Made by a program: the position numbers and the translations under genes
Sequence record: MT129654.1
Length of the DNA stretch: 64,000 nt
Direction: 5' to 3' (one strand)
Source: Escherichia phage MN04
Part shown: piece by piece, positions 1-64,000 of the stretch
How positions within the stretch are numbered: position 1 is the first letter of the stretch
How the letters are laid out: the number at the start of each line of letters is the position of its first letter
The notes under the pieces: model-generated
Told to the model about the DNA's origin: nothing
The model's database searches: none
Seen by the model: only the letters and a program-made list of their open reading frames with translations

Positions 1-869
1 GCAAGTCCACCTAAACCCATTTGGAAAGCCATGTTTTCAAGAGCCATTTGTCTTGAACGGTTTTCTTTATTGTAAACCGGACCTACAACACTATGCCTGC
101 CTATATCGTTTTGAACTTTTTTAAGGTCTTCTTGGAATAACTTGGAAGCCTCGTCCATTGATATTGCACCCGGGTTTCCTTTAACTTCACGACCTATTTG
201 ATTAGATAATATTTTGTTTATCTGATTCATATCTCTAATAGGTTGTGGTGTAATAAGGTGACCTATACCAATAGTAGGGTATCCTTCGGTATCCCAATAT
301 ACCTTCAGTCTAAGCCCTTCATCACGATGAAGCATGTTTTCTATTGTGAAATTAGGATTATCATCAGGCTTAACTTGGCTTAAATCTAATCCATCCGGAT
401 TAATACCTACATCAGTGTTTGCATCTTGTATTACGTTAGAAGTGGCATCATATCCAACTTCACCACCTCGGTTTAGTGCAGCGGCATCATTACCTAAATA
501 AAGCGGATACTGTCCTGTCGGGTCACTAAAACCTTCGTTTGGATTTGCCTTTTGTTTTGAAGCCGAACCGTATGTACCGAGGACAAGCCCGTTTAATTTC
601 CACTTATCAAGAAAGTGTCCGTAAACTTGTGTACCTGGGACCATACCAGTCATAGCGGTTTGGATACCTGAAACAGAGGCAGAAGATGTAGGCATTAATA
701 CCGACATCCATGGTAAATCTTCTGTACGAAGGCCTTTTACAGGACCTTGTACTTTTTCATATGGATGCATACCCCAGACGCGTACGCGTACTCGGCCTTG
801 TTTGAGTGGGTCCATTCGGTCTTCAACTACACCGACGAACCAACTTAAATTATCAGACATGTTAATCAT
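1..869 (-). CDS. 5: baseplate hub subunit and tail lysozyme gp5, N-terminal portion (gene continues beyond window start)
   Basis: Minus-strand reading from ATG at 869 gives MINMSDNLSWFVGVVEDR... and a T4-lysozyme-like block RDEGLRLKVYWDTEGYPTIGIGHLI; start overlaps gp53 stop (TAATG); T4 order 53-5. Confidence 0.85.
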   Translation of the reverse strand, partial: MINMSDNLSWFVGVVEDRMDPLKQGRVRVRVWGMHPYEKVQGPVKGLRTEDLPWMSVLMPTSSASVSGIQTAMTGMVPGTQVYGHFLDKWKLNGLVLGTYGSASKQKANPNEGFSDPTGQYPLYLGNDAAALNRGGEVGYDATSNVIQDANTDVGINPDGLDLSQVKPDDNPNFTIENMLHRDEGLRLKVYWDTEGYPTIGIGHLITPQPIRDMNQINKILSNQIGREVKGNPGAISMDEASKLFQEDLKKVQNDIGRHSVVGPVYNKENRSRQMALENMAFQMGLGGL

Positions 870-1471
870 TAGAGGGCTTTCTCCATTTCGCGAATAAGAG
901 CAGAAATAAAAGACTCAATATCATTAGGGTCTATAATTTTTATTTCGCGCTTATATTCATTTTTGCGAATAGCATCCTCGTAAATATCTACTGCGGCCAA
1001 TGGGCCTTCGTATTGAGGATAACGTTTTTCTGTATCGCCTTTATCATACCAAGTATATGGATTTTCTGGTGTGTTGACAAGATTCCAGAATTTCTCGCCT
1101 TTTTCGTTTACATGGTAAAGGACCTGGTTTCCACCAGCGGTAGAATATCTTTGGATGGCTGCTTGGTAGGCGGCTTCTTGGCCGGTAATCCATCCATAAT
1201 ACGGGTCGTATATATTATTACACATCAGTAGAACCCAATATAATTGGACATTGCCATAAAGAAGATGGGCTAATTCTTCCGGACGCGGGGCTCCATTGAT
1301 ATAATAAGTTTTTAGTGTATAATTTTTAGCCACTCTATCAAAGTATTCTTTATAATTTCTAAATATATCAGTCATCGGCACGCTCAATACATCGGCATTT
1401 GTTAATGAGCCGGAATCTGGCTTGACTGTTTTTGATTCGTAATCGATAGGATCGAAAAATGAGAAGAGCAT
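869..1471 (-). CDS. 53: baseplate wedge subunit gp53 (assigned by synteny and size, 200 aa)
   Basis: ORF track 200 aa; directly upstream of and translationally coupled to gp5; late promoter upstream. Confidence 0.65.
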   Translation of the reverse strand: MLFSFFDPIDYESKTVKPDSGSLTNADVLSVPMTDIFRNYKEYFDRVAKNYTLKTYYINGAPRPEELAHLLYGNVQLYWVLLMCNNIYDPYYGWITGQEAAYQAAIQRYSTAGGNQVLYHVNEKGEKFWNLVNTPENPYTWYDKGDTEKRYPQYEGPLAAVDIYEDAIRKNEYKREIKIIDPNDIESFISALIREMEKAL

Positions 1472-1483
1472 AGGGCCTCCGAG

Positions 1484-1491
1484 TATAAATA
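1484..1491 (+). promoter_or_regulatory. T4-type late promoter TATAAATA for the gene 4 operon
   Basis: Exact TATAAATA about 27 nt upstream of ATG 1518. Confidence 0.6.
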
Positions 1492-1498
1492 ATATTAA

Positions 1499-1506
1499 TA
1501 TTTATA
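1499..1506 (-). promoter_or_regulatory. T4-type late promoter TATAAATA on minus strand for genes 53-5
   Basis: Plus-strand tatttata is TATAAATA on the minus strand, about 28 nt upstream of the minus-strand ATG at 1471. Confidence 0.6.
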
Positions 1507-1517
1507 AGGAGGCAACT

Positions 1518-1967
1518 ATGGCTTACTCAGGGAAATTTAAACCTACCAACTTACAAAAATATAAAGGTGACTGGAAGAAAATCCAATATCGTTCCTCATG
1601 GGAAGCATGGCTCATGCGTTGGCTTGACAATCATCCTAACGTAGTCCAATGGAACTCTGAAGAGGTAGTTATTCCGTATTTTAGTAATGCTGATGGAAAG
1701 AAACGTCGATATTTTATGGACTTCTGGGTTAAGTTTGATAACGGCCAACAATTCTTTTTTGAAGTCAAACCTTTTAAAGAAACCCATCCTCCAGCGGCTC
1801 CTGCTAAAATGACTACAGCCGCTAAAAAGAGATATATCAACGAACATTATACATGGAGTGTAAATAAAGATAAATGGAAAGCTGCTAAAGCTACAGCAGA
1901 TAAAATGGGAATCAATTTTAGATTGATAACTGAAAACTCACTGAAAAAATTAGGATGGAAAGGATGA
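1518..1967 (+). CDS. 4: head completion protein gp4 (149 aa)
   Basis: ORF with SD aaggagg; size and position match T4 gene 4 (divergent from 53, followed by 2-3-1). Confidence 0.7.
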
Positions 1968-2791
1968 GTATATTTTCCTACATCAATGAGGCTACTGAAA
2001 CCACAAAAGGTTCTAAGCCTACTCGTTCAGAACAACAATGGATAACTTTAGGCGTTGAATATGCCAAAGCTAAGGCCAAAGGTGTCTCGGCTAAGAAATT
2101 CGCTGAAGATAAAGGCATCAAGTATTCTAGCTTTACATCTGCGATGTCTCGATACTCGAGTCGAATTAAAACTGCTGTACAGGTTGAAAAGCTTCAGAAT
2201 AAACCTGGCAATAAATTGACCAAAGCCGAACGTCAATTAATTTTGGTGAATAGTTTTAGAAAGAGTATTCGTGATAAGATTGCTAACGAAGGCGCTGCTG
2301 TAAACAATAAATCAGCTAAATGGTTTACAGAAACATTAAAGAAAGGAATTCGTGGACACCAGGTATCTAAACCATCTCCTGGTAAGCTTTATGCTTATAT
2401 CTATGATGCTAAACACAAGGACACATTACCCTACTGGGACAAATATCCTTTAATCATTTATCTTGGGCTTGGTAAGCATAATCTGATGTACGGGTTGAAC
2501 TTACACTATATTCCGCCTAAAGCACGCCAGCAATTTCTAGAAGAATTGCTGAAGCAATACGCGAGTACGCCTACCATTACGAACTCGACTAAATTAAAAA
2601 TCGATTGGAGTAAGGTAAAAGGATTCGCTGGCGCTGACGTGATGATTAAGGCTTATATCCCTGGAAATATCAAGGGTCCTTTAGTAGAGATAAAACCTTC
2701 TGATTGGGCTAATGTAGTCATGCTTCCGCTTCAGCAATTTGTATCTAAAGGTAAGCGTTACTCAGCTCAGAAAGTATGGAAGAACGCATAA
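1955..2791 (+). CDS. 2: DNA end protector protein gp2 (278 aa; start may be the second ATG at 1964)
   Basis: ORF overlapping gp4 stop; size close to T4 gp2 (274 aa); synteny 4-2-3-1. Confidence 0.7.
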
Positions 2792-2876
2792 TAATCTATT
2801 ATCCCAGCCAGTTATTGAATGGAACAGACCTAGGACCATTATACACTGGCTAGGACTTAAGCAATATAGGAATCCT

Positions 2877-3467
2877 ATGAACGGTTTATTTAACCAAACT
2901 AACACTACCAACTTTATCTTAGAGGTTAGTGACTCAGGAATGACGCAGTCATTCAAATTGAACGTACAAGATGTAACACTACCAGGTATCCATATTCCGG
3001 TCTCAGACGTCCCAGGATCGACCCAAGGTATAAACCGTGCTAAACTGCCAGGTTCTACTGTAGAATTCGACCCTTTGATTGTGAACTTTCTTGTAGACCG
3101 CGAATTGAAATCATGGCTGGACGTTTATAAATGGATGCTATCATTAAACAACTATGTAACACATGAATCCGAAGCCTGGCATCCTAAAGGTCAGCCTGAG
3201 GCTATCACCCTCCACATCCTTGATAACAACAAACAGAAAATCGTAATGAGCATTCATTACTACGGTGGTTGGCCATCAGACCTTTCCGAGATTCAGTACT
3301 CTTATAAAGAAGATTCCGACCCTGCGATAATCGCTACAGCAACATTCAACTTCAAATCGTTTGCTGTAGAAATAGATGGTACAATAGTTACAGGTCGTCC
3401 ACAAATTGATTCGTATGCCGAACAACGTGTGGCTCGTATGTCTATGCATCCATCTATGAGAAAATAA
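2877..3467 (+). CDS. 3: tail completion and sheath stabiliser gp3 (196 aa; alternative start at 2937 would give 176 aa)
   Basis: ATG 2877 preceded by SD tagga; stop overlaps gp1 start; synteny. Confidence 0.65.
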   Translation: MNGLFNQTNTTNFILEVSDSGMTQSFKLNVQDVTLPGIHIPVSDVPGSTQGINRAKLPGSTVEFDPLIVNFLVDRELKSWLDVYKWMLSLNNYVTHESEAWHPKGQPEAITLHILDNNKQKIVMSIHYYGGWPSDLSEIQYSYKEDSDPAIIATATFNFKSFAVEIDGTIVTGRPQIDSYAEQRVARMSMHPSMRK

Positions 3468-4220
3468 TGAAACTAATATCAATTGTAGGAATCAAACGTA
3501 GCGGTAAGGATACCGTTGCTAACTATGTAATTGAGAATATGGATTCCGTAAAATTCCAACTCGCTGGTCCTATTAAAAAGTATCTGGCTGAAGCTTATGA
3601 ATACATATCTGATGACCCTGTATTCGACCGTAGCTATATGCCTAAACTTGATTTTAACTGTTTTGAAGGTATCGGTTACGACCGTGAAGAAATCCTTCCT
3701 TTAAAACCATATGATGTGGTTGATATTTTTGAACATGCTATTGTTAAACTGAATAATATCCTTCCTATTCCAGGAATTGATGTTCTTACCGCATATCATT
3801 ATGGTCTTACCCCGGTCCAGTATCTGTCTGAAGAAACAAAAGACCAGCTATTTGAAGTAATAAATAAAAATAACAATTGGTCAGTACGTCGTCTCATGCA
3901 GACCCTTGGGACTGATATTATTGTTAACCAATTTGATAAGATGTATTGGGTTAAGTTGTTCGCTTTAGACTATTTTGATAAAATATACTCTGATGCGAAA
4001 TACTATGTCGTACCTGATGTTCGTCAAACACATGAAATTGATTCGCTCAGAGCGATGGGTGCTACGATTATTCATGTAGTTCGCGCTGAAACCGGTCAAG
4101 TACAAGACTCGCACATCACTGAAGCGGGTCTACCAATTTTACCTGGTGACGTTGTTGTTGAAAATAACGGCACTCTTTCTGAACTATACACCACTATTGA
4201 TAAATTATTAGGAAATAAAA

Positions 4221-4228
<8 letters not shown>
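3467..4228 (+). CDS. 1: deoxynucleoside monophosphate kinase gp1 (253 aa)
   Basis: N-terminus MKLISIVGIKRSGKDTVANYV...QLAGPIKK matches remembered T4 gp1 (P-loop GxKRSGKDT). Confidence 0.9.
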
Positions 4229-5127
<899 letters not shown>

Positions 5128-5139
5128 TTTAAAAAAGAT

Positions 5140-5180
5140 GTTTACAAGGTCTATAGACATGATACTATAGACCTATCAAA
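5140..5180 (+). promoter_or_regulatory. T4-type early promoter within a promoter/stem-loop cassette
   Basis: GTTTAC at 5140-5145, -10 region within the inverted repeat ggtctatag/ctatagacc, conserved core gatactatagacctatcaa. Confidence 0.6.
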
Positions 5181-5208
5181 ACAAACCCAACCTAACGGAA
5201 ACAAAAAA

Positions 5209-5502
5209 ATGAAAACTTATCAAGAATTTATCAAAGAATCGACAGATTTGTATTCCATTAACAAAGCGGCTATGGCCGATATTAGTAGCGATATTAAAAG
5301 AGCCTTTGGCTCAGGTGATGTTGATAAGGCTCAGCAAATTACTATTACAGTAAATGGTAAACCTGTTAGTATAGCATTCAATACGGTTAAAAAGAAATAT
5401 TATATTAATCTTGGTGATGATATCCACTTTACAAAATATAAGACTTTTTCCGGTCTTACCAAAGATAAAGTAGTTTCTAAAATCAAAGAAATTACAAAAT
5501 AA
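5209..5502 (+). CDS. internal protein with capsid targeting sequence MKTYQEFIKES (97 aa)
   Basis: N-terminal CTS as in T4 IPI/IPII/IPIII; position next to 57B as for T4 ipI. Confidence 0.65.
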   Translation: MKTYQEFIKESTDLYSINKAAMADISSDIKRAFGSGDVDKAQQITITVNGKPVSIAFNTVKKKYYINLGDDIHFTKYKTFSGLTKDKVVSKIKEITK

Positions 5503-5504
5503 TT

Positions 5505-5548
5505 GTTTACAACGGGCTTTAGTTGATGATACTATAGCCCTATCAAAA
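5505..5548 (+). promoter_or_regulatory. T4-type early promoter cassette
   Basis: GTTTAC 5505-5510 plus conserved gatactatagccctatcaa core. Confidence 0.6.
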
Positions 5549-5571
5549 CAAATGAGTGATTGGAGAATAAA

Positions 5572-5757
5572 ATGAAACGTTGTGAATTAATTAGAAATGT
5601 TACTGCACTGACCGCCGTTACTGCTTTTGGCTTTAGTATGTTTGCAGGATTCATGTTGGATTTGCTTACAACTTCCGAGAATACAATCTCTTTAGTAGTG
5701 GCATTCTTAATTGGTTCAATCTCTTTCGTTATGGATAAAATCTCTAAAGGTGAATAA
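5572..5757 (+). CDS. small membrane protein (61 aa)
   Basis: ATG 5572 with SD ggag; hydrophobic helix; ATGA-coupled to the next gene. Confidence 0.5.
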   Translation: MKRCELIRNVTALTAVTAFGFSMFAGFMLDLLTTSENTISLVVAFLIGSISFVMDKISKGE

Positions 5758-6158
5758 TGAACGTTGAATATTATGTATATGCGGATTACGAAAATAATCC
5801 GTCTAAAGATGAAGATAATCGTTTAGGTGTTGATGCTTTTGAATCCCCTGCAGCAGCATGGCAATGGGTTGAAAGTACTGATATTCCTTACCGTTATATT
5901 GAAGTGGTAGACCATGCAGGAAACAAGTATCCTAAGGAAGCATATGTTCCTTCCGGAAAGGTAAATTTCCTTTTGTTTGCGGGTGATAATTATTATCCAC
6001 GCGGTGGGTATACTGATTTAATCGCTAAAGCCTTCTCTGAAGATGAACTGCACGATATCATTAAAGAAAACGAGAATAAGCCTCTTTACGGTTCTAATCG
6101 TTTTGGTTGGTGGCAGATTGTTAATGCCAATACCCACACTATTGTAGACGAGGGTTAA
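5757..6158 (+). CDS. hypothetical protein (133 aa)
   Basis: ORF, translationally coupled (TAATG). Confidence 0.5.
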   Translation: MNVEYYVYADYENNPSKDEDNRLGVDAFESPAAAWQWVESTDIPYRYIEVVDHAGNKYPKEAYVPSGKVNFLLFAGDNYYPRGGYTDLIAKAFSEDELHDIIKENENKPLYGSNRFGWWQIVNANTHTIVDEG

Positions 6159-6449
6159 ATGTTATACGTTAAGGTTACTAATCCAGAGAATGGCTATAAA
6201 TCCGATCAGGTTGCAGCTGAGTTGTTGATTCGAAATTACGGCAAAGATGCTGTGCTTGATGTTCAACAGGTTAATATTGGCCGTAGTTCAAGCGATGTTA
6301 AACTCAAAGTTAACGGCCATCGCTATAATTCTGTTAACTTTACTTTTTATACTGCAACTGAAAATGGATTGGTCGAATACGACATCTTTAAAAATCCTTT
6401 GAAGATTGCTTCTATTAAACTTGATTATATTAATATGTGGCCACAATGA
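6159..6449 (+). CDS. hypothetical protein (96 aa)
   Basis: ORF immediately after upstream stop. Confidence 0.45.
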   Translation: MLYVKVTNPENGYKSDQVAAELLIRNYGKDAVLDVQQVNIGRSSSDVKLKVNGHRYNSVNFTFYTATENGLVEYDIFKNPLKIASIKLDYINMWPQ

Positions 6450-6922
6450 ATATTAAATTCGGACAAGTTATTCCTAAAGGTTATGCGATTGAAATTGAAA
6501 CCTGGGAAAATGATGGCGATAACTATAAAACCCAGACTATATTTGGCGTAGAAGAACAAGAAATCCAACAGTACAAATATATCCTAGAACTTTTCCATGG
6601 TTCGCATTGCAACAACCCGGATAAATGCGGTAATTCGGAATGGGACGTAGTTAAGCATTTGGTTATTGCTCACATTGAATCCGGTGTAAAATCAGGCCAA
6701 TTGACTCCTGAATTTTTAGATAAAGTCCTCGGTATCCAAGACTTAGAAGCCTTGCTGAACGATGACGAAGAAGAATACTACTTGAATGAAGCCCTTACTG
6801 AGCTCCTTGGTATGGCTTGTGAATATGGTGGCGATTTTATCCGTGCAATTTCTTATGTCAAGCTGTATATCATTGAAGAAGAAATTAAAATCCCTGATGT
6901 GAAAGCACTTGATATGCTTTAA
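6437..6922 (+). CDS. hypothetical acidic protein (161 aa)
   Basis: ORF overlapping upstream gene end. Confidence 0.5.
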   Translation: MATMNIKFGQVIPKGYAIEIETWENDGDNYKTQTIFGVEEQEIQQYKYILELFHGSHCNNPDKCGNSEWDVVKHLVIAHIESGVKSGQLTPEFLDKVLGIQDLEALLNDDEEEYYLNEALTELLGMACEYGGDFIRAISYVKLYIIEEEIKIPDVKALDML

Positions 6923-7045
6923 GAATTATGTGATATTATTACTCTATCATTAATACCCTCTATTACCAAAGGTTCTTCCCTCAAAGAGCCTTTCATAATA
7001 GACAAGGTCTATTAATCAAACTTACTTTACTTAATTTTATTTGAG

Positions 7046-7318
7046 GTGTTTATGTTAGTATTAAAATTAGCTTTTTATGACCCAGAAACCAAGACAACAA
7101 CTACTAAACGTTGTTCTATTTCATATGAATGCCAATTTGGCGAAGTTGAGACCGACGGCGAGCCCTTTATGGCAATTGCCGATAGCACATTCGCTAAACC
7201 AAAAATAATTCCACTAGTTAACGCTGCGGCTTATCTGGTTGCTCCTGAAGAAATGACTTATCATACAATTCAGCACATGGCTAAAGACGATAATGCTCCT
7301 GCTGGATTTGTAATTTAA
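7046..7318 (+). CDS. hypothetical protein (90 aa)
   Basis: ORF with SD gaggtg upstream. Confidence 0.45.
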   Translation: MFMLVLKLAFYDPETKTTTTKRCSISYECQFGEVETDGEPFMAIADSTFAKPKIIPLVNAAAYLVAPEEMTYHTIQHMAKDDNAPAGFVI

Positions 7319-7323
7319 ATTAA

Positions 7324-7397
7324 GGCCCTGTAGCTGGACGGTCAAGCGAGCGACTCATAATCGCTGGATGGTGGTTCGATTCCACCCAGGGCCACCA
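7324..7397 (+). tRNA. tRNA with anticodon CAU (Met, or Ile2 if lysidine-modified), CCA encoded
   Basis: Acceptor stem GGCCCTG/CAGGGCC, anticodon stem AGCGA/TCGCT with loop CTCATAA, T-arm GGTGG-TTCGATT-CCACC. Confidence 0.8.
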
Positions 7398-7401
7398 ATT
7401 T

Positions 7402-7476
7402 GGATGTGTAGCTCAGTGGTAGAGCAGTTGACTGTTAATCAATTGGTCCATGGTTCGAATCCATGCATGTCCGCCA
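7402..7476 (+). tRNA. tRNA-Asn (anticodon GTT), CCA encoded
   Basis: D-arm GCTCAGTGGTAGAGC, anticodon loop CTGTTAA, T-arm CATGG-TTCGAAT-CCATG, acceptor with two G-U pairs. Confidence 0.75.
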
Positions 7477-7480
7477 AATA

Positions 7481-7556
7481 CGAGGCATAGCTCAGAAGGA
7501 AGAGCAACGGTCTTCTAAACCGTAGGTCGTAGGTTCGATCCCTACTGTCTCGACCA
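7481..7556 (+). tRNA. tRNA-Arg (anticodon TCT), CCA encoded
   Basis: D-arm GCTCAGAAGGAAGAGC, anticodon stem ACGGT/ACCGT with loop CTTCTAA, T-arm GTAGG-TTCGATC-CCTAC; T4 also carries tRNA-Arg(UCU). Confidence 0.75.
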
Positions 7557-7559
7557 AAC

Positions 7560-7860
7560 AAGAAACCGGGTCGCTACCGGTAAGCCGTCGGACTGATGTT
7601 CCCTGAGTAAGGACTGACATTAACAAATCTTTACGATCTGTTAACGTCCCCTTACATCACAGCAGAAACGGCGCACCGAATTATCGATTCGAGGAAATAT
7701 CTTTGCCGTAAGCCGAGTAGCGTTTTTGACGGAACGTTCGGATATGGTCGAGATATGGCCTTTTAAAAATATTGAGTAGCGTCAACTACTTAATAACCGG
7801 GTTCGAATCCTGGCGTTTCGTACAAACACTTGCCTAGCAGGTGGAACCCCGACAAGGTTA
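7560..7860 (+). ncRNA. structured non-coding region with a tRNA-like 3' T-arm; possible small stable RNA(s) analogous in position to T4 rnaC/rnaD
   Basis: No ORF; T-loop-like CCGGG-TTCGAAT-CCTGG at 7797-7813 and a long imperfect hairpin at about 7609-7660; sits between the tRNAs and a terminator. Confidence 0.3.
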
Positions 7861-7871
7861 CCCTAGGTTAA

Positions 7872-7900
7872 AGGCCCTTCCGAAAGGTTGGGCCTTTTTT
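7872..7900 (+). terminator. rho-independent terminator
   Basis: Hairpin aggccc-ttccgaaaggtt-gggcct followed by a T-run. Confidence 0.7.
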
Positions 7901-7901
7901 G

Positions 7902-7909
7902 TATAAATA
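7902..7909 (+). promoter_or_regulatory. late promoter TATAAATA
   Basis: Exact TATAAATA right after the terminator, 27 nt upstream of ATG 7936. Confidence 0.55.
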
Positions 7910-7935
7910 TACAGTAAACTAACTTAGGAAATAAT

Positions 7936-8490
7936 ATGAAACTTTTAAAATATTTGAGTTGGATTCTGTTGGTCCCACTAGATTTTATCTCTATGGTTCT
8001 AGCCGTTATCCTTGCGCCTTTTGTGGTTCCTTTCCACAATAAAAAGACTGGTAAATTGCCGTACGGTTTTGATTGGATGATGACATACGATAATCCAATT
8101 GACGGTGACAAAGGTCATATTAAACGTTGGGCTAAAATCAGGAAAATGCCTGGCGGTGTTTATCTCCAGAGGGTAGCTTGGCTATGGCGAAATAAAGCTT
8201 ATAACTTTGCTTACCATAAACTCGGTCGCGATTGTAGCTCAGAATTCCATTATCGTGGTAATCCTGATGTGGAATCAGGTTCTCCTGATAAAGCTCACCA
8301 TGGTTGGTTGTGGATGTGGAATGATGACGCCTGGGGTGTATTTGCTTCAGTTCCTTATCTTAAGGTCGGTGGAATCACATTTTACCTTCGCGTGTACTGT
8401 GGCTGGAAGCTTAAGAGTCTTTTGTCTCGTAAAATCCCTAAAGCTATGTTAGCCTTCCACGTGAACCCGTTCCGGTTCTACAAGAACTGA
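7936..8490 (+). CDS. membrane protein (184 aa, N-terminal transmembrane helix)
   Basis: ORF flanked on both sides by identical terminator plus late-promoter cassettes. Confidence 0.55.
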   Translation: MKLLKYLSWILLVPLDFISMVLAVILAPFVVPFHNKKTGKLPYGFDWMMTYDNPIDGDKGHIKRWAKIRKMPGGVYLQRVAWLWRNKAYNFAYHKLGRDCSSEFHYRGNPDVESGSPDKAHHGWLWMWNDDAWGVFASVPYLKVGGITFYLRVYCGWKLKSLLSRKIPKAMLAFHVNPFRFYKN

Positions 8491-8495
8491 TTTAC

Positions 8496-8522
8496 GGCCC
8501 TTCCGAAAGGTTGGGCCTTTTT
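8496..8522 (+). terminator. rho-independent terminator (second copy of the cassette)
   Basis: Same hairpin ggccc-ttccgaaaggtt-gggcc plus T-run as at 7872. Confidence 0.7.
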
Positions 8523-8523
8523 G

Positions 8524-8531
8524 TATAAATA
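8524..8531 (+). promoter_or_regulatory. late promoter TATAAATA
   Basis: Exact TATAAATA, 28 nt upstream of ATG 8560. Confidence 0.55.
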
Positions 8532-8559
8532 GATAAGTTAATTAACACAGGAAACAATA

Positions 8560-9177
8560 ATGAAAACTTACAATGAATTTTTGAACGAAAGCGTTCTGAC
8601 TGAAGCCAGCGTGCGCATGACTAAAGATATGTGGCAAGCTGCTTATGATAAAATTTCCGGGACTAAAACCACTACCGAGTTCTTTAAAAACGTTTATGAT
8701 ATGTATGGTTTTGATACTAGTAGCCAGAAAGAATATTACAAAGCTTCCAAAGCTTTTAAAGATATCGTAGCCGGTGGCGCTACTAAGCCTGCTAAACCAG
8801 CTAAAGCTCCTGTTTCTAAACCCGTGGCTCAGACCAAAGTTGCAGCACCGAAACCGACACCTAAAGCAGAGCCTGTAAAAGAAGCTCCTAAACCTAAAAT
8901 CAAGTTCGACACCAGCACTATTGTTAAAAAATATAACCAGCTGGCTTCTTTGGTTTCTGAAATCGAATCCGAAACTAAACAACTCGTTCGAGAATTCAAC
9001 GCCCTTCGTAATGGGCAGCACATTAACAACCTGGATACCCCAGACCTCTATCGTCTTTACCTGACGGTTGAAGGCCTTAAGTATACCCAGCCTATGCACG
9101 AAGAAATTGATAACAAACTTCGTCAAGCCCGCCGCCTTGCAGGTGACGCAGCACAGTTCGAAAAGACCCGTAAATAA
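8560..9177 (+). CDS. internal protein, IPIII-like (205 aa, Lys/Ala/Pro-rich, CTS MKTYNEFLNES)
   Basis: CTS N-terminus; basic AKPAKAP repeats; late promoter upstream. Confidence 0.65.
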   Translation: MKTYNEFLNESVLTEASVRMTKDMWQAAYDKISGTKTTTEFFKNVYDMYGFDTSSQKEYYKASKAFKDIVAGGATKPAKPAKAPVSKPVAQTKVAAPKPTPKAEPVKEAPKPKIKFDTSTIVKKYNQLASLVSEIESETKQLVREFNALRNGQHINNLDTPDLYRLYLTVEGLKYTQPMHEEIDNKLRQARRLAGDAAQFEKTRK

Positions 9178-9182
9178 TGAAA

Positions 9183-9202
9183 GGAGACTTTGGTCTCCTT
9201 TT
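9183..9202 (+). terminator. rho-independent terminator
   Basis: Hairpin ggagac-ttt-ggtctcc followed by TTTT. Confidence 0.6.
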
Positions 9203-9236
9203 AGGGGGTTTAAACTAAAAATAATTTCACAAAGTT

Positions 9237-9280
9237 GTTTACACCTCCTTTAAATATGATACTATAGACCTATCAAAACA
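9237..9280 (+). promoter_or_regulatory. T4-type early promoter cassette
   Basis: GTTTAC 9237-9242 and conserved gatactatagacctatcaa. Confidence 0.6.
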
Positions 9281-9300
9281 ACAGTGTGAAGGAGAGTAAA

Positions 9301-9564
9301 ATGGATAATTATGGTGAATTGTTTAATTTCTTTATGAAATGCGTTCCTGAAGAATTTGGTGCTACTGTTAACGATATTAAGGTTATCGGTCCTGAACACC
9401 CAGTGTATGAAACCTATGCAGTAATGGGTAACGAAGATGGACAGTGGTATACAATTAAAGTTGTGATTAATATGTTCTCAGCTGAAGGCTACGCCAAAAC
9501 GTCTACCAAAGTTTACCATGATAACGATTTTGATGCAGAAGATTATTTCAATAATATGAAATAA
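9301..9564 (+). CDS. hypothetical protein (87 aa)
   Basis: ATG 9301 with SD ggagag. Confidence 0.5.
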   Translation: MDNYGELFNFFMKCVPEEFGATVNDIKVIGPEHPVYETYAVMGNEDGQWYTIKVVINMFSAEGYAKTSTKVYHDNDFDAEDYFNNMK

Positions 9565-9566
9565 TT

Positions 9567-9605
9567 GTTTACATGGGCCCATGATTGAGATATTATGAGC
9601 CCATA
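9567..9605 (+). promoter_or_regulatory. T4-type early promoter with stem-loop around the -10
   Basis: GTTTAC 9567-9572, -10 TATTAT 9591-9596 flanked by the imperfect inverted repeat gggcccat/atgagccc. Confidence 0.55.
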
Positions 9606-9621
9606 ATTTGAGGAGAGCATA

Positions 9622-10020
9622 ATGAATATCGAAGATAAAGAAATGCAAGAGTTATATAATTCATTAACACCTGAACAACAAAAAGCTGCCAAAGAATTAG
9701 AGAAAGCTCTTGCTTTCAACTTGGCAAAAACCGATTGGGCCGCCATGTATGAAGAAAAAAGGAGATCGGAAATTGAAGCTGCCGAGAGAAATGAATGGAT
9801 TGTAGAAACCAAGATTTCTGATGGTGGTTGCTCTGTTGAGGTGTCAGCTGTGGTTAAAGGTAGTCATGGCGAAAAATCACTAGGTTGGCATAATGAGGCA
9901 AACAAATATATTGTTCTCTCAACGTCAAAAACTTATGGTCAAAAGGTTCCTGTATCCAAAGCTATTATTAAGCAAGCTCAATGGGAAGCCAATGAAATCT
10001 GCCTCACCAAAATGAAATAA
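9622..10020 (+). CDS. hypothetical protein (132 aa)
   Basis: ORF with SD gaggagag. Confidence 0.5.
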
Positions 10021-10023
10021 AAT

Positions 10024-10060
10024 GTTTACAACCCTCAGAGGACGGGGTATAATGTCCTCA
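10024..10060 (+). promoter_or_regulatory. T4-type early promoter, -10 inside a hairpin
   Basis: GTTTAC 10024-10029, TATAAT 10048-10053 between inverted repeats GAGGAC and GTCCTC. Confidence 0.6.
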
Positions 10061-10096
10061 TGGATTACAAAATACCAACCGACTGAAGGAAATACT

Positions 10097-10690
10097 ATGA
10101 ATACTTTAAAGAAAATTGTTGAGTTCATCCGTTCTAAACTGGGTACCGCAATGACTCAGAACCTGTCAATCGAAGACCAGTATACTAAAGCTGCTTCTAC
10201 CCTGATTGATAAAATTACTGAACTCCAGACTGCTCATGTTAAGTCTGTGAATGAAGAAAAACGCATTCGTGCATTGGCAAATGAAAAAGACCAACTGGCT
10301 GCTTCTAAAGAACGTGAAATTCGTAAACTGATTGCCGAAGGCGCCGATGTTCAGGTACATGCTAAACTCGGCCTCCTTTATCGTCGTACAGCCACTCAAC
10401 TTCGTAAGAAAGCTGACGATTATATCGAAATGCGTAATGAAATTAAACTGAAGGTCAAGGAACTTGATGACTCTCGCCAGGAACTGGCTGTTAAGCTCGA
10501 GTACATCCGTGAAACTCGTAATATGGCTGCCCTTGGTATTGCTACTGCCGATGATGTGGTTGAAATCGCTGCACTGACTAAGATTGATATTGAAGACACT
10601 CTGATGCGTGTAGAAACGTTTAAAGGCCCACAAGTTGGAATGGATACGACTTCAGCTGATATCGAAGACTACATTAATTCACTTAAGTAA
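10097..10690 (+). CDS. coiled-coil protein (197 aa)
   Basis: ATG 10097 with SD gaagga; heptad-rich sequence. Confidence 0.5.
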
Positions 10691-10696
10691 TGTTAC

Positions 10697-10720
10697 CCGG
10701 AGACTTCGGTCTCCCTATTT
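10697..10720 (+). terminator. hairpin, weak terminator candidate
   Basis: ggagac-ttcg-gtctcc, but the downstream T-run is interrupted. Confidence 0.35.
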
Positions 10721-10738
10721 GGAGGAGAGGAGAATATT

Positions 10739-11284
10739 ATGAGTTTATATGATGACCTGATATCAAATGTTGGCTGGTTTAAAAATAGTGGTCTTTCCCA
10801 TGAAACTAATTCGGTTCTTTATAGAATTCGCCAAGACCTAGGTTATTCTAATGATTTCTTAAGTCGAACAAGTAGCAGCCGTGGATATACTACCAAATTA
10901 CCCTTTATCTTTGCTTTAGCTGAAGACCTTTCTTTTGCAGAAGCTTTAGAAATTATTGACGTAAATCTGGGTATTCAACGGGTGGAATTCGCTGGACTAC
11001 GTTATTCAGTATACTCTTTAAATGAACCAAGCGATTATAAACAGCTTGTTGATGCTGATGATGATTATCACTTGGTATGCTATTTGATGTTAGAAAACGG
11101 TGACCACTTTGGTATGGTCGACCGCCGTCCGAGTTATTCGGATATAAAAAACTATGATAAAGATGAGCTTATTATTTTAGCCAACGAATACACATCAGAG
11201 AGTCGTAAACAGCAACGTAAACTTAATCGTTTTATTAAAGAATGCCGTGAATACGCTAAAGAGGTTCAAAATGGAGCGGCCTAG
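10739..11284 (+). CDS. hypothetical protein (181 aa)
   Basis: ORF with SD ggaggag. Confidence 0.5.
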   Translation: MSLYDDLISNVGWFKNSGLSHETNSVLYRIRQDLGYSNDFLSRTSSSRGYTTKLPFIFALAEDLSFAEALEIIDVNLGIQRVEFAGLRYSVYSLNEPSDYKQLVDADDDYHLVCYLMLENGDHFGMVDRRPSYSDIKNYDKDELIILANEYTSESRKQQRKLNRFIKECREYAKEVQNGAA

Positions 11285-11624
11285 TCTTGCATCACATGTT
11301 TATCAATTGGCTGAATATAATATTGGTGACAATTTATTATTAGGGATTGCCACCGGTATGCTTGGTGGTTTGGTTGGTCTGGTAATGACCACGGTTATGG
11401 CTGCAATCGAAGGAGTCATGCCCGTTGAGATGGGTTTCTATATGATAATCGCTCCGGCTGTCGTGGCTTATTTTATCCCTCTCGTGTATGATATTTGCCA
11501 TACAAATGCTTTGAATGCTCCCATCCGTAAGAGATATGCTTTAGAGATGGCTAATTATAATGAGTATGTAAAACAAACCAAACGTAATGACCTTGAAACC
11601 TTTATTAAGGAATGTAAATCATGA
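11271..11624 (+). CDS. membrane protein (117 aa)
   Basis: ATG 11271 with SD aagagg; two hydrophobic helices; C-terminal FIKEC motif. Confidence 0.5.
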   Translation: MERPSLASHVYQLAEYNIGDNLLLGIATGMLGGLVGLVMTTVMAAIEGVMPVEMGFYMIIAPAVVAYFIPLVYDICHTNALNAPIRKRYALEMANYNEYVKQTKRNDLETFIKECKS

Positions 11625-11911
11625 ATAAAATTGAAATTGAAATCCCTGAATACAACGACGAGAAATCTGCAGAAAAAGCTATCTATGCTCTTCTGAATAA
11701 AGTAGATACCATCGAACATGAATGTGAAGCTATTGCCGATAAGTACGGTATTCAATTCGGAACAGGTGATTATGGCTCAGGACGTACATACTACCCCGTT
11801 GGTTATGAATGCTCACAGTGGTTTAAAGATGAAATTGAAAACAATGGTGGTGAAGTTGAAAATGGCGTCGTTACAGTTGGTGCCTGGGTCTCCTCTTCAG
11901 CATTATGCTAA
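11621..11911 (+). CDS. small protein, member 1 of a tandem W-x-S-S-x-x-C family (96 aa)
   Basis: ORF ends ...AWVSSSALC; followed by TAAGGA and the next paralog. Confidence 0.55.
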   Translation: MNKIEIEIPEYNDEKSAEKAIYALLNKVDTIEHECEAIADKYGIQFGTGDYGSGRTYYPVGYECSQWFKDEIENNGGEVENGVVTVGAWVSSSALC

Positions 11912-11920
11912 GGAAACGCT

Positions 11921-12202
11921 ATGATGAATGATAATCATAACCACCCAGAGCTTCTGGCCGCAGTAAAAGAAATTCATGAAGCTATTCGTCGTGCCGAGGA
12001 AATTGCAGACAAATATGAGTCCCATTTTAATATATACCCTGCTCGCGGTATGGGCGGCGACTATTATTCTCCTGGTGCCTTGAAAGCTGACCTTGCCCAT
12101 TGGGAAGAAGATGGTCATCCTGAATGGGCTATTGTTAATACTCATGACTATACAACTGACCTGGAAAATGGTGGTTGGGTGTCCTCTTCTTCTGAATGTT
12201 AA
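11921..12202 (+). CDS. small protein, member 2 of the tandem family (93 aa)
   Basis: Ends ...GWVSSSSEC; SD taaggaa upstream. Confidence 0.55.
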   Translation: MMNDNHNHPELLAAVKEIHEAIRRAEEIADKYESHFNIYPARGMGGDYYSPGALKADLAHWEEDGHPEWAIVNTHDYTTDLENGGWVSSSSEC

Positions 12203-12211
12203 GGAAATATT

Positions 12212-12409
12212 ATGTCTCGTGAATTAGATTGTGCAATCCGAACTGCCGCCGCAGCTATTGAAAACGTTATCCAGATTTGTAAAGAAGAACGCGAAGAAGC
12301 TGATATCTATATCGATGGTGTTCGTGACTTAGAACGACATATCACGCTTTATAATGGTTGTATTACTATTAGTGGTACCTCTTGGGTATCATCCTCTTAC
12401 GAATGCTAA
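12212..12409 (+). CDS. small protein, member 3 of the tandem family (65 aa)
   Basis: Ends ...SWVSSSYEC. Confidence 0.55.
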   Translation: MSRELDCAIRTAAAAIENVIQICKEEREEADIYIDGVRDLERHITLYNGCITISGTSWVSSSYEC

Positions 12410-12418
12410 GGTAATAAA

Positions 12419-12631
12419 ATGACTATTGATGAAATCGAAAAACAAATCCGTGAATTAGTACGTAAAGGCCAGTCCGTGGCTGACGAAACAGGTGAAGAGT
12501 TCCATGTTTCCGGACGTGGACAATACATTTCTCCAAAGAATCCGGAATATGATGATTACGAATGGGTCCGTGACGATTACGGTATCCCAGATGGTGAAGG
12601 TTTCTGGTTTACATCCTCTATGTCTTGCTAA
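12419..12631 (+). CDS. small protein, member 4 of the tandem family (70 aa)
   Basis: Ends ...FWFTSSMSC. Confidence 0.55.
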   Translation: MTIDEIEKQIRELVRKGQSVADETGEEFHVSGRGQYISPKNPEYDDYEWVRDDYGIPDGEGFWFTSSMSC

Positions 12632-12642
12632 GGAATAAAAAA

Positions 12643-12867
12643 ATGACCGATATTGATGAATTAGAAAAAGCTGCCCTTGAACTGGCTGCCCTGTATAAGA
12701 AAGTAAAAGATATGGCTTCTGCTCAGGATTTTGGTGTTGAGCTAGATGATTATGACGGTGAAGTTCGTCTTGAAGATTGGCTGAATAGTTCTTGTTATGG
12801 TGAAGAAGCTGGTCGTACCTTCGTTGCTCGTCCCGATGGTAAAATCTGGTACCCGAGCTCATGCTAA
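12643..12867 (+). CDS. small protein, member 5 of the tandem family (74 aa)
   Basis: Ends ...KIWYPSSC; ATG 12643 after SD taaggaa. Confidence 0.5.
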   Translation: MTDIDELEKAALELAALYKKVKDMASAQDFGVELDDYDGEVRLEDWLNSSCYGEEAGRTFVARPDGKIWYPSSC

Positions 12868-13088
12868 AATTAAAGAAAAGATATATTCGTAAAATAAACG
12901 GTCTTCGTGATTATGCCAAAGGTTGGCCGTTAAGTATTATTATGGCCGATAGACACCCACGTTATAATACTGAGATGACTTATTACAAAAAGTATGATTC
13001 ATATTGTCGGTCTAAAGCTGGTCGTTTAGATGGTTCTTATGAAGAATATTTTGGCAAAAAACCTACTCGTATTTCGTTAGGAAAATAA
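12861..13088 (+). CDS. hypothetical basic protein (75 aa)
   Basis: ORF overlapping upstream stop by 7 nt. Confidence 0.35.
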   Translation: MLKLKKRYIRKINGLRDYAKGWPLSIIMADRHPRYNTEMTYYKKYDSYCRSKAGRLDGSYEEYFGKKPTRISLGK

Positions 13089-13118
13089 TTTAACCACAAG
13101 GATGTGGTAGGAGGACTT

Positions 13119-13448
13119 ATGCACAAAGATTCAGTATTCAAATACCTTTTGAAAACAGATAAAGAATTCTATATGAATGGACAAGCTTTCTTGTTCATTC
13201 GTGGTAAACGTGAGATGTTTTATAAATGCGACCTCTCAATGCATCATCATATGTATCATACTCATGGTGAGCCTATACTAGGGTTTTCTGGTGACGAGAC
13301 TAGACGCATAGCTATGTACTACGACCATTTTAAGCTCAATGATTGTGGTGACAACGCTTTGGTCTGGAACCCGTCTTGGCGTCGTTGGGATACAGTAGAC
13401 AACGATAAATTATTTTTAGAATATTGCAGAAGTGATGTACAACTCTAA
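13119..13448 (+). CDS. hypothetical His-rich protein (109 aa)
   Basis: ATG 13119 with SD gtaggagga; HHHMYHTHGE stretch. Confidence 0.5.
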   Translation: MHKDSVFKYLLKTDKEFYMNGQAFLFIRGKREMFYKCDLSMHHHMYHTHGEPILGFSGDETRRIAMYYDHFKLNDCGDNALVWNPSWRRWDTVDNDKLFLEYCRSDVQL

Positions 13449-13492
13449 AAATACGTGTTACTATTACCGTACACCAACATGAGGAGAACATT

Positions 13493-13732
13493 ATGTGGTA
13501 TTACTCTCCACTGTCTGATAAGTCTGATGAGCCGGTACGAATTAGTCGTGCTAAGTTTAAAAAGATTTATGGCTTTGCCTATAAGAAGTCTGATTACGGC
13601 GTTCGTTTTGAAGATGCCCACTGTATCAATGACCCTTATGCAGAAGAAATCTCTAATGAGATAATTCCTATCATTAAGAATAATTCTGATGATATGTGGG
13701 AGTTGCATAACGATTATGTTGCTGAAATTTAA
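13493..13732 (+). CDS. hypothetical protein (79 aa)
   Basis: ORF with SD gaggag. Confidence 0.5.
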   Translation: MWYYSPLSDKSDEPVRISRAKFKKIYGFAYKKSDYGVRFEDAHCINDPYAEEISNEIIPIIKNNSDDMWELHNDYVAEI

Positions 13733-13753
13733 GTTTACTCTGAGGAAAATATT

Positions 13754-13921
13754 ATGTATAATGTTCTTATTGTTTTTGTTACTCACCCACAAGGTGGCGT
13801 AAGGCAGAATACTTCCCAAGTGGTCCAATTTTCTTCGGTAGAGGCTGCTAATCTAGCCGCAACGCGTATTGAAGCAAAAAAATCTGAACTGGGTAAATAT
13901 GAAGTAACTCGTCTTTATTAA
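13754..13921 (+). CDS. small protein (55 aa)
   Basis: ATG 13754 preceded by the conserved gaggaaaatattatg initiation region; not in the ORF track because under 60 aa. Confidence 0.4.
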   Translation: MYNVLIVFVTHPQGGVRQNTSQVVQFSSVEAANLAATRIEAKKSELGKYEVTRLY

Positions 13922-13934
13922 TGAGGAAAATATT

Positions 13935-14894
13935 ATGATGTTAGTTATTGGTTCTCGTGCACTGCACCAAGCTGGTCTGATTGAAAGTAAGTATATCGAA
14001 AATTCTGATTGGGATTTCATTGCCGACCAAGGCTCATGGAATCACTTTAAAGCCCGGATGTTCGGCGCTCATGTTCCTGTGGATAATCCTGATGTCCAGG
14101 CCTTTAAATGTATGTACAATGGTAAAGAAACCTATTTTGAAGCTTATATCGTCCGTGCCCTGACTAACGTACGAGAAATCACCGGCGAGCTTCAGGACGA
14201 AGATTTCACCTCAAGTTATCGTCTCCTGAAATATGCCGAAAATCATATTAAAAAGGACCGTCTTACGGGTTTCTATTGGGCCACACCTGATATCTGTCTG
14301 GCCATCAAAATGAGCCATCGTTATCTGAAGAATAACCCTTTCTTTTTGAAGACGATGTCCCACATCAAATACCTTCGTAATAAAGGTGTAACCCTGAATG
14401 AAGAGCTCCAAGAAATCATGCTGCAACGTCAGAAAGAAACGTTGAGCTATTCTCATCCTAAATTGGATGTAAACAAATCATCATTCTTTAATGACACCAT
14501 TTATACGCTAGACCATGACTCTATCCACGAAGCTGTGGCATTGGCTGGACGCCCTGCATATACCTTTTATATGAAAGATGGTTCTGAAGTCATGACCTCA
14601 CGTGAGAAGTTTGAAGCTTTGCCTGAAGCTATTAAACTGGCTGGCGTATATGAAGAAACTTGTGTGTTGGCCCTAGAACGTTCACAGGTTCCTAATGACT
14701 TCAATATTTCACCATCATTAAGTTTCTATATGGCTCTTGAGAAAGTGTGTACCTCAATCACTTCAGGCTGGTTCCGCGAGTATGCCTGGGAAAACTACCA
14801 AGCTGTAGTGAATATGTATAAGACGCTAGGTGAAAATGACTACATCAAGCGATTCCAAGATAACCAACATTTAATTCGTCCTTTCACAAAATAA
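13935..14894 (+). CDS. hypothetical protein with possible nucleotidyltransferase-fold motif (319 aa)
   Basis: Conserved initiation region; N-terminal GS...x16...SDWD pattern. Confidence 0.55.
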   Translation: MMLVIGSRALHQAGLIESKYIENSDWDFIADQGSWNHFKARMFGAHVPVDNPDVQAFKCMYNGKETYFEAYIVRALTNVREITGELQDEDFTSSYRLLKYAENHIKKDRLTGFYWATPDICLAIKMSHRYLKNNPFFLKTMSHIKYLRNKGVTLNEELQEIMLQRQKETLSYSHPKLDVNKSSFFNDTIYTLDHDSIHEAVALAGRPAYTFYMKDGSEVMTSREKFEALPEAIKLAGVYEETCVLALERSQVPNDFNISPSLSFYMALEKVCTSITSGWFREYAWENYQAVVNMYKTLGENDYIKRFQDNQHLIRPFTK

Positions 14895-14906
14895 TTGCAT
14901 AAAACA

Positions 14907-14950
14907 GTATACAAGGTCTATAGGTGTGATACTATAGACCTATCAAAACA
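14907..14950 (+). promoter_or_regulatory. T4-type early promoter cassette
   Basis: GTATAC -35 variant, inverted repeat ggtctatag/ctatagacc, core gatactatagacctatcaa. Confidence 0.55.
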
Positions 14951-14972
14951 ACAGAGTGAAATGGAGAATAAA

Positions 14973-15185
14973 ATGAAACTTTCTAACCAAGCAATCAACA
15001 TGTTAAACGAAGTTCGTGCAGCTGGTGCTAAATGTCTGATGGTTAACACTCGTGACGGTGACCTTCGTCAAGCATTTGGTGAATTGAAATCTGCTGACCT
15101 GGTTAAATGTTCAGTTGGTATTGGTAACGCACTTCGTGTATCCTTATCCCCTAAAGGTAAAATGTACTTTTTCAACAAAAAGTAA
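14973..15185 (+). CDS. hypothetical protein (70 aa)
   Basis: ATG 14973 with SD ggag. Confidence 0.5.
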   Translation: MKLSNQAINMLNEVRAAGAKCLMVNTRDGDLRQAFGELKSADLVKCSVGIGNALRVSLSPKGKMYFFNKK

Positions 15186-15199
15186 TTGAGGAAAATATT

Positions 15200-15886
15200 A
15201 TGAACAGCCCGAAAACTTTTAATTCTCAAGCTCGTGCAGTAGGCGGTTTCGCCGGTAAAATTTCTAACGATAAAATCAAAAATGAAACTATGTTCTTCAA
15301 CAGCTCATTGGCTTTCGCTTTTGATAATGGTGGTCCTATTACTCGCAGCTTCATCATGAACCTGCCAGATGGGTGGAACACCGACCAGGTTGTATTTGAT
15401 TCTCGGGTTCATATGCTGATGCCTGGTTGGTATCCTGCTATCCCAGGTTATCACCATGATGATGTACCACGTCCGGATATTCCGGTTGGTCAACACTTTA
15501 TTACTGCAGGGCAACCTGATTATGATAATCCTCGATACCATTCTGAACATATTCTTGGTCTTGTTAACGCTGATGTGTGTCCTACTTATTTTGCAACCGG
15601 AACTGCGCAATTTAGCCAGATTCCTGAAGGCGAACTTATCTATCGCCAGTGGCATAAAGAAGTTCTGGAAAAAATCGAGTCCAATGAATTAACCAAGTGG
15701 GATGCTCCTGACCGCACATTGCTCCAGTTTGATTGGCAGACATGGCATACAGGTTCTCGTGCAGTAAGTAACGGTTGGCGCTGGTTTGGTCGTGTGTCTC
15801 GTAATACTGACCGTGTTAAAAAGATTACAAATGAAATCCGCGTTAATGCTCAAGTATATCTGGAATTCCCTATGGAGGGCTGGTAA
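15200..15886 (+). CDS. hypothetical protein (228 aa)
   Basis: Conserved initiation region gaggaaaatattatg; coupled to the downstream gene. Confidence 0.55.
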   Translation: MNSPKTFNSQARAVGGFAGKISNDKIKNETMFFNSSLAFAFDNGGPITRSFIMNLPDGWNTDQVVFDSRVHMLMPGWYPAIPGYHHDDVPRPDIPVGQHFITAGQPDYDNPRYHSEHILGLVNADVCPTYFATGTAQFSQIPEGELIYRQWHKEVLEKIESNELTKWDAPDRTLLQFDWQTWHTGSRAVSNGWRWFGRVSRNTDRVKKITNEIRVNAQVYLEFPMEGW

Positions 15887-16473
15887 TGGCCCTTTATGAA
15901 CCAGGTTGTATGGGTGTTGATGTAAACTTCATCCGTCGGTCTGAAAATGCCGGAATCATTATCCCAAGTGGTGAGAATATGATTATTAAAAAGTCCTGGC
16001 GAAATATTGATGATGGTGATGAAGGAATTTCAGCCAGTACAATAGATTGGTCAGGTTGTACTGCTGAAATGAAACAACTTTTAATTGAGGAATATAAAAT
16101 GGGTTATATCGTAAATGGTTGGCAACCAGAACCTCATAAAGAACAGACTCCAGACCCATTGATTTGTTATAGCAAAAAATATGGCTTTCGTGCATGGAGT
16201 GATGAATACGACAAATTGGTGAGTTCTAGGTTCTATGTTTGGATGGGTATATTATTTTTCCCACTCCTAGGGTTTTTCCTGACAACAGATAATGACCTGC
16301 CTATTACTGTATTCGCTTCGGCCATGTCTGCAGCTATCTTAGGTCTTATTGCATCATTTTTATGGACCTCTGTTATCGAAGTACCTTTTCGTATTTCTAA
16401 AGTTAAAAAGGTGTATGACGATATAACCAAGAAAAATACATTAAACTCTTTTATTGAGGAATGCCGTAAATGA
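15886..16473 (+). CDS. membrane protein (195 aa) with C-terminal FIEEC motif
   Basis: TAATG coupling; hydrophobic segments; C-terminus resembles those of the ORFs ending at 11284 and 11624. Confidence 0.5.
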   Translation: MALYEPGCMGVDVNFIRRSENAGIIIPSGENMIIKKSWRNIDDGDEGISASTIDWSGCTAEMKQLLIEEYKMGYIVNGWQPEPHKEQTPDPLICYSKKYGFRAWSDEYDKLVSSRFYVWMGILFFPLLGFFLTTDNDLPITVFASAMSAAILGLIASFLWTSVIEVPFRISKVKKVYDDITKKNTLNSFIEECRK

Positions 16474-16706
16474 GTATTGCAATTTATATTAAATCTGAGT
16501 CGTGTGATTCTTATCTGTATTCCTATGATACGGGTACATCAGAAGAGAAAATCAAAGAAGATTTAGAAAGCGACTTGGATATGTTCCGCCCTATTTCTGA
16601 CTATATGGTCCAAATATCTGATAGTGAAAGTCCGTCAACAGAAACGTGTGTTGAAATTATTATACGAGATATTTTTGAACAATCATGGAAACGAGACGAT
16701 GAGTAA
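16470..16706 (+). CDS. small acidic protein (78 aa)
   Basis: ATGA-coupled ORF. Confidence 0.45.
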   Translation: MSIAIYIKSESCDSYLYSYDTGTSEEKIKEDLESDLDMFRPISDYMVQISDSESPSTETCVEIIIRDIFEQSWKRDDE

Positions 16707-17145
16707 AGTTAAAGAATTATCCGCAGGTATTTTGTTCATGACCGCCGATAAAGAATTGGTTATGGGTCGTGTAACAGGCTCTCGTAATCCAGAGAACATG
16801 CGTCATAAATGGGACATTCCTAAAGGTCATGTCGAACCAGGCGAAGAGCCTATTCAAGCAGCAATGCGTGAAACCGAAGAAGAGATTGGATTCACGGCAT
16901 ACGACCCTGCGTTCCTGAAAGACCTAGGTGAGTTCAAATATTCAAGCAATAAGAATCTACACCTGTTCTTATATACTGTGCCTGTCGAACACGAGCAGTT
17001 CAAGAATTGCAAATGTACAGCTTACCATACGTTCCCTGATGGTCGTACGATTCCGGAATTCGACGCTTTCGCTTTGATTAAACGTCCGCAATGGGAATAT
17101 GTCATGGGCCCGTCGATGTTTAAGGTTTTAGATTCGCTCTTTTGA
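16699..17145 (+). CDS. Nudix hydrolase (148 aa), counterpart of T4 e.1/NudE
   Basis: Nudix box GHVEPGEEPIQAAMRETEEEIGF; located just upstream of endolysin e as in T4. Confidence 0.8.
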   Translation: MSKVKELSAGILFMTADKELVMGRVTGSRNPENMRHKWDIPKGHVEPGEEPIQAAMRETEEEIGFTAYDPAFLKDLGEFKYSSNKNLHLFLYTVPVEHEQFKNCKCTAYHTFPDGRTIPEFDAFALIKRPQWEYVMGPSMFKVLDSLF

Positions 17146-17175
17146 TATAAATACCTCCTATAATCAGGAGGTATT
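17146..17175 (+). promoter_or_regulatory. late promoter TATAAATA fused to an RBS-sequestering hairpin for gene e
   Basis: TATAAATA 17146-17153; hairpin acctcc-tataatc-aggagg places the SD in the 3' arm; same arrangement is known for T4 gene e. Confidence 0.6.
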
Positions 17176-17664
17176 ATGGATATTTTTGATATGTTACGTC
17201 AAGACGAAGGTCTTGATTTAAATCTTTATAAAGACACTGAAGGTTATTGGACTATTGGTATTGGCCAGTTAGTTACCAAGAACCCATCTAAAGATGTTGC
17301 TCGCGCTGAACTTGATAAGCTTATGGGCCGAGTTTGTAATGGTCGTATTACTATGGCTGAAGCTGAACAACTCTTTAATCGTTCAGTGGAAAATGCTCGT
17401 AGAGCTATAATGCGTAATCCTAAATTGAAACCGGTTTATGATGTGCTGGACGAAGTTCGTCGTTGCGCATTGATTAATATGGTCTTCCAAATGGGCGAAG
17501 CTGGTGTAGCAGGATTTACCAACTCTCTGCGTATGCTCCAACAGAAACGTTGGGATGATGCCGCAGTTAACCTGGCGCAGTCTCGTTGGTACAAGCAAAC
17601 CCCGAATCGTGCCAAGCGTGTTATCGCCACTTTTAAAACAGGTACTTGGGCTGCTTATAGATAA
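17176..17664 (+). CDS. e: endolysin (T4 lysozyme e, 162 aa)
   Basis: [32 protein letters not shown]... is near-identical in pattern to T4 lysozyme. Confidence 0.95.
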
Positions 17665-17669
17665 AAGCA

Positions 17670-17705
17670 GTTTACATCTCCTAGAATTGTGATAGTATAT
17701 CTACA
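17670..17705 (+). promoter_or_regulatory. T4-type early promoter
   Basis: GTTTAC 17670-17675, -10 TAGTAT 17694-17699. Confidence 0.5.
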
Positions 17706-17748
17706 GTTACTTGAACAGACTAATTAAATTTACATTTGAAGGACCCGT

Positions 17749-18345
17749 ATGAAAACGTATAAAGAATTTATCACCGAAGCTACTGCAGGAAAGGTCAAAG
17801 GCATTAATAAAGATGAGTGGACCTACCGAGGAAACGGCGTTGACAACCCAGGAAACGGCTTTGACGCTAAAACAGCTCCTATTGAACGGTATTTAGCTAC
17901 AAAAGCTTCCGACTTTAAAGCTTTCGCCTGGGAAGGACTTCGCTGGCGTAACGACCTAAATATTGAAGCTGATGGACTTAAATTTGCTCATATTCAGGAT
18001 GTTGTTGCTAGTAACTTAGACGCAGCTTTTGTTAAAGCTGACAGCGACCTTCGTCGCTGGAATTTAAAACTGTTCTCTAAACAGAAAGGTCCGGTATTTG
18101 TACCTAAAGCAGGTAAATGGACTATTGATAATAAATTGGCTAAAGCAGTCAACTTCGCTGGTCTTGAATTTGCCAAGCATAAATCAGCATGGAAAGGTCT
18201 TGATACAATGGCTTTCCGTAAAGAATTTGCCGATGTTATGACTAAAGCCGGCTTTAAGGCAGAGCTAGATACCTCTAAAGGTACGTTTAAAGACGCTAAT
18301 ATTCAGTACGCTTACGCCGTTGCTAATGCCGCTCGTGGTAATTAA
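17749..18345 (+). CDS. internal protein with CTS MKTYKEFITEA (198 aa)
   Basis: CTS N-terminus; SD gaagga. Confidence 0.65.
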   Translation: MKTYKEFITEATAGKVKGINKDEWTYRGNGVDNPGNGFDAKTAPIERYLATKASDFKAFAWEGLRWRNDLNIEADGLKFAHIQDVVASNLDAAFVKADSDLRRWNLKLFSKQKGPVFVPKAGKWTIDNKLAKAVNFAGLEFAKHKSAWKGLDTMAFRKEFADVMTKAGFKAELDTSKGTFKDANIQYAYAVANAARGN

Positions 18346-18405
18346 TAAAGCCTATACTGACCCTTAAATCCGTGATAGAATACTTCTATCAACTTAAGGA
18401 ATAAT

Positions 18406-18705
18406 ATGAAAACTTATCAAGAATTTATTACAGAAGCCAAAGCTCCTAAAGCATTCCAAATAGGTGTCCAAGGCACCTTAGACCAAGAATATGTTGATGC
18501 TATTGTAGCAAGCCTCGGTAAACAGGGTGTACAAGTGGATTTGGTTGATTTTACTAAAGGTAATACTTTTAATATTGTTACATCTAAAGGCTCTTTAGCT
18601 AAAGTTAAAAAGGCCTTTGGTGTAGCCCAAGCATACGAAATCGACCACTCCGAATTGGAAAATAAAGGTCGCCAGAACACAATTAAAGGTTCTGGTTCTT
18701 TCTAA
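18406..18705 (+). CDS. internal protein with CTS MKTYQEFITEA (99 aa)
   Basis: CTS N-terminus; SD taaggaa. Confidence 0.65.
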   Translation: MKTYQEFITEAKAPKAFQIGVQGTLDQEYVDAIVASLGKQGVQVDLVDFTKGNTFNIVTSKGSLAKVKKAFGVAQAYEIDHSELENKGRQNTIKGSGSF

Positions 18706-18801
18706 TAAAGGCAAGCCGGCCCTCTCCTCATGAACGTCGCGTCCTCTGAGTGATGGACCTTTCCCTACCTGTAATAAGGTCGAGCCCAAGTGCGGTAAAG
18801 G

Positions 18802-18835
18802 GTTTACATACGGATACATGGATGAATTATGTGCC
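18802..18835 (+). promoter_or_regulatory. candidate early promoter
   Basis: GTTTAC 18802-18807 with AATTAT 17 nt downstream. Confidence 0.4.
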
Positions 18836-18865
18836 AAGGAATGGCCCCACAACTAAGAGACAATT

Positions 18866-19411
18866 ATGAAAACGTTTTTAACCGGTAGTTATCTATCCCT
18901 GATGAATGCTTTTGCAAACCATTCTGATGCTAGAGTAGAACACATTTGTAATAGTGGGTTTTATGTACCCGATTCACCAACCCTGTTTAAAGAATGCTGC
19001 ACCTTAAAACTTGACGGCGGACGCCAATCTGGCAAAACAAGGGCAGTATCCATTTTTGCTACAGAATGGTTAGCTAATGGTGGCTCTATTGTTATTTTGT
19101 CTAATAACACGGCGTATGCTAATGTTTCGGCTACTGCAATCCGAAAAGAATATTTTAATAACCATACAGAAAGTATTAAGTACCGTTTGTACACTGATTC
19201 TGTTCGTAGTTTTATTGGTAACACTGCATGCAAATTCCGTGGATTATCACTTTCACGGGTTCTGTATATAATTGATGAGCCTGTTAAAACACCTGATATG
19301 GATAAGATTTATGATGCTCATATAAAGGTAGTCCAGAATTGCTGCCGAGCTCAATGCGTAGAAAGAAATCAAACCGCAAGACCTTTGTTTTTTGTGATAG
19401 GAATGCAATGA
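18866..19411 (+). CDS. P-loop-containing protein (181 aa)
   Basis: Walker A-like GGRQSGKT; ORF with SD aagagac. Confidence 0.5.
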   Translation: MKTFLTGSYLSLMNAFANHSDARVEHICNSGFYVPDSPTLFKECCTLKLDGGRQSGKTRAVSIFATEWLANGGSIVILSNNTAYANVSATAIRKEYFNNHTESIKYRLYTDSVRSFIGNTACKFRGLSLSRVLYIIDEPVKTPDMDKIYDAHIKVVQNCCRAQCVERNQTARPLFFVIGMQ

Positions 19412-19704
19412 TGACTGATGAAGAGCTTTTTGAGTTCTGTTATTTCTCACGTAAGGTTCGAAGAGAGGACCTTACTGCAAATTTCGAATATGCTTATTTC
19501 TATCCATTAGAATATGTATTCATGTCAGGGCCCTTTAAGGGCTCTCGTTTTAGATGCCATGCCCCAAGCATCCGATTAATGAAACAGGTTCCTTACTTCA
19601 CTCTCGAGTTCATCTCTGGGCCGTGTAAGGGTATTATTACTCGCAGTCTCTTGACGTATGACCAAGAGATTCATATGATTTCTGACTGGAAAAAATATGT
19701 CTAA
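19408..19704 (+). CDS. hypothetical protein (98 aa)
   Basis: ATG 19408 overlaps upstream TGA. Confidence 0.45.
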   Translation: MMTDEELFEFCYFSRKVRREDLTANFEYAYFYPLEYVFMSGPFKGSRFRCHAPSIRLMKQVPYFTLEFISGPCKGIITRSLLTYDQEIHMISDWKKYV

Positions 19705-19915
19705 ATTGACAATTGAAGGCTCTGATGAAGCCCTGAAGATGTTTGTTGACTGGTTCCACGAACAGGGCGAACAAGGCTTTATGGAATGTTGGGACGGTGG
19801 CCAATGGAATGGTAAAGAAATTGTTTACCCGACTACGTATATCTCTGTTAGTGGTGGATACGATGGCCTTCGTTTTGTAGAATATGATATTGCATCTGAT
19901 GAGGAAGTGAAATGA
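19697..19915 (+). CDS. hypothetical protein (72 aa)
   Basis: Overlapping coupled ORF. Confidence 0.45.
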   Translation: MSKLTIEGSDEALKMFVDWFHEQGEQGFMECWDGGQWNGKEIVYPTTYISVSGGYDGLRFVEYDIASDEEVK

Positions 19916-20190
19916 TTGAAGATATCAAGGGTTACAAGCCACATACCGACGATAAAATCAGTAAAGTGAATGCCATTAAAGATGCTGAAGTTCGATTAGG
20001 CTTAATCTTTAAAGCATTAGAAGAAGAATACGTTGAAGCCTTTACATGCTCAGGTGTTGATAAAATGAGTGATGAAGAATTCGACCTCACTCATGAACGT
20101 CTCGCCCAGATTCGTACGGCAATCGAACGCTTGAAAGAAGCCTCCATGTGGGCCTGTCGTTCTGTTTTCCAACCCGAAGAAAAATACTAA
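19912..20190 (+). CDS. hypothetical protein (92 aa)
   Basis: ATGA-coupled ORF. Confidence 0.45.
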   Translation: MIEDIKGYKPHTDDKISKVNAIKDAEVRLGLIFKALEEEYVEAFTCSGVDKMSDEEFDLTHERLAQIRTAIERLKEASMWACRSVFQPEEKY

Positions 20191-20195
20191 AAGCA

Positions 20196-20240
20196 GTTTA
20201 CATCTCCTGTAGACGTGGTACTATAGACCTATCAACTACA
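20196..20240 (+). promoter_or_regulatory. T4-type early promoter cassette
   Basis: GTTTAC 20196-20201; inverted repeat tctcctgtag/ctacaggaga flanks the core ggtactatagacctatcaa. Confidence 0.6.
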
Positions 20241-20252
20241 GGAGATTACAAA

Positions 20253-20711
20253 ATGTCAGAAATTAATTCAGAAGTATTCATCCGCCGCAACAAATTACGT
20301 CGTCAGTTCGAAACCGAATTTCGTGAACTTAACGCGTCCATCAAAAAAGCCGCCATCAAGAGCGGTGTCCCAGCTTTCTTTATTAAGTACTCTAATCACT
20401 TGTTGGACCGTGCTATCCAACGTGAAATTGACGAAAAATATGTTTTCTCTTTGTTCAAGAAGCTCCATAATCATGTTAAAGAAATCCATGAATTTTTAAT
20501 CCAGGAGCCTCTTCCTGACATAGAATCTGAAATTGTCCCAGGTAAAGTGTATCGTCCACTGCGTCTCGAGATTACCGATAAAACCTTATGGTTGGGTATG
20601 ACCGTAGATCGTAAACATCCTGATAAAGGATATTCATTAAAATGTCGTATGGCATTTGTTAACTCTAAACGTTTAGAAGGTAAAACCAGCACGAAAGTAA
20701 TCTATCTTTAA
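20253..20711 (+). CDS. hypothetical protein (152 aa)
   Basis: ATG 20253 with SD ggag. Confidence 0.5.
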   Translation: MSEINSEVFIRRNKLRRQFETEFRELNASIKKAAIKSGVPAFFIKYSNHLLDRAIQREIDEKYVFSLFKKLHNHVKEIHEFLIQEPLPDIESEIVPGKVYRPLRLEITDKTLWLGMTVDRKHPDKGYSLKCRMAFVNSKRLEGKTSTKVIYL

Positions 20712-20723
20712 TAATGAGGTCTC

Positions 20724-21263
20724 ATGAAAAAAGTATTAGCCACTTTACTATTGACAGTTAGTATGTCTGCCTATAGCGTAGAGCCTACTTTCAGTAATGA
20801 ACAACTCGATAATTTACATTATGCGTATGCTTTCGGTGAACAATACCAAAAGTCGGGAAAGTTCAAAGAAAACCCTAATCAAAAAGGATTAGGATATATA
20901 ATGGCCGGATTATTATGGCAGGAATCATCTGCTGGAATTAATCAAGGTTTAAATAAAGATAAGCACCATGCTTATGGCATGTTCCAAAATTACTTGCCTA
21001 CGTTAAGAAGTCGTGTTCAACAGGTAGGTTGGAAGATGTCAGACAAAGAAATAATTCGTATGGTCCAAAAACGACAGAACAGTGCCTCTTGGGCCTACAT
21101 TGAGCTGTCTTATTGGATTAATGTTCACAAAGGTGACCTGAGAAAAGCGATTGCTTCTTATAATGCGGGCTGGAATGTCAAAGCAGGCAGTAAATATGCT
21201 TCCGAAGTTCTAGAAAAGGCCAATTACCTAAAATCTAAAAAGATGTTTGAGGCGGTATATTAA
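20724..21263 (+). CDS. secreted lytic-transglycosylase-like protein (SLT domain, 179 aa)
   Basis: Signal peptide MKKVLATLLLTVSMSAYS; motifs WQESSAG, GMFQ, SYNAGWN typical of SLT/goose-type lysozyme folds. Confidence 0.6.
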   Translation: MKKVLATLLLTVSMSAYSVEPTFSNEQLDNLHYAYAFGEQYQKSGKFKENPNQKGLGYIMAGLLWQESSAGINQGLNKDKHHAYGMFQNYLPTLRSRVQQVGWKMSDKEIIRMVQKRQNSASWAYIELSYWINVHKGDLRKAIASYNAGWNVKAGSKYASEVLEKANYLKSKKMFEAVY

Positions 21264-21620
21264 ATGATTAAACAGATGACTATAGCGCTTATGTTGATTG
21301 CTCCGGGAGTATTAGCATCACAGGTTGATGATACAAATAATTCAATTGTCGAGTATGCCACCCGTACAGCAAAAGATTATTGTCATCCAAGTAATACTGA
21401 ATGTGTTATTGAATTCAGTTCAAAAATAACAGCTGCTTTTAAAGATGGGCAGAACGACGTCGAGCATCGCCGAATGAAAGAGAAAACTCTTTCTAAAAGA
21501 TACGAGCAACGTCTAAACGTTACTGAATGTGTTCCGTCTGATAAAAAGTACAAAGAAATGTGCGCGTCTATGGTAGACAGACTCGTTGACTCTTACAACC
21601 GAGGGCTAAACTCTAAATGA
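21264..21620 (+). CDS. secreted Cys-containing protein (118 aa)
   Basis: Signal peptide MIKQMTIALMLIAPGVLAS; coupled to the SLT gene. Confidence 0.5.
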   Translation: MIKQMTIALMLIAPGVLASQVDDTNNSIVEYATRTAKDYCHPSNTECVIEFSSKITAAFKDGQNDVEHRRMKEKTLSKRYEQRLNVTECVPSDKKYKEMCASMVDRLVDSYNRGLNSK

Positions 21621-22096
21621 TTATTGATTATATTAAGGGCGATATCGTCGCCCTGTTTCTCCAAGGTAATATTATTGCACATGGGTGTAACTGCTTTCAC
21701 ACAATGGGTTCAGGTGTAGCGGGTCAATTAGCAAGAGCTTATCCTAAAATTTTAGAAATTGATAAGACTACTACCGAATACGGCTCTCGTGATAAATTAG
21801 GTGATATGTCTATTGTTTTTAAACATAAGCCTAATGGATTTGCAATGTGCTATAATTTATACACCCAATACGAACCAGGCCCTAATCTTGATTACGGTGC
21901 TTTAGTAAACTGTATGATAGAATTAAATCTACAAGCAAATGACCTTTTGTTTAAACCAAGAATTTATATTCCTCGTATAGGTTGTGGTATTGCTGGTGGC
22001 GATTGGGACAAGGTTTCTCAATTAATTGATATGTTTACCCCTGATATTGATTTAATAGTGGTGGATTATGAAAGCACATTACCCACATCCGTTTGA
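21617..22096 (+). CDS. macro-domain protein (ADP-ribose binding/processing fold, 159 aa)
   Basis: Motifs HGCNCFHTMGSGVAGQL and IPRIGCGIAGGDW resemble the macro-domain glycine-rich loops; ATGA coupling. Confidence 0.6.
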   Translation: MIIDYIKGDIVALFLQGNIIAHGCNCFHTMGSGVAGQLARAYPKILEIDKTTTEYGSRDKLGDMSIVFKHKPNGFAMCYNLYTQYEPGPNLDYGALVNCMIELNLQANDLLFKPRIYIPRIGCGIAGGDWDKVSQLIDMFTPDIDLIVVDYESTLPTSV

Positions 22097-22280
22097 CCCT
22101 AAAAACAAAGCGGAAATTATTCGGAGTTGGACCGAAACCCGAGTAACTAAATGCCCTATAAAAAGTCAGCATAACACCGATAAATGGTATATTGGTGAAT
22201 ACGTTGAATATACTTTTATAGATAAAAATAAACGTAAACAGCATGTAGAAGAATATTGCTTAAAGGTGCAATGGTTATGA
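22068..22280 (+). CDS. hypothetical protein (70 aa)
   Basis: ORF overlapping the macro gene end. Confidence 0.35.
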   Translation: MKAHYPHPFDPKNKAEIIRSWTETRVTKCPIKSQHNTDKWYIGEYVEYTFIDKNKRKQHVEEYCLKVQWL

Positions 22281-22483
22281 GCCAAGCCCGAATTCTTAAA
22301 ACGGCTAAATGTGAAAAATGTGAATGGCCGGTAATCGCAGCTTTATGCAACGATGAAATGGAATGTGAATTTGATTACTGGTGGTACTGTTCTAATAAAG
22401 GATGTTCTAATCATAAGGGTGAAGGTTTTCATTCTGGTTATTGCGAACATCCTAAATTTGTGCGATATGGTGAACCTAAATGA
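22271..22483 (+). CDS. Cys-rich small protein (about 70 aa)
   Basis: CEKCEW...CNDEMEC...CSNKGC...CEH pattern. Confidence 0.45.
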   Translation: MVMSQARILKTAKCEKCEWPVIAALCNDEMECEFDYWWYCSNKGCSNHKGEGFHSGYCEHPKFVRYGEPK

Positions 22484-22665
22484 GTTTAAGTATTAGTCAG
22501 AAAAGTAGATTGTTTGAGCTTATTCATGAGCTTTTGGATGAACATACCGAAGCAAACGCTTTTTACGATGAATATGGCCCGCTATCCCCCGAACAGCAAG
22601 AAGAATTTGCTGATCGGTTTGATGAGAAAGAAAACGAATTAATTGCTTATGTGAATACGCTTTAA
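22480..22665 (+). CDS. hypothetical acidic protein (61 aa)
   Basis: ATGA-coupled ORF. Confidence 0.4.
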   Translation: MSLSISQKSRLFELIHELLDEHTEANAFYDEYGPLSPEQQEEFADRFDEKENELIAYVNTL

Positions 22666-22674
22666 GAAGGTAAT

Positions 22675-23247
22675 ATGGCTCAACTTTATTTTCATTATGC
22701 GGCAATGAACTCAGGTAAGACCGCTTCATTGCTAACGGCCGCTCATAACTACAAAGAACGCGGTATGGGCGTGCTCCTTTTAAAGCCTGCGATAGACAAT
22801 AGAGAATCAAGCCATACCATTTCGTCTCGTATAGGGATTAGTCAAGAGGCCAATGCGGTGACTCCGGATATGGACCTATACGAGTTCTATCGTTGGGCTG
22901 AATCTCAAAAAGATATCCACTGTGTGTTTGTGGATGAAGCACAGTTCTTAGAACCTGCACAGATAAAACAACTGGCAAAGATAGTAGACAATTATAATGT
23001 TCCGGTTATGTGTTACGGGCTAAGAACTGATTTTCAGGGTAAACTGTTTCCTGGTTCTGCTGAATTACTCGCTACGGCAGATAAACTCGTTGAGTACAAA
23101 GGTGTGTGCCATTGCGGCCGTAAAGCTACTATGACTGCTAGGGTCCAAGATGGTGTCGCAATTAAGGACGGAGCCCAAGTTTCTATAGGTGGCAACGATT
23201 CTTACGTGTCATTGTGCAGGAAGCACTGGATAGAAATAACGAGTTGA
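22675..23247 (+). CDS. tk: thymidine kinase (190 aa)
   Basis: MAQLYFHYAAMNSGKTASLL...CHCGRKATMTAR...SLCRKHW matches remembered T4 tk (P-loop plus zinc-binding Cys motifs). Confidence 0.9.
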   Translation: MAQLYFHYAAMNSGKTASLLTAAHNYKERGMGVLLLKPAIDNRESSHTISSRIGISQEANAVTPDMDLYEFYRWAESQKDIHCVFVDEAQFLEPAQIKQLAKIVDNYNVPVMCYGLRTDFQGKLFPGSAELLATADKLVEYKGVCHCGRKATMTARVQDGVAIKDGAQVSIGGNDSYVSLCRKHWIEITS

Positions 23248-23254
23248 GGGTACT

Positions 23255-23533
23255 ATGGACCTAAATTCAAAGATTTTAATTCTAGCGTTCGCTGTGGCCA
23301 TCTCTTATATTGTTCTTTTGCCCATCATGGATGATGCGGCTTACAAAAGAGAGATAGAAGTTGTAGCAGCGACGTATAATGCTAATAATAAAGAATGTCC
23401 TAATAAAAATGGAATGGATTTAATTAAAGCGCATTATATGCTTTCCATTACCTCGCCTATACAGAGGAATTGGGTTGAATATAATTTTAACGACGTGTTC
23501 TATTCTTATTGTCGTAAGCTTAAAAAGCTATAA
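23255..23533 (+). CDS. membrane protein (92 aa)
   Basis: ORF with N-terminal hydrophobic helix. Confidence 0.45.
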   Translation: MDLNSKILILAFAVAISYIVLLPIMDDAAYKREIEVVAATYNANNKECPNKNGMDLIKAHYMLSITSPIQRNWVEYNFNDVFYSYCRKLKKL

Positions 23534-23626
23534 ATAGTAATACTAACCGTAGAGCTTTAGCTTTTGGTAATCGCTATCGGTTAAGGCCGAAAGGCAAATT
23601 CGTATAAAATAACAAAGGACTTTTGT

Positions 23627-23920
23627 ATGGGTATTTTCCGTACAGTGGCTTGTATCCTTATGATTGGATGTTTAAGCCCAACATCTTCACTAGCAAACAA
23701 ATCCGACCCTAAATTGATGGACGCCTTTGCTAGTAGTGCGATGCCAGTTTATGCGCAAATGAGTAAACCTAGTGTAAAGGCCTCCGAAGACTACTGGGCT
23801 TATGTAACTGCTTCTTGGAAAATTTCAAATTGCAATACAATAGAGTCTTGCTCGATTGAAGGTCGGGCTATCGGAGAACGATACGCTAAACTAATGAAGG
23901 TAGATGATGAAATTCAATGA
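23627..23920 (+). CDS. putative lipoprotein or secreted protein (97 aa)
   Basis: Signal-like N-terminus ending MIGC; TATAAATA at 23529-23536 upstream. Confidence 0.45.
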   Translation: MGIFRTVACILMIGCLSPTSSLANKSDPKLMDAFASSAMPVYAQMSKPSVKASEDYWAYVTASWKISNCNTIESCSIEGRAIGERYAKLMKVDDEIQ

Positions 23921-24290
23921 TTTCGTACTTAGTCGAGGGACTGAAGTAGATTCTTATATTGGTTGGCTGTTGGTTTCTTTAGCCTATTTTAAGTCAGCCC
24001 ATTTGGAAACCAAAAGCTATGCAAGACACAAAGCATATGACTTCTATTATACAGAAGTTCAAGGACCACTAGACCAGTTCAGTGAACAGTATTTAGGATT
24101 TAGTGGCAAAGAATATAAAGCATCACTACCATCTGCTTCAGAACTGCCTAAAGACCCCATAGATTTTCTTGATGAACTTATTAAAGCGTCTGATAAAATC
24201 TACAAAAATCTTCCTAAGGCCATCCAATCGACTTTGGACGACATCACTGGTGTCTTTTACCAGACTAAGTATTTGTTAACGTTAGAATAA
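23904..24290 (+). CDS. hypothetical protein (128 aa)
   Basis: Overlapping coupled ORF. Confidence 0.45.
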   Translation: MMKFNDFVLSRGTEVDSYIGWLLVSLAYFKSAHLETKSYARHKAYDFYYTEVQGPLDQFSEQYLGFSGKEYKASLPSASELPKDPIDFLDELIKASDKIYKNLPKAIQSTLDDITGVFYQTKYLLTLE

Positions 24291-24294
24291 TCAA

Positions 24295-24321
24295 AGGTCT
24301 CACTTCGGTGGGACCTTTTTT
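24295..24321 (+). terminator. rho-independent terminator
   Basis: Hairpin ggtctcac-ttcg-gtgggacc followed by TTTTTT. Confidence 0.7.
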
Positions 24322-24330
24322 CGTTTTAGT

Positions 24331-24375
24331 GTTTACATCCTCTAGGAACGTGATACTATAGACCTATCAACTAAT
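24331..24375 (+). promoter_or_regulatory. T4-type early promoter cassette
   Basis: GTTTAC 24331-24336 and core gatactatagacctatcaa. Confidence 0.6.
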
Positions 24376-24387
24376 GAGGAGAACAGT

Positions 24388-24624
24388 ATGAAACTTACAA
24401 GTACTACGGTTTCATTGGAATATGAAATCAATAACCGCCTCCTTGAGATTAAGATATTCGACGACCGAAGTATCTTTGCTGACTACCGAGGGTACAGAAT
24501 TCGTCTAGAAAAGGACGAGCTCAAGGAACCATGGCTCCTTAAAGACACATTAAAGGGTTGTGGGTGTAAGCTGAAGACCACTCAAGCCCAAGAATTAATT
24601 TCTACTATCAACAAATACTGGTGA
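24388..24624 (+). CDS. hypothetical protein (78 aa)
   Basis: ORF with SD gaggag. Confidence 0.5.
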   Translation: MKLTSTTVSLEYEINNRLLEIKIFDDRSIFADYRGYRIRLEKDELKEPWLLKDTLKGCGCKLKTTQAQELISTINKYW

Positions 24625-24628
24625 TATT

Positions 24629-24811
24629 ATGTTAACTACCGAACAGATTGAGAAAATTATCAAACTCGCCCAGCATATTGAAAACGCATCCAATGACCTA
24701 GCTGTTGAATATTGCGAAGGTTATTCATATTCCGGAATAGAGCAGTGTAAACGAGATTTGGCTAACTCTAAAGCAGCCTTGGCTGAGTATCTTAATGAGT
24801 TGAAAGCATAA
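24629..24811 (+). CDS. hypothetical protein (60 aa)
   Basis: Short coupled ORF. Confidence 0.4.
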   Translation: MLTTEQIEKIIKLAQHIENASNDLAVEYCEGYSYSGIEQCKRDLANSKAALAEYLNELKA

Positions 24812-25068
24812 TGGCCGTTGGATTTGCTAAGGACGGAGCCGAACAGCTCGAAATGGAAGCGGTCGTTCAGGCCGCTATAGTACACGCCCGTAAGCAAGTA
24901 GCAGTTGAACGTGAATCGGCTAAATATTGTTTTGATTGCGATGAAGAGATTCCTGAAGCACGACGTCAAGCTATCAAAGGTGTGATATATTGTATAGGTT
25001 GTCAGTCAATGCATGATGAAATTTTTAAACGTGAGCCACGTAACTGTTGGCACAGGAGCATGAGATGA
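24811..25068 (+). CDS. TraR/DksA-family C4 zinc-finger protein (85 aa)
   Basis: CFDCDEEIPEARRQAIKGVIYCIGCQ gives the CxxC-x17-CxxC signature. Confidence 0.65.
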   Translation: MAVGFAKDGAEQLEMEAVVQAAIVHARKQVAVERESAKYCFDCDEEIPEARRQAIKGVIYCIGCQSMHDEIFKREPRNCWHRSMR

Positions 25069-25159
25069 TTTACTATCTTGAACCTTGGGCTTGGCTTACA
25101 ATGCTTATTGGTCCAGTTTTAATAGGTTTATTCTTTTCATGGCTAGCGAGGAAACTGTA

Positions 25160-25357
25160 ATGTTATACGACCCAAGTGGTAATTCTGAAGACGGTATTAT
25201 TGTCCTTTTGGCAGATGTTGAAGAGTCTGACGATGACATTTTTGTTAAAGATTGGGAAGAAAAAGGCGGAATCACAATCCAGCAAGAAAATGATATGATT
25301 TGTCTGAATGCAAGCCAAGTCGAAGAACTTTATAGTATTTTAAAACATAACCGTTGA
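25160..25357 (+). CDS. hypothetical acidic protein (65 aa)
   Basis: ATG 25160 with SD gaggaaa. Confidence 0.45.
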   Translation: MLYDPSGNSEDGIIVLLADVEESDDDIFVKDWEEKGGITIQQENDMICLNASQVEELYSILKHNR

Positions 25358-25367
25358 GGAACAGAAA

Positions 25368-25928
25368 ATGATTATTGAAACAACTGAATTGTTTGGTGAA
25401 CTGACCGCTGAAGTAGTTGATAATGCAATTGTGCTTTCACAAGAAGACGATAAAATCGTACTAACTATCCAAGATATTAAACCACTTTATGATTTAAAGG
25501 TTTTGGATAAAGATGGGTATCTTGATGGACGCCATAGAGCATCGTTTGATATTAACGACGATGTATGGGCCCAGATTTATAAAAATGAAGACGGGTTTAA
25601 TATCGAAACTGATACGGAATGTCTAAGCATTAGGAATTCTAGTAATTTCTTTAAATGTATTTTTAAACTGTTCCAGGAAGAATGCAAGCCTGAAGTTGAA
25701 TGGAAAGTTCCAGGTCAAGATGCGGTGATTCGTTCTAGTGAAACATTCGAAGGTGATGAAGAAGAACTGGATTATGATACCGAATTATCCGTGTATCAAC
25801 ACCAGGGTCGTGATTTGCTATCCTTGACCCAAAGACACGACGGTGAAAATGAAGTGGTATTTACTAAAGACGAGCTAAAAGTTTTAGTCTCTTATCTGAA
25901 CTCTGTTATCCCAACTATGAACCCTTAA
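25368..25928 (+). CDS. hypothetical acidic protein (186 aa)
   Basis: ORF with SD gaggaa. Confidence 0.5.
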   Translation: MIIETTELFGELTAEVVDNAIVLSQEDDKIVLTIQDIKPLYDLKVLDKDGYLDGRHRASFDINDDVWAQIYKNEDGFNIETDTECLSIRNSSNFFKCIFKLFQEECKPEVEWKVPGQDAVIRSSETFEGDEEELDYDTELSVYQHQGRDLLSLTQRHDGENEVVFTKDELKVLVSYLNSVIPTMNP

Positions 25929-25938
25929 GGAAAATATT

Positions 25939-26391
25939 ATGATTATCAATTCAAACTCTTGGCACGTTAAATTACACGACCGTTTTTATGACCGTCATTC
26001 TCGACCGCACTCTTTGTGTGCTTATTTCTGGAAAATGGTTTGGGCTTGTTTTGCTTGTGCCATTGTTGCAGGTAGTACGCTTTTTGGATTAACTGTTGCA
26101 GGCGCTGGTGTATTAGAGCATTTCTTTGTATTAAGTACTCCCGTTCTGTTGAGTCTAGGGTTTGTTTTAGGGTTGATTGCAATAGCTCTTATTATTGCTC
26201 TATCCATTGGTTTGGCATTAGGTGCGATGAATTTACACGCGTGGTATGATGCACGTAGAGAAGAAAAGGAATGGCAACGTATTCAAGCTGAGCGTGAAGG
26301 CCGAGAAACTAAAGAAAATATCGTCGTCCAATACATTAAAGCTCGTAAATCTAAGATGTGTCCTGTAATCCACTTCGAGAACAAAGAATGA
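25939..26391 (+). CDS. membrane protein (150 aa)
   Basis: Conserved initiation region; multiple hydrophobic helices. Confidence 0.5.
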   Translation: MIINSNSWHVKLHDRFYDRHSRPHSLCAYFWKMVWACFACAIVAGSTLFGLTVAGAGVLEHFFVLSTPVLLSLGFVLGLIAIALIIALSIGLALGAMNLHAWYDARREEKEWQRIQAEREGRETKENIVVQYIKARKSKMCPVIHFENKE

Positions 26392-27398
26392 GAACTGTTA
26401 TGAAAGGCTACTTCGGTAGCCACCTTTATGGAACAAGTACTCCGGAATCTGATGTCGATTTTAAAGAAATCTTTGTTCCACATCCGCGTGATATTCTGTT
26501 AGGTACGGCTATGAACCATACCAACCTGAACACGAATAACACTGCTTCCAAAAACACTAAAGATGATGTTGACCATGAGCTTTATAGTCTGAAATATTTC
26601 TTTAAACTGGCTGCTGAAGGCGAAACCGTTGCTCTGGATATGCTCCACACTCCGCCTGAAATGGTGGTTAAATCTGATTTACCTGATGTATGGAAATTTA
26701 TCCAAGACAACCGTTCTCGGTTCTATACAACCAACATGAAAGCCTATTTAGGGTACGTCCGTAAGCAAGCTTCTAAATATGGTGTTAAGGGTTCTCGACT
26801 GGCTGCTCTGCGTGGTGTACTGGCTATTGTTAACCAGATTCCTGAACAATGGGTCGATTATCAAGAAGACGGTTCGACTAAGCAACGTCGCACTAAGGTA
26901 GAAGATATCAAACATCGACTCCCTGAAAATGAGTTCTGTGAATGGGTATTCCATAACCATGAGAAAACAGGACCTCAAACGTTCTATACTGTTCTCGGAC
27001 GTAAGTACCAAACCACTTTGTCATTAATCGAGCTCAAGCAATCTCTGAATAAGCTCGATGCGGAATATGGTGAACGCGCTCGTAAAGCTGAAGCTAACGA
27101 AGGTATTGACTGGAAAGCTCTGAGCCATGCTTATCGTGCTGGTTATCAGTTGAAGGAAATCTATCAAACTGGTGACCTCCAATATCCTTTACGTACAGCA
27201 CCGTTTATCCTTGAAATCAAACAAGGGCTTCATGCTTTTAAAGATGTACAGGCCGAACTTGAAGCTATCGTTGATGAAGTCGAAACCAATGCTATCTGGG
27301 CCGCTAAGAACGGCATGCCTGAGAAGGTAGACATGAAGTTCTGGGACAAGTTCGTTGAAGAGGTGTACCTTGACAACCACAACGCTTATTACCGCTAA
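26388..27398 (+). CDS. Pol-beta-superfamily nucleotidyltransferase (336 aa)
   Basis: N-terminal GSHLYGTSTPESDVD fits the GS-x9-13-Dh[DE] NTase signature; ATGA coupling. Confidence 0.6.
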   Translation: MRTVMKGYFGSHLYGTSTPESDVDFKEIFVPHPRDILLGTAMNHTNLNTNNTASKNTKDDVDHELYSLKYFFKLAAEGETVALDMLHTPPEMVVKSDLPDVWKFIQDNRSRFYTTNMKAYLGYVRKQASKYGVKGSRLAALRGVLAIVNQIPEQWVDYQEDGSTKQRRTKVEDIKHRLPENEFCEWVFHNHEKTGPQTFYTVLGRKYQTTLSLIELKQSLNKLDAEYGERARKAEANEGIDWKALSHAYRAGYQLKEIYQTGDLQYPLRTAPFILEIKQGLHAFKDVQAELEAIVDEVETNAIWAAKNGMPEKVDMKFWDKFVEEVYLDNHNAYYR

Positions 27399-27594
27399 AG
27401 AAGAAATTAACGTCTTTCTATCGTATGGAAGACCTCATAAAACTCGACGTTGGTATCTTGAAGCTGTCTGTAAAGAAACCGGACGTCGAGTCAATGTCAA
27501 ATACGTATGTAAACCGTCTCCCAAACAAACTCGCAGGTTTGTTAACTGGGCTATCAATACTATAAGATTCCATAATTTTTGGAGTGCAATATAA
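27355..27594 (+). CDS. uncertain small ORF (79 aa, non-ATG start in track)
   Basis: ORF track only; overlaps NTase 3' end; no convincing RBS. Confidence 0.25.
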   Translation: MKRCTLTTTTLITAKEEINVFLSYGRPHKTRRWYLEAVCKETGRRVNVKYVCKPSPKQTRRFVNWAINTIRFHNFWSAI

Positions 27595-27616
27595 GGGCCG
27601 TATGGCCCTTTTTTTG
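27594..27616 (+). terminator. rho-independent terminator at a convergent gene junction
   Basis: Hairpin gggcc-gtat-ggccc followed by TTTTTTT. Confidence 0.7.
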
Positions 27617-27617
27617 T

Positions 27618-28373
27618 TTACGAAGTCACTGTTTGTTCGGCTACTAACAATGCAGAGGTTATTGTAAAGTTGCCGCCATTTGGCGTAACAGTTATAGCTG
27701 TACCATTGGTTGCCATTGGCCCATCTTTATCAATGCTAAAGAACGTCGTAAAAGACAAAATATCTGTAGCATTTTCTGGACGGTTCTGTATATAGGAGTT
27801 TCCGTTGGTTCCAACGAAATTTAATGTTATACTTCGAGCTTGCGAGACTCCTGTAAAATTACCAATAAGGTTGAGTTTAAACATTAGGCTTCTGTCTTGC
27901 TTATATGGCCACATCTTATCATCAGCGGTTCTAAAAAACGGAGATAGAGTCCCTGCTGTCGGCGGAATCCCCTTTAAAATACTAATTATGTTTGAAGCCG
28001 CACCATTAGTTAATAGAACGTTTATACCACTCCAAAACACTTCTGATTTTCTTCTCTTTCCTGCTGTTGCAGTCAAAAAATCATCTACTGTTCCACTATT
28101 ACCCTCATCAATCCATAATTGGTATGAAGACTTTCCTGGTTCACCTTGAACTCCCGGGTCGCCAGGATTTCCCGGGTCACCTTTATCACCTTTTTGTCCA
28201 GGAGGTCCTGGAATCTGGGTAACTGATTTTGACATCGTTTGAAAGAACCGTTCGCTGTTATCAGTTACGGTATTAGGAAGGACTACCGTTGAACCAAAAA
28301 GATGCCAGTTATCGTCTAATGCTAACTGGACCTTCTCGTTCAATTCATCGATGGTTTTTGCTGATAAAATCAT
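27618..28373 (-). CDS. collagen-like repeat protein, probable late structural or fibre-like protein (251 aa)
   Basis: Eight G-X-Y triplets PGPPGQKGDKGDPGNPGDPGVQGEPG then a Asn/Thr/Gly-rich C-terminal domain; strong SD AAGGAG and late promoter on the minus strand. Confidence 0.65.
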   Translation of the reverse strand: MILSAKTIDELNEKVQLALDDNWHLFGSTVVLPNTVTDNSERFFQTMSKSVTQIPGPPGQKGDKGDPGNPGDPGVQGEPGKSSYQLWIDEGNSGTVDDFLTATAGKRRKSEVFWSGINVLLTNGAASNIISILKGIPPTAGTLSPFFRTADDKMWPYKQDRSLMFKLNLIGNFTGVSQARSITLNFVGTNGNSYIQNRPENATDILSFTTFFSIDKDGPMATNGTAITVTPNGGNFTITSALLVAEQTVTS

Positions 28374-28395
28374 AAACCTTCTCCTTTAAATAAAA

Positions 28396-28403
28396 TATTT
28401 ATA
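28396..28403 (-). promoter_or_regulatory. late promoter TATAAATA (minus strand) for the collagen-like gene
   Basis: Plus-strand tatttata is TATAAATA on minus, about 22 nt upstream of ATG at 28373. Confidence 0.55.
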
Positions 28404-28409
28404 AAAGTA

Positions 28410-28450
28410 GTTTACACTTTCGTAGAGCATGTTATTATGGACCTATCAAA
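28410..28450 (+). promoter_or_regulatory. T4-type early promoter cassette
   Basis: GTTTAC 28410-28415, -10 TATTAT 28433-28438, then ggacctatcaaa. Confidence 0.55.
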
Positions 28451-28475
28451 TCTACTGAGTGAAACGGAGAATATA

Positions 28476-29456
28476 ATGTTAACTATCAAAATCAACAAAG
28501 GTATCTATCGCGGTAATGAAATCTCTGGTACGTTCATGAGTTCAGGTAAAACCTGGTTCCCTAATAAAATTCATGAATCCGAAGCTCATCTCGGTGATGG
28601 CAAGGTATTTGTACAGATTGATGGTGTTGAACGTGGTGTATGGGTGTTCAAATGTGACGTTGAAATGGAAGGTGTTGAAGCTCCTGCAATGGTTACTGAA
28701 TCCGCTGAAGAAATGAAACATCGCATCAACAAACGTTTTAAAGTAATGAACATGATGACTAACGGAATCATTGATGGTAAAATTCGTTCCCTTATCATCT
28801 CTGGTGCCGCAGGTATCGGTAAAACGTATTCTTTGGATAAAGCATTACAAAATGCCCACGAAAATGAAACTATCGAATATAAATCAATCAACGGAAAGAT
28901 TAGTGGAATCGGTCTTTACGAGCAGCTTTGGAATAACCGCGGCCCTAATAGTGTTCTTCTTATTGATGATGTTGATGTATTCTCTGACATGGATATCCTG
29001 AACCTTCTTAAAGCTGCATTGGATACCGGTGAGAAACGTAAGGTGTGCTGGAGCACTTCAAGTTCTTATCTCGATGATAAAAATATCGATAAAGAATTCG
29101 AATACGAAGGCACCATCGTGTTCATCACCAACGTTGATATTGATCGTGAATTAGAGCGTGGAACTAAACTTGCTCCACACCTCCAAGCTTTAGTATCTCG
29201 TTCAGTTTACTTAGACCTCGGAGTTCACTCGAATGAAGAGATTATGGTTCGTGTTGAAGACGTTATCCTGTCCACCGATATGATGCAAAACCGAGGTCTG
29301 ACTGATGCTGAGACTTATCAAGCTCTAGCATGGATGAAGGCCAATGTATCTCGTCTTCGTAACGTATCATTACGTACAGCTCTTTATCTGGCGGACTTCA
29401 TTGCCACCGATAAAAATGACTGGAGCGAAATCGCCGAAGTTACACTTCTGAAATAA
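28476..29456 (+). CDS. AAA+/P-loop ATPase (326 aa)
   Basis: Walker A GAAGIGKTYS and Walker B LLIDDVD; ATG 28476 with SD ggag. Confidence 0.6.
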   Translation: MLTIKINKGIYRGNEISGTFMSSGKTWFPNKIHESEAHLGDGKVFVQIDGVERGVWVFKCDVEMEGVEAPAMVTESAEEMKHRINKRFKVMNMMTNGIIDGKIRSLIISGAAGIGKTYSLDKALQNAHENETIEYKSINGKISGIGLYEQLWNNRGPNSVLLIDDVDVFSDMDILNLLKAALDTGEKRKVCWSTSSSYLDDKNIDKEFEYEGTIVFITNVDIDRELERGTKLAPHLQALVSRSVYLDLGVHSNEEIMVRVEDVILSTDMMQNRGLTDAETYQALAWMKANVSRLRNVSLRTALYLADFIATDKNDWSEIAEVTLLK

Positions 29457-29466
29457 AGGTGAAATT

Positions 29467-29808
29467 ATGTTCGAACAATTTATTTACAATCTTTTTAATG
29501 CAGGCCAAACTTTTTCCAAAGCCATGAAACAGTCCGTCGAGGACTATGATAAAGAAGTTATCGACGGATATACCAATAGAGTTTATAAAACGGATTGTGA
29601 AGAAGGAGACTACAGGAGACTGCTCTTGGCAGCGAAGACCCAAGCCTTAATAAATCTAGACCGTAAGCAGGTTAAGTTGGCAGGCGACTTCAGAGATGAA
29701 CTCTGTGCCATCAGGAACGAATACCTTATTCGTATTAAACACCAACGGAAAGAGAACACACAATCCGCCTGGTTTAGTGGGCAAGCCGGTGAAAAAAGTT
29801 TTTATTAG
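29467..29808 (+). CDS. hypothetical protein (113 aa)
   Basis: ORF with SD aaggtg. Confidence 0.45.
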   Translation: MFEQFIYNLFNAGQTFSKAMKQSVEDYDKEVIDGYTNRVYKTDCEEGDYRRLLLAAKTQALINLDRKQVKLAGDFRDELCAIRNEYLIRIKHQRKENTQSAWFSGQAGEKSFY

Positions 29809-29810
29809 TT

Positions 29811-29855
29811 GTTTACATCTCCAGTAGAAATGATACTATAGACCTATCAACTACT
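29811..29855 (+). promoter_or_regulatory. T4-type early promoter cassette
   Basis: GTTTAC 29811-29816; inverted repeat ctccagtag/ctactggag flanks the core gatactatagacctatcaa. Confidence 0.6.
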
Positions 29856-29865
29856 GGAGGTTATC

Positions 29866-30390
29866 ATGAACGCTAAAGATATTTTTTCATTGATTAATTT
29901 TAACAATGGTAATTTCAAATCTGAAAAACAAAGCAAGTTCTTTAACGACGTTGCTTGTGGTAATGAGATTACCGTATCTGGAGGAGAGATTTACAAAAGC
30001 CGTTGGAACTGGATTGCTATCATCGATTCAGTTGGTATTGTAGAGCTCTATAAAAACACCAACAAAAAACGTACTCTTCACTGGAGTCGTGAAACCAACC
30101 AAGCTTATCAAGCTGAGCGTAATAAACGTTTAATGCCTACTGAATCTGACCTGGCAAACGTTAAATCAGATATCGCTTATTTTGATAACTTGATTGCCGA
30201 ACAACAAGCGGTTATTGATAAGTTTGACGAAATCAAAGCTTGTAAAGAGATTCCTGAATTCATGCGGGAATCAGTAAACGAACAGTACGCCCTCACTTCA
30301 GGTCGTATTGAGCAGTACAAATCACAACGAGCTGAACGCCAAGCTCTGCTTCAGAAATTTGAAGAGCGTTTAAAGACGGTTCTCGCATAA
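29866..30390 (+). CDS. hypothetical protein with C-terminal coiled coil (174 aa)
   Basis: ORF with SD ggaggt. Confidence 0.5.
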   Translation: MNAKDIFSLINFNNGNFKSEKQSKFFNDVACGNEITVSGGEIYKSRWNWIAIIDSVGIVELYKNTNKKRTLHWSRETNQAYQAERNKRLMPTESDLANVKSDIAYFDNLIAEQQAVIDKFDEIKACKEIPEFMRESVNEQYALTSGRIEQYKSQRAERQALLQKFEERLKTVLA

Positions 30391-30416
30391 ACGCTTTATA
30401 CCAAGGATGGTATAAT
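30389..30416 (+). promoter_or_regulatory. candidate MotA-dependent middle promoter
   Basis: MotA-box-like aaCGCTTTA then TATAAT 12-13 nt downstream; no -35 hexamer. Confidence 0.45.
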
Positions 30417-30453
30417 GGTTCTAGGTTCTTAATTACTTACTGAGGAAATTATT

Positions 30454-31299
30454 ATGTCACAAGCAATTAATCAAATTCGTTCTGAAGTTAAAAAAGTTGT
30501 TAAATTTGGTCGTATTCCGAGTTCTAAAGAAGTGGTTGAAAAGGTCCTATATATGATGTGGGACAAGTTCAACGTTTGTACTGTTAAAGATGACTTCACT
30601 AAAATCTTTGACAAGACTAAAGGTTCGTTTACGTTAGAAGACCGAGTCATGAAAACTCTTCGTAAAACAGGTATGTTGTCTCGTGCTAATGCCAAAATTA
30701 TTCTTAAAAATTATAACAAAGGCTACGACCTCTATGGTCGTTTAATCCCGGCGATGACATTTGATGAAGTTGTTAAAGACCTTAATACTAATCAACGTCG
30801 TCTACTGGCCCTTGGTGCTCGCCTTGCAAAAGGTCAAGATAAACAAATGACCTTTAAAACCAATGGTTCAGGCGATTGGATTATCTTTAATATTGTTAAC
30901 CATCCAAGAAATGAAAACGAGTATACTATTTCCCATTACAGTGGGTGTCAATATGACAACTGGAAGTTCCATCTCCGATTAGCCCTGTCTGAATTAGAAC
31001 AGCACGGTGTTCTTAGTTTTGGTGATGCTGAAACTGGAATGGGTCAGCGTATTAAACTTTATAAAATTAAAGACCTGGCTGAAGAGCATTCAGAACAAGC
31101 TCCTAAAATGGAACCTGTACCAGTGCGCAGCAATGAGAAACATCAAGCCCAGATTGAGTATTTTAGCAATTTGCTTACTTGCTTGAATGTTACAATCCAA
31201 CAACAAGATGATGAGATTTTCCGACTCTCTGGTCTGAATGCCAAAGCTAAGGCTGAACGCCAGAAATATATCGATATCCTAAATCTTCTTAAGGATTAA
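30454..31299 (+). CDS. hypothetical protein (281 aa)
   Basis: Conserved initiation region ctgaggaaattattatgtcacaagc. Confidence 0.55.
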   Translation: MSQAINQIRSEVKKVVKFGRIPSSKEVVEKVLYMMWDKFNVCTVKDDFTKIFDKTKGSFTLEDRVMKTLRKTGMLSRANAKIILKNYNKGYDLYGRLIPAMTFDEVVKDLNTNQRRLLALGARLAKGQDKQMTFKTNGSGDWIIFNIVNHPRNENEYTISHYSGCQYDNWKFHLRLALSELEQHGVLSFGDAETGMGQRIKLYKIKDLAEEHSEQAPKMEPVPVRSNEKHQAQIEYFSNLLTCLNVTIQQQDDEIFRLSGLNAKAKAERQKYIDILNLLKD

Positions 31300-31383
31300 T
31301 TATGGAATGGCTCACTGTTCTTGGTTATGTAATCGTAGCCACGGGTGTTCTGTGGCTAATTTTCTCAAACATTATAGGTTAAT

Positions 31384-31599
31384 ATGGAAATCTTAGGTTT
31401 TATTCTCCTTTACTTTGTGCTAGGATTTATGACGACCTTTATCATTCATAAATCGGGTGATTGGAATCCAATCGAAATTGAATCAAGCTATGATGCAGTA
31501 TTCATTACACTAGTATGGCCTATGTTTTGGATAGTGGGCATTATAATGTGTATCGCATGGCCTTTCGCTAAATTCTATGAAAAATTATTTGGACTTTAA
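31384..31599 (+). CDS. membrane protein (71 aa)
   Basis: Two hydrophobic helices. Confidence 0.45.
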   Translation: MEILGFILLYFVLGFMTTFIIHKSGDWNPIEIESSYDAVFITLVWPMFWIVGIIMCIAWPFAKFYEKLFGL

Positions 31600-32482
31600 T
31601 ATGAACATTAAAACACGTAAAGAATATTCTATATATGACCATGACACGACTCGTCGTATCGCTATTGACCGGCTGGCCGACTTTGGTTATATTTGTAATG
31701 GTAATTATACTTATGGTGTAGGCCATAAAGGAACTTATATCGGTTCTTTGAACGATTATTGCCGTTGCCCAGCCCACCTGTTTGGTGCAACATTGCGAGC
31801 TAATATCAAAGACCTCTTGGCTACTGCAGGACGTATTTCTACGGTTCCTGTTAATATCAAAAGTATTAATTTTACGGCTCGTAACCTGGTCATTAATATT
31901 CTGGCTGAGGGTATTCAAGTTCGTTTCCGTCCTACCTCAAAAGGTAATAAGGCCCTTCGTGAAGCATTCGAAACCTTATTCAGAGAAGCAATGACTCGTA
32001 TTAAGGCCGTAGAATCATATAAAGTTACAACCGATGAATATGCTGATTGTTCTGGGCGAGCCGATGCGGTGTATTTTAATGTTAAACTAACTCGTGAATA
32101 TCTTTTGTCTTATGCCCCTTACCAATCCCAACAAAAGGACCCACAAATGGAACGTCGTATATCTATCGCTACCTCCACAGTATCATGTGACAGCGTAGGC
32201 CAGTATGCAGCCTATGACAAATTCAAAACCACGGCTGTGCCTAGTCCATTCAATTCCGAACCGTATCATTGGAAAATTAAACCCGATAATTCTTTGGTTG
32301 TTACTAACCCTACGATGAAACCTATTGAGACCTATTATGCAGATAGCATTCAGGAATCAATCCACCGTTTAAATGGTCAGATTGAAGATGAGAAAAAGAG
32401 TATTCAAGACGTATTGATTCGCATCAAGAATATGGAAAACCAGCGTGACAAGCTCAGCGCGGCCCTATTAGCTCTAAAATAG
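31577..32482 (+). CDS. hypothetical protein (301 aa; alternative start ATG 31601 gives 293 aa)
   Basis: ORF track; C-terminal coiled coil. Confidence 0.5.
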   Translation: MKNYLDFNMNIKTRKEYSIYDHDTTRRIAIDRLADFGYICNGNYTYGVGHKGTYIGSLNDYCRCPAHLFGATLRANIKDLLATAGRISTVPVNIKSINFTARNLVINILAEGIQVRFRPTSKGNKALREAFETLFREAMTRIKAVESYKVTTDEYADCSGRADAVYFNVKLTREYLLSYAPYQSQQKDPQMERRISIATSTVSCDSVGQYAAYDKFKTTAVPSPFNSEPYHWKIKPDNSLVVTNPTMKPIETYYADSIQESIHRLNGQIEDEKKSIQDVLIRIKNMENQRDKLSAALLALK

Positions 32483-32483
32483 T

Positions 32484-32520
32484 GTTTACATCCAAGGACG
32501 GATGGAGTATAATCCTTTTA
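32484..32520 (+). promoter_or_regulatory. T4-type early promoter
   Basis: GTTTAC 32484-32489, TATAAT 32508-32513. Confidence 0.6.
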
Positions 32521-32541
32521 TCAACTACTGAGGAGAATATC

Positions 32542-33552
32542 ATGACCCGTACTGAATACATTAATGCCTTTACTACGTATATCACTGCCAACACCCCTCC
32601 ATTAACCCCATATGTGGTAATAGTTTCTAATATCAATAAATGGGTCGACCAAATTGATGATGCATTATCGCGCTGTTTCAAAGCTGAAATCGAAAAGATA
32701 GCGGGTCGTTTGTTTATTCCTGATATCGTAGATACATTTAAAGGTTCTCGACTGCTTTCTCGACTGGTCAATAAGGACATCCTTTCTGAGTTCGGTAAAG
32801 AGAAATATCCGGGTTCTAGCCATGTTGTTAGCTACAAATGGTTTGGTGATACCATAAAAGATTATGTCAAAATTAAAGGTATGGACCCTAGTAGTTTATT
32901 TCCGCAACGTTGGGTTAGCGAATTCAAGGCTAACTCTGCATTAATTCTCAAAGCGGCCTCTAAAACTATAGTTTCCGGTGATTGTCGTACTATTCACCCG
33001 ATGGCTAATTGCATGATTAAAACAAATAGTTATAAAGGAAAAGCTATTATTTCTGTTATTTGGTCACCTAATAGGAAACCTAAAGATGATGCGGAAGTTG
33101 TAAAGTATCAAGATATTGCTTACGATACCTTGAATACTATCGAACAAGCCTTAGCTTTGATGAATACAGTAGAGAAATATGAGACCCAAGAAGTTAAACA
33201 CCACTTAGGCTGGAAAGGATATGAAGTTTTAGTAACAGTTCGCGAAATCAAATACCCTGTTCTAAAAACTGACGCTGAAATTTACCAAGAAAAATGTGAG
33301 GAAATTGTGAATACTGATAAAGAGCCTGCTACATTAGAAGACTTGATTAACGACTTGAACAGCCCTATCATGGCCCATACACCAATTACTAAATCCAAGT
33401 TACCGGAAATCGTTGCCTTAGAAAAAGCGTATAAAGATGCCTTGGCTATTAACAAAAAACTGACTGGCCAATATACTGCTGCCAAGAAACTTTGGGAAGA
33501 GTCTACCAATCGTTTAGACCGTCTTGAACAAGCCCTGGAGCTGTTGAAATGA
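32542..33552 (+). CDS. hypothetical protein (336 aa)
   Basis: ATG 32542 with SD gaggag; C-terminal coiled coil. Confidence 0.55.
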   Translation: MTRTEYINAFTTYITANTPPLTPYVVIVSNINKWVDQIDDALSRCFKAEIEKIAGRLFIPDIVDTFKGSRLLSRLVNKDILSEFGKEKYPGSSHVVSYKWFGDTIKDYVKIKGMDPSSLFPQRWVSEFKANSALILKAASKTIVSGDCRTIHPMANCMIKTNSYKGKAIISVIWSPNRKPKDDAEVVKYQDIAYDTLNTIEQALALMNTVEKYETQEVKHHLGWKGYEVLVTVREIKYPVLKTDAEIYQEKCEEIVNTDKEPATLEDLINDLNSPIMAHTPITKSKLPEIVALEKAYKDALAINKKLTGQYTAAKKLWEESTNRLDRLEQALELLK

Positions 33553-33770
33553 AATACCAATTAGCTGACGATATTGACCAAACTATTCCTGATTGGAATG
33601 CTGTTATTAAAATTGTCGAACGCCGTGAAAAAGCTTCTAAGAATGTTCCGAACTGTCCGGAATGTGGTACTGAACAGGTTCAGTTAGTCCAATGGCGACA
33701 TAATCCGCTTCAGTACAAATGCCGACATTGTAAGCACAAATTTGAGCGAGATGAAAATGGCAAAGCGTAA
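33549..33770 (+). CDS. zinc-ribbon protein (73 aa)
   Basis: CPECG...CRHCKH pair of CxxC motifs; ATGA coupling. Confidence 0.5.
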
Positions 33771-33993
33771 AGAATATGTAGAGGCTGCCGATAAGGCAGT
33801 CCGCGAACTCACCGTAGCTTATTATAAAGAGCATGGTAAATTCCCGGACAGTTATTCAGTATTGAAATCTGCTTTAACTCGTTCGTATAATAATATACTA
33901 TCTGATGTGTATGATTTAAAATACGAACACCTAGAAAAATATGGAACGGAACTTGACCGTTCTGAAGCATTCAAACAAGTATTAGGAATTTAA
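33742..33993 (+). CDS. hypothetical protein (83 aa)
   Basis: Overlapping ORF. Confidence 0.45.
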
Positions 33994-33994
33994 A

Positions 33995-34258
33995 ATGTTT
34001 AAAGTTTATGGGTATGATTCAAATATTCACCGTTGTGTTTTCTGTGATAATGCTAAACGACTACTTGATGTTAAGAAACAACCTTACGAATTCATTAACG
34101 TGATGCCGGAAAAAGGTGTATTTGATGATGAGAAGATTGCTGAACTCTTGGCTGCACTTGGTCGTGAATCTCAAGTAGGTTTGACTATGCCTCAGGTATT
34201 TGCTCCTGATGGAACTTCTATTGGTGGCTTTGACCAACTGCGAGCATATTTCAAATGA
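33995..34258 (+). CDS. nrdC: thioredoxin/glutaredoxin NrdC (87 aa)
   Basis: MFKVYGYDSNIHRCVFCDNAKRLL...MPQVFAPDGTSIGGFDQLRAYFK closely matches remembered T4 NrdC. Confidence 0.9.
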   Translation: MFKVYGYDSNIHRCVFCDNAKRLLDVKKQPYEFINVMPEKGVFDDEKIAELLAALGRESQVGLTMPQVFAPDGTSIGGFDQLRAYFK

Positions 34259-34416
34259 TTGAATTATTGTTGGGTGTTTTGTATCTTATCATCGGCATTG
34301 GTTATGCTAAGACTCTAGCTAAATTAGATGATTCCGGTGACTTTTGTTCGTGGCTGACGTCTATGATTTGTTGGCCTTTATTTCTGGTTGGTGCTTCATT
34401 CTGGAACTTTAAATGA
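34255..34416 (+). CDS. small membrane protein (53 aa)
   Basis: ATGA-coupled at both ends; hydrophobic; under the ORF-track size cutoff. Confidence 0.4.
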   Translation: MIELLLGVLYLIIGIGYAKTLAKLDDSGDFCSWLTSMICWPLFLVGASFWNFK

Positions 34417-34601
34417 CTGAATTTGATATGGCTTATGGAACCTGCGCAAGAGAGTTTGCAAGTGAGTTTGATACTCCCGCGCCTAGTAAAGAAACCGTAT
34501 TGGCAAATCTCCCGGATTGGTTAAAAGAAGAAGCCACTGAATGGGGTTGGACTGATACTTGTGTACGTGACCAGCTATTTGAATTTATGGTGGAATTATG
34601 A
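34413..34601 (+). CDS. hypothetical protein (62 aa)
   Basis: Coupled ORF. Confidence 0.45.
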   Translation: MTEFDMAYGTCAREFASEFDTPAPSKETVLANLPDWLKEEATEWGWTDTCVRDQLFEFMVEL

Positions 34602-34906
34602 TTGAATTAAACGAACAGACCATTTTTCTAGGTGATGGCACCGAAGATGACCTAGAATATAAACTATACGAATATATGGTTTGGTTGGCTAAAGCAGAAG
34701 GTATTGACTTTGTTGTGGCTAATCCGTATGGTGAGAATACTGTTGTAATCGGTGACATTGCTTATGAAGTCCAATGGCAATACGTTGGGCTTGAATCTGA
34801 AGAATTTGAAGAAGATGAACATGGCGATTGGCATCCGGTTGGTCCTTGGTACTGGGACGACGGTGAGCCTGATTTTGAAGTATCAAGCTATTGGAGTGAC
34901 CAATGA
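34598..34906 (+). CDS. hypothetical acidic protein (102 aa)
   Basis: ATGA-coupled ORF. Confidence 0.45.
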   Translation: MIELNEQTIFLGDGTEDDLEYKLYEYMVWLAKAEGIDFVVANPYGENTVVIGDIAYEVQWQYVGLESEEFEEDEHGDWHPVGPWYWDDGEPDFEVSSYWSDQ

Positions 34907-35223
34907 CTATTGAAAATGAATTAGATGTTGATGCTGTTTTAAGCGAAATCATTGAAGACCATGATGCGTTTACTGAATCATACGAGTTTGAATTTTCGGA
35001 CTACCTGGTTCCGGTTGAATTAGGCGAATGGACACAAACCGGCAAATACCAATATCGCCAGGCAATTTATTTCAGCAAAAAACATAATGTGCATGTGGCT
35101 GTAAACGAAACTCGTACCGGCTCTTATCATACCGACTGGGACCATATGGTCCCGACTGTTGAACTGGTTAAGCTCCAAGAACGTGTCGTAACCCAAACTA
35201 TCCGAGAATGGATTACGCTATAA
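34903..35223 (+). CDS. hypothetical protein (106 aa)
   Basis: ATGA-coupled ORF. Confidence 0.45.
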   Translation: MTIENELDVDAVLSEIIEDHDAFTESYEFEFSDYLVPVELGEWTQTGKYQYRQAIYFSKKHNVHVAVNETRTGSYHTDWDHMVPTVELVKLQERVVTQTIREWITL

Positions 35224-35340
35224 AACCATGGTATACCGCTCGATGGGAAACCGTCGAGCCAGAGGAACCGGTTTACAACGATTCCGAAATAGAGTATAAT
35301 GAACCTTCAAACAATGATTTAATCGATATGGAGTTTGGAT

Positions 35341-35514
35341 ATGAGTACCAAAATTGAAATTGGCCGTCATAAAGGCCGTCTGATTGAACATTCGCTTTAC
35401 GAGTTATCGGATTCAGGTTCTTTACCTGACCTAGAGTCTGATTTGATTAAAGCTGCAGCCGATTATATCCATTGGCTTGAAGCGCAACTCCGCTTTGCTG
35501 ATAAGGCGTTCTGA
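35341..35514 (+). CDS. small protein (57 aa)
   Basis: ATG 35341; stop overlaps next ATG; under the ORF-track cutoff. Confidence 0.4.
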   Translation: MSTKIEIGRHKGRLIEHSLYELSDSGSLPDLESDLIKAAADYIHWLEAQLRFADKAF

Positions 35515-35699
35515 TGAAAACTGTATTAGTCTATACTGAAAAGTTAAATGGCGACAAGGTATGGAAACTTCTTATCAAAGGAAGTCCTAATGACCAGTTT
35601 ATGGCTACCTGCGTAGGATTATACACTCGTCCTACCAAAAAGATGATTCGTCAATTTAAACGGTTACACCGTATGTTTTACGGTACATTTGAAAAATAA
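35514..35699 (+). CDS. hypothetical protein (61 aa)
   Basis: Coupled ORF. Confidence 0.45.
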   Translation: MKTVLVYTEKLNGDKVWKLLIKGSPNDQFMATCVGLYTRPTKKMIRQFKRLHRMFYGTFEK

Positions 35700-35703
35700 T
35701 AAA

Positions 35704-35730
35704 TACCCTTATCTAATAATGGTAAGGGTT
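35704..35730 (+). promoter_or_regulatory. hairpin immediately upstream of gene 49 (possible translational control or terminator)
   Basis: Inverted repeat accctta/taagggt 5 nt before ATG 35735; T4 gene 49 is known to be regulated by RNA structure. Confidence 0.4.
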
Positions 35731-35734
35731 TATT

Positions 35735-36208
35735 ATGTTGTTGACCGGCAAATTATACAAAGAAGAAAAACAAAAACTTTATGATGCACAATGTGGTAAG
35801 TGTTTGATTTGTAAACGTGAATTAAACCCTGATGTTCAAAGTAACCACCTTGACCACGACCATGAATTGAGCGGGCCAAAAGCTGGTAAGGTTCGTGGTT
35901 TACTATGTAACCTGTGCAATGCTGCAGAAGGACAAATGAAGCATAAGTTCAACCGTTCTGGTCTTAAAGGTCAAAACGTTGACTACCTCGAATGGTTAGA
36001 GAATTTGCTGGTCTATCTGAAATCTGATTACACTGAAAACAATATCCATCCTAATTTCGTTCCTGATAAAACCAAAGAGTTCAGTAGATTAGGTAAGGAA
36101 GAAATGATTGCTGAAATGCTTTCGCATGGAATGACTTATAATGAATCTGACACAAAGAAACAAATGGTCGATTCATTTAAAAAACAACTGAGGAAATCGC
36201 TTAAATGA
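35735..36208 (+). CDS. 49: endonuclease VII, Holliday-junction resolvase gp49 (157 aa)
   Basis: MLLTGKLYKEEKQKLYDAQCGKCLICKRELNPDVQSNHLDHDHE... near-identical in pattern to remembered T4 gp49. Confidence 0.92.
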   Translation: MLLTGKLYKEEKQKLYDAQCGKCLICKRELNPDVQSNHLDHDHELSGPKAGKVRGLLCNLCNAAEGQMKHKFNRSGLKGQNVDYLEWLENLLVYLKSDYTENNIHPNFVPDKTKEFSRLGKEEMIAEMLSHGMTYNESDTKKQMVDSFKKQLRKSLK

Positions 36209-36302
36209 TTAATTTTTATGCCTTAACCGAATCTATGAATGATATTATCCGGCGCATGGGTGTTGAGTATCCTGCTCAATGGTTATTTGTTGTAACTAAT
36301 AC

Positions 36303-36530
36303 ATGGACTATCGTATGAATAAATTTCGTAATGCTGCTTCTGATATCCTGGCCAATATTACATTTGTCCTGTTTATTGTGTGCCTTTTAATCCTGGTTAT
36401 CCCATTTGGATTGCTGTTTGTAATGATTGGTGCGCTGAGTACTGAAAAGGGTCTTGAAGGGTCTGAGTTCGAAAAACGAATCCAGGCTGTGCATAGTGTT
36501 ATTGCTAAAATGATGAAGGTGAAAGAATGA
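36303..36530 (+). CDS. membrane protein (75 aa)
   Basis: Hydrophobic ORF. Confidence 0.45.
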   Translation: MDYRMNKFRNAASDILANITFVLFIVCLLILVIPFGLLFVMIGALSTEKGLEGSEFEKRIQAVHSVIAKMMKVKE

Positions 36531-36823
36531 AACGTTTTGAAGAGTATGTAGCTACTGATTGGGCGGCTTGGGACAAGTTTGGCCAAGAATGGTACTTCCA
36601 TGACTGTGACCTGAACCCGGAATTCTTTATCGGTAAGGAAGATGACCTTAAAGATATCTATGCTCTGTCAGAGATTCACGGTATTAAACCTACCGTCTAC
36701 TTCTCTTTTGATGATATGGGATTCCTTATCCAGATTTACATCCCGTATGGAACTAATGAAGACGAAGTTATCAAAACTTGGGACTACCAAGGAGTTATTT
36801 CCTGTGGACCAAAAGTTAACTAA
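36527..36823 (+). CDS. hypothetical protein (98 aa)
   Basis: ATGA-coupled ORF. Confidence 0.5.
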   Translation: MKRFEEYVATDWAAWDKFGQEWYFHDCDLNPEFFIGKEDDLKDIYALSEIHGIKPTVYFSFDDMGFLIQIYIPYGTNEDEVIKTWDYQGVISCGPKVN

Positions 36824-37121
36824 AATTGAGATTTATGGTATCCCTGAGACAGTCATGCGCTGTCCAGGGTGCATTGCAGTTCTATCGCTCCTAAATTCCC
36901 TTTCTATCCCACATACTTTCTATCCTGTGATTAACCAGACGCCGTCAGGCGCAGTATATGACAAGCCTCTTATAGTATCATTGGCCAAACGTGCTGGCTT
37001 CAAGAGCTTAGCTATACGCTATCCTGTAATCTTTGTTGATAATAAGAAAATAGAAAATATTCCTGCCTTCAAATCCCTTTTGATTGAGCTTGGCTATGAC
37101 CGAGATTTAATTGAAGATTAG
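36804..37121 (+). CDS. glutaredoxin/thioredoxin-fold protein (NrdH/NrdC-like, about 105 aa, probable GTG start)
   Basis: IEIYGIPETVMRCPGC...YPVIFVDNKKI...FKSLLIELG; GTG 36804 preceded by SD ccaaggag; no in-frame ATG before the CxxC motif. Confidence 0.5.
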   Translation: MDQKLTKIEIYGIPETVMRCPGCIAVLSLLNSLSIPHTFYPVINQTPSGAVYDKPLIVSLAKRAGFKSLAIRYPVIFVDNKKIENIPAFKSLLIELGYDRDLIED

Positions 37122-37122
37122 T

Positions 37123-37165
37123 ATTTACTTCCTCTCCTCATGTGTTATAGTCTATCCTATCAACA
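37123..37165 (+). promoter_or_regulatory. early promoter variant with long hairpin
   Basis: ATTTAC -35, TATAGT -10, inverted repeat cctcatgtgtt/aacacatgagg, cctatcaa core. Confidence 0.45.
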
Positions 37166-37180
37166 CATGAGGAGAACATT

Positions 37181-37363
37181 ATGACCATCCAAGATAAAGA
37201 AATTAAAGCCGACCAGTATTATTTGGTAAATGGACGTGCGGTTCGTGTAATTGCTGCTAGTGATTCAGACGTATGGTATCGTGTACTAGACCATAAAAAT
37301 ATTCCATTGATGGTATGTGACGGTAGCTTGTTTTGTTCGATAGCTAAGGAAATTAAATTATGA
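37181..37363 (+). CDS. hypothetical protein (60 aa)
   Basis: ORF with SD gaggagaa. Confidence 0.45.
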   Translation: MTIQDKEIKADQYYLVNGRAVRVIAASDSDVWYRVLDHKNIPLMVCDGSLFCSIAKEIKL

Positions 37364-37614
37364 GCCTGAAATTACATTCAATGAAAAATGTCATCACCCT
37401 TAATCTTGATGATGAGCGCCTGATTTTTCTCACCGTCACTGATAAGAATATTGAAATTGCAAATGGTCCTAAGACTTATTGCTGCCCAGTGAAGAATTGG
37501 AAGCATGTAACCTTTTTGACCCTGGCCGACCGTCTGAAAGACCTTAAGTTGGATTTGGATATCAAAGATATCCAGTACATTAAAAATCTTATTGGATACA
37601 AACTGTTGAGGTAA
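37360..37614 (+). CDS. hypothetical protein (84 aa)
   Basis: ATGA-coupled ORF. Confidence 0.45.
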   Translation: MSLKLHSMKNVITLNLDDERLIFLTVTDKNIEIANGPKTYCCPVKNWKHVTFLTLADRLKDLKLDLDIKDIQYIKNLIGYKLLR

Positions 37615-37616
37615 CT

Positions 37617-37910
37617 ATGGGTAAAACTATCCGTCGTAAAGAATTGCCATCTAGAGATTTTAATTGCATTGCTAGACGTAAAGCACCTGATGGCGTATCG
37701 GAAGAAACTTTGAATGAAAATATCTTCCGGTCAGATAAATGGAAACGCTTTAGCGGTGTTGATTCTGAAGTTAAGAATGAAATGAATCGCCAACTTCGTA
37801 AAGAAGTGAGAAAGCTGAAAAAAGATGTTTACAACGACGATGAACCTGATTACAATACTTCTCATCGAGTTGCAAAACGTAAATCAAACGAGTGCTATCG
37901 TTACAGCTGA
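37617..37910 (+). CDS. hypothetical basic protein (97 aa)
   Basis: ORF with SD gaggt. Confidence 0.45.
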   Translation: MGKTIRRKELPSRDFNCIARRKAPDGVSEETLNENIFRSDKWKRFSGVDSEVKNEMNRQLRKEVRKLKKDVYNDDEPDYNTSHRVAKRKSNECYRYS

Positions 37911-37917
37911 GGAAAAT

Positions 37918-38049
37918 ATGAATATCAAACGTATGCTTTTTAAACAAGGATTATACACCTTAAATGTTGCTCCAAAAGGCGATACGACTAAGTGGTCAGT
38001 AAATGACTGGATTGAATTTATTGATGAAAACGGCAACTGGAAAATTTAA
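37918..38049 (+). CDS. small protein (43 aa)
   Basis: ATG 37918 after the conserved ctgaggaaaatatg initiation region. Confidence 0.4.
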   Translation: MNIKRMLFKQGLYTLNVAPKGDTTKWSVNDWIEFIDENGNWKI

Positions 38050-38250
38050 ATGAATCCTGAATCTAAATTATCACAACGAATTGCTGAAGCCCGTCGTCAG
38101 TTCTTTGAAAATATGGTAGCTCAAGGTATTGATGACGAAGTTTTTCTAAACTGGTTTTGGAATAACAAATATTCAAAATGTGCAGGAGCAATATTAATAT
38201 CGGCCGCAATGATGTATGAAGGTTGGAAAGGCGCACTAGCACAAAAATAG
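38050..38250 (+). CDS. hypothetical protein (66 aa)
   Basis: TAAATG-coupled ORF. Confidence 0.45.
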   Translation: MNPESKLSQRIAEARRQFFENMVAQGIDDEVFLNWFWNNKYSKCAGAILISAAMMYEGWKGALAQK

Positions 38251-38285
38251 TTTACAAACTCTTGGGACCAGAGTATAATGGTCCC
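38250..38285 (+). promoter_or_regulatory. T4-type early promoter, -10 inside a hairpin
   Basis: GTTTAC 38250-38255, TATAAT 38274-38279 flanked by gggacc/ggtccc. Confidence 0.6.
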
Positions 38286-38319
38286 CACGGATTATAAATT
38301 TTAAACTGAGGAAATTATT

Positions 38320-38649
38320 ATGTCACAAGCTATTAAAAACGTACTGAACTCTTTCGCTTTCGATAAAGTTAATGAACTGATGAAAACTGGCTTTGTAACT
38401 CCTCAGGTTCTTGACCAATGGGTTGCTGAACTGTTACCAATCATGCACTCTAAAGACCAAAAAATTGGTAAGAACGGTATTCGTGAAATCCTGGTTCAAT
38501 ATATTCTTGATGAGTTTGATGTTGCTGCCTTCGGTGTTGAATCTAAAGCTTGGCACCCAGGTGAAATCACAGACAAAACCATCCGTCGTATGAAGAACCA
38601 ACGTAAGAAAAAATTCGTTGACCTGAAAATTGTTAAGGCTGCGAAATGA
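38320..38649 (+). CDS. hypothetical protein (109 aa)
   Basis: Same 25-nt initiation region as the gene at 30454. Confidence 0.5.
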   Translation: MSQAIKNVLNSFAFDKVNELMKTGFVTPQVLDQWVAELLPIMHSKDQKIGKNGIREILVQYILDEFDVAAFGVESKAWHPGEITDKTIRRMKNQRKKKFVDLKIVKAAK

Positions 38650-38912
38650 TTAAAATAAAACTCTCTAATTACGATAAAAACTTGGAAATGATTGCTATGA
38701 AAGAAGAACTCCTGAATGATGTCCGCTTTACAGGTTATGCAGTCCAATTTAATGGTGATGGGGCTCTCCAGATTGAAGGTGACCACTTTATTATCGAATA
38801 TGAATTTAAACGGTACTGGCTATACGCTAAAGATGAAGTTGGCGGTATTGATTACGTCGATGAGTTTGATAATCTTGATGATGCATTAGAAGGAGCTCGA
38901 TTCCTACAATGA
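38646..38912 (+). CDS. hypothetical protein (88 aa)
   Basis: ATGA-coupled ORF. Confidence 0.45.
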   Translation: MIKIKLSNYDKNLEMIAMKEELLNDVRFTGYAVQFNGDGALQIEGDHFIIEYEFKRYWLYAKDEVGGIDYVDEFDNLDDALEGARFLQ

Positions 38913-39172
38913 AACCCATATCCACCACCCTCGCTTATGAAGGTCTCGGATTTTTCTTAATAGATAACTGTATGGATGTTGAGTTTGTTTGTGGTGAGAC
39001 TTCTTTAGTATGGAAGTCTCATATTTCCAAATACAACCATCGGGATTATCCGGAACTTTTTAAAGAATTTTGCGGATATATGTCCGAACATGGATGTACT
39101 GATACAATTTCTTATCCCGAGTTCATACAAATCCTTGAAACAGTATTTCAGGCTTATTGCTTACTCCGTTGA
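38909..39172 (+). CDS. hypothetical protein (87 aa)
   Basis: ATGA-coupled ORF. Confidence 0.45.
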   Translation: MKPISTTLAYEGLGFFLIDNCMDVEFVCGETSLVWKSHISKYNHRDYPELFKEFCGYMSEHGCTDTISYPEFIQILETVFQAYCLLR

Positions 39173-39200
39173 TGCTTTAAACGGGTCTCCAAATACTATG
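39173..39200 (+). promoter_or_regulatory. candidate MotA-dependent middle promoter for gene 55
   Basis: MotA box aTGCTTTA 39172-39179 with TACTAT about 14 nt downstream. Confidence 0.45.
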
Positions 39201-39238
39201 ATATAATAGACCTATGATTTGAGTTATCTGAGGTAACA

Positions 39239-39796
39239 ATGACCGAAATTAAACTGACTAAAAATAACTATGTAAATAATAAGGAGCTTCTGAAAGCCAT
39301 TACCCAGTGGAAAACGGAACTCCGAGAAAATACCGACCCTAATAAAATAGTTCGTCAGAACGACGTTATCGGCTTGGCTATTATGCTCATTGCTGAAGGC
39401 CTTTCTAAGCGTTTCAACTTCTCCGGATATACCCAATCTTGGAAGCAAGAAATGATTGCTGATGGAATCGAAGCCTCTATTAAAGGTCTTCATAACTTCG
39501 ACGAAACAAAATACGACAACCCACATGCATATATCACTATGGCTTGTTTTAATGCCTTTGTTCAGCGTATCAAGAAAGAACGTAAAGAAATGGCAAAGAA
39601 ATACAGCTACTTCGTCCATAACGTTTATGACGCCAATGACGACGACATGGTAGGTATCGCAGATGAAACTTTTATCCAGGATATTTACGACAAAATGACT
39701 CAGTATGAAACCTCTTTAGTTAAAGCGCCAGGGTCTGATAAGAGCGCTGAATCTAAAGTTGGTGAGCTGGATTTTTTATATGGAACTCAAGATTAA
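39239..39796 (+). CDS. 55: late-transcription sigma factor gp55 (185 aa)
   Basis: ...[55 protein letters not shown]... matches remembered T4 gp55. Confidence 0.92.
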
Positions 39797-40007
39797 CCTG
39801 GTAGGCCTTTTAGAAGAAGTAGATGGAGAGTATTCGGCAATTCCTTATGTTCTTAAAATGTATCTTAAGGATATTGCCAAGCTTCCTATTGTAATAGACC
39901 CAAAACACCCTGATTCGGTAGAAATTAAAGCTGAAAAAGGAACATTAACTTATAACTATCACGTTACCGACGAAGATTTTTATATAAAACTGAATTACAA
40001 GGATTAA
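39780..40007 (+). CDS. hypothetical protein (75 aa)
   Basis: ATG 39780 overlapping gp55 3' end. Confidence 0.4.
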
Positions 40008-40008
40008 T

Positions 40009-40320
40009 ATGCAAAGCCATGACATTTCTCAATTGACTGATGAGCAAATTGAAGAAGCCCAGCAACGTTTAGAAGAGCACAATATTAAAGAAGCCAATTC
40101 GCAAGCGGCTAAGATTCTTAAGAAGAATGCTCGTGAAATCCGTCGTTTAAATCTCCATGCCCAAGGCGCTGTACTTGAAAACAACTTTGAAGCATATAAG
40201 TACGCTTTAATTAAATTACGCGGTATTTACCGTCAACCTGTTACTGATGAACTTGTTCAATTGATGTGGGAATCTACCCGCAAACAAATTTGGGAAATCG
40301 TCAATGGCTCTAGTAAATAA
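40009..40320 (+). CDS. hypothetical protein (103 aa)
   Basis: TAATATG-coupled ORF. Confidence 0.45.
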   Translation: MQSHDISQLTDEQIEEAQQRLEEHNIKEANSQAAKILKKNAREIRRLNLHAQGAVLENNFEAYKYALIKLRGIYRQPVTDELVQLMWESTRKQIWEIVNGSSK

Positions 40321-40504
40321 ACCCTTTAAACGGCTTCTTATTGGAGCCGCCTTCAGACTTCGCTCATACGGTAATATTTGTATTAAGCAGACCGAAACCG
40401 AATATAAAATGGTTGGGCAGTATTCCGATGAAATTTTTCGGATTGAGCCTGTAGCCAAGGTTTGGGTGGATTCACATCAACTTAAGAAGTGGTGGCAACG
40501 ATGA
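40304..40504 (+). CDS. hypothetical protein (66 aa)
   Basis: Overlapping ORF. Confidence 0.4.
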   Translation: MALVNKPFKRLLIGAAFRLRSYGNICIKQTETEYKMVGQYSDEIFRIEPVAKVWVDSHQLKKWWQR

Positions 40505-40592
40505 TAACATGGACAGGTGGCTAATGAAAGACGAACATCCGGATTTTTAAGCTATGAATGACGAATACGAAAAAGTTTAAGAGGTTTTATGA

Positions 40593-40766
40593 ATGACGAA
40601 TTCGATGGATTTTGATAAGATTAAATCTGACAAAAATGAGATGATACTTAAATTTGAAGCTGCTCGTATTAAAGCGGAAAATGAAGGTATTATTACCTAT
40701 AAGCCTATCAAGTTCAGGTCTTCTCATGAACCTCTGTATGGTGTATTAATTGGTAAAGGAGCTTAG
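40593..40766 (+). CDS. small protein (57 aa)
   Basis: ATG 40593 after SD gaggtt; followed by terminator; under the ORF-track cutoff. Confidence 0.35.
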   Translation: MTNSMDFDKIKSDKNEMILKFEAARIKAENEGIITYKPIKFRSSHEPLYGVLIGKGA

Positions 40767-40778
40767 GCTCCTTTTTTG
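40757..40778 (+). terminator. rho-independent terminator
   Basis: Hairpin ggagc-tta-ggctcc followed by TTTTTT. Confidence 0.65.
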
Positions 40779-40820
40779 CTTTATATTCGGATGATAAAAT
40801 GAACCAACTGAGGAGAACAT

Positions 40821-40964
40821 ATGGAATTACTTTTAGGATATGTCGTGTTATTCATGGCATTCTACACATTCACACGAGCCTGTTGGATAGGATTCTTTTC
40901 TACTCCTGATGGGTTCATCTCAATAATTTTATTTTGCATTGCGATAACGGTGCTCGGCTTATGA
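40821..40964 (+). CDS. small membrane protein (47 aa)
   Basis: ATG 40821 after SD gaggagaa; hydrophobic; stop overlaps gp47 ATG. Confidence 0.4.
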   Translation: MELLLGYVVLFMAFYTFTRACWIGFFSTPDGFISIILFCIAITVLGL

Positions 40965-41983
40965 AAATATTAAACACAGGTGACTGGCACCTTGGAGTGA
41001 AGGCTGATGATGTGTGGGTACAAAATATCCAACGTCAAGGTATCCAAGACGCTATCAATTATTCTAAAGCAAATGGTATTACCGTGTGGATTCAATACGG
41101 TGATATCTTTGACGTTCGTAAAGCAATTACTCATAAGTGTATGGAATTCGCTCGCGAAATCTCTGATTTGCTTAAAGCTAATGGCATTACCATGTATACC
41201 ATTGTTGGTAATCATGATATGCACTACAAAAACACCCTAACTCCTAACGCTGCTTCTGAAGTTCTCGGTAAATACGACCATATCAAGGTTATTGAGAAAC
41301 CTACTACGGTTAACTTTGATGGCACCGAAATTGATTTGATTCCATGGATATGTGAAGAAAACACGACTGATATCATGGACCATATCAAAAATACCACAGC
41401 AGATTTCTGTATTGGACATTGGGAATTAAATGGTTTCTATTTCTATAAAGGAATGAAATCTCATGGTTTAGAACCTGATTTCCTTAAAAAGTATAAGCAA
41501 GTTTGGTCAGGCCACTTCCACACTATTTCTGATGCAGCAAACGTCAAGTACATTGGTACTCCATGGACCCTGACTGCAGGTGATGAGAACGACCCTCGTG
41601 GTTTCTGGATTTTCGATACCGAAACTCATAAAATGGATTTCATCATTAATGAAACCTGTTGGCATCGTAAGATTCATTATCCTAATGCGACTATCGATTA
41701 CAAAGATTTTACAAATATCGCAGTTCGTGTTATAGTCGATAAAATCGATGACGGCCTTACTAAGTTCGAATCAGAGCTTGAAAAGGTTGTTCACTCTTTA
41801 CGTATTGTGTCTAAGGTAGATAATAGTGTTGATATCGATGATTCTGAAGAGGAAGATGAAGTTAAATCCCTCTTGGATATGATGTATGATTATATCGACG
41901 CCCTTCCTGATGGCCACACTGAAGAAGACGTTAAAGCCCTTAAGACTATGGCCGCACAACTTTATAATGAGGTTACACGATGA
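40961..41983 (+). CDS. 47: recombination endonuclease subunit gp47 (Mre11-like, 340 aa)
   Basis: MKILNTGDWHLGVKADD...GNHDMHYKN...GHWELNGFYFYKGMKSHG matches remembered T4 gp47. Confidence 0.92.
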   Translation: MKILNTGDWHLGVKADDVWVQNIQRQGIQDAINYSKANGITVWIQYGDIFDVRKAITHKCMEFAREISDLLKANGITMYTIVGNHDMHYKNTLTPNAASEVLGKYDHIKVIEKPTTVNFDGTEIDLIPWICEENTTDIMDHIKNTTADFCIGHWELNGFYFYKGMKSHGLEPDFLKKYKQVWSGHFHTISDAANVKYIGTPWTLTAGDENDPRGFWIFDTETHKMDFIINETCWHRKIHYPNATIDYKDFTNIAVRVIVDKIDDGLTKFESELEKVVHSLRIVSKVDNSVDIDDSEEEDEVKSLLDMMYDYIDALPDGHTEEDVKALKTMAAQLYNEVTR

Positions 41984-42243
41984 CTTTAGATGAATTCAAA
42001 AAATCGGGACTTGAACTGGAACACGACTGTATAGTTATTGACGATGATGGGCAACCTAGTACAATTAAGTTCTGGTTTGAAGCCGTGAGCACTCGTGATA
42101 CCGGCGAGCTTATTAAAGTTTATGTTGCTACCGATTGGGCTGTAGAATTTAGCTTTAATGTAATGGTAGATGATACTCCAGAAACATTAATTCATATGGC
42201 TGAATCATGCATCAAGGATGCTTATAACGATGAAGACTTTTAA
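41980..42243 (+). CDS. hypothetical protein between 47 and 46 (87 aa)
   Basis: ATGA-coupled ORF. Confidence 0.45.
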   Translation: MTLDEFKKSGLELEHDCIVIDDDGQPSTIKFWFEAVSTRDTGELIKVYVATDWAVEFSFNVMVDDTPETLIHMAESCIKDAYNDEDF

Positions 42244-43912
42244 GTTAAAAAAAGTAACGTATAAAAATATTATGTCGGTAGGGCAGCAGCCCATTACAAT
42301 CCAACTTGACAAGGTCCAAAAGACCTTAGTCACTGGTAAAAATGGTGCAGGGAAATCAACATTCCTTGAAGCTGTAACATTTGCTCTGTTCGGTAAGCCT
42401 TTTCGTGATGTTAAGAAAGGGCAGTTGATTAACTCAAGTAACAAGAAAGACCTTTTGGTCGAACTGTGGATGGAATATGATGGCAAAGAATACTATATCA
42501 AACGCGGGCAAAAACCCAACGTTTTTGAAATCTCTTGTGACGGTGAACGTCTTGATGAATCTGCCAGCAGTAAAGACTTCCAAGCGGAATTTGAACAGCT
42601 TATCGGAATGTCCTATGCAAGCTTCAAACAAATTGTCGTACTCGGCACAGCTGGATATACCCCTTTTATGGGCCTATCCACTCCTGCAAGAAGAAAACTC
42701 GTCGAAGACCTGTTAGAGGTTTCTGTATTAGCGGATATGGATAAGTTGAACAAATCTTTAATTCGTGAGACTAATAGCCAAATCCAAGTAATAGACGTTA
42801 AGCAAGATTCTATTACCCAACAAATTAAAATTTATAATGACAACGAAGAACGTCAACGTAAATTATCCGGCGAGAACGCCGCCCGCCTACAATTAATGTA
42901 TGATGAGCTCGTTAAAGAAGCCAGGACTGCGAAGGCGAGCATAGAATCCCTGACTGATGAATTACTCAATGTTATCGTAGATGATGACCCTAGCGACTCC
43001 ATGAGTGACCTGAGTAATAAAGGATTTGCAATCAAAAATGATATGGCAACCTTTACAAAGGTGGTTAAGTTATACGAAACTGGTGGTCACTGCCCTACGT
43101 GTATGCAAGGGTTAGAAGAGCACGGTAATATCCTTACTAAAATTAAGGATAAAAACTTTGAGCTTCAAAAATCTTTGGATAAGATTAATGAGCAATACCA
43201 AGAACTCAAGCTCATTAAGGACCAAGTAACCGAACAACGCAATAAAGCGTTGGCTATTAAATCTCAGATAGCTACTCATAAGCAGCAAGCCATTACTGCT
43301 GTAGAGAAAGCCAAAAAGGTTAAGGTATTAATTGACCAAGCGGCAGCTGAGTTCGTAAGTAATGCCGAAGAGATTGCTGTGCTTCAAGCAGAGCTTGATA
43401 AAATCGTCTCTACCAAATCGTCCTTGGTAATGGAAAAATATCATCGTGGAATTCTGACAGAAATGTTGAAGGATACTGGTATTAAAGGTTCCATTATTAA
43501 GAAATACATTCCTATCTTTAATAAGCAGATTAATTCTTATTTGAAGATTATGGAAGCGGACTACGTCTTTACCTTAGACGAAGAATTCAACGAGACGATT
43601 AAATCACGTGGACGTGAAGACTTTAGTTATGCTTCATTTTCACAGGGTGAGAAAGCACGTATTGATATCGCACTTCTTTTTACATGGCGTGATATTGCTT
43701 CTAAGGTATCAGGTGTTAATATCAGCACGTTAATTCTTGATGAAGTTTTTGATAGTGCCACGGATTCTGAAGGCGTTAAGAGCATTGCAACCATCTTGAA
43801 TAGCCTTGAGGATACGAACGTGTTCATTATCTCTCACCGAGACCATGACCCACAAGCTTATGGCCAACATCTTCAAATGAAGAAAGTTGGGCGATTCACG
43901 GTGTTAGAATGA
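42230..43912 (+). CDS. 46: recombination endonuclease subunit gp46 (Rad50-like ATPase, 560 aa)
   Basis: MKTFKLKKVTYKNIMSVGQQPITIQLDKVQKTLVTGKNGAGKST...; Walker A, CPTC zinc hook, C-terminal signature/Walker B region. Confidence 0.92.
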   Translation: MKTFKLKKVTYKNIMSVGQQPITIQLDKVQKTLVTGKNGAGKSTFLEAVTFALFGKPFRDVKKGQLINSSNKKDLLVELWMEYDGKEYYIKRGQKPNVFEISCDGERLDESASSKDFQAEFEQLIGMSYASFKQIVVLGTAGYTPFMGLSTPARRKLVEDLLEVSVLADMDKLNKSLIRETNSQIQVIDVKQDSITQQIKIYNDNEERQRKLSGENAARLQLMYDELVKEARTAKASIESLTDELLNVIVDDDPSDSMSDLSNKGFAIKNDMATFTKVVKLYETGGHCPTCMQGLEEHGNILTKIKDKNFELQKSLDKINEQYQELKLIKDQVTEQRNKALAIKSQIATHKQQAITAVEKAKKVKVLIDQAAAEFVSNAEEIAVLQAELDKIVSTKSSLVMEKYHRGILTEMLKDTGIKGSIIKKYIPIFNKQINSYLKIMEADYVFTLDEEFNETIKSRGREDFSYASFSQGEKARIDIALLFTWRDIASKVSGVNISTLILDEVFDSATDSEGVKSIATILNSLEDTNVFIISHRDHDPQAYGQHLQMKKVGRFTVLE

Positions 43913-44100
43913 GTGATTTTATAACAGGCCAGCATTTGTTGGCCGTTCCAGAAATAAAGAGATATGTTTTAGTTAACAACTTCTCTGGAGACGAACATCT
44001 TGTTACTGAAGATTATCTCCAAAATGCTTTTAAGTCAGAATATGTTACAATCATGTCAAATAGAAATCCATCATGGTTTGTCTATGAGTACTTTGATTAA
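43909..44100 (+). CDS. 45.2: gp45.2-like small protein (63 aa)
   Basis: ATGA-coupled to gene 46; position and size as T4 45.2. Confidence 0.45.
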   Translation: MSDFITGQHLLAVPEIKRYVLVNNFSGDEHLVTEDYLQNAFKSEYVTIMSNRNPSWFVYEYFD

Positions 44101-44156
44101 ATTGCTTTAAAATATTGATTTATAATACATTTACCAACTAAATGAGAGAAAATATT

Positions 44157-44576
44157 ATGTTTGCTACTTCTAATGGCGTTACCGTTAAAGATATCCAAGT
44201 TAAAACCATCCGTACTGATTCCAACCCACATAATCAGAACCGTATCCGTAAATCATGGGTACTGAATATTGATACCGACTCTGCACGCCGATTGCAGTCT
44301 CTTCCACAAGAAACCAAGTTTATGCTGTACAGTATCATCGATAATGATGTATCTGATAAGTGGATTGAAATCATGCGTAAACACTTTAAAGATTCTTTGG
44401 CTGCAGGTGCTAAACTTGTTATCGACCGCGACGGTTCTGAACGTTTAGAAGATGATTATTGCGTCGACCCTGATGAGCAGTTGCTTGAAGCCGGTTCTAT
44501 TATTGCTTCCAAGATTCCAGAGTATATTGAATCTCTGCCTGAATCAATCCGTAAACAAATGATCGTAATTGCTTAA
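44157..44576 (+). CDS. rpbA: RNA polymerase-binding protein RpbA (by synteny, 139 aa)
   Basis: ATG 44157 after the conserved gagagaaaatattatg initiation region; between 45.2 and 45 as in T4. Confidence 0.5.
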   Translation: MFATSNGVTVKDIQVKTIRTDSNPHNQNRIRKSWVLNIDTDSARRLQSLPQETKFMLYSIIDNDVSDKWIEIMRKHFKDSLAAGAKLVIDRDGSERLEDDYCVDPDEQLLEAGSIIASKIPEYIESLPESIRKQMIVIA

Positions 44577-44601
44577 TAATTTGACTTGATAAGGAAACAT
44601 T

Positions 44602-45300
44602 ATGAAATTCTCTAAAGAAACCCTGAACATTCTTAAAAACTTCTCTGGTATTAACCCAGGCATTATGCTTAAACCAGGTAACACCATTCTGACCCGATCT
44701 GTTACCGGTGCAAGTTATGGTGAAGCTACTGTAAGTGATACCTTCGATATCGAAGCAGCAATCTATGATTTGAATGGCTTCTTAAGTATTCTGTCTTTGG
44801 TATCGGAAAGTGCTGAAGTTTCGGTAAGTGAAGACCAAACCACGTTAATTATTAAAGACCAACGTTCAACAATTAAGTGGCCTATTGCTGACCCAAGCAC
44901 AATCGCATTCCCAAGTAAAGCTATTCCGTTCCCTGTGGCTGAAGTTATTTTCGACCTGAAAGCCGAAGATTATCAACAGTTGATGCGTGTGTCCTCTGGT
45001 CTGAGTATTGATACATTTGCAATCACTGTAGACGATGGTAAAATTGTTATCAACGGTTATAAACAAGTCGACGATAAAGAATTAACTCGTCCATTGTATT
45101 CTCTGGTCGTGGCTGACCATGATGGTCCTGACTTTAAGTTCATCATTAACAAAACTAATATGAAAATGATGCCAGCCGATTATCATGTGTTGTTATGGGC
45201 GCGCGGTGAAGGCCAGGATGCTCGATTTGCAGCTAAGTTTGAAGGTACACAAGCTTCTTACGTATTAGCTATGGAAGCAGGCTCAAGCCACTCGTTCTAA
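44602..45300 (+). CDS. 45: sliding clamp gp45 (232 aa)
   Basis: MKFSKETLNILKNFSGINPGIMLKPGNTILTRSVTGASYGEATVSD... matches remembered T4 gp45. Confidence 0.92.
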   Translation: MKFSKETLNILKNFSGINPGIMLKPGNTILTRSVTGASYGEATVSDTFDIEAAIYDLNGFLSILSLVSESAEVSVSEDQTTLIIKDQRSTIKWPIADPSTIAFPSKAIPFPVAEVIFDLKAEDYQQLMRVSSGLSIDTFAITVDDGKIVINGYKQVDDKELTRPLYSLVVADHDGPDFKFIINKTNMKMMPADYHVLLWARGEGQDARFAAKFEGTQASYVLAMEAGSSHSF

Positions 45301-45361
45301 AGCATAGGGAGGAATTTCCTCCCTTGGAGTATAATGTAAAAACAAACCTGAGGAAATTAAT

Positions 45362-46321
45362 ATGCTTACAGTAAATAATAATGAATTCATGTGGGAACAG
45401 AAATATCGTCCAGGTACTTTATCTGAATGTATTCTGCCTGCTCATGATAAAGAAACTCTCCAAGCCATTGTTAATAAGGGCCTAATCCCTAACATTATCC
45501 TAGTCTCTGCTTCACCAGGCACAGGTAAAACTACCGTGGCTAAAGCATTGTGTGCCGATACAAATTCAGACATGTTGTTTGTTAACGGTTCCGACTGTCG
45601 TATTGATTTCGTTCGTAACGAACTTACTCGTTTTGCATCTTCTAAATCTATCGAAGGTAAACGTAAGGTAATTGTTATTGACGAATTCGACCGTGCTGGT
45701 GTTGCTGAAGCTCAACGCCACCTTCGTTCATTCTTAGAGGCCTATTCCTCAAACTGTTCTGTAATTATTACAGCAAACAATATTGATGGTATCATTGGTC
45801 CACTTCAATCCCGTTGTCGTGTAATTAAATTTGGTGAAGCCACTCCAGCTGACCAAACAGCCATGATGAAAGAAATGATTCATCGTGCAGTAGCAATTTG
45901 TAAAAATGAAAATGTTGAAGTCGAAGACCTTAAAGTTATTGCGGCTTTAGTTAAACAAAACTTCCCTGACTTCCGTAAAACAGTTAACCAACTGGACCGT
46001 TATTCCTCAAGTGGTAAAATCGATACAGGCATTTTGAGTATTGTAATGAATACCAATTCGCCTATTGATGAAGTAGTGGCTGCACTGAAAGATAAAAACT
46101 TTAAAGAACTCCGTGCATTAGCTCCACGTCATGTCAATGATTATGCCAACTTTATTATGACATTGGCTAACGAACTCTATGGTAAATTGCCTGGGCCGAG
46201 CATTGTTAGAATGTATGAAATCGTCGGTGAAAATAACCAATACCATGGTATTGCTGCTAACCCAGAAATTCACCTGACTTATCTGTTTATCCAACTTGCT
46301 CTGGAGCTCCAATGGCTATAA
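45362..46321 (+). CDS. 44: clamp loader large subunit gp44 (319 aa)
   Basis: Walker A SPGTGKTT, DEFD Walker B, SRC motif; length equals T4 gp44. Confidence 0.92.
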   Translation: MLTVNNNEFMWEQKYRPGTLSECILPAHDKETLQAIVNKGLIPNIILVSASPGTGKTTVAKALCADTNSDMLFVNGSDCRIDFVRNELTRFASSKSIEGKRKVIVIDEFDRAGVAEAQRHLRSFLEAYSSNCSVIITANNIDGIIGPLQSRCRVIKFGEATPADQTAMMKEMIHRAVAICKNENVEVEDLKVIAALVKQNFPDFRKTVNQLDRYSSSGKIDTGILSIVMNTNSPIDEVVAALKDKNFKELRALAPRHVNDYANFIMTLANELYGKLPGPSIVRMYEIVGENNQYHGIAANPEIHLTYLFIQLALELQWL

Positions 46322-46884
46322 GTCTTTTTGATGATGACGTTGAACTGAATGAACATGAAGTTGCTTGGAAACAACGTAACGACGCTGCTATTCAAGCCTT
46401 GGCCGATTCATTTAAAGAAAAGGCTGAAAACGAATTGTTTGCCATTATGAACGATATCACATACGGTAAAAAACAACGTAACTTGGCTCAATCAGAAAAC
46501 TATAACCAATTTTGGCTAGATAATAGTTTGAGCCAACACGTAGATTGCATTATGCAAGCCGCGATGGTTAACTGTCTTAAACTTGACGACCAAAGTCACT
46601 TCAATTATCTTTTACATGCTGTTCCTAAGGGTAAGAGATTTGGTAAATGGGCTAAGGCCCATGATGATGAAGTTAGTGTAGTTTTTATTACTCGTTTATT
46701 GATGAAATACCATTCAATTAATAATGATGACGCTTATCGTTATCTCGAGACTTATAAAATTAAAGGCCATCTTCCGGCAATGCTTAAGAAGATGAAAGGG
46801 TTGGTTACGGACGAGTTCCTGAAATCCGTAACTAAAAATGTGAAAGAACAAAAAGACTTGAAAAAGAAAGCATTGGAATGGTAA
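46312..46884 (+). CDS. 62: clamp loader small subunit gp62 (190 aa)
   Basis: MAISLFDDDVELNEHEVAW...GLVTDEFLKSVTKNVKEQKDLKKKALEW matches remembered T4 gp62. Confidence 0.85.
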   Translation: MAISLFDDDVELNEHEVAWKQRNDAAIQALADSFKEKAENELFAIMNDITYGKKQRNLAQSENYNQFWLDNSLSQHVDCIMQAAMVNCLKLDDQSHFNYLLHAVPKGKRFGKWAKAHDDEVSVVFITRLLMKYHSINNDDAYRYLETYKIKGHLPAMLKKMKGLVTDEFLKSVTKNVKEQKDLKKKALEW

Positions 46885-46890
46885 ATTAAA

Positions 46891-47253
46891 ATGATTGAAA
46901 TTACTCTGAAGCAACCTGAAGACTTCCTAAAAGTGAAAGAGACCCTGACTCGTATGGGTATCGCTAATAATAAAGAAAAGAAACTATATCAATCCTGTCA
47001 CATTTTGCAAAAGCAAGGACGGTATTATATTGTCCACTTTAAAGAGATGTTGCGTATGGACGGTCGCCAGGTAGATATCGATGGTGAAGACTACCAACGC
47101 CGCGATTCTATCGCCCAGCTTCTTAAGGATTGGGGACTTATTGATATTGTAGACGATTCTGAATTGTTCGAAATTACTAATAATTTCCGTGTCATTTCCT
47201 TTAAACAAAAAAATGACTGGGAACTATTGTCTAAGTATACCATTGGTAATTAA
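46891..47253 (+). CDS. regA: translational repressor RegA (120 aa)
   Basis: MIEITLKQPEDFLKVKETLTRMGIANNKEKKLYQSCHILQKQGRYYIVHFKEMLRMDGRQV... near-identical to remembered T4 RegA. Confidence 0.92.
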   Translation: MIEITLKQPEDFLKVKETLTRMGIANNKEKKLYQSCHILQKQGRYYIVHFKEMLRMDGRQVDIDGEDYQRRDSIAQLLKDWGLIDIVDDSELFEITNNFRVISFKQKNDWELLSKYTIGN

Positions 47254-47254
47254 T

Positions 47255-47455
47255 ATGATTCTTGAAATTGAAACGTGTGAACGTCTTAAAGAGGTGTACG
47301 GGCTTTCACCAACTCAAACTGTTTTTGACCTTTCCGAAGAGCTCCAAATAGAATTTCAAAAGGACCTCCATAAGTTACTACATCCAGGTCAGCAAGTCTT
47401 CCAGGCTATGATTAGAACTAAGGCGAAGATGGCAATCCGACTATTAAACGTTTGA
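47255..47455 (+). CDS. small protein (66 aa)
   Basis: ATG 47255 right after regA stop. Confidence 0.4.
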   Translation: MILEIETCERLKEVYGLSPTQTVFDLSEELQIEFQKDLHKLLHPGQQVFQAMIRTKAKMAIRLLNV

Positions 47456-47472
47456 CAATAGAAATTTAAGCA

Positions 47473-47494
47473 AAGGGACTTCGGTCCCTTTTTG
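47473..47494 (+). terminator. hairpin plus T-run upstream of gene 43 (terminator and/or part of the gp43 translational operator)
   Basis: agggac-ttcg-gtccct followed by TTTTT. Confidence 0.55.
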
Positions 47495-47551
47495 GAGTAT
47501 AATTATTCATCAACAAACAAAAGACAATCACTCGTCTATAAAGGAAATGAA

Positions 47552-50263
47552 ATGCAAGAATTCTATTTGACAGTCGAACAAATCGGTGATAATATTCTCG
47601 AACGTTACATCGATAAAAATGGTAAAGAACGTAGTCGTGAAGTTCCTTACAAGCCTACAATGTTTATGCATGCCAACCCAGAGCAAGCCGTAAAATATAT
47701 TGACATCTACGGTAAGGGCTGTGTTAAGAAAGAATTCGATTCAATGCGCGATGCTTCTCAGTGGATGAAGCGCATGGACGATATGGGTCTCGAAGCCCTT
47801 GGTATGGACGACTATAAATTAGCCTATTTGTCTGATACCTATCGTAAAGAAATCAAGTATGATTCTTCCAAGATTCGTATTGCTAACTTCGACATCGAGG
47901 TAACATCTCCTGATGGATTCCCTGAACCTGCTCAGGCTAAACATCCTATCGATGCCATTACTCACTACGACTCGATTGATGATAAATTCTATGTATTTGA
48001 CCTTTTAGTTTCACCTTATGGTACGGTCGAAGAGTGGTCGATTAAAATCGCTGAGAAACTCCAAGACGAAGGTGGTGACGAAGTTCCACAAGAAATCATT
48101 GACAAAATCGTTTATCTTCCGTTTAATTCTGAAGAAGAAATGATGCTTGAGTATCTGAATTTCTGGCAACAGAAAACTCCTGTGATTTTGACTGGATGGA
48201 ATGTTGAATCATTTGACGTGCCATACGTTTATAACCGTCTTAAAAATCTGTTTGGCGAGAACACTGCTAAGCGATTAAGCCCACATCGTAAGACTCGTGT
48301 TAAAGTTATCGAGAATATGTACGGTGTTCGTGAAATTATTACACTGTTCGGTATCTCTGTTCTGGATTATATCGACCTTTATAAAAAATTCAGCTTTACC
48401 AACCAGCCTTCTTATTCTCTGGATTATGTTTCTGAATATGAATTGAAAGTAGGTAAGTTGAAATATGATGGTCCTATCTCCAAGTTACGTGAGACGAACC
48501 ACCAACGATATATTTCCTATAACATTATCGACGTATATCGTGTTGTACAGATTGATATGAAACGCCAGTTCATTCTTCTGAGTTTGGACATGGGTTACTA
48601 TGCCAAGATGCAGATTCAGTCGGTGTTCAGTCCAATTAAGACTTGGGACGCTATTATCTTTAATAGCCTTAAAGAACAGGGTAAAGTTATTCCTCAGGCC
48701 AAATCGCATGCGGTTCAACCTTATCCGGGTGCTTTCGTTAAGGAACCGATTCCTAACGCGTACAAATATGTAATGAGTTTCGACCTTACATCTCTGTACC
48801 CGAGTATCATTCGACAAGTGAATATAAGCCCAGAGACCATCGCAGGGACATTCGCTAACGCACCGATACATGAATATATTGCCGGAACTGCTCCGCGTCC
48901 TAGCGACACCTACAGTTGCTCTCCTAACGGCATGATGTACTATAAAGACCGTGATGGTGTGATTCCTACAGAAATCACGAAGGTGTTCTTACAGCGTAAA
49001 GAACATAAAGGTTATATGCTTGCAGCTCAACGTAACGGTGAGTTAATTAAAGAAGCATTAGAAAATCCTAATCCGTCTGTTGATAGCCCACTGGATATCG
49101 ATTATCGTTTCGACTTCTCTGACGAAATCAAAGCCCAGATTAAAAAATTGTCAGCATCTTCTTTAAAAGAAATGTTATTCAAAGCCGAACGTACTGAAGT
49201 CGCAGGTATGACTGCTCAGATTAACCGTAAGTTGCTTATCAACTCCCTTTATGGTGCACTTGGTAACGTATGGTTCCGTTACTATGACCTCAGGAACGCA
49301 ACTGCAATCACATTGTTTGGTCAAATGGCCCTCCAATGGATTGAACGTAAGGTTAACGAATATCTGAATAGCGTGTGTAAGACTGAAAACCAGAAGTTCG
49401 TGCTTTATGGTGATACCGACTCCATTTATGTTAAGGCTGATGCAATTATCAATAAAGTAGGCGAAGATAAATTCCGTGATACTAACCACTGGGTTGACTT
49501 CTTAGATAAATTTGCACGTGAACGTATGGAACCAGCTATTGATGCAGGCTTCCGTGAGATGTGTGAATACATGAACAATAAACAGCACTTGATGTTCATG
49601 GACCGAGAAGCTATCGCTGGTCCTCCACTTGGTTCTAAAGGTCTTGGTGGATTCTGGACAGGCAAGAAACGTTATGCACTGAACGTTTGGGACATGGAAG
49701 GTACTCGTTATGCCGAACCACACTTGAAAATCATGGGTCTCGAAACCCAGAAATCAAGTACACCTAAAGCGGTTCAGAAAGCACTGAAAGAATGCATCCG
49801 TCGTATGCTTCAAGAAGGCGAGGCCTCTTTGCAAGAGTATTTCAAACAGTTTAATAAGGAATTTAACGAATTAGACTATGTAAGCATTGCTGCAGTATCC
49901 AGTGCTAACAACATTGAGAAATATAATGAAGGTGGTTTCCCTGGTTCTAAATGTCCGTACCACATCAAAGGTTGCTTAGCTTACATGCGTGCTTCTGCTG
50001 GTGATTTGACAATGCCTCGAATCGTTGATGGTGAAAAGGTATATGTACTGCCACTTAAAGAAGGCAACCCGTTCGGTGAAGCTTGTATGGCATGGCCGTC
50101 AGGTATTGAACTTCCGATTCAGATTCGTGACCAAGTCCTCCGTTGGATGGACTACAACGTACTGTTCCAAAAGACCTTTATCAAACCTCTGACCGGTTTT
50201 ACTGAGTCTGCTAAAATCGACTACGAGAAAAAAGCAACATTATTTGACATGTTCGACTTTTAA
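47552..50263 (+). CDS. 43: DNA polymerase gp43 (family B, 903 aa)
   Basis: MQEFYLTVEQIGDNILERYIDKNGKERSREV... plus exonuclease FDIEV and polymerase motifs SLYPSII, KILINSLYGALG, YGDTDS; closest to remembered RB69 gp43. Confidence 0.96.
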   Translation: MQEFYLTVEQIGDNILERYIDKNGKERSREVPYKPTMFMHANPEQAVKYIDIYGKGCVKKEFDSMRDASQWMKRMDDMGLEALGMDDYKLAYLSDTYRKEIKYDSSKIRIANFDIEVTSPDGFPEPAQAKHPIDAITHYDSIDDKFYVFDLLVSPYGTVEEWSIKIAEKLQDEGGDEVPQEIIDKIVYLPFNSEEEMMLEYLNFWQQKTPVILTGWNVESFDVPYVYNRLKNLFGENTAKRLSPHRKTRVKVIENMYGVREIITLFGISVLDYIDLYKKFSFTNQPSYSLDYVSEYELKVGKLKYDGPISKLRETNHQRYISYNIIDVYRVVQIDMKRQFILLSLDMGYYAKMQIQSVFSPIKTWDAIIFNSLKEQGKVIPQAKSHAVQPYPGAFVKEPIPNAYKYVMSFDLTSLYPSIIRQVNISPETIAGTFANAPIHEYIAGTAPRPSDTYSCSPNGMMYYKDRDGVIPTEITKVFLQRKEHKGYMLAAQRNGELIKEALENPNPSVDSPLDIDYRFDFSDEIKAQIKKLSASSLKEMLFKAERTEVAGMTAQINRKLLINSLYGALGNVWFRYYDLRNATAITLFGQMALQWIERKVNEYLNSVCKTENQKFVLYGDTDSIYVKADAIINKVGEDKFRDTNHWVDFLDKFARERMEPAIDAGFREMCEYMNNKQHLMFMDREAIAGPPLGSKGLGGFWTGKKRYALNVWDMEGTRYAEPHLKIMGLETQKSSTPKAVQKALKECIRRMLQEGEASLQEYFKQFNKEFNELDYVSIAAVSSANNIEKYNEGGFPGSKCPYHIKGCLAYMRASAGDLTMPRIVDGEKVYVLPLKEGNPFGEACMAWPSGIELPIQIRDQVLRWMDYNVLFQKTFIKPLTGFTESAKIDYEKKATLFDMFDF

Positions 50264-50265
50264 GT

Positions 50266-50300
50266 GTTTACATACCACATGGAACGTGGTAGTATCCTTC
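50266..50300 (+). promoter_or_regulatory. T4-type early promoter
   Basis: GTTTAC 50266-50271, hairpin accac/gtggt, -10 TAGTAT, cctatcaa core. Confidence 0.5.
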
Positions 50301-50325
50301 CTATCAACTACATGAGGAAATTATA

Positions 50326-50562
50326 ATGGAAGCTTTAATCGTTAGTGCTGGTGTTTTAGGATTTGGTTCTCTGGTTATTATGTTCATTGGTTACTTTTTA
50401 CCATGGATTCTGGCTCTTCTGCGAGGCACTCGTAGCAATGTTGGAATCTTCTTCCTTAATCTCCTGTTAGGATGGACTATGATTGGTTGGGTAGTGGCTT
50501 TAATCTGGGCTATCGTCGCTGAACGTAAATCAAACGCACAAATCATTATCGTTAAACAATGA
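50326..50562 (+). CDS. small two-helix inner-membrane protein (78 aa), positional counterpart of Imm
   Basis: Two hydrophobic helices; first gene after 43 as T4 imm. Confidence 0.45.
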   Translation: MEALIVSAGVLGFGSLVIMFIGYFLPWILALLRGTRSNVGIFFLNLLLGWTMIGWVVALIWAIVAERKSNAQIIIVKQ

Positions 50563-50696
50563 AGATAATTATTTTATTTCTTATAATGGCTGCCTTTACC
50601 ATTTATTGGGCAGTGGCAATTCCTCCAATGATTCCAACATTAATCATGGGATGGATTATTCTTATAGCACAAATTAAGTATAACTGTTTTAATTGA
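50559..50696 (+). CDS. small membrane protein (45 aa)
   Basis: ATGA-coupled; hydrophobic; under the ORF-track cutoff. Confidence 0.35.
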   Translation: MKIIILFLIMAAFTIYWAVAIPPMIPTLIMGWIILIAQIKYNCFN

Positions 50697-50703
50697 GGAT
50701 ATT

Positions 50704-51204
50704 ATGAAAAAGTTAATTATCGCAATGAGTATGCTCCTATCAGGTTGCGCAGTCCAATACGGTGATGCAGTTTCGGCTGATGAAGTTGGTAAAGCTCGTA
50801 TCGCAGCTGAACAGAAACAATTCGACGGCGAAATGAAATTCCGTGCCGGTTCTGGACTTGTGTATACCCGAGCTAATAATCAATGTGGTAATAACTGTGC
50901 AAAATATGCTCAAAGGGAAATCGAATTCCAACGTGAACAAGAGTCTAAGCGTGAAGCGGTACTAGCCAAACACCAGGCAGAAATGAAGCGCCAAGATGAT
51001 TTGTACAAAAAGCAGAAACTGTATTCTATGTGTGTAAACCATATCAATTTACAGATTTCTGTCCATGAGGCTCGTTATTACGAAATGCTCGAAACCGAGA
51101 GCTTCGATAAGGCTCGTGATTATAAGAAACAAATCAACAAGCTTAAGACCAAAGTGCCTGCTGCAGTAGAACAGTGCATGGAATACGGTAAAGATAAGAT
51201 TTAA
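50704..51204 (+). CDS. predicted lipoprotein (166 aa)
   Basis: Signal peptide with lipobox LLSGC; charged coiled-coil-like mature part. Confidence 0.55.
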   Translation: MKKLIIAMSMLLSGCAVQYGDAVSADEVGKARIAAEQKQFDGEMKFRAGSGLVYTRANNQCGNNCAKYAQREIEFQREQESKREAVLAKHQAEMKRQDDLYKKQKLYSMCVNHINLQISVHEARYYEMLETESFDKARDYKKQINKLKTKVPAAVEQCMEYGKDKI

Positions 51205-51240
51205 GCAATAGAAATTTATTAAAAATAGTGTATAATGTAC
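51200..51240 (+). promoter_or_regulatory. candidate promoter for the modification operon (-10 only)
   Basis: TATAAT at 51231-51236 preceded by TG; no clear -35. Confidence 0.3.
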
Positions 51241-51264
51241 CTACATTCACTTGAGGAACAGATA

Positions 51265-52938
51265 ATGAAAAAGGTTGTTATTTTAGGCGCAGGTCTTGGC
51301 TCACGGTTGTATCCAATTACTAACGAAATCCCGAAGGTATTGGTTAACTATAAACAACATACGGTATTAAAGCATTTGTATGATTTGTATAGTAACCAAT
51401 CAGATGAAATTATTCTGGTTATTCACAGCAAATTTAACGACCTCGTTAAAGGCTATATTAAATCCATTAACATGATTACTGGTGATAAGCCTAAATTCAC
51501 TATTCGTAACGTTGATGTTGCTAATGGTTCAGCTCATGCTATCGATTGCATTGCCGAAGATATCATTGGCCATAACGTCCTGTTTAACTGGTGTGACATC
51601 ATTCCTGAAGGTCATAAAGTTGAGTGGGGTAACGACTACTGTTATACCTATGGAACTGACTGTCGTTTTACATTTGAAGAACCGTACTTACGTGAAATTG
51701 GCACTGGTGGTGGCGTAGTTGGTTTATATCAGGTGGCTAATTGGACAGGTTTCGACCGTTCTAATTACGGTGAAGACCTTGCTGATAACCTGGATTCAAT
51801 GGTCTATTTGACTGAACGTAAACTGGACTTTGTAGTTGATGTCGGTGACAAATTGAAACTGGCTAAGGCCCATGAAGATTCTGAAATTAACCGTGAATTT
51901 AATAAATTAGAATTCACCGAGAATCTGGCTATTAAAGTACCAACTAACGAATTAGGTAAAGAAATTCAATCTAAAGAAATCAATTGGTATAATTCTATTG
52001 ATTCTGAATTCGTTCCTAGCATTGTAGACTTTTCTCCAGGCGAATTCATTAAAATGGAACGTATCTTTGGTCGGACCATGGCAGATGCCTACCGGTTTAT
52101 GTCCAAAGAAACTAAAGTCCTCATGGTTTATAAGGTCATTAGTGCATTACGTTCATTCGGTGGAACTATTGATAATCCGTCCGATGAACAATGGTATTCC
52201 GATGTTAAGAAAGAAGTATTGGACAAGGTCCTTATTCGTAATGCTTCTATTGCCGGATTGATTGAAGGCTTTGCTCCACAAGGCATTACCCATGTTAACG
52301 ATTTCAAAGTAGGCGACCCTGAAAAACTTCTCCGCCATGCACTAGAAATTCTGTCTGAACATAAAGAACCGTACCAACTTATTCATGGCGACCCACACTA
52401 CAGTAATATTATGCTGTCGGACGAAGGTGATATTAAAATCATCGACCCACGTGGTTATTTCGGTAATAGTTCTAAAGGCCCTGCGATTTATGATGAAGCT
52501 AAGGTGCTTTATTCTATCGATGGCTATGACAAATTTAACTCAGACCCTCTATGGGGTGGATTAACCCGTAACGGAACTCGTGTATTCGTTGATATTGAAA
52601 AGGTTATGCCTTTAGACGATATCCCTATGTGCACATTTAAGCACAAGCTCTGGATTGCTGTTATTTGGATGGCTCTGGCAGGTTACTTTAAGAATAACCC
52701 TCTGAAAGCTCTGGGTGCTTATTATAACGGTTTGTACCAACTGAGTGTGCTGCTGAAGCGGCATCCTCGTAAGCGTAAGCTTATTACAGGTGAATTTGTC
52801 GATGAAGTTCGTGACCCTATCACGGCCCAAATTATTACTCGTTGTCCTGATAAGTGGGTTTTGCTTGACCAGGAAACTGGTGTAAAATATAAACCTACAG
52901 GTTCTACTGAACTCCACAAACAATGGAAGAAAATTTAA
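51265..52938 (+). CDS. bifunctional sugar-1-phosphate nucleotidyltransferase (N-terminal) / APH-fold kinase (C-terminal), 557 aa
   Basis: N-terminus VVILGAGLGSRLYPITNEIPKVLV (GxGxRxxPxT...PKxLV signature of RmlA/LicC-type NTases); C-terminal HGDPHYSNIML and IIDPRGYFG (Brenner and DFG-like motifs of choline/aminoglycoside/anomeric-sugar kinases). Confidence 0.65.
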   Translation: MKKVVILGAGLGSRLYPITNEIPKVLVNYKQHTVLKHLYDLYSNQSDEIILVIHSKFNDLVKGYIKSINMITGDKPKFTIRNVDVANGSAHAIDCIAEDIIGHNVLFNWCDIIPEGHKVEWGNDYCYTYGTDCRFTFEEPYLREIGTGGGVVGLYQVANWTGFDRSNYGEDLADNLDSMVYLTERKLDFVVDVGDKLKLAKAHEDSEINREFNKLEFTENLAIKVPTNELGKEIQSKEINWYNSIDSEFVPSIVDFSPGEFIKMERIFGRTMADAYRFMSKETKVLMVYKVISALRSFGGTIDNPSDEQWYSDVKKEVLDKVLIRNASIAGLIEGFAPQGITHVNDFKVGDPEKLLRHALEILSEHKEPYQLIHGDPHYSNIMLSDEGDIKIIDPRGYFGNSSKGPAIYDEAKVLYSIDGYDKFNSDPLWGGLTRNGTRVFVDIEKVMPLDDIPMCTFKHKLWIAVIWMALAGYFKNNPLKALGAYYNGLYQLSVLLKRHPRKRKLITGEFVDEVRDPITAQIITRCPDKWVLLDQETGVKYKPTGSTELHKQWKKI

Positions 52939-53321
52939 TGTCGCATCGAGTAGAAAATAAGCCACATTTATGTTTTGATATCGATAACACAATCACGATT
53001 TGGAACCATGACCGTGATTATGAGAACTTTAAACCGGACACCGAAATGGTGTCCATGATTAATAAGCTTTATGATGAAGGGTACGAGATTACATTGTTCA
53101 CCGCGCGTGGCATGACTTCATGTGGCCCAGGTCGAATCTTGGTTGAAGTAGTTCCTGCATTGGTTAAGAACCTTGAAAAGATTGGATTGAAATATCATAA
53201 TCTGCTTACACATAAGCCGAGTTATACTTTTATCATCGATGACCGAGCAATCCGTCCCGACCACTTTAAAGAAATGGTTCGTGAAGGAACTCTTGATAGT
53301 TATAAGGCCTATCATCCATGA
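52938..53321 (+). CDS. HAD-superfamily phosphatase (127 aa)
   Basis: Motif I CFDIDNTIT (DxDxT), motif II TLFTAR, motif III HKPS, motif IV IIDDRA; TAATG coupling. Confidence 0.65.
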   Translation: MSHRVENKPHLCFDIDNTITIWNHDRDYENFKPDTEMVSMINKLYDEGYEITLFTARGMTSCGPGRILVEVVPALVKNLEKIGLKYHNLLTHKPSYTFIIDDRAIRPDHFKEMVREGTLDSYKAYHP

Positions 53322-53854
53322 ATCCAAAAATCATTGTTATAGACGGCCCGGATAATTCCGGGAAGTCCACTTTAATTAAAAATCTGTTATCCAATAAGAA
53401 ATACCGCCTTATTGATTTTCCTAAAAAGATTAATGGTAAGTGTATTTCATTAGGAACTGATAACGATAAGGCTTTAGTTGAAACTCTGTATAAGTTTTTA
53501 GACCCTAATTTCGTTTATATCCTTGACCGTGGTTATCCAAGTAATATTGTTTACTCAGGATTCCTTCGTGGTGAAATGGACCCTTATGTAGAACTGGAAG
53601 ATTGGAAAGGGTTTAAATCTGAATTTAACGTTATCGAGGTTATTTTAACTCGCAATCCATTAGACGAAGACTTCGAAGACGACCTTATTAAATTAACCAA
53701 AGATGAGTTCAACCTAACTATCCGGCAATACGAAACATGTTTTGAAAACGTGTTTAAAATCTTAAATCATGACGGCCATAATAATTTGCTTAATGTTGAT
53801 ATGGTAGAATTAAAACGTCTGAACGAATATATTGAAAATAAGGTGAATAGATGA
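53318..53854 (+). CDS. P-loop nucleoside monophosphate kinase, thymidylate-kinase family (178 aa)
   Basis: IVIDGPDNSGKSTL Walker A and ILDRGYPS...VYSG (DRY-like motif); ATGA coupling. Confidence 0.6.
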   Translation: MNPKIIVIDGPDNSGKSTLIKNLLSNKKYRLIDFPKKINGKCISLGTDNDKALVETLYKFLDPNFVYILDRGYPSNIVYSGFLRGEMDPYVELEDWKGFKSEFNVIEVILTRNPLDEDFEDDLIKLTKDEFNLTIRQYETCFENVFKILNHDGHNNLLNVDMVELKRLNEYIENKVNR

Positions 53855-54549
53855 AACACATTACCGCTGTTAGTTTTGAAAATGCATTTAAACAAATGAA
53901 CGAAGAAATCCTGGAAGCTCCACAGTTTGCAGTTGATTCTCGTATCGGACGTTGTTATGAAATTGGTTCTGCTTCGGTAGAAGTACTGGATGCAAGCACC
54001 TATAAATTCACCGATCCTCGTATTAATCGTATTAGTTATGAATATGCCGAATCTTTCTGGAAGTTTATGATTTCTGGTGGTACTGACGCCGCCGAAGCAT
54101 TTAAGGAATACCCTAATGTTGCTAAGTTCATTGATAAGCCGAAAAGTGACGTATTGCCTGCAAACTTCAACACTTTCTATGGACCTCGAATTGTGGCCCA
54201 ACTCCCAGCCTTACTTAAAGAGCTTAAAGAAAAGCCTAACTCAAGACGCGTTGTGTTCCAGATTCTCCAAGAACAAGACCAAGCCCTCCTTGATTCTGAC
54301 GAATCCTTAGAATATCCTTGCACCGATTCGGTAACGTATTATATTCGTGATGGACGTCTGTATGCACACACTCATATGCGTTCACAGAACTGTGCTATTG
54401 TTATGCAGCTGGATTTCTATCTGCAGGGTAAACTGATGGCATTTATTGCTGAACAGTGCGGTGTCGGTTTAGGTACATATTCCCACACCATGGTAAGTGC
54501 ACACGTGTTTGAACGTGATTTTGACTACGTCCGAGGTTTCCTGAAATGA
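53851..54549 (+). CDS. 42: pyrimidine hydroxymethylase of the thymidylate-synthase fold, positional and sequence counterpart of T4 gp42 dCMP hydroxymethylase (232 aa)
   Basis: NSRRVVFQI, YPCTDSV (catalytic Cys), MRSQNCAIVMQLDF with Asp at the position that is Asp in T4 dCMP hydroxymethylase and Asn in ThyA. Confidence 0.75.
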   Translation: MKHITAVSFENAFKQMNEEILEAPQFAVDSRIGRCYEIGSASVEVLDASTYKFTDPRINRISYEYAESFWKFMISGGTDAAEAFKEYPNVAKFIDKPKSDVLPANFNTFYGPRIVAQLPALLKELKEKPNSRRVVFQILQEQDQALLDSDESLEYPCTDSVTYYIRDGRLYAHTHMRSQNCAIVMQLDFYLQGKLMAFIAEQCGVGLGTYSHTMVSAHVFERDFDYVRGFLK

Positions 54550-55439
54550 GTTTGTTTATCGTTCCTATTTTCAGTATGCGTAGTTACGAAACAGGTGAAT
54601 ATGCCGTCCTTAAGGACGGCAATTTTCAACTCCATTTAAATCGTGCTCGTCCAGGTGATTATCTGGCTTATCCTAGAAATTCGAGCGATATCAAAGAATG
54701 CATTGAATTATTCCCAGATCTGAATTTCGTACCACTTTGGTATAAAGAAAATGCTTATGAAACCCGTAAACATTTCTGGTCTGAAAATGAGTTTGTAGTC
54801 GATTCACTAATCGAATACTACGATTGCTCAGGACTGGTAACCGATATCACTGGTTACGATGGTGCTCATACTGTACAATTCAACTTTAATATCACAATGG
54901 ACCCTGAAGTTCCTCGTTATTATATCGACGAGTTCATTGATATTGATGTGGCTTCAGTTGAACGTTCACTTTATACTACAGTCCTGAATCAATGCCAGAA
55001 AGACGTCTTGGTGTCACGAGGTGCATCCTCTGATAAGATTTTTGTAGACCAAAAGGTAATTAATCCTGCAGTAATTGAGCGTTACTCTGAAGGTCTAGCG
55101 CCTATTAAAATTGATGGTATTTTCCATCCATTCCGTATTTCAGATAAGTGTTATCAATTCGAAAGAGTTGTAGACCAAGCTGCCGCTGAAGGTGCTCGTC
55201 TTTATATCACCGATCCGAATGATTCATTTAAGCGCGAAGACTATCGTCCTGATGTAGAGATTATTAAATTCAAACCAAGTAAGGTTGAATATTATCAAAT
55301 TCTGAAATCAAGACCACATATCATTTATCATGAGAACCCAGGTTTAGTATTCCATCCTGGTCTGGCTGAATTCATTTATTTCGGTGCCAATATTCATTCT
55401 GAATACGAAATGCCACGTTATGAGGACGTAGTATGCTAG
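54546..55439 (+). CDS. unassigned 297-aa protein in the slot where T4 has beta-glucosyltransferase; candidate DNA sugar-transferase
   Basis: ATGA-coupled to the hydroxymethylase; no resemblance to remembered T4 bgt. Confidence 0.5.
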   Translation: MSLFIVPIFSMRSYETGEYAVLKDGNFQLHLNRARPGDYLAYPRNSSDIKECIELFPDLNFVPLWYKENAYETRKHFWSENEFVVDSLIEYYDCSGLVTDITGYDGAHTVQFNFNITMDPEVPRYYIDEFIDIDVASVERSLYTTVLNQCQKDVLVSRGASSDKIFVDQKVINPAVIERYSEGLAPIKIDGIFHPFRISDKCYQFERVVDQAAAEGARLYITDPNDSFKREDYRPDVEIIKFKPSKVEYYQILKSRPHIIYHENPGLVFHPGLAEFIYFGANIHSEYEMPRYEDVVC

Positions 55440-55564
55440 GTCCTCTATTGCTTTTTATAGGTTTGTTATTATTCTCTTTCGGAGCCTTGCTATTACTAGT
55501 GTGGCTCGAGAAACGAGAAGTTCGGAAGATAGTCGATAAGGCTATCAACCGAGGAATTAAGTAA
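55433..55564 (+). CDS. small membrane protein (43 aa)
   Basis: ATG overlapping upstream stop; hydrophobic; under the ORF-track cutoff. Confidence 0.3.
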   Translation: MLGPLLLFIGLLLFSFGALLLLVWLEKREVRKIVDKAINRGIK

Positions 55565-55590
55565 TGCTGTAGCTGTGAAGTGATATAATT
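55563..55590 (+). promoter_or_regulatory. MotA-dependent middle promoter for uvsX
   Basis: MotA-box-like aaTGCTGTA 55563-55571 and TATAAT 55584-55589, 12 nt apart; T4 uvsX has a classic middle promoter. Confidence 0.5.
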
Positions 55591-55642
55591 ACCCTATCTT
55601 AAAACGTGAGAAAAAATATAATGATGCCTATGGAAAAATATA

Positions 55643-56815
55643 ATGTCTGATTTAAAATCCCGTTTGATTAAAGCTTCTACTTCTAAAATGACTGCCGACC
55701 TGACCAAATCTAAATTGTTTAATGGTCGTGACGAAGTTCCTACTCGTATTCCTATGCTTAATATTGCATTGGGTGGTGCATTGAATGCAGGCTTACAATC
55801 AGGTTTGACAATCTTTGCTGCACCGTCTAAACACTTTAAAACGTTGTTTGGATTAACTATGGTTGCGGCGTATATGAAGAAATATCCAGACGCAATTTGC
55901 TTGTTCTATGACTCTGAGTTCGGTGCTTCAGAATCTTATTTCCGTTCAATGGGTGTTGACCTGGAACGTGTGGTTCATACGCCAATCCAGTCAGTCGAAC
56001 AACTGAAGGTTGACATGACCAACCAATTAGAAGAAATTACTCGTGGCGAAAAGGTTATTATCTTTATCGACTCCATCGGTAACACTGCTTCTAAGAAAGA
56101 AACCGAAGATGCTTTGAACGAGAAAGTTGTAGGTGATATGACTCGTGCTAAGTCTCTGAAATCTCTGTTCCGTATCGTAACACCTTATCTGACTATCAAG
56201 GATATTCCTTGTGTAGCAATTAACCATACGGCTATGGAAATTGGTGGAATGTATCCTAAAGAGATTATGGGTGGTGGTACTGGTATTCTGTACTCTGCTT
56301 CTACTGTGTTCTTTATCTCTAAACGTCAGGTTAAAGATGGCACCGAGCTCACTGGTTATGACTTCACCCTGAAGGCCGAAAAATCTCGTACTGTTAAAGA
56401 GAAATCAACGTTCCCAATTACTGTGAACTTTGAAGGTGGTATTGACCCATTCAGTGGATTGCTCGAAATGGCTACTGATATTGGCTTTGTTGTGAAACCT
56501 AAAGCTGGTTGGTATAATCGTGCATTCCTTGACGAAACCACAGGTGAAATGGTTCAAGAAGAAAAATCATGGCGTGCTAAAGCTACCGATTGTGTCGAGT
56601 TCTGGGGACCACTGTTTAAACATGCTCCATTCCGTGAAGCAATCGAGAATAAGTATAAGCTCGGTGCAATTAATTCTATTAAAGAAGTCGATGATGCGGT
56701 GAACGACCTTATTAACTCTCGTGTCTCTAAGAACGTTGCTGTTAAATTAGGTGGCAATGCCCAAAGTGCCGCTGATATCGAAAACGATTTAGAAGAGATG
56801 GATTTAGATGACTGA
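55643..56815 (+). CDS. uvsX: RecA-like recombinase UvsX (390 aa)
   Basis: Walker A-like APSKHFKT; overall match to remembered T4 UvsX including the acidic C-terminus. Confidence 0.92.
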   Translation: MSDLKSRLIKASTSKMTADLTKSKLFNGRDEVPTRIPMLNIALGGALNAGLQSGLTIFAAPSKHFKTLFGLTMVAAYMKKYPDAICLFYDSEFGASESYFRSMGVDLERVVHTPIQSVEQLKVDMTNQLEEITRGEKVIIFIDSIGNTASKKETEDALNEKVVGDMTRAKSLKSLFRIVTPYLTIKDIPCVAINHTAMEIGGMYPKEIMGGGTGILYSASTVFFISKRQVKDGTELTGYDFTLKAEKSRTVKEKSTFPITVNFEGGIDPFSGLLEMATDIGFVVKPKAGWYNRAFLDETTGEMVQEEKSWRAKATDCVEFWGPLFKHAPFREAIENKYKLGAINSIKEVDDAVNDLINSRVSKNVAVKLGGNAQSAADIENDLEEMDLDD

Positions 56816-57137
56816 TTTATCTGATTTAGATAATTTTGTTAAAGATACTGAAGAGGGTCCTAGTGACCCTCGTTATTATGAGAAATCGTTAGATATAATC
56901 CGTAAGTCAATGGGTTCTGTTAAGCAGGAAATTATGCTTACATTACCCGATGGCACTGCTCACATCGTTTATGTGATGAATATTGTTATTGAGAAAGATG
57001 GAAAAGTGTCGGTTGATTTCGGAACGCCTTCCGAAGACCGAAAAGAAGAGCTAGCGCTTCATGTAGAAAAATGTGTTACAATGCAAATACAAGAAGAACT
57101 GGATAAAATTAAATCTAAGAGGTGGTGGAAGTGGTAG
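56808..57137 (+). CDS. 40: gp40-like protein (head vertex assembly chaperone, by synteny; 109 aa)
   Basis: Between uvsX and 41 as in T4; ATGA coupling. Confidence 0.55.
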   Translation: MTDLSDLDNFVKDTEEGPSDPRYYEKSLDIIRKSMGSVKQEIMLTLPDGTAHIVYVMNIVIEKDGKVSVDFGTPSEDRKEELALHVEKCVTMQIQEELDKIKSKRWWKW

Positions 57138-58561
57138 AAACTATTTTGGCTCAACTGCTAGGCAATAGTGATTATTTCACTAAGGTCTGGCCTTATATGA
57201 ATGATTCTTATTTTGACCAGGGTCCGGCAAAGACCCTTTTCAAAGAAATCAAAAAACATGTCAATGAATATAATGCGGTGCCTTCTAAAAATGCTTTGAG
57301 TATTGCATTAGATAACAGCACCCTTTCAGAAGTTGAACACCAAGGAGCTAAAGAGCTTTTAAGTTCACTGAACGCTGGCCCTGAAGACCAAGAATGGTTG
57401 GTTAAAGAGACAGAGAAATATGTTCAGAAGGCAGCGATGTATAATGCCACTTCAAAAATTATTGAAATTCAAACTAATGCCGACCTTCCGGTTGAGCAAC
57501 AAAATAGAAAACTCCCAGGTATTGGTGCTATTCCAGATATCATGCGTGATGCATTATCGATTTGTTTCGATTCTGAATTAGGCCATGACTGGATGGATGA
57601 CTATGAAGAACGTTTTAAAAGTTATTCCGATAAAGCACGTAAGGTTCCATTCCGTCTTAATATTCTGAATAAGATTACTAAGGGTGGCGCTGAGTTTGGT
57701 ACTGAAAACGTATTGTTGGCAGGAACAAACGTAGGTAAGTCTCTGGGTCTGTGTTCATTGGCTGCTGATTACCTTCAATCCGGTTACGATGTTCTTTATA
57801 TCTCCATGGAGATGGCAGAGGAAGTATGCGCTAAGCGTATCGATGCTAACCTTCTAGATGTATCACTGGATGATATTGATGATGGTCACGTCTCATGGCC
57901 TGAATATAAAGCTAAGATGGATAAGTGGCGTTCAACTGCTACTTTAGGTCGTTTAAAGATTAAACAGTATCCTACTGGTGGTGCTAATGCCGATACATTC
58001 CGTGCATTATTAAACGAATACAAGCTCAAACAAAACTTTGTCCCACAGGTCGTTATCGTCGACTACTTGGCTATCTGTGCTTCATCCCGTACGAAAGTTT
58101 TCTCTGAAAACAGTTATGGATTGATTAAGATGGTTGCCGAAGAACTACGTGGACTTGCAGTAGAGAAGAAATTATTGTTGTGGACTGCAGCCCAGACTAC
58201 TCGTGGTGCGAACGTTGCCGCCGAAATCGATATGGCTGATATCGCTGAATCCTTTGGTATTGCACATACTGCAGACTTCATGTTAGGTGTGGTCGAGACA
58301 GAAGAGTTTGCTCAGATGGGTATGCAGATGGTTAAGCAGCTTAAATCTCGTTATGGTGATAAGAGCTACTACAACAAATTTAAGATTGGTGTTAAGAAAG
58401 GAAACCAGCGTTGGTATGAAGTTGAAGACGATTCTAACCCAGGCCCAGTGAACACCGTTCGTGAGGCTACAGGTGAAATGAACCGCCAAGCAGAGGTCAA
58501 TCGCCAGTCGCGTGTTAATAGAAGCGATTTAGACGATTTAGCAGCATCTATCAAATTTTAA
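57122..58561 (+). CDS. 41: replicative DNA helicase gp41 (DnaB-like, 479 aa)
   Basis: MVEVVETILAQLLGNSDYFTKVWPYM...; Walker A GTNVGKS, ISMEM, VIVDYL match remembered T4 gp41. Confidence 0.95.
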   Translation: MVEVVETILAQLLGNSDYFTKVWPYMNDSYFDQGPAKTLFKEIKKHVNEYNAVPSKNALSIALDNSTLSEVEHQGAKELLSSLNAGPEDQEWLVKETEKYVQKAAMYNATSKIIEIQTNADLPVEQQNRKLPGIGAIPDIMRDALSICFDSELGHDWMDDYEERFKSYSDKARKVPFRLNILNKITKGGAEFGTENVLLAGTNVGKSLGLCSLAADYLQSGYDVLYISMEMAEEVCAKRIDANLLDVSLDDIDDGHVSWPEYKAKMDKWRSTATLGRLKIKQYPTGGANADTFRALLNEYKLKQNFVPQVVIVDYLAICASSRTKVFSENSYGLIKMVAEELRGLAVEKKLLLWTAAQTTRGANVAAEIDMADIAESFGIAHTADFMLGVVETEEFAQMGMQMVKQLKSRYGDKSYYNKFKIGVKKGNQRWYEVEDDSNPGPVNTVREATGEMNRQAEVNRQSRVNRSDLDDLAASIKF

Positions 58562-58584
58562 GGAGCTTCGGCTCCTTTTTTTTG
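58561..58584 (+). terminator. rho-independent terminator
   Basis: Hairpin ggagc-ttcg-gctcc followed by a T8 run. Confidence 0.75.
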
Positions 58585-58592
58585 TTTTAAGG

Positions 58593-58635
58593 GTTTACTT
58601 CTCCTGTAGGCATGATACTATAGACCTATCAACTT
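58593..58635 (+). promoter_or_regulatory. T4-type early promoter cassette
   Basis: GTTTAC 58593-58598 and core gatactatagacctatcaa. Confidence 0.6.
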
Positions 58636-58645
58636 GGAGAACAAA

Positions 58646-58963
58646 ATGAAAACCATCGACTGTAAAGCGGAATATAAAGTGTATTACCATGGAAGTTGTA
58701 GTGTTGCTAATATTGGTAATATGCTTTGTCCTCCTGAGGAAACAGGAGTTCTGTCTGAAACTGGTCGTAAGAAAAACCTAAATCGTGTGTTCTTTACTGA
58801 AGATATCGGTTTGGCTAAGATTTATGCTGGACGAGCTGCTCGTTCGGTGGGAGGAGAACCTCGTCTTTATCGTGTAATTGCTCCGGTAGATGTGGTTTGT
58901 TTAAATGATACCAAAGGCGCTACGGTTTATCACGCTGAATGGGCCTTCTGTGAGGAAATCTAA
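58646..58963 (+). CDS. hypothetical Cys-containing protein (105 aa)
   Basis: ATG 58646 with SD ggag. Confidence 0.5.
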   Translation: MKTIDCKAEYKVYYHGSCSVANIGNMLCPPEETGVLSETGRKKNLNRVFFTEDIGLAKIYAGRAARSVGGEPRLYRVIAPVDVVCLNDTKGATVYHAEWAFCEEI

Positions 58964-59167
58964 ATGTATAAATTAGAGAACGTAGTGTTTATTGGTTGGT
59001 TTGAAAATGGTAATATGTTTACCAAAGAAACTGCGCTGGATGTTAGTGACCAAAAAATGATTGAATGGGTTACAGTGCAGTATGCAGAAGTGAATAATGC
59101 ACTGGTGAAAGCCTTTGTTAATGACAATAAAGTTTTTGAATATGATGCCCGCATTGAGGAAATCTAA
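58964..59167 (+). CDS. dmd: Dmd antitoxin (discriminator of mRNA degradation, 67 aa)
   Basis: NVVFIGWFENGNMFTKE...VQYAEVNNALVKAFVNDNKV matches remembered T4 Dmd (61.5). Confidence 0.8.
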   Translation: MYKLENVVFIGWFENGNMFTKETALDVSDQKMIEWVTVQYAEVNNALVKAFVNDNKVFEYDARIEEI

Positions 59168-59308
59168 ATGGAAGAGGTTGAATGTGTAGTATGTGGTTGT
59201 TCGGTATGTGAAGACCAGGCAGTATTTGATGCTTGGGACAACGCAACTTGTTTAGACTGCGATAGCGAATACGAAGAAATTGCTCATAAACATGAAGACG
59301 AGGAATAA
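59168..59308 (+). CDS. small zinc-ribbon protein (46 aa)
   Basis: CVVCGCSVC...CLDC; TAAATG coupling at both ends; under the ORF-track cutoff. Confidence 0.4.
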   Translation: MEEVECVVCGCSVCEDQAVFDAWDNATCLDCDSEYEEIAHKHEDEE

Positions 59309-59548
59309 ATGAATATTGTATTAATGAAGCCAACCCCTAGCTCTTTTTGGAATAAATCTTTTGGTAAGCATAATATGTTTATCCAACGCACCGTAAGCAG
59401 CTGGGAACTAGTTCTTTCAGTAGGTCATAATGATTATGAACAGGAATATGTAGAGTTCTTCGAATTTCCTGTGAAGCCTACTAAGCGTCAGATTCGTCAG
59501 ACCAAACGTAAATTCCGTAAAATTTATTTGGAAGATTCGTTAAAATAA
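59309..59548 (+). CDS. small protein with basic C-terminal tail PTKRQIRQTKRKFRK (79 aa)
   Basis: ORF; paralogous tail to the ORF at 60339. Confidence 0.5.
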   Translation: MNIVLMKPTPSSFWNKSFGKHNMFIQRTVSSWELVLSVGHNDYEQEYVEFFEFPVKPTKRQIRQTKRKFRKIYLEDSLK

Positions 59549-59549
59549 A

Positions 59550-59595
59550 GTTTACATCGGTCTATGGTAGTGATACTATAGACCTATCCACTAAT
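59550..59595 (+). promoter_or_regulatory. T4-type early promoter cassette
   Basis: GTTTAC 59550-59555; inverted repeat ggtctatgg/ctatagacc; core gatactatagacctatcca. Confidence 0.6.
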
Positions 59596-59607
59596 GAGGA
59601 GTTAAAA

Positions 59608-59901
59608 ATGAAAAAGTTATTAATCGCAGCAATCCTTACAGTAGCATCATGTGGCACGGCTCCGGTAACTGCCGGATTGGATAAAGACCTTTGTGAATGG
59701 TCTATGACTGCAGACCAAGAGTCAGTTGAACATCAGATTTATGCCGATATCATGAACATCACTAAACGTGACCGTCCTGACATGGTTAAAGAAGTGTCCG
59801 ACCAATTAGCTTCAACCGGTGTTATGCAGTACAACTATGTTTTGTATTGTGACGCTAATTTCGATAACAAAAACATTGTTAAAGAGGTTACAGGTGAGTA
59901 A
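59608..59901 (+). CDS. sp: Spackle, periplasmic superinfection-exclusion protein (97 aa)
   Basis: Signal peptide plus DKDLCEWSMTADQ...VMQYNYVLYCD matches remembered T4 Sp (61.3); length identical. Confidence 0.8.
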   Translation: MKKLLIAAILTVASCGTAPVTAGLDKDLCEWSMTADQESVEHQIYADIMNITKRDRPDMVKEVSDQLASTGVMQYNYVLYCDANFDNKNIVKEVTGE

Positions 59902-59902
59902 A

Positions 59903-60337
59903 ATGATTAACAGAACTTTGGTTATTAAAAAGCTTCGTTGTAAAAATCCAAACGCACAAGCATACAGGATGTTTTGGAGCGACGACCATCAGTACCTAGG
60001 TTATTTTATTGTTGATAGCGACGATAGAATTGTATTCGCTCATAAACTTCTTAACAGAGAATTAAACCATTGGCAAGAACTTATTGCTGTTAAGTCTAAA
60101 TTATTTTCGCTCAATGCAATGCACCAATTGGTTTATTTTTTCGCTGACGGGTTTCCGGACAAGGTTGAATTTGAAGGATTCGAATTTAAAGATATCCACC
60201 CGGGCAACGAATTGAACGACCGCGTTAATATGGATATCCCTAGCAAGTATATCAAAAACAGTCTGTTGAAAATTCTGGAAGCTCCGGTTTATTCAATTGA
60301 CGACCAGATTTTTAATGCCTTTATGAACCGAGGTTGA
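59903..60337 (+). CDS. hypothetical protein (144 aa)
   Basis: ATG 59903 after SD ggtgag. Confidence 0.45.
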   Translation: MINRTLVIKKLRCKNPNAQAYRMFWSDDHQYLGYFIVDSDDRIVFAHKLLNRELNHWQELIAVKSKLFSLNAMHQLVYFFADGFPDKVEFEGFEFKDIHPGNELNDRVNMDIPSKYIKNSLLKILEAPVYSIDDQIFNAFMNRG

Positions 60338-60338
60338 T

Positions 60339-60560
60339 ATGTTTGTCTTAACTCAATTCTCTAAAGCAGTGTATAGTTACTCTTGTCAGTGGGAAGTCTT
60401 TATTGATTCTCCTTCGCCCAAGTACGGCGTTTTTGGACGAGTAACTACTCAGGCTTACGTTGCACGACCTACTAAAAGACAGATTCGTAAGCTTAAAAAG
60501 GCACACCGTCAACTGATTAAAAGAAGGGAACAATATGAGTGCAATGTGTACGGGCTCTAA
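60339..60560 (+). CDS. small protein with basic tail PTKRQIRKLKKAHRQ (73 aa)
   Basis: ORF; paralogous tail to the ORF at 59309. Confidence 0.5.
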   Translation: MFVLTQFSKAVYSYSCQWEVFIDSPSPKYGVFGRVTTQAYVARPTKRQIRKLKKAHRQLIKRREQYECNVYGL

Positions 60561-60726
60561 GATTTCTGTATTCGAACTGTTCGAAGAATATGAAATCGTA
60601 TCAAAAGACCAAGAAGCTATCCATATTATTGCAGGTGATGGCGTAACTTGGATTATCCCACTTTACCACGAAGATACGTATGAAGTCACTGATGCAAATG
60701 GTGATAAAGCTATTTTCGTAATATAA
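60535..60726 (+). CDS. hypothetical protein (63 aa)
   Basis: Overlapping ORF. Confidence 0.4.
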   Translation: MSAMCTGSKISVFELFEEYEIVSKDQEAIHIIAGDGVTWIIPLYHEDTYEVTDANGDKAIFVI

Positions 60727-60729
60727 ATA
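60722..60729 (+). promoter_or_regulatory. candidate late promoter TATAAATA
   Basis: Exact TATAAATA 14 nt upstream of ATG 60743. Confidence 0.35.
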
Positions 60730-60742
60730 AGGCCAGGAGCCT

Positions 60743-60904
60743 ATGAAATCTTTTAAAGAAGTTATGAACGAAGATATGGTCGCAGGCGATGCTGGTGGAA
60801 ATCCATCTAATATTGCCTCCGGAACTACCTCAGGCGCAGTCGTCAACAAAGGGCCTGAACAAATCCCATCTAAAAAGCGTAAAGAAAAATCCGAAAACGA
60901 ATGA
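60743..60904 (+). CDS. small protein with CTS-like N-terminus MKSFKEVMNED and basic tail (53 aa)
   Basis: ATG 60743 with SD ggccaggag; under the ORF-track cutoff. Confidence 0.35.
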   Translation: MKSFKEVMNEDMVAGDAGGNPSNIASGTTSGAVVNKGPEQIPSKKRKEKSENE

Positions 60905-60942
60905 TATAATGGCTCTATTAATTTAGAGCCCAAGGAAAAATA

Positions 60943-61971
60943 ATGTCATATGTCGATAGAGAATTTGCTGTACGTGCCTTGAATTACCAACCTAAATTCA
61001 GACAAGTAACTGGTAGTGATTTTAAATTAAATTGTCGTTGCCGTGTATGTGGTGACTCCCAAAAAGATGAAAACAAAGCTCGATTCTGGGCCTATCCGGC
61101 CAATGACGGCTCTGTAATGCTACACTGTTTTAACTGTGATTATTCGGCAGGAATTAAGAAGTACCTATACGAATATGAGCCTGATTTATATCGCGAATAT
61201 ATTCTTGAGAAACATAAAGAGCAATCGTTCGGGAGACAAGCTGCACCTAAGGTGGAGATATCTGAAAAAATTAAAGCTAAGATGCCTGTCATTGAAAAGC
61301 TTAATTTCTGTGAACGATTAGATAGAATGCCGAAAGACCATCCTATTATTAAGTATGTAACTCTGCGGTGCATTCCTGAAAATAAATGGAATCGGTTATG
61401 GTTTACTAAAGAATGGCCTGCATTGGTGAATTCTGTTAATCCAGGGACCTATTCCAAAGAAATGCCTGAACCACGTTTGGTTATTCCAATTTTCAATAAG
61501 AATAAGCAAATTGAAAGTTTTCAGGGCCGAGCCTTACGTAAAGATGCTCCACAAAAATATATTACAATAAAAGCTCATGACCAAGCTACAAAAATATATG
61601 GAATGGATACAGTTGACGAACGTCAATTGGTGTGGGTAATGGAAGGTCCTATTGATTCATTATTCGTACCTAATGCAATAGCAATTACTGGTGGGTCGTT
61701 GGACTTGGCTATGGTTCCGTGTAAAGAAACTCGTGCCTGGGTAATGGACAATGAACCCCGTCATCCTGACACAATTAAGCGTATGCAACGATTAGTTGAT
61801 GCCGGCGAAAGGGTCCTATTCTGGGACAAGGCTCCATGGCCTTCTAAAGATATAAATGATATGGTTATGAAAGATAAAGCTGATATAAATGATATATTGA
61901 CGTATATGAAAGCTAATATAGCCCAAGGGTTAATGGCAAAAATGAGGCTTTCAAAATATTCTAAAATTTAG
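60943..61971 (+). CDS. 61: DNA primase gp61 (342 aa)
   Basis: N-terminal zinc ribbon CRCRVCGDS...CFNC, TOPRIM-like core, length equal to T4 gp61; synteny 41...61-56. Confidence 0.85.
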   Translation: MSYVDREFAVRALNYQPKFRQVTGSDFKLNCRCRVCGDSQKDENKARFWAYPANDGSVMLHCFNCDYSAGIKKYLYEYEPDLYREYILEKHKEQSFGRQAAPKVEISEKIKAKMPVIEKLNFCERLDRMPKDHPIIKYVTLRCIPENKWNRLWFTKEWPALVNSVNPGTYSKEMPEPRLVIPIFNKNKQIESFQGRALRKDAPQKYITIKAHDQATKIYGMDTVDERQLVWVMEGPIDSLFVPNAIAITGGSLDLAMVPCKETRAWVMDNEPRHPDTIKRMQRLVDAGERVLFWDKAPWPSKDINDMVMKDKADINDILTYMKANIAQGLMAKMRLSKYSKI

Positions 61972-62168
61972 ACAGGAACTCCGCTAAAGAATCCAATTAT
62001 GCTTAATACGTGTTCCATTGTAACCGCTGGTAAAATTACCCCTTGGCTAGCGGCTACAGGAACTACTAAAAGATTCCAAAGGAATACGTCTAGCGCAAGA
62101 AAACCTAACATCATTTTCTTGTCTTTCTTTTCAGCCAATTTCCAGATTTGGTAAAAAATACTACCCAT
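61968..62168 (-). CDS. small membrane protein on minus strand (66 aa)
   Basis: Strong SD AGGAGG 5 nt upstream of minus-strand ATG at 62168; hydrophobic; tail-to-tail with gene 61. Confidence 0.5.
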   Translation of the reverse strand: MGSIFYQIWKLAEKKDKKMMLGFLALDVFLWNLLVVPVAASQGVILPAVTMEHVLSIIGFFSGVPV

Positions 62169-62262
62169 GTTATCCTCCTGTTAAATTAATATTTATTCGC
62201 TTTAATCTAGCAGTTTATAATTATCTAACTTACTAACAAATGAATTGATAAGGAAAAATATA

Positions 62263-62784
62263 ATGGCTCATTTTAATGAATGTTCTCAACTGATTGCCGG
62301 TGCCGATAAAGCTGAAGAAGCTTATTTTAATGCTCTGATTCACGAAGATAAAGACCCTCTGCAGGTTATGCTTGATATGCAGAAATCTTTGCAGGTTCGT
62401 TTAGCTAAAGATAAGCCTGAATATAATCGTCATCCTGATGATTTGGCCACTGCGGGTGAAGTTGTCGATTGGCTTCGCAACCAGAAAGATTATATTGATG
62501 ACGAATTCCGTGAACTTCTGACTTCTCTTGGTGGTATGAGTAATGGTGAAAAAGATGCATCTGCAGTATGGAAGCCTTGGAAAGCTCAACATGCTGAACG
62601 TCGTGAAACCCTGATTAACGATTTGTCTCCTGAAGACCAGCTCGAAATTAAATTCGAAATGATTGATATTCTGCACTTTGTTCTGAATATGTTCCAGGGT
62701 CTTGGACTGACCGCTGAAGAAATCTTTAAACTGTATTACCTTAAAAATGCCGAGAACTTTGCTCGTCAAGACCGAGGTTATTAA
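62263..62784 (+). CDS. 56: dCTP pyrophosphatase gp56 (MazG-like, 173 aa)
   Basis: MAHFNECSQLIAGADKAEEAY...PLQVMLDMQ...DDEFRELLTSLG...EEIFKLYYLKNAENFARQDRGY matches remembered T4 gp56. Confidence 0.92.
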   Translation: MAHFNECSQLIAGADKAEEAYFNALIHEDKDPLQVMLDMQKSLQVRLAKDKPEYNRHPDDLATAGEVVDWLRNQKDYIDDEFRELLTSLGGMSNGEKDASAVWKPWKAQHAERRETLINDLSPEDQLEIKFEMIDILHFVLNMFQGLGLTAEEIFKLYYLKNAENFARQDRGY

Positions 62785-62825
62785 GTTATAAATACACCTG
62801 TAATTAAACAACAAAGGAGTTAATT

Positions 62826-63059
62826 ATGGGTGGTTTCGTTAATATCAAAACCTTTACGCATCCAGCTGGTGAAGGTAAAGAAGTTAAAGGTACTGAGGTT
62901 TCAGTCCCGTTTGAAATCTATTCAAATGAGCATCGTATTGCCAATGCTCATTATCAGACTTTCCCTTCGGCCGTTGCAGCCTATACTACTGTAGTGACTG
63001 ATGCAGCCGATTGGCGAACTAAGAACGCGGCGATGTTTACGCCAACTGATATTGTTTAA
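62826..63059 (+). CDS. hypothetical protein (77 aa)
   Basis: ORF with SD aaggag. Confidence 0.5.
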   Translation: MGGFVNIKTFTHPAGEGKEVKGTEVSVPFEIYSNEHRIANAHYQTFPSAVAAYTTVVTDAADWRTKNAAMFTPTDIV

Positions 63060-63065
63060 TTATAA

Positions 63066-63087
63066 GGAACCTTCGGGTTCCTTTTTT
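63066..63087 (+). terminator. rho-independent terminator
   Basis: Hairpin ggaacc-ttcg-ggttcc followed by TTTTTT. Confidence 0.75.
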
Positions 63088-63097
63088 CGTTTTAGTA

Positions 63098-63135
63098 GTT
63101 TACTTTACGAGTAGGCCATGTTAAGATAGATGTAT
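63098..63135 (+). promoter_or_regulatory. early promoter candidate
   Basis: GTTTAC 63098-63103; hairpin aagata/tatctt in the -10 region. Confidence 0.45.
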
Positions 63136-63153
63136 CTTATAGAGGAGAACACT

Positions 63154-63363
63154 ATGTTAAATCGTTGGATTAAACCAAATAAAACTTTGGATGAAATTAT
63201 CGCTAATCACGTATTGAAAAAGTACTTCTATACTCCTTGGTATACCGAAGTTATTGTCCATTCATTTATGATGCATGAAGACGGTTCTATCGAATTTAAT
63301 GCCGAAATCCGTCACGAGACTGATGATATTGATAAGGTTGAATTTAAACGAGGTTTCCTATGA
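63154..63363 (+). CDS. hypothetical protein (69 aa)
   Basis: ATG 63154 with SD gaggag. Confidence 0.45.
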   Translation: MLNRWIKPNKTLDEIIANHVLKKYFYTPWYTEVIVHSFMMHEDGSIEFNAEIRHETDDIDKVEFKRGFL

Positions 63364-63677
63364 TTCGTTGGCTTAAGAATTTTTTCAAGACCACTCCTGG
63401 TGAAGGTGTAGTTCCTATCTCAGGTCCGAAGGAATATGTTTATGTAGGCGATGGTATGATGGAAGAAGTTACCCGTCAACCTGAAAAGGCGGGTAATGTG
63501 GATGCCAAGGCTATTCCTTTGAATTCTAAAAAGTTTAAAGAACATCTAGAAGCTAGTCGAACAAGCCATATTGATACCACTCCTATTATGGTTGCGGCTG
63601 CCGTTAGTTCTTGGACCGGCGATTCGTCTTATTCTGACTCAGGAAGCTGTGACTCATCGTCCGGCTCGTGTGATTAA
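63360..63677 (+). CDS. protein with Ser/Cys-rich C-terminal tail (105 aa)
   Basis: ATGA coupling; C-terminus SSWTGDSSYSDSGSCDSSSGSCD. Confidence 0.5.
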   Translation: MIRWLKNFFKTTPGEGVVPISGPKEYVYVGDGMMEEVTRQPEKAGNVDAKAIPLNSKKFKEHLEASRTSHIDTTPIMVAAAVSSWTGDSSYSDSGSCDSSSGSCD

Positions 63678-63877
63678 TGAAACCTTTATCATGGCTTAAA
63701 GATTGGCTAGACCGTCCTGGTGATTATCTTGATGACGGTTGGTTAGACCAAGCTAATGCAGAAATGAAACGTGAATCCGAGGAATGGATTCTTAAAGGCA
63801 TCCGTGACGAACGCGAAAAGAAATTAGAACGCGAGGCCCTTAGGATTATGCGTGATATCTATGGGGATAAATCATGA
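63677..63877 (+). CDS. hypothetical protein (66 aa)
   Basis: TAATG-coupled ORF. Confidence 0.45.
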
Positions 63878-64000
63878 CTATTGAAGAAGCTGAAGCACGT
63901 ACTAAAGAGGCAATGGATTTGCTTCTTAAAATTGGTAGTAAAATGATGGAAGAAAACGAGAAATACATCCAGGAAAATAAAATTCCGGATGGTCCTTTAG
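63874..64000 (+). CDS. hypothetical protein, N-terminal fragment (runs off window end)
   Basis: ATGA-coupled ATG at 63874; open to the end of the window. Confidence 0.35.

Follow-up and report, generated by a model that had tools for sequence, protein, structure and literature searches.

Small acidic phage proteins with a common Ser-Ser...Cys C-terminus are encoded upstream of a predicted nucleotidyltransferase in many large phages

In the MenA1-MenT1 system of Mycobacterium tuberculosis, and likewise in MenAT3 / TglT-TakA, the gene for a small protein immediately precedes that for a nucleotidyltransferase (NTase). MenA1, a protein of 68 aa with a long N-terminal helix, regulates its partner via the enzyme active site; it blocks MenT1 and induces MenT1 auto-phosphorylation (PMC10435456, PMC11375011). 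The AbiEi/AbiEii type IV toxin-antitoxin and abortive infection systems (DUF1814) are two-gene operons in which an upstream partner is followed by an NTase-fold protein of the MenT structural class (see also PMC3985639). The aminoglycoside and lincosamide NTases ANT(2'')-Ia and LnuA act on small molecules, work without a protein partner and are not encoded by phages. In HEPN-MNT pairs, a minimal NTase AMPylates an adjacently encoded partner protein, the acceptor being a tyrosine of the HEPN RNase toxin. RiPP clusters place several precursor genes beside one modifying enzyme, and their lanthionine and AviCys rings are formed from Ser...Cys.

Here we report a conserved, co-oriented gene module of many unrelated large phages of Proteobacteria, in which one to six genes of a small-protein family accompany one gene for a predicted NTase with the Pfam domains DUF7277 and DUF7275. 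In the window (the whole stretch of 64,000 nucleotides analysed here, whose source phage is a JS98-like Dhakavirus, a T4-like coliphage), the enzyme gene (13935-14894, + strand) lies about 1 kb downstream of an array of five small genes on the same strand. In six of six unrelated metagenomic contigs, the gene for a DUF7277+DUF7275 protein of ~310 aa is the next or next-but-one gene downstream, and the other neighbours (DnaB helicase, gp32/gp59, rIIB, PhoH, ClpB) differ wholly among these contigs. The same pairing occurs in jumbo phage Kaldavass, in RB69, and in Otagovirus and Phapecoctavirus; at the e.2/e.3 junction of T4, both the small gene and the enzyme gene are absent. Small genes were detected by HMM at 70 of 80 DUF7275 loci from IMG/VR, every one upstream and on the same strand, and a relaxed tail pattern found 1-6 tail-bearing upstream ORFs, also on the same strand, at 75 of the 80. 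That the small family almost always stands just upstream of a MenT/AbiEii-like NTase gene suggests a so far uncharacterised phage system of two components. The last small gene and the enzyme gene are, in many loci, several hundred bases apart (median ~600 nt), with other small ORFs in between, and three loci (L034, L073, L074) have an apparently intact enzyme and no partner within 4 kb. In some phages, the module sits in accessory islands with SIR2, NAMPT/NMNAT, RNA ligase, PhoH or tRNA genes; since tRNA genes flank just 9 of 101 loci, gene position gives no evident sign of a tRNA link. A literature search on DUF7275/7277, RB69 ORFs, phage MenT-like enzymes and small C-terminal-Cys proteins found no description of the module.

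The 319 aa product of the enzyme gene exceeds the Pfam gathering thresholds of DUF7277 and DUF7275 (264 and 92.3 bits, each against a cutoff of 27), and the enzyme occurs in some giant viruses as well as in 733 sequenced phage genomes. It is predicted to adopt an NTase fold of the MenT/AbiEii/ANT type with a helical C-terminal subdomain; the closest folds are MenT, ANT(2'') and LnuA, all of which act on hydroxyl groups (the tRNA 3'-OH for MenT, drug hydroxyls for the other two). Judged by residue conservation, the catalytic signature appears intact: G6-S7, D25-x-D27, E69 and K125 are invariant, and the apparent equivalent of the MenT phospho-acceptor is an Asp instead of Ser/Thr. The phage enzyme has a canonical D-x-D where MenT has T/S-x-D, and it carries an extra, extremely conserved C-terminal region of ~140 aa. 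Neither partner of the phage module has sequence similarity to its counterpart in MenA1-MenT1, and the module sits in lytic phages. Compared with AbiE, the module is phage-encoded instead of a host defence, its small proteins are unlike AbiEi, a large two-domain DNA-binding antitoxin, and the enzyme has no Pfam DUF1814 match. A search of 42 enzyme family members against Pfam returned only DUF7275/7277 at E<=5, with DUF1814 absent; an enzyme profile search of the PDB did not retrieve MenT chains, and sequence comparison failed to connect the enzyme with DUF1814, HD domains or further NTase families. The residues D193-H194-D195-H198 were considered as an HD phosphohydrolase site and dismissed, as no match supported it. 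In actinophages, a Schizotequatrovirus and an Alteromonas phage, distant DUF7275 homologues occur without small genes and have neither C272 nor H174, and C272 is kept in 93 of 93 partner-bearing loci; this correlation draws on a small number of independent lineages, and overall divergence confounds it.

The array comprises five consecutive + strand ORFs (96, 93, 65, 70 and 74 aa) at 11621-12867, with gaps of 9, 9, 9 and 11 nt. The first-pass annotation had described tandem ORFs about 10 nt apart, each preceded by TAAGGA; the ORFs, sizes and gaps are as described, but the element before ORF4 reads TAAGGT. The TAAGGA upstream of ORF1 is located at 11606-11611, and the stop codon overlaps the Shine-Dalgarno element on the + strand at 11909-11914 (end of ORF1), 12200-12205, 12407-12412 (TAAGGT) and 12629-12634, an overlap that probably gives translational coupling of the copies. 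ORF1 (11621-11911, pI 4.3) is a family member of the type 'DYGSGRTYYP ... GAWVSSSALC'; it matches PHROG 899 over residues 1-96 (E=8e-23) and the family HMM (E=4e-20), and its orthologues in other genera are 32-64% identical. ORF2 (11921-12202, pI 4.7) is a canonical member, 'ARGMGGDYYSP ... GGWVSSSSEC' (PHROG 899, E=9e-19; family HMM, E=8e-24). ORF3 (12212-12409, pI 4.5), with the C-terminus TSWVSSSYEC, is a divergent member without the GMGG hairpin motif; it matches PHROG 4882 (E=2e-36) and only weakly the family HMM (E=2e-4), and RB69 ORF136c is its orthologue. ORF4 (12419-12631, pI 4.3; C-terminus GFWFTSSMSC; PHROG 899, E=3e-14; family HMM, E=1e-15) varies more among Dhakaviruses than any other paralogue (53-98% amino acid identity). 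ORF5 (12643-12867, pI 4.2; PHROG 899, E=8e-10; weak family HMM match, E=0.05) bears two motifs, an internal W-L-N-S-S-C-Y-G (12778-12795) and the terminal IWYPSSC; the layout 'W-x-S-S-C-Y-G ... W-x-x-S-S-C' is found again in other phages (e.g. loci L096 and L038), and the start codon of the following ORF overlaps the end of ORF5. An antisense ORF at 12455-12862 was rejected as a gene; it is not conserved and is interrupted by stops in relatives.

According to the alignments and profile matches, the five ORFs are old paralogues along their full length and belong to a phage protein family (PHROG 899/4882) that is widespread and so far unstudied. Their N-terminal sequences had been called unrelated, but the five proteins align across their full length with 24-35% mutual identity; ORF1, 2, 4 and 5 match PHROG 899 end to end and ORF3 matches PHROG 4882. 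The related picture of a variable domain joined to a shared tail also had to be given up, since the whole protein is predicted as one conserved fold of which W-x-S-S forms the final beta-strand. The description as a diversified tandem gene family located in an accessory region of the phage holds. A recent arms-race expansion was discarded, all five paralogue types being kept in other Tevenvirinae genera. An exhaustive profile (HMM) search yielded 275 family clusters at 50% identity, nearly all of 70-120 aa and with the motif as the exact protein end; 90% of members have a pI<5. The AlphaFold2 model of ORF2 (pLDDT 84.9) contains a helix (9-32), two strands (35-38 and 46-49), a second helix (51-63) and a last strand (84-88, GGWVS), with pLDDT<50 for the final three residues. 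On this model, the family architecture is an acidic domain of 65-100 aa with an N-terminal helix, a 'YGMGGTYYP' beta-hairpin, an acidic linker whose length varies and, as its last strand, G-W-x-S-S, beyond which the x-x-Cys end is predicted, at low confidence, to be floppy or exposed. This helix plus three-stranded sheet, with its invariant W-x-S-S-x-x-C end and one to six paralogues, distinguishes the phage partner from MenA1. Comparisons of the small protein with Pfam, NCBIfam, PADLOC, PDB sequences and Foldseek-PDB gave nothing meaningful (no Foldseek match to the PDB at E<=0.001), and the family profile retrieved only designed helical proteins among all PDB chain sequences, with no homology to MenA1. 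Fusion proteins uniting the small family with the enzyme (Rosetta stone) were sought, and the longer small proteins turned out to have coiled-coil N-terminal extensions only; T4 tk.1 was not accepted as a member (weak match, E=0.0015, and no tail). Genes of the window are clear members of PHROG 899, PHROG 4882, PHROG 2141 and Pfam DUF7275 + DUF7277, entries that are silent on function and on the C-terminal motif and draw no connection between the two families.

Two other ORFs had been associated with the array. A His-rich ORF (13119-13448) had been put forward as a partner enzyme; it has no enzyme signature or domain and is confined to eight Dhakavirus loci, the conserved neighbour being the 13935-14894 protein. 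The ORF at 63360-63677, regarded as a tail relative, belongs to PHROG 2031, gives no match to the family profile at E<=10, and ends in a low-complexity S/D/G tail without W-x-S-S. A candidate sigma-70-like promoter (TTTACT-17-TATAAT) is located upstream of the transferase gene (13734-13762, + strand) and a second at 10025-10053, the number of such matches in the region not being above the shuffled expectation. The T4 late-promoter box (TATAAATA) was not found within 8531-17146, and expression of the array is probably early or middle.

The five ORFs end in AWVSSSALC, GWVSSSSEC, SWVSSSYEC, FWFTSSMSC and IWYPSSC (motifs on the + strand at 11885-11908, W-V-S-S-S-A-L-C, in ORF1, and at 12176-12199, 12383-12406, 12605-12628 and 12847-12864 in the others), and all fit W-x-[SAP]-S-S-x(0-3)-C with Cys as the last or next to last residue. 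A six-frame scan of the window found the tail pattern at the end of an ORF in just five places, all of them array ORFs; in 80 related loci, the strict pattern closes 159 of 3131 ORF segments on the + strand versus 0 of 4287 on the - strand. Among the top family representatives (149, sharing <50% identity), W-x-[SAP]-S-S-x-x-C is the exact C-terminus in 134, with invariant W, S, S and C; the most frequent spacing is S-x-x-C, and divergent members have 0-3 residues between S-S and Cys. About a quarter of family members contain extra internal W-x-S-S units, sometimes in tandem and some with a Cys of their own. The near-identical tails and their synonymous codon differences reported in the first-pass annotation were confirmed for all five copies, in which the Val and Ser codons are not identical. 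The tail codons are also not strictly invariant across relatives, as 14 of 45 vary in Dhakavirus orthologues and three of these alter the amino acid, and the tails are, by this codon variation and the family-wide motif, under selection at the protein level, as had been proposed. It is scarcely credible that the tail merely accompanies a conserved nucleotide cassette, in which a stop codon and a ribosome-binding site serve translational coupling, or that the tandem copies share it through recent gene conversion: although TAAGGA directly follows the Cys codon at four of five junctions, synonymous differences between paralogues and orthologues and conservation of the same peptide throughout the divergent representatives refute this origin, ORF5 retains the tail without the cassette, and the paralogues, each with orthologues in other genera, are only 24-35% identical.

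On balance, partnership with the transferase is the likeliest role for the small proteins, whether they regulate it or mimic its substrates, or instead serve as its acceptors. The reading that we tentatively prefer, at somewhat less than an even chance, is that the five ancient paralogues work together with the 13935-14894 NTase and that the small proteins bind it as regulators or pseudosubstrates. They would present the invariant Ser-Ser...Cys end to the enzyme, by analogy with the 68 aa MenA1 that controls the structurally similar MenT1; the differing bodies of the paralogues may tune or direct the enzyme differently, and the copies would probably be translationally coupled and made early or middle. 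A simple antitoxin model fits 1-6 conserved paralogues per enzyme poorly, because one regulator would suffice. Against regulation by the small proteins speak the intact enzymes without a partner and the intervening small ORFs noted above, the lack of sequence similarity to MenA1 or DUF1814, and the possibility that W-x-S-S is purely structural, being a predicted beta-strand that is at times tandem-repeated. The small proteins might, rather improbably, be acceptor substrates instead, with the NTase placing a nucleotide or phosphate on the Ser-Ser hydroxyls of the tail, possibly followed by chemistry at the terminal Cys, which would yield modified effectors from a RiPP-cluster-like layout. Such a role would suit the several substrate-like genes adjoining one enzyme gene, the nucleophilic nature of the invariant residues (Ser, Ser, Cys) at a predicted exposed extreme end, the extra internal units as additional sites, the hydroxyl specificity of all the closest folds, and the ability of MenT enzymes to phosphorylate Ser/Thr (PMC11375011). 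Since the equivalent active-site position appears to be an Asp (D25-x-D27), any acceptor would need to be supplied in trans. HEPN-MNT offers a precedent as a minimal Pol-beta-type NTase that acts on a small neighbour-encoded partner, but the phage partner has no HEPN features and its candidate acceptors are serines. The likeness to RiPP clusters lies in several small genes with a common Ser/Cys motif beside a single enzyme gene and in a terminal S-x-x-C that resembles ring-forming motifs; however, the phage genes encode folded proteins of 65-100 aa, not leader-core peptides, and are found in lytic phages, the variable spacing argues against fixed ring-forming chemistry, and the serines, located in or beside a predicted strand, could have a structural role. 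Pfam scans of all ORFs at 10022-14894 revealed no dehydratase, cyclase or decarboxylase, nor did the gene tables of six other loci show one next to the module. Doubtful, too, is the elaborated form of a phage system for post-translational modification, in which the MenT-like NTase would nucleotidylylate or phosphorylate the tail Ser-Ser of small substrates to give a set of modified effectors in early infection, perhaps with the terminal Cys attacking after an elimination, or with a covalent or metal bridge between the tail Cys and Cys272/His174 of the enzyme.

Unlikely, though still to be reckoned with, are small proteins that act independently as host-takeover or anti-defence effectors (e.g. 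acidic mimics or binders of host proteins), the tail being a fold element or host-directed motif and the linkage to the NTase that of a shared mobile accessory cassette; the NTase itself could then be an RNA-end repair or modification enzyme, a use of Pol-beta-type NTases known from phages (PMC7824862). The acidic and probably early proteins are typical of phage inhibitors, and both the accessory-island locations and the enzymes without small genes are consistent with separate functions, but the same-strand upstream linkage holds across contexts that have no other genes in common, and tRNA genes are rare in the flanks.

Among the hundreds of small early genes of no known function in large lytic phages, one of the larger families is now tied to a specific enzyme partner, which turns an array of 'hypothetical proteins' into a defined two-component system. 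The neighbouring enzyme makes the ideas of tail chemistry and of a docking tag testable, and the invariant W-x-S-S-x-x-Cys end provides a handle for mutagenesis and mass spectrometry either way. If the enzyme is MenT-like, it would be a phage-borne, partner-controlled tRNA/RNA nucleotidyltransferase employed in taking over the host or countering its defences. Should the tails be substrates, the module would represent a novel type of viral protein modification.

Five tandem open reading frames of Escherichia phage MN04 (ORF1-ORF5, at 11621-11911, 11921-12202, 12212-12409, 12419-12631 and 12643-12867 on the + strand) were found to have the lengths (96, 93, 65, 70 and 74 aa), the 9-11 nt spacers and the C-terminal tails (AWVSSSALC, GWVSSSSEC, SWVSSSYEC, FWFTSSMSC and IWYPSSC) described in the first-pass annotation. 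When all six frames of the window were scanned, an ORF end with the tail pattern occurred in these five places only. The stop codons overlap a TAAGGA ribosome-binding site as described, except before ORF4, where the site reads TAAGGT. All five products are acidic (pI 4.2-4.7). The view that their N-termini are unrelated was mistaken: the proteins align over their full length (24-35% identity), and four match PHROG 899 end to end, with ORF3 matching PHROG 4882. Once homologues are added, they have in common a helix with I-A-D-E-x-G-x-x-F at its end, the glycine-rich motif Y-G-M-G-G-T-Y-Y-P, a linker that is acidic, and the end G-W-V-S-S-S-x-x-C. The observation is real and significant; its interpretation needs correction.

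The region 11000-13500 is 89-95% identical at the nucleotide level to JS98-like coliphages, which are T4-like members of the genus Dhakavirus (Straboviridae); in the annotated relative UP19, all genes of the array region are labelled 'hypothetical protein'. Three tRNA genes (7324-7556) lie upstream of the array, which is flanked by homologues of T4 e.3 and e.2 and has the same orientation as T4 early/middle transcription. At the T4 e.2/e.3 junction, neither a gene of the small family nor the enzyme gene is present. An antisense ORF (12455-12862) was rejected, as stops interrupt its reading frame in related phages.

Searching 1.84 billion representative proteins exhaustively with the family profile (E<=0.001) yielded 275 clusters, whose members are almost all 70-120 aa long and are matched almost always up to the last residue. 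The exact end W-x-[S/A/P]-S-S-x-x-C was present in 134 of the 149 top representatives; in these, the Trp, both Ser and the Cys never change, the Trp mostly follows a Gly, and the two residues before the Cys vary. The few exceptions have one additional residue after the Cys, a shifted spacing, or an apparent truncation or frameshift. About one quarter of the members contain extra internal W-x-S-S units (e.g. D-W-E-S-S-Y-E-G-W-V-S-S-S-S-Q-C), a few, and likewise ORF5, contain an internal W-x-S-S-x-C-Y-G, and 90% have a pI <5. The family had no match in Pfam, NCBIfam, PADLOC or PDB sequences, and the small partner is without known relatives. In RB69 (locus positions 2673-2979), ORF139c and ORF138c are together an ORF1-type paralogue broken by a frameshift, with the remnant end AWVSSPALC; the intact 101 aa form is found in Shigella phage phi25-307. 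A weak match of T4 tk.1 to the family profile was spurious. The ORF at 63360-63677, proposed as a relative, gave no family-profile match at cutoffs as loose as E<=10 and falls into another PHROG (2031, unknown function); this 105 aa protein, with its low-complexity C-terminus SSWTGDSSYSDSGSCDSSSGSCD, is unrelated to the small family.

All five paralogue types have orthologues in other Tevenvirinae genera (35-67% identity, order sometimes different), and the ORF1 and ORF5 types occur in Phapecoctavirus too. The array therefore consists of long-established, subfunctionalised paralogues and did not expand recently. Among Dhakaviruses, amino acid identity is 93-100% for ORF3 and ORF5; ORF4 is the most variable paralogue (53-98%, 12419-12631 versus the related loci L012-L021), a pattern that looks like allelic replacement or quicker evolution of one paralogue.

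The small tail-bearing proteins and a nucleotidyltransferase with an intact active-site signature form a conserved, co-oriented module. In Erwinia phage Kaldavass (366 kb), a tandem pair of family members precedes the gene for a 303 aa protein homologous to the 319 aa product of 13935-14894 (+ strand); both of these proteins consist of Pfam DUF7277 and DUF7275. On long metagenomic contigs carrying six diverse family members, the DUF7275 gene was the next or next-but-one gene in all six, and the other neighbours were unrelated between contigs (DnaB-type helicase and RecA, gp32/gp59, rIIB, PhoH, ClpB). Conversely, among 80 IMG/VR loci retrieved via the enzyme (41-100% identity), 70 had HMM-detectable family members, all upstream and on the enzyme's strand, two of them with one additional downstream copy; a relaxed tail pattern adds five loci. 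In these 80 loci, the strict tail pattern ended 159 ORF segments on the + strand and 0 on the - strand. With duplicates removed, loci carry 0-6 HMM-detected small genes, most commonly two. The pairing is kept in Pseudomonas Otagovirus, Phapecoctavirus, and Acinetobacter and Stenotrophomonas phages.

Four small ORFs separate array and transferase (12861-13088, 13119-13448, 13493-13732 and 13754-13921). The His-rich ORF 13119-13448, once suggested as the partner, is present in only eight loci, all Dhakavirus; 12861-13088 and 13754-13921 are also Dhakavirus-specific, and only 13493-13732 (PHROG 3723, a homologue of RB69 ORF135c) is common to other genera (14 loci). At the equivalent position, Kaldavass encodes a coiled-coil protein of 212 aa. 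In a T4-like locus without small genes (L034, 2615-3567), a cluster of seven tRNA genes fills the space upstream of the transferase; overall, 9 of 101 loci have tRNA genes in their flanks, and no notable proximity of such genes to the module is seen.

The AlphaFold2 model of the enzyme (pLDDT 91.2) predicts a MenT/AbiEii/ANT-like nucleotidyltransferase fold, and by sequence the protein is not a DUF1814 member. Its invariant G6-S7, D25-x-D27, E69 and K125 agree with the Pol-beta-type signature, which is intact at all partner-bearing loci. The C-terminal 140 residues, including H174, D193-H194-D195, H198, C243 and C272, are conserved even more strongly and matched nothing known. The family occurs in 733 phage records (PHROG 2141, listed only as 'unknown function'); it is not confined to phages, since giant viruses of eukaryotes (Sylvanvirus, Satyrvirus) have proteins with a DUF7275 domain, 508 and 571 aa long (BFVD matches). 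The homologue of Acinetobacter phage phi1_092060 (L103, 2162-3115) is labelled 'DefenseFinder protein' by the depositor's pipeline; PADLOC models matched neither it nor other members. T4 nrdC.11 (436-1446 of the T4 locus), annotated as a nucleotidyltransferase and presumably an RlaP family member, had no HMM match and was ruled out as a DUF7275 homologue. The published description of the RlaP family does not name nrdC.11 (PMC7824862).

In Dhakaviruses, 14 of the 45 tail codons vary and only three alter the amino acid, at variable positions. The tail is therefore under selection as a peptide, as the first-pass annotation had proposed; an origin of the tail as a nucleotide cassette is excluded. 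An AlphaFold2 model of ORF2 from 61 aligned sequences (mean pLDDT 84.9, pTM 0.73) contains two helices, a long one at 9-32 and another at 51-63, and three strands, of which 35-38 and 46-49 form a hairpin and the third is G-G-W-V-S (84-88), with pLDDT <50 for the final three residues, so that the Trp and first serines look part of the fold and the x-x-Cys end looks free. A Foldseek comparison with solved structures found nothing similar.

The most likely reading, which we hold tentatively, is that the small proteins bind the nucleotidyltransferase as regulators or pseudosubstrates and present their invariant Ser-Ser...Cys end to it. A precedent for control by a small upstream-encoded protein is MenA1 (68 aa), whose gene lies upstream of MenT1; the MenT1 active site is blocked by MenA1 and auto-phosphorylation of MenT1 is induced (PMC10435456, PMC11375011). 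The same tails could instead be true acceptor substrates, nucleotidylylated or phosphorylated by the enzyme, which we regard as quite unlikely. It is possible, if improbable, that the two families are merely co-resident in an accessory cassette, the small proteins targeting host factors and the enzyme acting on RNA ends, as is thought for other phage nucleotidyltransferases (PMC7824862). With regard to binding of the enzyme, Cys272 and His174 are each present in 93 of 93 loci carrying small tail proteins; in all five distant DUF7275 homologues without small genes (L093, L094, L097, L098 and L099, from Gordonia, Streptomyces and Rhodococcus phages, a Vibrio Schizotequatrovirus and an Alteromonas phage), position 272 is Ile or Phe and position 174 is not His. 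These residues may serve interaction with the Cys-ended tail or be a metal-site signature, only a lead because the lineages are few and the pattern is confounded by overall divergence and phylogeny.

Three different phage groups carry SIR2-family genes at 2-3 kb downstream from the transferase, and two further groups have NAD-salvage genes (NAMPT/NAPRTase, NMNAT-Nudix) near it (collectively L007 11706-12533, L096 7165-7965, L098 6556-7317, L011 11021-12228 and L102 1-675). No publication that mentions DUF7275 or DUF7277 turned up in a literature search. The small proteins and their transferase constitute an undescribed, widespread two-gene phage module, which seems to be located in islands of accessory genes, among them NAD-related ones.

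Follow-up and report, generated by a model that had tools for sequence, protein, structure and literature searches.

Among the closest described counterparts of the locus presented here are the internal proteins of phage T4. About 360-370 copies of each of these proteins are held in the T4 head and ejected along with the DNA (PMC9026906, PMC3012670). The first 10 residues of T4 IPIII, the capsid-targeting sequence (CTS), are enough to package foreign proteins, with residues 4 and 7 serving targeting and residues 8 and 10 serving processing (PMC9026906, PMC3012670). The gene ipIII is needed by T4 for plating on E. coli ECOR17, and plasmid-borne IPIII without the CTS rescues (Srikant et al., PMC9391042). 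The target of T4 Ip3 is the two-gene type IV restriction system GmrS1/GmrSD2 of ECOR17 (Silas et al., Nat Commun 2025, PMC12373910).

Ip1, Ip2 and Ip3 of T4 each block a different GmrSD variant and give no cross-protection (PMC12373910); IPII (Ip2) is the inhibitor of the fused GmrSD/BrxU of ECOR21. T4 IPI* inhibits GmrS/GmrD of CT596 (PMC3012670), and the CTS protein Bas37_0260 counters McrBC (HIDEN-SEQ preprint). None of the genes ip4 to ip10, ip7 included, reproducibly inhibited the GmrSD variants against which they were tested; a signal of ip7 with CLS_011 was not repeatable (PMC12373910 supplement).

Two CTS-tagged genes downstream of the endolysin gene

The window, i.e. the whole stretch of 64 kb analysed here, shares 98.3% nucleotide identity with Escherichia phage JS98 (Straboviridae, Tevenvirinae, Dhakavirus), and 94-98% with JS10, fDHCT2, MX01 and QL01. 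Judged by this identity, the window belongs to a JS98-like Dhakavirus, a T4-type phage. By synteny it corresponds to about 13-78 kb of JS98; the head-gene region, with the prohead protease gp21 and the scaffold core, falls outside it.

ORF listing and raw sequence both place an ORF for a 198-aa protein starting with MKTYKEFITEA (ATG at 17749, end at 18345) and one for a 99-aa protein starting with MKTYQEFITEA (ATG at 18406, end at 18705) on the plus strand, each preceded by a ribosome-binding site (AGGA/AAGGA). This agrees with the initial annotation, which had described two CTS-tagged ORFs directly after gene e, where T4 has ipIII and ipII: a T4-lysozyme homologue occupies 17176-17664, and in T4 ipIII and ipII do come right after e. 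The Nudix gene nudE and gene e precede ipIII, and the order nudE-e-ipIII is common to the window, T4 and JS98. The features of the locus are the following:

17146-17153, plus strand: T4-type late promoter box TATAAATA upstream of e (pattern scan)
17176-17664, plus strand: gene e (endolysin), synteny anchor (Pfam Phage_lysozyme, E=6.5e-13; 74% amino acid identity to T4 e; annotated as e in JS98)
17671-17698, plus strand: early-type sigma-70 promoter-like site upstream of ipIII, TTTACA-16 nt-TAGTAT with TG before the -10 (consensus match only)
17749-17778, plus strand: CTS-coding segment of ipIII, MKTYKEFITE (ORF start and CTS pattern; CTS function defined in T4, PMC9026906)
17749-18345, plus strand: ipIII, internal protein III, 198-aa precursor (similarity to T4 IPIII, JS98 IpIII and phrog_5341; single [LI]xE; AF2 model)
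18359-18363, plus strand: deletion junction, 5 nt GACCC replacing the denV cassette (local blastn and sequence comparison)
18373-18381, plus strand: extended -10 TGaTAGAAT of a putative promoter upstream of ip7 (comparison with JS98 and QL01 intergenic sequences)
18406-18705, plus strand: ip7-type internal head protein gene, 99-aa precursor with the CTS at residues 1-10 (similarity to JS98 orf112, phrog_2667 and VR7/T2 Ip7; AF2 model)
18706-18865, plus strand: GC-rich conserved spacer of 160 nt from ip7 to the vs.8-like gene (49% GC vs 39% in the window)
18866-19411, plus strand: vs.8-like gene, 181 aa, downstream border of the variable locus (61% to T4 Vs.8 residues 41-219; 90% to JS98 vs.8; phrog_1488)

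Four ORF starts of the window (5209, 8560, 17749 and 18406) fit a relaxed CTS pattern, compared to a mean of 0.005 and a maximum of 1 in 200 shuffled sequences; the motif is therefore not there by chance. Both proteins contain a single [LI]xE motif, which lies at residue 10 (MKTYKEFITE/A in the 198-aa and MKTYQEFITE/A in the 99-aa protein, the slash marking the cleavage position). It is at motifs of this I-T-E/A type that gp21, the prohead protease of T4, cuts.

The N-terminus common to the CTS genes might be only a module for recombination or translation initiation, in which case the 99-aa protein would not be packaged. Indeed, the four MKTY genes resemble each other at DNA level in their first approximately 30 nt and in their ribosome-binding regions, and cassettes are shuffled between loci. 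In the 99-aa protein, however, Tyr4, Phe7, Ile8 and Glu10 are retained, all of them reported to matter for targeting or processing. In the alignments of both the IPIII and the Ip7 family, the CTS columns and Ala11 vary little or not at all, although the remainder of Ip7 goes down to 47% identity. We regard the module explanation as very improbable.

Instead, we are highly confident in an account in which the pair represents ipIII and an ip7-type gene in a JS98-like phage, their products being loaded by the CTS, trimmed by gp21 and injected, with an anti-restriction function for IPIII and a probable inhibitor function for Ip7. It draws on the ORFs, the CTS with its cleavage motif, orthology, synteny, the basic mature products and the predicted folds. 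The 10-residue N-terminus MKTY(K/Q)EFITE would bring both proteins into the scaffolding core while the prohead assembles. Cleavage by gp21 after Glu10, at I-T-E/A, would then yield basic mature proteins of 20.8 and 9.5 kDa, hundreds of copies of which would remain in the head together with the DNA and be ejected into the cell with it. There, IPIII would bind and block a type IV restriction endonuclease of the GmrS/GmrSD type, which otherwise cuts sugar-modified hydroxymethylcytosine DNA; in a secondary role it may speed head assembly. The Ip7-type protein most likely enters the cell as a further inhibitor with a specific target, this being a host nuclease or defence that acts early.

Two further ORFs of the window start with a CTS, too. 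One (5209-5502) encodes 97 aa and belongs to phrog_27873; the other (8560-9177) encodes 205 aa, belongs to phrog_2280 and has a second L-T-E/A site at residue 15. These are presumably what the initial annotation called the first cluster. The 97-aa protein was compared with the anti-McrBC protein Bas37_0260 and rejected as its counterpart, 14 of 36 N-terminal residues being common, mostly those of the CTS.

Searches of PADLOC and NCBIfam gave no match for the 198-aa or the 99-aa protein. Downstream, at 19912-20190, lies a 92-aa homologue of vs.4 (66% to T4 Vs.4), whose equivalents in related phages are assigned to Pfam PF24729, Acb2_Tad1_hairpin, a family of anti-CBASS/Thoeris sponges; this places the ipIII-ip7 pair in a wider counter-defence neighbourhood. 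A lysozyme-domain match on the minus strand (3-344; 46% to T4 e residues 3-111) is truncated by the start of the window and is probably the lysozyme domain of the gene 5 baseplate protein.

The 198-aa protein, its presumed target and its role in the head

The 198-aa protein shows 86% amino acid identity to T4 IPIII (193 aa) over the full length (BLASTP, E=6e-127), 98% to the annotated IpIII of JS98, and matches phrog_5341, 'internal virion protein', over residues 1-198 (E=2e-114). Its homologues (P0001-P0011 and JS98 IpIII) are assigned to Pfam PF26861, Phage_T4_IpIII; our local Pfam copy, which apparently predates this model, gave no match for the protein itself. Judged by this similarity the ORF is ipIII, a gene already annotated in JS98 and not a new protein. 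The initial annotation had considered it unusually large and its mature sequence not recognisable. Neither holds, since the protein is IPIII and exceeds its T4 counterpart essentially by one insertion of six residues. The identification of both the ipIII and the ip7-type gene is secure.

Like T4 IPIII, the protein combines the CTS and the I-x-E/A motif with a location directly after e, the same size class and a basic charge. The mature form predicted after cleavage at Glu10 comprises 188 aa (20.8 kDa, pI 9.6, 31 K+R). It differs from T4 IPIII by about 27 substitutions, a missing C-terminal Ser and the insertion, where GNGVDNPGNGFD faces S------GNGFD in T4 and the GNGxD motif is duplicated. In the AF2 model (pLDDT 81) the insertion falls in a low-confidence loop. 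The IPIII family comprises 260 phage records from the hosts Escherichia, Klebsiella, Shigella, Salmonella and Yersinia.

Packaging, cleavage, injection and inhibition of GmrSD by the IPIII of the window would follow T4, from whose experiments they are transferred via the 86% identity. That the specific ECOR17 target, GmrS1/GmrSD2, carries over as well we consider only rather probable, because each such inhibitor has a narrow specificity. With 14% of its residues diverged from T4 IPIII and with the 6-residue insertion, the protein could have an altered target specificity.

A further, probable difference from T4 concerns the DNA itself. Between the genes 43 and uvsX, the window contains a cluster of sugar-nucleotide genes along with a gene of the thymidylate-synthase family:

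50704-55439: five genes, encoding a 567-aa nucleotidyltransferase and kinase fusion, a 132-aa phosphoheptose-isomerase-like protein, a 178-aa thymidylate-kinase-like protein, a 232-aa thymidylate-synthase-family protein and a 297-aa protein of unknown function

The 232-aa protein is only 25% identical to T4 gp42, and no homologue of the alpha- or beta-glucosyltransferase genes (a-gt, b-gt) was detected in the 64-kb window; the DNA sugar is therefore probably not glucose. A sugar-hydroxymethylcytosine other than the glucosylated form, e.g. of the arabinosyl type, is suggested. With these genes in the window, the premise of sugar-modified DNA is plausible. The host nuclease of relevance may thus be another one than in ECOR17. 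RB69, a phage with arabinosyl-hydroxymethylcytosine, is likewise reported to be restricted by the GmrSD of CT596 (PMC6024577).

Alternatively it might be that IPIII is mainly a part of head structure and assembly, a partner of the gp22 scaffold core and a lysine-rich counter-ion of the DNA, with anti-restriction as a secondary, host-specific extra. T4 lacking IPIII assembles heads at about half the normal rate, with a burst of about 40% and with polyheads, independently of IPI and IPII, and the internal proteins are purified together with gp22 (PMC9026906); their lysines are in contact with the phosphates of the DNA (PMC3012670). The strongly basic mature protein of the window (pI 9.6, 31 K+R) would suit such a function. 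Furthermore, IPIII is unusually conserved, 209 of the 260 phage records showing 80-90% identity, whereas other internal proteins are hypervariable. However, this conservation reaches synonymous sites (88% nucleotide identity to T4 vs 62-73% in the neighbouring genes), a pattern that a recent transfer of the cassette explains better than structural constraint does.

Besides, ipIII is absent from 9 of the 23 related loci compared, among them complete genomes such as MH051913 and MH791409, and is therefore dispensable. The rescue of ECOR17 plating by CTS-less IPIII from a plasmid places the activity in the cytoplasm (PMC9391042), and with GmrS1/GmrSD2 a specific target is known (PMC12373910). We consider a mainly structural IPIII unlikely, at perhaps one chance in a few, and keep anti-restriction as its presumed main function.

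Regarding the suggestion that each injected protein is a candidate inhibitor of a host defence, the class is right, as Ip1, Ip2 and Ip3 of T4 block GmrSD enzymes (PMC12373910). The novelty it implied does not stand: both genes are annotated in JS98 and the target of IPIII is published. The practical value lies in correct annotation, by which the 198-aa ORF would be recorded as an anti-restriction protein whose T4 counterpart has a published target.

The 99-aa protein of the Ip7 type

Instead of IPII, the position downstream of ipIII is occupied by a protein identical (100%) to JS98 orf112, 'internal head protein', and thus already known. It matches phrog_2667, 'internal head protein', over residues 1-99 (E=5.4e-43) and, over 97-99 residues, proteins annotated as Ip7, with 94-95% identity to those of VR7 and VR25 and about 50% to that of T2. 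All of these share the CTS and the length with the protein of the window. Ip7 was reportedly named in the early work of Repoila et al. (1994) on T-even polymorphism.

T4 IPII resembles the 99-aa protein in length (100 aa), in a nearly identical CTS and in its general location downstream of ipIII, but the two show no similarity past residue 12; with an alignment limited to residues 1-12, IPII was ruled out as counterpart. A tblastn search with T4 IPII found nothing else in the 64-kb window, from which a true IPII orthologue is absent. Such an orthologue exists in relatives, e.g. in fDHCT2 (91% to T4 IPII). We rejected an equivalence with the anti-McrBC protein Bas37_0260 of phage Bas37 KarlGJung (MZ501089), too, as only the 10-residue CTS is common to both.

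The predicted mature protein comprises 89 aa (9.5 kDa, pI 9.0), and the AF2 model (pLDDT 74) exhibits a ferredoxin-like core. About 280 genomes of T4-type phages have a conserved Ip7. A profile search in 1.84 billion representative proteins for remote homologues gave eight matches. The credible ones are two full-length clusters and a few short proteins or fragments, among them P0037, whose start resembles a CTS. Three long proteins with HEAT-repeat/NACHT, RTX/BapA repeats or faint Pfam assignments matched in multiple stretches and were treated as spurious. Among the credible matches, the family appears small and confined to proteins of T4-type phages.

Packaging of the Ip7-type protein and any anti-defence role it may have are what we infer from the CTS and from small CTS-tagged injected proteins such as T4 IPI* and Bas37_0260, which may serve as models for an orphan internal protein of this kind. 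A literature search, in which the name overlaps with the inositol pyrophosphate 'IP7', gave no virion-proteome report on Ip7.

Tentatively, and with less than even confidence, we propose that Ip7, a protein of ferredoxin-like fold restricted to T4-type phages, is injected and inhibits a host defence other than the tested GmrSD variants, its cassette moving between the ipI and the e-vs.8 loci. If this is true, the ipIII-ip7 arrangement without denV would be a natural recombinant, showing gain and loss of cassettes via conserved flanks. Alternatively, Ip7 might be an injected protein of RRM/ACT-like fold that binds nucleic acids or small ligands and acts on host RNA or metabolism, or a DNA-condensing filler; we hold such a function outside anti-restriction to be improbable. 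As an orphan candidate for injection, Ip7 is the main remaining interest of the locus, together with the arrangement lacking denV, and is a reasonable candidate for a screen with a host panel and Tn-seq of the kind that found the targets of Ip2 and Ip3.

Loss of denV and organisation of the e-vs.8 interval

The locus was compared with 23 related loci, including those of JS98, JS10, fDHCT2, QL01, VR5, vB_EcoM_005 and IMG/VR contigs. In these relatives, the interval between e and vs.8 contains shuffled CTS cassettes around denV, namely IPIII, IPII, a 132-aa protein (JS98 orf114), an Ip5-like protein and ORFs of 87, 91 and 97 aa. Several CTS ORFs of the interval (132, 93, 91, 97 and 87 aa) are unannotated or listed as 'hypothetical' in the relatives (JS98 orf114, L001 3790-4188; loci L016-L022), and the cassette array differs even between nearly identical genomes.

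The UV-repair gene denV is kept in all 19 compared loci having this interval, and in T4, too. It is missing in the window, where five nucleotides (GACCC) replace the cassette and no DenV-like sequence was found anywhere within the 64 kb. At the position of the junction, QL01 has about 480 nt (ipIII-denV-ip7) and JS98 has 900 nt comprising orf114 and denV. The junction is not covered as a single piece by any phage record, and its 28-mer had no exact match in IMG/VR or the JGI metagenomes.

Because denV is missing, ip7 directly follows ipIII in the window. In JS98-type phages it is located after denV, and in T2 and its relatives in the ipI locus, between 57B and trna.4 (57B-ip5-ip7-trna.4 in T2). 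Four further loci of the comparison set carry ip7 in the ipI locus.

At nucleotide level, ipIII shares 88.3% with T4, compared to 72.8% for the adjacent e and 62.3% for nudE (nudE and e together covering 16696-17664). The amino acid identities to T4 are 86% for IPIII, 74% for e, 61% for nudE and 59-71% for core replication proteins. Since ipIII is much closer to T4 than its flanking genes, the sequences suggest that the cassette was recently exchanged between genera by lateral transfer, and not that constraint alone has kept it similar. With denV lost and ipIII mosaic in its identity, the locus provides an example of fast remodelling in an anti-defence region, which bears on host-range prediction for therapeutic T4-like phages.

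The box TATAAATA at 17146 is the only late promoter match on the plus strand between 15 and 20 kb, and no terminator-like site was detected between 17664 and 18866. Late read-through transcription of ipIII and ip7 from this box upstream of e would be plausible. The number of sigma-70-like sites in the region, such as the one in front of ipIII, is not above the expectation from shuffled sequences. The -35 element TTTACG of the putative ip7 promoter, which in the relatives lies in the 3' end of denV, has gone with the deletion, leaving the extended -10 alone.

The spacer between ip7 and the vs.8-like gene (18706-18865) shows 82-100% nucleotide identity in all related loci including T4. In the loci L025 and L026 this stretch lies upstream and not downstream of ip7. 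A structured RNA was rejected as explanation, the fold z-score being 0.35 with only one covarying pair and no tRNA detected by ARAGORN; Rfam gave no match at E<=1 in the spacer or in either ORF. In T4, the counterpart of the spacer is annotated as the 5' end of vs.8. Across the spacer of the window the T4-type vs.8 frame is broken: the two conserved blocks do not share a frame, and a stop codon ends the short ATG extension that JS98 has in its annotation. The spacer also holds the conserved start of a mini-ORF (MDELCAKEWP) and a promoter-like TTTACA-16-AATTAT.

Follow-up and report, generated by a model that had tools for sequence, protein, structure and literature searches.

The tk.4 open reading frame of the stretch of DNA analysed here (64,000 nucleotides, referred to below as the window) probably encodes the Dhakavirus ortholog of phage T4 Tk.4 (AdfM), that is, a stand-alone macrodomain ADP-ribosyl-glycohydrolase that protects the phage from the host DarTG2 system in the manner of an orphan antitoxin. 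The gene is real and publicly annotated, and an anti-DarTG2 function has been assigned to its T4 ortholog, so the finding is already known. The first-pass annotation reached this function correctly from the sequence alone: the first of its suggestions, reversal of a DarT-like DNA ADP-ribosylation, is supported by the genetics of the T4 ortholog (bioRxiv 10.1101/2025.11.20.689424) and by synteny. The features discussed below are collected in Table 1.

Table 1. Features of the window that bear on tk.4 and its surroundings.
Feature	Position	Strand	Description
Three-tRNA cluster	7324..7556	+	Met-CAT, Asn-GTT, Arg-TCT
T4-early-type promoter-like site	20197..20224	+	Upstream of regB; TTTACA, 16 nt, TG, TACTAT; motif scan
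regB	20253-20711	+	Pfam REGB_T4
vs.1	20724-21263	+	PHROG 600; JS98 and T4 annotation
vs	21264-21620	+	PHROG valyl-tRNA synthetase modifier; JS98 and T4 annotation
vs stop/tk.4 start overlap	21617..21620	+	ATGA; junction -4
tk.4/adfM CDS	21617..22096	+	Single-macrodomain protein; ATG start, 159 aa plus stop
First ADP-ribose-binding glycine-rich loop	21680..21730	+	Residues 22-38, HGCNCFHTMGSGVAGQL; H22, G23, N25, C26, G33 and A35 invariant
Asn25 codon	21689..21691	+	aac; matches SCO6735 Asn27 and PhiKZ gp104 Asn23; Ser in TARG1
Gln84 codon	21866..21868	+	caa; matches TARG1 catalytic K84, DarG K80, SCO6735 Gln85 and the Gln of BT1257 (profile alignments)
Second glycine-rich (diphosphate-binding) loop	21968..22006	+	Residues 118-130, IPRIGCGIAGGDW; P119, G122, G124 and W130 invariant
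tk.4/tk.3 overlap	22068..22096	+	29 nt; tk.4 3' end with tk.3 (DUF7202) start
tk.3	22068-22280	+	Pfam DUF7202
Zinc-binding small protein	22271-22483	+	Pfam Phage_zn_bind; Cys-rich
tk.2-like	22480-22665	+	Pfam DUF7438
Thymidine kinase	22675-23247	+	Pfam TK
Terminator-like hairpin	24293..24318	+	Intrinsic type, first on this strand downstream of the gene block; 11-bp stem, 5 GC pairs, then T-run
Copy of the early-type site	24332-24359	+	Extended, near-identical; just past the hairpin

Identity and class of the tk.4 product

The window belongs to the genus Dhakavirus (Tevenvirinae). Approximately 2.6 kb around tk.4 are 99% identical to Escherichia phage JS98, and the open reading frame is JS98 tk.4 at 100% identity, a gene with the RefSeq product name "phosphatase; contains A1pp phosphatase motif". 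Collinearity with JS98 is incomplete, as no database record was found to span at least 80% of the initial 25 kb, and the tRNA genes are shifted by ∼ 750 bp from the JS98 map when extrapolated from the tk region. Together, these observations indicate that the window phage is a close relative of JS98 rather than JS98 itself, and that the window is mosaic with respect to the sequenced Dhakaviruses.

The T4 Tk.4 protein is 56% identical to the window protein over 155 aa in a gapless alignment (E 8e-69). Moreover, the order regB-vs.1-vs-tk.4-tk.3-small genes-tk is common to the JS98 and T4 annotations, and by sequence and gene order the window open reading frame is the positional (syntenic) ortholog of T4 tk.4. 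The two proteins share H22, G23, N25 and Q84, and their genes the flanking vs and tk.3. They differ in the second glycine-rich loop (IGCGIAGGDW in the window protein, IGAGIGKGNW in T4 Tk.4), and the window protein exceeds T4 Tk.4 by 4 aa in length and has a lower pI (4.86 versus 5.91).

The first-pass annotation had read a macro domain into the 159-aa product from two glycine-rich strings, both of which are present (residues 22-38 and 118-130), and the domain itself is borne out by profile, fold and family. The Pfam Macro profile (PF01661) matches with 34.2 bits, above its gathering score of 22 (E 2.7e-8, profile positions 2-117 of 118). An AlphaFold2 model, for which an alignment of 65 homologous sequences (65-66 across versions) at 39-92% identity was used as input, displayed the three-layer α/β/α macro fold with a pLDDT of 93.9 and a pTM of 0.88. 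The top set returned by Foldseek from the PDB comprised TARG1, BT1257, Thermus aquaticus DarG, Poa1p and Mycobacterium tuberculosis DarG (E 1e-9 to 9e-8), and PDB sequence and profile searches returned the same set, with BT1257 as the best match by both sequence and structure. These matches place the window protein in the ALC1-like (TARG1/DarG/SCO6735/Poa1p) class, and its nearest relatives by sequence and by structure are ALC1-like rather than MacroD, PARG or viral Mac1 proteins. A MacroD/YmdB/Af1521 type was rejected on structural Z values of at most 12.4 and a score of 15.9 bits for the NCBIfam O-acetyl-ADP-ribose deacetylase model, for which the cut-off is 291. On the question of macro subfamily raised in the first-pass annotation, the placement is thus the ALC1-like/TARG1/DarG class, in its glutamine form, and not MacroD or Af1521.

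The window protein also matches PHROG 335 (E 1.2e-70), and about 5% of the phage genomes on deposit encode a Tk.4 homolog. The PHROG 335 profile comprises 422 positions, of which the window protein covers 54-208 only, and longer phage homologs in BFVD carry an additional 85-100 residues (Acinetobacter phage 133 tk.4, 245 aa; Erwinia phage vB_Eam-MM7 Gp101, 260 aa; Escherichia phage SUSP2, 260 aa). The longer homologs and the long profile indicate that some members of the family bear an extra domain. In Vibrio phage Achelous (NC_055794.1) and Acinetobacter phage vB_AbaM_B09_Aci05 (MH746814.1) the homolog lies under or adjoins ribose-phosphate pyrophosphokinase or nicotinamide phosphoribosyltransferase annotations, and these neighbours suggest that part of the macrodomain family is linked to NAD salvage. 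A homolog from Pelagimonas (40% identity) is a chromosomal orphan, and no DarT gene lies closer than 6 kb at the one locus examined; this single locus argues weakly against an origin of the family as a toxin-antitoxin partner. In a separate context, a RIL-seq study reports the tk.4 mRNA of phage T2 as a pairing partner of ArcZ, a small RNA of the host; the gene is mislabelled there as a putative thymidine kinase, and the level of its protein was the same in an arcZ mutant (bioRxiv 10.64898/2026.06.19.733364).

Active site and relation to known ADP-ribose erasers

Residue equivalences were obtained by aligning the family profile to reference proteins with HMMER, as a MAFFT alignment that included the distant references placed the catalytic loop wrongly. 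A search with BT1257 yielded the SCO6735 sequence, in which the residues discussed in the published work (PMC9411070) fall at the expected numbers. In this alignment, window residues 22-38 correspond to H24-V25-C26-N27 of SCO6735 and, in TARG1 and DarG, to the GxG loop. Gln84 occupies the catalytic position, and none of the 65 homologs, the most distant at 39% identity, deviates at Gln84 or Asn25. Ala126 sits where TARG1 has Asp125, and is conserved in at least 90% of the family.

Streptomyces coelicolor SCO6735 neutralises DarT and removes, by hydrolysis, ADP-ribose linked to thymidine in DNA; on this substrate its Q85A variant is inactive and its N27S variant almost inactive, and a lysine-independent, water-mediated mechanism was proposed (PMC9411070). 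The same authors state that the Gln sets SCO6735 and ALC1 homologs apart from TARG1 and DarG homologs (PMC9411070). Since Gln84 and Asn25 match SCO6735 Q85 and N27, the window protein is, on its aligned residues, of the glutamine (SCO6735/BT1257) type within the ALC1-like class, and not of the lysine (DarG/TARG1) type.

SCO6735 (PDB 5E3B) and BT1257 (2AFC/2FG1) share with the window protein a stand-alone ALC1-like macrodomain, a Gln in the catalytic position, an Asn two residues past the conserved His/x pair, and a PRIGCGxAGGxW loop. However, they are bacterial chromosomal rather than phage proteins, with only about 26-31% identity to the window protein. Furthermore, SCO6735 Val25 is replaced by Gly23 and the DNA-contacting Lys34 by Ser32, and the mobile loop past Gln84 is 5-6 residues shorter than in SCO6735 and devoid of lysine, so that SCO6735 Lys89 has no counterpart. 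The Gln/Asn centre of the SCO6735 type is therefore present in the window protein, whereas Val/Ile25, the extended basic loop (Lys89) and Lys34 are all missing, and Gly23, Ser32 and the absent Lys89 counterpart count against SCO6735-like action.

Human TARG1/OARD1 (4J5R) is the top Foldseek match (E 1e-9) and has a loop of equal length past the catalytic position. TARG1 also cleaves thymidine-linked ADP-ribose on DNA (PMC9411070), but its Lys84/Asp125 dyad is replaced by Gln84/Ala126 in the window protein. Similarly, the DarG proteins of DarTG2 (M. tuberculosis 5M3I, T. aquaticus 5M31, T. africanus 7OMU) have Lys80, preceded by a conserved Thr, where the window protein has Gln84. The C-terminal DarT-binding domain of DarG (about 330-350 aa in total) is absent from the 159-aa window protein, which matches the PADLOC DarG profile at positions 2-144 of 329 only and scores 27.8 bits against the NCBIfam antitoxin_DarG model (cut-off 250). 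No darT gene adjoins tk.4, the neighbours of which are vs and tk.3. Taken together, the missing catalytic Lys, C-terminal domain and darT neighbour rule out membership of DarG.

The probable transcription unit and its neighbours

The genes from regB through tk are tightly packed, with junctions of -29 to +12 nt, and the order from tk.3 to the thymidine kinase gene is the same in T4. The ATGA overlap of vs and tk.4 suggests that translation of the two may be coupled. A promoter-like site upstream of regB recurs as a near-identical copy beyond the gene block; the two lie in stretches of ∼ 45 nt (20196..20240 and 24331..24375, + strand) with the pattern GTTTACATC..CT..A.ACGTG.TACTATAGACCTATCAACTA, which resemble T4 early promoters. 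No + strand terminator-like hairpin was found between the upstream site and 24293. The upstream site is likely to be the start of the transcription unit containing tk.4, and early, co-transcribed expression of the gene is plausible. Since the generic promoter scan was not enriched (14 sites, compared with 15.5 expected by chance from shuffled sequence), this model rests on the likeness to T4 early promoters, and the early expression of tk.4 is something that we infer. A single MotA-box-like match within tk.4 (21898) was taken as chance.

The first-pass annotation had placed tk.4 in an operon with a secreted transglycosylase-like protein and small Cys-rich proteins, and this holds in part. One downstream gene does encode a Cys-rich zinc-binding small protein, and the vs.1 product starts like a signal peptide and contains ES, GMFQ and AYNAG-like motifs reminiscent of lytic transglycosylases. 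However, vs.1 is two genes upstream of tk.4 rather than adjoining it, its SLT match is below threshold (E 0.015, 15.3 bits versus 21.3) and no PDB sequence match was found for it, so that its designation as a transglycosylase was not retained. The Vs protein also starts with a signal-peptide-like hydrophobic stretch, both in the window (MIKQMTIALMLIAPGVLASQ) and in T4 (MTKILVLCIGLISFSASASA; L002:5387-5734, - strand), and no Pfam family matches it. For Vs, which is annotated as a modifier of the cytoplasmic valyl-tRNA synthetase and would be expected to act in the cytoplasm, a signal peptide would be odd.

Probable anti-DarTG2 action of Tk.4 and its alternatives

The genetic evidence comes from the T4 protein only. 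In the HIDEN-SEQ preprint of 20 November 2025, a T4 transposon library was screened on a DarTG2-expressing host (30 °C, minimal medium); tk.4 was the single hit and was depleted specifically with DarTG2, its clean deletion sensitised T4 to DarTG2, and the gene was named adfM, for anti-DarT factor Macrodomain (bioRxiv 10.1101/2025.11.20.689424). This role fits the earlier finding that loss of adfA and adfN leaves T4 resistant to DarTG2 (PMC11825919). Enzymatic removal of ADP-ribose from DNA by T4 AdfM was proposed in the preprint as "likely" (bioRxiv 10.1101/2025.11.20.689424), and no biochemical work on a Tk.4-type protein emerged from a literature search on tk.4, AdfM and phage T4 macrodomains with DarT.

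The name AdfM has also been given to PhiKZ gp104 (Cell Reports 2026), which strips, in vitro, a TNTC oligonucleotide of the ADP-ribose that DarT2 has added, rescues cells from DarT2 and has reduced activity as an N23A mutant (PMC13309987). Like Tk.4, for which T4 genetics provide the evidence, gp104 is a phage-encoded single macrodomain that counters DarTG2, and its N23 matches N25 of the window protein. However, gp104 is imported into the phage nucleus (PMC13309987) and is a lysine-type, true DarG relative (FPTKDNW motif; E 9e-25 to M. tuberculosis DarG). Its similarity to the window protein is only marginal (BLASTP E 9e-4 over 33 aa; 36.8 bits to the Tk.4 family profile), and the two were not considered equivalent. 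The two AdfM proteins therefore represent separate macrodomain lineages converging on DarTG2, and on these comparisons gp104 looks like an independent acquisition under the same name.

T4 AdfN (gp30.3) follows the same strategy as Tk.4, being an orphan antitoxin-like eraser of DarT-made DNA ADP-ribosylation, but has an unrelated NADAR fold, acts on the guanosine adducts of DarT1 rather than those of DarT2, and is encoded elsewhere in the genome (PMC11825919). At 59819..60337 (+ strand, probable ATG near 59903), between sp and 61.1, the window encodes a 144-aa protein where T4 has 61.2 (AdfA, anti-DarT1). The last 14 residues of this protein (SIDDQIFNAFMNRG) are 100% identical to T4 gp61.2 and the remainder is unrelated by BLAST, which looks like a recombination junction at which most of AdfA may have been replaced.

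A mechanism can be outlined from these data. Tk.4 would be made before replication, from the tight regB-vs.1-vs-tk.4-...-tk unit behind its early-type promoter. As established for DarTG2, DarT2 consumes NAD+ upon infection in modifying thymidines of single-stranded phage DNA with ADP-ribose, which blocks replication. The two glycine-rich loops of Tk.4 would then bind the ADP-ribose, with Gln84, held by Asn25, positioning the distal ribose, and hydrolysis of the thymine-ribose bond would restore the DNA. This chemistry should follow the lysine-independent, water-mediated route of SCO6735 rather than the lysine route of DarG and TARG1. Tk.4 might in addition bind and inhibit DarT2 directly, as reported for the inactive SCO6735 Q85A variant.

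The main substrates of Tk.4 could instead be ADP-ribosylated proteins or RNA, with the enzyme erasing the marks of host ADP-ribosyltransferases or tuning the phage's own Alt/ModA/ModB modifications. T-even phages encode ADP-ribosyltransferases, and modA.3 and modA.4 lie at the far end of the window. However, the modifications made by Alt, ModA and ModB are on arginine, and ALC1-like macrodomains are not known to cleave such a linkage, which counts against a role in tuning the phage's own modifications. Both SCO6735 and TARG1 do hydrolyse protein-linked ADP-ribose as well (PMC9411070), and window Tk.4 is acidic and devoid of the basic DNA-clamp loop of SCO6735; yet PhiKZ gp104, which works on DNA, is just as acidic, so the argument from acidity against DNA binding was dropped. 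As the depletion of tk.4 in the T4 screen was specific to DarTG2, proteins or RNA are unlikely as the main substrates, although their de-ADP-ribosylation is possible, by analogy, as a secondary activity.

It is also rather improbable that Tk.4 is an ADP-ribose-1''-phosphate phosphatase or another small-molecule hydrolase, such as an O-acetyl-ADP-ribose deacetylase, working on NAD-derived metabolites rather than on DNA. The RefSeq label points in this direction, but it is a transferred annotation and not the outcome of a test. There is also similarity to yeast Poa1p, an ADP-ribose-1''-phosphate phosphatase, to which the N-terminal HxCNC motif of the window protein is nearest; this motif counts against a DNA role, and the NAD-salvage neighbours of some phage homologs hint at a metabolite-directed one. 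Appr-1''-p is, however, a product of 2'-phosphotransferase-dependent tRNA splicing, and we know of no such pathway in T-even infection, which leaves a phosphatase there without a pathway rationale. A deacetylase is disfavoured by the NCBIfam score given above and by the clearly greater distance of the MacroD/YmdB-type structures, and neither activity explains the DarTG2-specific phenotype of the T4 ortholog.

A purely non-catalytic Tk.4, which would bind and block DarT2 as an antitoxin mimic or sequester an ADP-ribose-derived signal, is highly improbable: the precedents of the dead SCO6735 Q85A variant, which still inhibits DarT in vitro (PMC9411070), and of the phage anti-DarT factors AdfA and AdfB, which work by toxin binding (PMC11825919), together with the loss of the catalytic lysine of DarG, are set against a Gln, an Asn and two ADP-ribose-binding loops that are invariant to 39% identity, including in the orphan bacterial homolog without a DarT neighbour, and against the lack of a DarT-binding C-terminal domain. 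Degradation of a signal or editing of the phage's own marks, which the first-pass annotation had also entertained, is conceivable but found no support for window Tk.4.

With removal of ADP-ribose from DNA as the preferred reading, Tk.4-type AdfM might even represent a third mechanistic subtype of DNA ADP-ribose erasers, in which the Gln/Asn centre of SCO6735 is set on the short-loop TARG1/DarG scaffold without a basic DNA clamp, and which arose from orphan bacterial macrodomains independently of PhiKZ AdfM; this proposal is speculative and on balance doubtful. If true, a broader range would be possible, taking in thymidine-ADP-ribose on DNA as well as Glu/Asp-linked ADP-ribose on protein or RNA, and Tk.4 could be a general eraser against several ADP-ribosyltransferase defences.

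Overall, the public label "phosphatase" for tk.4 is probably misleading, and the name AdfM is borne by two unrelated macrodomain lineages, the Tk.4 type (Gln), for which lysine-independent chemistry is predicted, and the PhiKZ gp104 type (Lys). In T-even-type phages, DarTG1 is countered by the NADAR enzyme AdfN and DarTG2 would be countered by an orphan macrodomain that resembles an antitoxin, and the wide spread of the Tk.4 family bears on the choice of phages for DarTG2-carrying hosts.

What the first reader, a model, noticed from the sequence alone, without database searches (positions are those of the whole stretch)
26388..27398. Pol-beta-type nucleotidyltransferase of unknown substrate
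The N-terminus GSHLYGTSTPESDVD is a textbook GS-x(n)-[DE]h[DE] motif of the Pol-beta nucleotidyltransferase superfamily, which includes CD-NTases, polyA/CCA-adding enzymes, aminoglycoside NTases and minimal NTase toxins. The 336-aa protein has a large C-terminal extension and is coupled to an upstream membrane protein. A phage NTase in an early operon could modify host RNA or protein, produce or mimic a signalling nucleotide, or repair tRNA.
Basis: partly seen in the sequence, partly recalled or inferred. Interest (0 to 1): 0.55.

Follow-up and report, generated by a model that had tools for sequence, protein, structure and literature searches.

The report
T4 NrdC.11-type RNA nucleotidyltransferase gene

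Summary
The ORF is real: 26388-27398 (+), 336 aa, with the GS...DVD motif as described. It is the ortholog of phage T4 nrdC.11 (82% identity). The window is a T-even-type (Tevenvirinae) early region.

The protein passes Pfam's threshold for PF10127 (RlaP, RNA-ligase-associated Pol-beta NTase) and matches phrog_388 "nucleotidyltransferase". G10, S21, D22 and D24 are invariant across 149 diverse homologs, and D62 is nearly so. The C-terminal motif DWKAxSHAxR is also conserved.

The AF2 model (pLDDT 93) shows an NTase core plus a HEPN/KNTase-C-like helical domain. A variable beta insert (residues 154-208) lies between the two.

A December 2025 preprint showed that bacterial RlaP enzymes add 1-2 NMP to RNA 3'-OH ends. 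It names T4 NrdC.11 as an RlaP of unknown function.

Distant members of this subfamily lie in operons with Rnl1 RNA ligase, polynucleotide kinase-phosphatase and Thg1. Others lie between two RNA ligase genes or inside a tRNA gene array.

The best reading is an RNA 3'-end nucleotide-adding enzyme that supports phage tRNA repair. The CD-NTase, CCA-adding and antitoxin readings find no support. The overlap with the upstream membrane gene is local synteny only.

This is an ordinary, already annotated family. Its in vivo role in T-even phages is still untested.

The parts
26388..27398 (+). CDS of the 336-aa NrdC.11-type (RlaP-family) nucleotidyltransferase
   Evidence: ORF and translation. 82% identical to T4 NrdC.11. 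PF10127 E = 5e-11. phrog_388 E = 1e-133. AF2 pLDDT 93.3.
26415..26459 (+). G10-S11 ... D22-x-D24: the nucleotide-binding and metal-binding motif of the Pol-beta NTase core
   Evidence: Coordinates checked. G10, S21, D22 and D24 are invariant and S11 is >= 90% conserved in 149 homologs. These residues align to GS...D49xD51 of canonical RlaP in hhalign.
26553..26573 (+). N56-T-K-D-D60-V-D62: conserved strand carrying the presumed third catalytic carboxylate (D62)
   Evidence: N56 and D62 are invariant in 55 sequences and >= 90% conserved in 149. The strand is E61-67 in the model. D62 aligns with the invariant D88 of canonical RlaP.
26733..26846 (+). Residues 116-153: conserved, strongly basic helical hairpin (YxGYxRxQAxKYGxKGSR), a candidate RNA-binding surface
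   Evidence: pI 10.4, with 7 K+R against 1 D+E. Y123, Q127, K130, Y131, G135 and R137 are conserved. The segment forms helices 118-130 and 136-149. The RNA-binding role is inferred.
26847..27011 (+). Residues 154-208: variable beta-sheet insert not seen in canonical RlaP
   Evidence: Strands 154-208 in the model. Lowest conservation and most gaps in the alignment: mean top-residue frequency 0.27 and gap fraction 0.22. The canonical RlaP model has no such insert.
27012..27395 (+). Residues 209-336: C-terminal helical (HEPN/KNTase-C-like) domain with the motif D241-W-K-A-x-S-H247-A-x-R250
25939..26391 (+). Upstream 150-aa membrane-protein ORF whose stop overlaps the NTase start (ATGA)
   Evidence: phrog_944 membrane protein. 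Hydropathy profile. It directly abuts the NTase only in the closest relatives.
24332..24359 (+). T4-early-type promoter-like site (GTTTACA ... TG-n-TACTAT) that probably drives the operon 24388-27594
   Evidence: Pattern scan and sequence. It lies directly after the hairpin terminator at 24293-24318. This is a consensus match only and is not tested.
27593..27610 (.). GC-rich hairpin followed by a T-run, between the NTase operon and the convergent late gene; a probable terminator

Best explanation
The gene encodes the T4 NrdC.11-type branch of the RlaP (PF10127) nucleotidyltransferases.

Proposed mechanism:
- The protein is made early in infection.
- D22, D24 and D62 hold two divalent metals. 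These are probably Mn2+, as in bacterial RlaP.
- The enzyme transfers one or a few NMPs from NTPs to the 3'-OH of a broken RNA.

Its most likely biological job is as a third step in phage tRNA repair. Host anticodon nucleases such as RloC cut a tRNA and also remove a nucleotide. The phage Pnkp then heals the ends to 3'-OH and 5'-phosphate. The NTase restores the missing nucleotide(s). Rnl1, which needs exactly 3'-OH plus 5'-phosphate, reseals the loop.

Shown: the ORF, family membership of the NTase core, conservation of the catalytic residues, the fold, and the genomic linkage of distant subfamily members to Rnl1, Pnkp, Thg1 and tRNA genes.

Inferred: the RNA substrate (by analogy to Pseudomonas RlaP), the number of nucleotides added, the metal, and the link to RloC-type damage.
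For: 1. Orthology. The protein is 82% identical to T4 NrdC.11 over all 336 residues. Synteny with the mobD.1 - nrdC.11 - nrdC.10 region of T-even phages is conserved.

2. Family. PF10127 RlaP scores 43.1 bits against a cut-off of 23. phrog_388 'nucleotidyltransferase' scores E = 1.4e-133.

3. Active site. The catalytic residues are invariant or nearly so in 149 homologs. D22, D24 and D62 align with D49, D51 and D88 of canonical RlaP.

4. Biochemistry of relatives. Pseudomonas RlaP adds 1-2 NMP to RNA 3'-OH and prefers the 5' half of a cleaved tRNA. It did not label E. coli genomic or synthetic DNA or total E. coli protein, and it prefers Mn2+ over Mg2+. Its product is compatible with 5'-phosphate RNA ligases. 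The same preprint places T4 NrdC.11 in PF10127 cluster 5.

5. Gene neighbourhoods of distant members of this same subfamily (30-45% identity):
- L006: Pnkp ... Thg1 - Rnl1 ... NTase on one strand.
- L007: Rnl1 - kinase/phosphoesterase - NTase - phosphoesterase in direct succession, next to a Ro60/TROVE gene.
- phiN3: the NTase lies between two RNA ligase genes.
- Ruegeria phage V10: the NTase lies inside an array of 25 annotated tRNA genes.
- L093: a CCA-adding enzyme lies 4.7 kb away.
- 10 of the 27 divergent IMG/VR loci carry Rnl1, Pnkp, Thg1 or a phosphoesterase within 10 kb.

6. Partner enzymes in this lineage. The close relative VR7 (97.6% identical NTase) encodes pseT and rnlA.

7. Published predictions for phages. 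Iyer et al. 2021 (PMC7824862) state that RlaP distribution mirrors that of RNA ligases in jumbo phages, and that RlaP is predicted to restore nucleotides lost to RloC-type nucleases.
Against: - No enzyme of the NrdC.11-type branch has been assayed.
- Only the N-terminal NTase core is alignable to canonical RlaP. Pfam matches residues 8-134 only. hhalign covers 91 columns with E = 6e-4 and probability 28%. Substrate choice, which the C-terminal domain probably sets, therefore need not be the same.
- In T-even phages the gene is about 80 kb from pseT and rnlA. No repair gene lies within the window or within 10 kb in any T-even-like locus.
- Several distant homologs have uninformative neighbourhoods.
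- The linkage statistics have no proper background control.
- nrdC.11 can be deleted from T4 without loss of viability in the laboratory (PMC9825161). No phenotype is on record.
- The solved PfRlaP structure was not in the PDB copy, so no direct structural comparison was possible.
Confidence: 0.55

Rival explanations
1. It is an RNA 3'-tailing enzyme whose role is not repair. It would add short untemplated tails to host or phage transcripts or tRNAs early in infection. This could mark them for decay, block their use, or protect them.
For: The catalytic core and the family biochemistry (RNA 3'-OH acceptor, little NTP specificity) fit this equally well. The gene is unlinked to pseT and rnlA in T-even genomes. 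It sits among early host-takeover genes.
Against: Distant subfamily members are repeatedly linked to RNA ligase, end-healing enzymes, Thg1 and tRNA arrays. That points to restoring RNA rather than marking it. Bacterial RlaP stops after 1-2 nucleotides.
Confidence: 0.15
2. It nucleotidylylates a protein or small molecule, as AMPylases or antibiotic NTases do (GlnE, DrrA, MntA, KNTase, ANT). For example, it could modify a host factor or defence effector.
Against: All these similarities have 7-14% identity and reflect the shared NTase + helical-domain architecture. The sequence-level matches fail: NCBIfam MntA scores 13 bits against a cut-off of 60, and NTP_transf_2 is below threshold. Bacterial RlaP did not label E. 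coli proteins. The neighbourhood evidence points to RNA.
Confidence: 0.1
3. It synthesises a free oligonucleotide or nucleotide signal. One version would make a HalB-like oligodeoxyadenylate that keeps a Hailong-type effector switched off. Another would make a cyclic nucleotide mimic. Either would act as an anti-defence decoy.
Against: Identity to HalB is 13%. There is no sequence-level match. PADLOC has no hit, though its 2023 release may predate Hailong. There is no resemblance to CD-NTases or cGAS in any search. The RNA-repair neighbourhoods are not explained by this reading.
Confidence: 0.05
4. It is a non-catalytic or decaying remnant kept only by synteny.
For: The gene is dispensable in T4 in the laboratory.
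Against: The gene is full-length in 1443 of 1549 phage records. The catalytic residues are invariant across 149 diverse sequences. The fold prediction is confident.
Confidence: 0.02

Closest known systems
Phage T4 NrdC.11 (NP_049709.1; T4p095)
   Same: Ortholog: 82% identity over all 336 residues with no gaps. It occupies the same position between the mobD.1-type gene and nrdC.10, in the early region between tk/rI and nrdC. It carries the same motifs.
   Different: In T4 the homing endonuclease gene mobD lies directly upstream. Here a 150-aa membrane-protein ORF takes that place. Here a late gene on the opposite strand is inserted between the NTase and nrdC.10.
Canonical bacterial RlaP (PF10127; Pseudomonas PfRlaP/PaRlaP, in rtcB-rlaP-rtcA operons)
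   Same: Same Pfam family by the NTase core. The GS...DxD...D residues are aligned. Both have an NTase domain followed by a HEPN-like helical domain ending in a long C-terminal helix (and the description). The solved structural neighbours overlap: 3c18, KNTase, HalB, HEPN domains, DrrA. Both show genomic linkage to RNA ligases.
   Different: Canonical RlaP is about 268 aa and matches the whole Pfam model (positions 2-249, E = 4e-68). The phage type matches positions 25-142 only. It lacks the N-terminal helix, has a 55-residue beta insert, and has different C-terminal signature residues: DWKAxSHAxR against KxYxYxxR. Its partner ligases are Rnl1-type (5'-phosphate ligases) rather than RtcB. The two types can occur side by side in one locus (L008), so they are probably not redundant.
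Hailong HalB (PDB 9dbh)
   Different: Identity is 13% and rmsd 4.3 A. HalB has 217 residues against 336 here. There is no sequence-level relationship and no HalA-type partner. HalB belongs to a host defence system, not a phage.
Kanamycin/lincosamide/streptomycin nucleotidyltransferases (ANT(4'), LinB, AadA)
   Different: Identity is about 10%. There is no sequence-level membership. The biological context and conserved residues are different.

Membership tests
Pol-beta nucleotidyltransferase superfamily | G[SG] motif, [DE]x[DE] on the next strand, and a third carboxylate on a later strand | tested here: met
   G10-S11, D22-x-D24 and D62 are present. They are invariant or >= 90% conserved in 149 homologs.
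Pol-beta nucleotidyltransferase superfamily | Alpha/beta NTase fold | tested here: met
RlaP (Pfam PF10127) | Match to the family profile above the curated threshold | tested here: met
   43.1 bits against a cut-off of 23, E = 5.2e-11. Only residues 8-134 match, on model positions 25-142 of 249. Precomputed PF10127 assignment is present on all close homologs.
RlaP (Pfam PF10127) | Homology over the C-terminal helical domain as in characterised PfRlaP | tested here: inconclusive
   hhalign of the two subfamily profiles aligns only 91 N-terminal columns (E = 6e-4, probability 28%). Both models have a helical C-domain, and their HEPN/KNTase neighbours overlap. The PfRlaP crystal structure was not available.
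RlaP (Pfam PF10127) | Gene linked to RNA ligase or RNA end-healing genes | tested here: inconclusive
   Not met in this window or in any T-even-like locus within 10 kb. pseT and rnlA are about 87 kb away in VR7. Met in distant members of the same subfamily.
RlaP (Pfam PF10127) | Adds 1-2 NMP to the 3'-OH of RNA; Mn2+ preferred | not testable with these tools
   Shown only for two Pseudomonas enzymes.
CD-NTase / cGAS-like signalling cyclases | Profile membership and the cGAS/DncV-like fold | tested here: not met
CCA-adding enzymes / poly(A) polymerases (PF01743 and class I) | Profile membership; head-neck-body-tail architecture | tested here: not met
   No match in Pfam. Only a marginal Cid1 hit in Foldseek (E = 0.65, TM 0.11).
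MntA/MNT minimal NTase antitoxins | Profile membership; about 100-140 aa; paired HEPN toxin gene | tested here: not met
   NCBIfam MntA scores 13.1 bits against a cut-off of 60, over residues 8-25 only. The protein is 336 aa. No separate HEPN gene lies adjacent.
Aminoglycoside/lincosamide NTases (KNTase-like) | Sequence-level membership; antibiotic-binding C-domain | tested here: not met
Hailong HalB | Sequence or fold similarity plus a partner HalA effector | tested here: not met

The most novel reading that the evidence does not exclude
The NrdC.11-type branch, which shares only the catalytic core with assayed RlaP enzymes and whose nearest solved structure is Hailong HalB, may not be a repair enzyme at all. 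It could make short primer-independent oligo(deoxy)nucleotides that act as a decoy, keeping nucleotide-gated host effectors such as HalA switched off during infection.

A less radical version is that it is the missing third enzyme of the classic T4 tRNA repair pathway and specifically defeats nucleotide-excising anticodon nucleases such as RloC. I put that version at about 0.35.
Probability: 0.05. Interest if true: 0.8.

Novelty: already known. Interest (0 to 1): 0.3.

Why it matters
T4 Pnkp and Rnl1 are the founding example of RNA repair as a viral counter-defence. RloC-type nucleases were proposed in 2008 to defeat that repair by excising the wobble nucleotide (PMC2610378, title and abstract).

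If NrdC.11 restores such nucleotides, T-even phages would carry a complete heal - fill - seal pathway. That would answer an old question about whether phages can counter RloC.

The gene is present in over 1500 sequenced phages, so a defined activity would improve many annotations. The idea has already been published as a prediction, and the family is already annotated. The value here lies in a directly testable hypothesis, not in a discovery.

Tried and rejected
- Sequence search of the PDB found nothing meaningful. This held for the protein alone, for the subfamily profile and for the canonical RlaP profile. The PfRlaP crystal structure described in the preprint is not in the copy, so no direct structural comparison was possible.
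- The afdb50 fold library was not available.
I rebuilt the alignments.
- PADLOC gave no hit for the NTase, the canonical RlaP or the membrane protein.
- I considered a functional pair of membrane protein + NTase and rejected it. Adjacency is limited to close relatives and is lost in T4.
- I considered coupling to NrdC.10, the P-loop ATPase. It is a conserved neighbour in 36 of 80 loci, all T-even-like. Here it has its own promoter and is separated from the NTase by a terminator and a convergent late gene. I treat it as synteny.
- Four extra look-ups of distant homologs returned contigs too short to inform.
- The Burroughs & Aravind 2016 paper that named RlaP is not held in the library. I cite it only through the papers that quote it.
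- The Rfam scan of the window found only the three tRNAs.

Full report
**Observation**

Window 26388-27398 (+) is an uninterrupted 336-codon ORF beginning MRTVMKGYFGSHLYGTSTPESDVDFKEI. Its ATG overlaps the TGA of the upstream 150-aa ORF (25939-26391) in the sequence ATGA. The motif residues are G10-S11 (nt 26415-26420), D22-V-D24 (26451-26459) and D60-V-D62 (26565-26573).

**Where the window comes from**

The region is 93.5% identical in DNA to Escherichia phage C6 (Dhakavirus, Tevenvirinae) and matches 380 T-even-type phage records. The protein is 99% identical to that of phage KIT01 and 97.6% identical to NrdC.11 of phage VR7. It is 82% identical, without gaps, to T4 NrdC.11, which RefSeq annotates as 'nucleotidyltransferase'.

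Gene order matches the T-even early region: tk - rI - mobD.x - mobD.1 - (membrane ORF) - nrdC.11 - nrdC.10 ... nrdC.

A T4-early-type promoter-like site (GTTTACA ... TACTAT, 24332-24359) follows a hairpin terminator. A second hairpin with a T-run at 27593-27610 closes the unit. These are consensus matches only.

**Family**

- Pfam places the protein in PF10127 (RlaP) with 43.1 bits against a cut-off of 23. The match covers only residues 8-134, on model positions 25-142 of 249.
- PHROGs gives phrog_388 'nucleotidyltransferase' at E = 1.4e-133.
- NCBIfam gives only sub-threshold noise, including MntA at 13 bits against a cut-off of 60.
- PADLOC gives nothing.
- An exhaustive HMMER search of 1.84 billion cluster representatives finds 3216 clusters at E <= 1e-3 and 802 at E <= 1e-30. 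Nearly all of those listed are 300-360 aa and match end to end.

In an alignment of 149 sequences down to 34% identity:
- Invariant: G10, S21, D22, D24, Y131, H247, R250, P267.
- At least 90% conserved: S11, N56, D60, D62, K130, R137, R230, K243, K278 and others.

**Structure**

AlphaFold2 with that alignment gives pLDDT 93.3 and pTM 0.81. The model has four parts:
- An NTase core (residues 1 to about 115).
- A conserved, very basic helical hairpin (116-153, pI 10.4).
- A poorly conserved beta insert (154-208).
- A helical C-terminal domain (209-336) carrying DWKAxSHAxR.

No CD-NTase or CCA-adding enzyme appears.

**Relation to assayed RlaP enzymes**

A canonical 268-aa RlaP matches the whole Pfam model (E = 4e-68). 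I collected its relatives, aligned them and compared the two profiles. hhalign aligns only the first 91 columns (E = 6e-4, probability 28%). Within these, D22, D24 and D62 pair with the invariant D49, D51 and D88 of canonical RlaP.

The canonical model (pLDDT 95.8) has the same order of elements in the core and a helical C-domain that ends in a long helix. It differs in having an extra N-terminal helix and no beta insert.

The NrdC.11 type is thus a distinct branch that shares the catalytic core, and probably the overall architecture, with canonical RlaP. This agrees with the preprint's similarity network, which places T4 NrdC.11 in a separate cluster 5.

**What is known**

- nrdC.11 orthologs were matched to the COG3541 NTase domain in 2006 (PMC1524935).
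- The family was named RlaP because of its linkage to RNA ligase genes, and was predicted to restore nucleotides removed by nucleases such as RloC before ligation. I cite this as quoted in PMC7824862 and in the preprint. The original paper was not available.
- In December 2025 Carruthers, Fatma and Huang showed that two Pseudomonas RlaP enzymes add one or two NMPs (or dNMPs) to the 3'-OH of RNA. They did not label E. coli genomic or synthetic DNA or total E. coli protein. They prefer Mn2+ and the 5' half of a nicked tRNA. They partly rescue aminoacylation of a tRNA that lacks one anticodon-loop nucleotide.
- The same authors note that the product suits 5'-phosphate ligases better than RtcB, and they call T4 NrdC.11 an RlaP of unknown function.
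- nrdC.11 is deletable in T4 (PMC9825161). A reduced T4 clone retains only its last 39 codons.
- I found no paper that assays the phage enzyme.

**Neighbourhood evidence gathered here**

Within T-even-like loci no RNA repair gene lies within 10 kb. In VR7, pseT and rnlA are about 87 kb away. Distant members of the same subfamily tell a different story:

| Locus | Context |
|---|---|
| L006 | Pnkp, Thg1, Rnl1 and the NTase on one strand within 7 kb |
| L007 | Rnl1 - kinase/phosphoesterase - NTase - phosphoesterase in direct succession, near a TROVE (Ro60-like) gene |
| Sinorhizobium phage phiN3 | The gene (annotated NrdC.11) lies between two RNA ligase genes |
| Ruegeria phage V10 | The only large CDS inside an array of 25 annotated tRNA genes |
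| L093 | A CCA-adding enzyme lies 4.7 kb away |

Ten of the 27 divergent IMG/VR loci have Rnl1, Pnkp, Thg1 or a related phosphoesterase within 10 kb. Other loci are uninformative. I have no proper background model for these counts. The direct operon cases carry the weight.

**Mechanism proposed**

The protein is an early-expressed NTase. D22, D24 and D62 bind the metals and the NTP. [quoted passage not shown]

In T-even infection the chemically coherent pathway has three steps:
1. Pnkp produces 3'-OH and 5'-phosphate ends.
2. NrdC.11 fills in the missing nucleotide(s).
3. Rnl1 seals the loop.

This would counter nucleases that both cut and trim tRNA. Everything beyond family membership, conserved residues, fold and gene linkage is inference. 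I put it at 0.55.

The rivals are RNA tailing unrelated to repair (0.15), protein or small-molecule nucleotidylylation (0.10), a HalB-like oligonucleotide decoy (0.05) and a non-catalytic remnant (0.02).

**The membrane protein**

The upstream ORF is hydrophobic and belongs to phrog_944. It abuts the NTase only in the nearest relatives. In many T-even-like loci it lies 0.5-2 kb upstream. In T4 the homing endonuclease mobD takes its place. It is absent from more distant phages. It is translationally coupled here, but it is not a conserved partner.

**Verdict**

The gene is an ordinary, widely conserved and already annotated member of a described family. Its branch has not been assayed, and a published, directly testable hypothesis links it to T4 tRNA repair. 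Novelty: already known. Interest: 0.3.

Noticed in passing
window 27618-28373 (-): A 251-aa gene on the opposite strand inside the early region. It has collagen-like Gly-X-Y repeats plus an Sf6-type tail-needle-knob domain (PF16532, E = 5e-32). It has its own T4 late-promoter motif TATAAATA and an AAGGAG ribosome-binding site. It converges on the NTase operon at the hairpin 27593-27610. Only 4 of 80 related loci carry a homolog nearby, and T4 and VR7 lack it there. It looks like a mobile late/virion gene.
   Followed up: partly
window 27355-27594 (+): A 79-aa basic ORF that overlaps the last 44 nt of the NTase gene in another frame and ends just before the terminator hairpin. Similar ORFs occur in 14 of 80 related loci, and VR7 annotates one as ORF100c. 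Phage C6 instead annotates a 46-aa ORF in a different frame (= window 27425-27565). Which one is real is unresolved.
   Followed up: partly
window 28437-29456 (+): The NrdC.10 ortholog. It is a P-loop ATPase with weak AAA/STAND-NTPase matches and a weak C-terminal HTH match. It has its own promoter-like site at 28411-28438. It neighbours the NTase in 36 of 80 loci, all T-even-like. Its function is unknown.
   Followed up: partly
window 25368-25928 (+): The MobD.1 ortholog matches the Pfam families T4_y05I_N and T4_y05I_C (putative transcription factor domains), at E = 4e-40 and 4e-20.
   Followed up: no
window 7324-7556 (+): A cluster of three tRNA genes: Met-CAT, Asn-GTT and Arg-TCT. These are the only Rfam matches in the window.
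   Followed up: no
L008 2872-5907 and L009 830-2628: On a contig with conjugation genes (TraV, TrbI), a Fic-domain gene is followed by an NrdC.11-type NTase and then, overlapping it, a canonical full-length RlaP. The two RlaP branches therefore co-occur as a pair and are probably not redundant.
   Followed up: partly
L093 6001-7978 and L094 556-2533: In a metagenomic phage-like contig, the NTase is followed after 4 nt by a gene with an AcrVA2-like domain (PF26125). A CCA-adding enzyme (PolyA_pol + HD) lies 4.7 kb downstream.
   Followed up: no
L102 (Ruegeria phage vB_RpoS-V10) 6989-8002: The NTase homolog, annotated as a hypothetical protein, is the one large CDS embedded in an array of 25 annotated tRNA genes.
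   Followed up: no
L004 (T4) 11436-13209; L002 (T4 clone T4_7t1) 4773-5120: In T4 the HNH homing endonuclease gene mobD overlaps the start of nrdC.11, at the position where this window has the membrane ORF. In the genome-reduced T4 clone, only NrdC.11 residues 298-336 survive, inside the CDS annotated MobD.1.
   Followed up: partly
public annotations of homologs: Many database entries for this protein are mislabelled 'thioredoxin', presumably carried over from the nrdC gene name. One is labelled 'putative HNH homing endonuclease' and one 'ArsR family regulator'.
   Followed up: no
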